From: a virus
Taxonomy: Monodnaviria > Loebvirae > Hofneiviricota > Faserviricetes > Tubulavirales > Inoviridae
IMG/VR virus record: IMGVR_UViG_2675903606_000001
Strand: one strand, 5' to 3'
DNA length: 7,125 nucleotides
Positions within the stretch are counted from its first letter, which is position 1; every line of letters starts with the position of its first letter. The translations under genes were made by a program, and so were the position numbers. Below, in pieces: positions 1-7,125 of the stretch. Under the pieces are notes generated by a model that worked only from the letters and a program-made list of their open reading frames with translations, was not told the origin of the DNA and did not search any database.

Positions 1-4429: not shown

Positions 4430-5689
4430 ATGAAAAGGAAAATATTAATTATTTCCGCTATTCTTATTTCTTCTTTTTCACATGCTGATTCATGGGAAAG
4501 CATTACTAAATCTACTTTTCAAAGCTCTGCCTATTCTGAAAGTAAGCAAATAACCAACCAAGATGGCACTAAACAAACTGTTTATTATATTGATGCAGCT
4601 ATGCAGGCTTCTGCCTGTCAGGGGGCTAAAGACAGTGCTCAGGGTGTTTTTACTCAGGTTAAACCAACTTATGAGGGAGTATGGCCTAACTCTGAATTCC
4701 GTCTTGTGTTTTCTGACGCTTGTACCTACAGCGACTCTCCGGGCCAGAAAGATAAATACTGGAATTTAACCGCTTATATTATCGGTGATATTCAGCGTTC
4801 TATTCCTGATGAAAAACCCTCCGAGCCTACACCTGAAGAAATTTGTGAAGCTAAACCTCCTGAAGAAGGTGTATTTAATAATGTCTATTCTTATGATGGT
4901 GATCGTTATATTTATTATAACGGTTGTGAATATGAGGCCACTGGCGTCATTGTTTGCCAGGGTGATGGCACTGTTTGTGCGGCGACATGGAAGCCTACCG
5001 GAACCGTAGCCGATCCTTCAGATAAGCCTTCTTCTCCTGCTGGCGATGGTGGGGATACTGGAGGCGGGGATACGGGGGGTGGTGATACTGGAGGAGGTGA
5101 TACAGGCGGTGGTAACTCAGGTGGCGGTAACTCAGGTGGCGGTAACTCAGGTGGTAATGGCTCAAGTATTACCAAAGGAGATATTCAGTCAGCTATTGAA
5201 GGTGCTTCACCTAAAATGGCCAGTGAGATTCATGATAAGTTAACAGAAAAAGACACCTCATCTGATGATAAAAAATCGGCTGATGAACAGACTAAAAATA
5301 ATATAAATCGTCTTGGTGACGCTATAAATAACCTTACTCGCGGAGCCGGACGTTTTGCTGATCCTTCTGGCGGTGATTCTCGTTATGGGAAAGGGGATTC
5401 CGAATTAGACAGTGCTTCAACATTGGCTGAATCCGAATTAGGAATAGCTAAAGATTCTCATGGTGCTTTATGGGAAGCATTCCTGAATAAAGGTGCTATG
5501 CTCCCTAGTTTACCTAATGGTAATGGTTGTTCTGAACTTGTTATTTTCCCCGGTGAAATTTATCAGATTGATATTGAATGCGATAAATTACTTACTATCA
5601 AAGATGCGCTTTCATGGATTTTTTATTGCCTTACCTTCTGGTATGTATTTACGTCTTTAACCTCATTACTTCGTAAAGGAGGTGAGTAA
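4430..5689 (+). CDS. gIII: Adsorption / minor coat protein pIII (419 aa) with internal TolA-binding-like domain and Gly-rich linker
   Basis: True start taken as ATG 4430 ([19 protein letters not shown] signal peptide); the track's 4295 start overlaps gVIII and its terminator. Residues ~137-190 ([55 protein letters not shown]) align with the M13 pIII N1 TolA-binding domain (…CLAKP…NVWKDDKTLDRYANYEGCLWNATGVVVCTGDETQCYGTWVPIG as recalled). Followed by a (DTGGG)4(NSGGG)3 linker and a hydrophobic C-terminal anchor. Confidence 0.9.
5042..5164 (+). repeat. Tandem 15-bp repeats encoding the Gly-rich pIII linker
   Basis: Four imperfect units GATACNGGNGGNGGN (5054-5113; DTGGG) followed by three near-identical GGTAACTCAGGTGGC units (5111-5155; NSGGG). 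The antisense reads as the PPELPPP… shadow ORF. Confidence 0.8.
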
Positions 5690-6030
5690 TGCCTTTATTA
5701 TTAGGTATTCCTGCACTATTGCGTTTTCTTATTGGGCTTGTTCCTTTATTTATTGGCTATGTGGCAAGCTTCCTCGCACGCCTTGCGACTAAAACAGGAT
5801 TGATAGCTGTAGCATTAGTTGCATTAATTACAACAACTGTCACTCTCTTAATGCAATATCTTGCTGAGGTTATGTACAATGGCCTTCCTGCTGATTTTTC
5901 ACATTTAATTGCATCTGTCTTACCAGACCATTTTCAGGCCTGTGTTAATGTCATTATGATTACTCGAATTAGCGTTTTTGTTTTCGATTTAAAACAAAAA
6001 TTCCTTGATTATGCAAACAAGGTGATTTGA
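5689..6030 (+). CDS. gVI: Minor coat protein pVI (113 aa)
   Basis: [14 protein letters not shown]… and …FVFDLKQKF… align with M13 pVI (MPVLLGIPLLLRFL…IFIFDVKQKI…). Strong RBS AAGGAGGTGA; ATG overlaps the gIII stop (TAATG). Confidence 0.9.
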   Translation: MPLLLGIPALLRFLIGLVPLFIGYVASFLARLATKTGLIAVALVALITTTVTLLMQYLAEVMYNGLPADFSHLIASVLPDHFQACVNVIMITRISVFVFDLKQKFLDYANKVI

Positions 6031-7125
6031 ATGACGGTTCATGTCGTAACAGGGAAATTAGGTTCAGGTAAGACACTGGTTAGTGTTGCCAGAATACAGG
6101 AAAGACTAGCTAAAGGCTGTCCTGTAGCCACTAATCTAGATATTAAACTACATAATATGCCCATGGTTGGTCGTTATGCGAAAAAAACACGCGTGATTCG
6201 TGTCCCTGACAAACCTTCATTAAATGATCTGCTGGCTATTGGTGTAGGCAATACTTCCTATGATGAATCACGTAATGGTCTACTGGTTCTTGATGAATGT
6301 GGGACTTGGTTTAATTCCCGTTCGTGGGGGGATAAAGACAGACAGCCAGTTATTGACTGGTTTTTGCATGCCCGTAAATTAGGCTGGGATATTATTTTTC
6401 TGATTCAGGATATTTCGATTATGGACAAGCAAGCACGGCTGGCGCTTGCGGAGCATGTTGTTTATTGTCGTCGTTCAGATAAGTTAAACATCCCATTTAT
6501 TGGTTCTTTCATGAATATAATTTCAGGTGCTCGTTTTTCTTTACCAAAGGTTCACTTTGGTATTGTTAAATATGGTGACAACGTTAATTCAATAACTGTT
6601 GATAAATGGATGTATACCGGAAAGTCATTATATTCCGCCTACAATACAAAACAGGCTTTTACTGATAATTATCCGCATGGTGCTTATTCGCTTTTGCCGC
6701 CATTTATTACACATGGTCAGTTTTCCGTTAACAAAGGGTTTAATTATTATATGCGCCTCACGAAAATTTACTTTCGAAAATCAAACCGATTAATATTAAT
6801 GCTTTCATTTCTGGCATTGGGGCTTGGACTTGGCTTCTGGCTACAATCTGGTAAGAATGCTGATGAGATTTCGGCTATTAAATCTGCTCATGCTGAACAG
6901 GTGAGGGCAGTAACTCCTGACAGTACCAGCGATTTACCGAGACTATCAATTAATTCCTTCTCTCAACTTGGTTTTGATGTTTCCGTTACGTTTGTTGATG
7001 CTAAGGGTATGAAGTACCAGTATTTTGATTTAATTAAAGATGGTTATTCTGTTGATATTAAAGATGCCTGCCGAATTGTTATCAGAAAAGGCCGTTATTT
7101 ACAAAACATCACCTGCCAGGAGTAA
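6031..7125 (+). CDS. gI: Assembly protein pI (Zot-like morphogenesis ATPase), 364 aa
   Basis: Extensive collinear similarity to M13 pI as recalled (VTGKLGSGKTLVSV…ATNLD…GRYAKKTRV…PDKPS…DLLAIG…LLVLDECGTWFNSRSW…DWFLHARKLGWDIIFL…ALAEHVVYCRR…). Walker A GKLGSGKT, Walker B LLVLDE, one transmembrane helix (~aa 254-272). ATG directly follows the gVI stop. Confidence 0.9.
   Translation: MTVHVVTGKLGSGKTLVSVARIQERLAKGCPVATNLDIKLHNMPMVGRYAKKTRVIRVPDKPSLNDLLAIGVGNTSYDESRNGLLVLDECGTWFNSRSWGDKDRQPVIDWFLHARKLGWDIIFLIQDISIMDKQARLALAEHVVYCRRSDKLNIPFIGSFMNIISGARFSLPKVHFGIVKYGDNVNSITVDKWMYTGKSLYSAYNTKQAFTDNYPHGAYSLLPPFITHGQFSVNKGFNYYMRLTKIYFRKSNRLILMLSFLALGLGLGFWLQSGKNADEISAIKSAHAEQVRAVTPDSTSDLPRLSINSFSQLGFDVSVTFVDAKGMKYQYFDLIKDGYSVDIKDACRIVIRKGRYLQNITCQE
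6751..7125 (+). CDS. gXI: Nested in-frame gene XI homologue (C-terminal 124 aa of gI product)
   Basis: Internal in-frame ATG at 6751 giving MRLTKIYFRK…, matching the position and sequence of the M13 pXI start inside pI (MKLTKIYLKK…); includes the transmembrane helix. No strong RBS (AAGGG 13 nt upstream). Confidence 0.45.
   Translation: MRLTKIYFRKSNRLILMLSFLALGLGLGFWLQSGKNADEISAIKSAHAEQVRAVTPDSTSDLPRLSINSFSQLGFDVSVTFVDAKGMKYQYFDLIKDGYSVDIKDACRIVIRKGRYLQNITCQE

Follow-up and report, generated by a model that had tools for sequence, protein, structure and literature searches.

The window analysed here, a 7,125-nucleotide stretch of filamentous phage DNA, carries its genes in the order gII, gV, gVII, gVIII, gIII, gVI and gI (Zot), and the secretin gene comes next in the full locus. 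Gene III, its neighbouring genes and a noncoding element are as follows.

1928-2374, leftward: HTH_3/CI-type repressor, one of three leftward genes that precede the replication gene
2546-3598: replication protein G2P (Pfam)
3610-3927: G5P, the ssDNA-binding protein (Pfam)
between G5P and Gp8: small gVII-type open reading frame
4141-4383: major coat protein Gp8 (Pfam)
4393..4410, + strand: G+C-rich hairpin GGGGCA-CTCGT-TGCCCC followed by TTTATT in the gVIII/gIII gap, probable attenuating terminator (folding, IKe counterpart)
4430..5689, + strand: gene III, encoding the attachment (adsorption) protein pIII/G3P, 419 amino acids plus stop (RefSeq, PHROG, IKe alignment)
5689-6030: DUF5455 protein in the pVI position (Pfam)
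from 6031: Zot/pI protein (Pfam)

Gene III has no internal stop codon, and its TAA shares position 5689 with the ATG of gene VI. The encoded protein is matched over its full length by PHROG 4150, 'virion structural protein' (E 4.5e-258), and in an E. coli locus that is 99.8% identical RefSeq places the same start codon (locus position 12430, corresponding to window position 4430) and names the product "attachment protein". A TTG start further upstream, at 4295, would give a 464-aa open reading frame. It was rejected, since it overlaps the end of gVIII and both the alignment to the IKe signal peptide and RefSeq favour the ATG at 4430. The hairpin that precedes the gene has a centroid fold of -12.1 kcal/mol with a z of -1.9, a modest gain over shuffled sequences, and it is absent from the calls of a consensus terminator scan; for these two reasons we grade it as a probable terminator only. 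In IKe, the matching VIII/III site bears the annotation 'stem loop structure, pot. transcription termination'.

The pIII proteins of IKe, I2-2 and the Erwinia phage PEar6 align collinearly with this protein along its full length, signal peptide included, with 54-56% identity. Together with domain profiles and structure prediction, the alignment divides pIII into six segments.

4430..4486, + strand: signal peptide, residues 1-19, with the predicted mature protein starting at DSWES (aligned to the annotated 19-aa signal peptide of IKe, in which SNA is followed by DNWES)
4487..4804, + strand: first mature domain, residues 20-125, homologous to the pilus-binding domain of IKe, which is called 'N2' there (PF21443, 4EO0, AF2/Foldseek)
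4805..4837, + strand: Pro/Glu-rich connector, residues 126-136 (9 of its 11 residues shared with IKe, I2-2 and PEar6)
4838..5005, + strand: TolA-binding domain (N1), residues 137-192 (PF05357, 4EO1, fd N1 structures)
5006..5164, + strand: Gly-rich flexible linker, residues 193-245, (GGGDT)x4 then (GGGNS)x3 (15-nt tandem repeats, low pLDDT)
5165..5686, + strand: C-terminal domain, residues 246-419 (8B3O and IKe alignments)

By alignment to IKe, the signal peptide would be cleaved after Ala19. All eight cysteines are conserved in the alignment with IKe, I2-2 and PEar6: Cys63 and Cys98 lie in the first domain, residues 139, 166, 176 and 183 in N1, and C367 and C384, which are invariant across 57 homologues, in the C-terminal domain. 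The last of these domains also aligns with f1 pIII in the virion structure 8B3O (query residues 196-416, E 4e-07) and holds a hydrophobic membrane anchor at about residues 394-414 (nt 5609-5671), with RKGGE after it; many positions in the segment from W396 to R415 are invariant or nearly so in the 57 homologues. The linker is coded by 15-nt tandem repeats at 5048-5154 whose copy number varies, both among relatives, with pIII proteins of 414, 419 and 424 aa, and between copies.

Identity to IKe is unevenly spread along the protein. It is highest in the connector (82%, 9/11) and in N1 (75%), intermediate in the Gly-rich linker (66%), and lowest in the C-terminal domain (51%, with 42% in its first half) and in the first domain (47%). 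An earlier note on this DNA had described the N-terminal domain as divergent; with 47% set against 51% for the C-terminal domain as a whole and 42% for its first half, no special divergence of this domain is supported. A disproportionately divergent first domain is what the comparison of PEar6 with IKe displays (53% in the first domain, 84-94% in the other parts), and we rejected the same pattern for the window against IKe. The connector had been remarked upon as well, and it is indeed Pro/Glu-rich, yet this is no peculiarity, as IKe has PDEEPSEQTPEE at the same position.

The segment homologous to the N1 domain of Ff phages had been placed internally, at about residues 137-190, and this was borne out. 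PF05357 matches residues 135-176 with 32.3 bits (cut-off 20.8), the fd/M13 N1 structures 1g3p, 2g3p and 1tol align at residues 137-223 (E 1e-12 to 1e-15), and f1 pIII is 52.6% identical over residues 137-191. The TolA-binding domain of IKe (4EO1) matches residues 130-195 (E 1.2e-25). In the AlphaFold2 model, which was built from 57 homologues, N1 has a pLDDT of 78-91 and the Gly-rich linker one below 50; a Foldseek comparison of the modelled N1 with 4EO1 gave a TM score of 0.89, an rmsd of 1.1 Å and 72% identity, and the N1-TolA complex of If1 (2X9A) was matched too.

Ahead of N1, the translation contains a domain of ~106 residues (20-125) and then the connector, as had been described. The claim that this domain is novel and bears no recognisable similarity to others failed: profile and structure searches, alignment and structure prediction identified it as a homologue of a known pilus-binding domain, the outcome that the note had named as refuting it. 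PF21443, 'G3P, pilus binding domain', matches residues 22-125 over profile positions 2-105 of 105 (87.4 bits with a cut-off of 27; E 8.5e-25), and PDB entry 4EO0, in which the pilus-binding domain of IKe was solved by crystallography, matches residues 20-128 (E 1e-27, 47% identity). The predicted first domain, with a pLDDT of about 87-94, superimposes on 4EO0 with a TM score of 0.96 and an rmsd of 1.0 Å over 106 columns. The pTM of the whole model is 0.32, so that inter-domain contacts are not reliably readable from it. That the first ~110 residues are a new domain unrelated to known pilus-binding domains and gained ahead of N1 is scarcely credible against an end-to-end profile match and so close a fold, even if this is the least conserved domain of the family (mean pairwise identity 34% among 32 representatives, compared with 64% for N1) and is therefore hard to spot by eye. 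What does stand is its proposed role: because the order of the domains is that of IKe, the N-terminal domain is the likely primary receptor-binding determinant.

In Ff pIII, N1 is N-terminal and is followed by the F-pilus-binding domain N2. The Ff protein (M13/fd/f1) shares with the one studied here a homologous N1 (about 50% identity), the C-terminal domain and Gly-rich linkers. It differs in that N1 comes first and a non-homologous N2 next, whereas here the receptor domain stands ahead of N1, which occupies residues 137-192, and no domain resembling Ff N2 was detected; in a Foldseek comparison with fd N2 (9G8E) the match was not significant (probability 0.38, TM 0.31). The Ff-type N1-N2-CT layout is thus absent, and the arrangement is not an inversion of the Ff domains: a pilus-binding domain that is non-homologous to Ff N2 precedes the conserved N1. 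With pIII of If1 (2X9A, 2X9B) the protein has the N1 fold in common (TM 0.87, 29% identity) and, distantly, the C-terminal domain, while the If1 receptor-binding domain has no similarity to the first domain described here. IncI pili are the receptor of If1 (PMC7911016).

The IKe-like order proposed in the earlier note, with a pilus-binding type of domain first and a TolA-binding domain second, is confirmed by the placement of PF21443 and PF05357 and by collinearity with IKe. Every feature of an IKe-type G3P that we looked at is present: the PF21443/4EO0 fold in first position; the PF05357/4EO1 fold with its four cysteines in second position; a short Pro/Glu connector between them; a Gly-rich linker after N1; a C-terminal domain with an anchor; and a position between gVIII and gVI. 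In IKe, I2-2 and PEar1-6 (genus Lineavirus), pIII has an identical architecture and order, the same gVIII-gVI position and a stop codon overlapping the start of gVI, and both N-terminal domains of IKe (4EO0, 4EO1) have the same folds as those predicted here. The Gly-rich linker is shorter in the present protein than in its Lineavirus counterparts. The carriers differ more deeply, Lineavirus genomes being 6.6-6.9 kb episomal phages that depend on plasmids, whereas the prophage that carries gene III of the window is temperate, integrated at dif and equipped with a leftward repressor and a cargo module. In a megablast of the whole window against a phage collection, only 421 nt of gene I were similar, to I2-2; only the proteins reveal the relationship to Lineavirus.

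The prophage context was seen in the chromosome of E. coli SCPM-O-B-12142, to which the window is 99.8% identical. A unit of ~9.08 kb (period 9078 bp) is present there in two full tandem copies, each ending with the secretin gene, and a third match seems to be one more copy, an incomplete one, at the 5′ boundary of the locus. The last copy is followed by a perfect 28-nt dif site at locus position 17163, which adjoins ydeP-ydeS. Integration at dif, an intact 3′ dif and tandem copies are therefore all found in this locus. In the window itself, positions 86-116 form a dif-like site with intact XerC and XerD arms and a central region of 11 nt. In E. coli UM146 the prophage is laid out in the same way, and a perfect dif beside hipBA marks its end.

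This organisation resembles that of two known prophages, CUS-1 of E. coli O18:K1:H7 and Ypfφ of Yersinia pestis (for the pair, PuvA/YPO2277). Ypfφ/CUS-1 measures 8.7 kb and has 13 open reading frames in two opposite directions of transcription, with a repressor gene adjoining the replication gene (PMC4266046). Its copies are arrayed in tandem at dif; the 3′ end carries an intact dif, the copy junctions carry imperfect dif sites, and the cargo reading frames near attL vary (PMC4266046). The 8-9 kb unit, the opposing transcription, the order of replication, morphogenesis and secretion genes, the arrangement at dif, the neighbouring repressor and replication genes and the variable cargo at attL all recur in the loci analysed here. 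We infer membership of the CUS-1/Ypfφ clade from this shared organisation. Within E. coli, gene III of the window is a rarer allele, about 81% identical in nucleotides and 85% in amino acids to the common UM146-type allele; the repressors differ (a 148-aa HTH_3 protein here, a 60-aa open reading frame in UM146), and so do the cargo reading frames. No Yersinia pestis locus was among the five loci obtained from a scan of genome contigs, and tblastn against plasmids returned no Yersinia record. It did return a Salmonella entry of 7.9 kb, submitted as a plasmid sequence, whose pIII is 84% identical and which, judged from its size, is probably a replicative form.

With these lines of evidence in hand, we assign gene III with high confidence to the IKe type (Lineavirus type) of pIII, carried by a temperate filamentous prophage that is integrated at the E. 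coli chromosomal dif site, often in tandem, and organised like CUS-1/Ypfφ. The layout with the pilus domain first and the TolA domain second is already known, being the solved architecture of IKe, and is captured by Pfam. The structural observation adds nothing new, and NCBI already lists the exact 419-aa protein under a correct name (WP_053879657.1, "attachment protein"; CTT58835.1). Its interest lies in the carrier: an IKe-type receptor domain occurs in chromosomal dif-integrated filamentous prophages of E. coli, Salmonella and related bacteria, and these prophages are similar to CUS-1 and Ypfφ, two phages associated with virulence.

Proteins of this type are widespread in the Enterobacterales. 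A protein search returned 67 clusters, some with hundreds of members, nearly all of them already annotated with PF21443 and PF05357, from Salmonella, E. coli, Yersinia enterocolitica, Citrobacter koseri, Izhakiella, Pantoea, Proteus, Providencia, Pectobacterium and Arsenophonus. Among 5426 complete E. coli genomes the gene was found in 60 (about 1%), almost always in the chromosome and often in several copies; the UM146-type allele accounts for about 48 of these genomes and the allele of the window for about five. The first domain of the window is 83% identical to that of the common E. coli/Salmonella allele, 78% to that of Izhakiella and 75% to that of Y. enterocolitica, and the whole pIII of Rosenbergiella is 81% identical.

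Across the 32 representatives, the C-terminal domain has a mean pairwise identity of 46% in its first half and 65% in its second half. Some family members are mosaics relative to the window, with first domains that are far less similar than their N1 domains: P0024 has 32% identity in the first domain and 89% in N1, and P0045 has 27% and 88%. Such a pattern is what would be expected of a specificity module that is swapped by recombination. Since no other part of the protein varies as much or recombines as often, the first domain offers a defined module of ~106 aa for work on receptors and host range. Within the prophage clade, dN/dS was 0.12-0.16 for the first domain and 0.02-0.10 for the other domains; to judge from these ratios, all pIII domains are under purifying selection in this clade, and positive selection on the first domain was rejected.

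By homology we adopt the mechanism of IKe, with the following proposed sequence of events, in which the signal peptide, the anchor, the fold of the receptor domain and the overall architecture rest on homology, and in which we infer the binding events. The 19-aa signal peptide would be removed and the C-terminal hydrophobic helix would anchor pIII in the inner membrane, from where the protein would be built, with pVI, into the terminating end of the virion. On infection, the first domain (20-125), which is predicted to fold like the pilus-binding domain of IKe, may capture a primary receptor. N1, with its 75% identity to the N1 of IKe, would then bind domain III of TolA, the Gly-rich linker providing reach and flexibility, and the C-terminal domain would drive uncoating and DNA entry. 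In Ff the TolA site is locked. The study behind 4EO0 and 4EO1 (Jakob et al. 2012) reportedly found that in IKe the two N-terminal domains fold independently and the TolA site is always exposed. The short connector of the present protein is nearly identical to that of IKe, which makes independent folding likely here too; the TolA site would then probably not be locked in the manner of Ff.

At only 47% identity, the receptor specificity of IKe is not transferable to the first domain. The reading that we favour, at a strength just short of an even chance, is that the domain has been retargeted to a chromosomal surface structure that is conserved in the Enterobacterales, such as a non-conjugative pilus, a fimbria or a part of the envelope, or else that it is a mere enhancer of entry that is driven mainly by TolA. 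The prophage is chromosomal and lies at dif, and about 1% of the complete E. coli genomes carry it; its first domain is under purifying selection across genera; and the mosaicism of first domain and N1 throughout the family, with P0024 and P0045 as examples, suggests repeated receptor switching. Ypfφ has a broad host range, infecting Y. pestis as well as E. coli TOP10, with no receptor identified and no effect of deleting pilA or psaA (PMC4266046). This last argument is tempered by the nature of the link to Ypfφ, which consists of shared organisation and of the label 'MULTISPECIES [Enterobacterales]' on the UM146 allele, and not of Y. pestis sequence. For the dif-prophage clade as a whole, with CUS-1 and Ypfφ included on organisational grounds, we suggest more tentatively that the first domain recognises a chromosomal surface structure conserved among Enterobacterales and not an IncN/IncI2 pilus; a receptor other than the N and I2 pili, taken by itself, is a suggestion of much the same tentative strength. 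If the receptor is chromosomal, the isolated ~106-aa domain could serve as a probe to find the receptor of Ypfφ/CUS-1, and the shuffling of first domains against a conserved N1 would be a record of repeated receptor switches.

That the domain recognises conjugative pili at their tips, whether IncN/IncI2 pili or related plasmid-encoded ones, appears unlikely. Such recognition would make the spread of the prophage dependent on plasmids, and it is the reading that homology and the shared fold with the IKe pilus-binding domain would suggest, IKe using the tips of IncN and IncI2 pili as its receptor (PMC7911639). Against it stand the low identity to IKe, the occurrence of close alleles (75-83% in the first domain) in prophages of E. 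coli, Salmonella, Yersinia enterocolitica, Citrobacter and Izhakiella, the similar pIII of Rosenbergiella, and the two hosts of the similarly organised Ypfφ (PMC4266046). A further candidate argument, a difference in pilus specificity between IKe and I2-2 despite 91% identity, was dropped, as IKe is also listed for IncI2 pili (PMC7911639).

Very improbable, finally, is that gene III belongs to a decaying, non-functional prophage remnant whose protein no longer acts in infection. Some relatives are disrupted, that of strain A20 for instance by an inserted IS21, and partial copies occur as well. Nonetheless, the open reading frame of the window is intact, its eight cysteines are conserved, and the morphogenesis module is complete and is followed, in the full locus, by the secretin gene; each domain shows a dN/dS far below 1, the prophage occurs in tandem copies, and a relative has a probable replicative form.

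Comparison of the IKe and I2-2 genes III gave dN/dS of ~1.7 in the pilus-binding domain, where 10 amino-acid changes are accompanied by almost no synonymous changes, as against 0.08-0.21 in the remaining pIII domains. The counts are small, but the difference is a hint that positive selection has recently acted on the receptor domain.

Variation of another kind is found in the Gly-rich linker of pIII, which is encoded in the window by a tandem array:

5048-5154, 15-nt tandem repeats coding for the Gly-rich linker, four units of GGGDT and three of GGGNS

NZ_CP144928 carries a copy that lacks 15 nt (5 aa) of this array and is otherwise 99.8% identical to the window. Across the pIII family, protein length runs from 401 to 488 aa, a range due mainly to the linker repeat array.

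Relatives of the window's pIII also occur in other records. A pIII 84% identical to it is encoded on NZ_CP140410.1, a circular Salmonella enterica record of 7938 bp deposited as a plasmid; judging by this size, it probably represents a related filamentous phage in replicative form. A second, 81% identical, lies on JARKOR010000214.1, a contig binned to a 'Candidatus Nanosynbacter' (Patescibacteria) metagenome-assembled genome, and this contig is almost certainly enterobacterial and mis-binned. In an E. coli assembly, a predicted 508-aa protein (P0064, from the large protein search) combines the secretin domains PF03958 and PF00263 with PF21443, the Pfam pilus-binding domain of G3P. It probably arose by fusion or rearrangement where two tandem copies meet; similarity between pIV and pIII is remarked on in the paper describing the Erwinia PEar phages as well.

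The left part of the window, together with the prophage ends in the E. coli chromosomes of SCPM-O-B-12142 (L004) and UM146 (L005), contains the following features:

Window 86-116, dif-like site, GGTGCGCATAA-TGTACGACTCG-TTATGTTGAAA, with intact XerC and XerD arms and an 11-nt central region
Window 108-179, unannotated 72-nt stretch with a strong hairpin at 121-153, GGCCGCTGCG...CGCAGCGGCC
Window 190-1314, minus strand, ORF of 374 aa, hydrophobic segments predicted, no Pfam match
Window 1407-1829, minus strand, ORF for a 140-aa membrane-like protein with no Pfam match
L004 17163-17190, perfect 28-nt dif at the 3′ end of the prophage array
L005 10770-10797, perfect 28-nt dif at the 3′ end of the single prophage

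The dif-like site of the window is located at the junction between tandem prophage copies. The UM146 prophage has a conserved counterpart of the 140-aa protein (WP_000089310 versus WP_000089312), and in relatives other cargo genes stand in place of the 374-aa ORF, for which the hairpin would serve as a terminator. About 500 E. coli plasmids carry sequence ~93% identical to the 72-nt stretch. On pEC244_2, the only one of them inspected, this counterpart lies directly 3′ of a gene of the STM4504/CBY_0614 family, which is also a cargo gene of some prophage variants.
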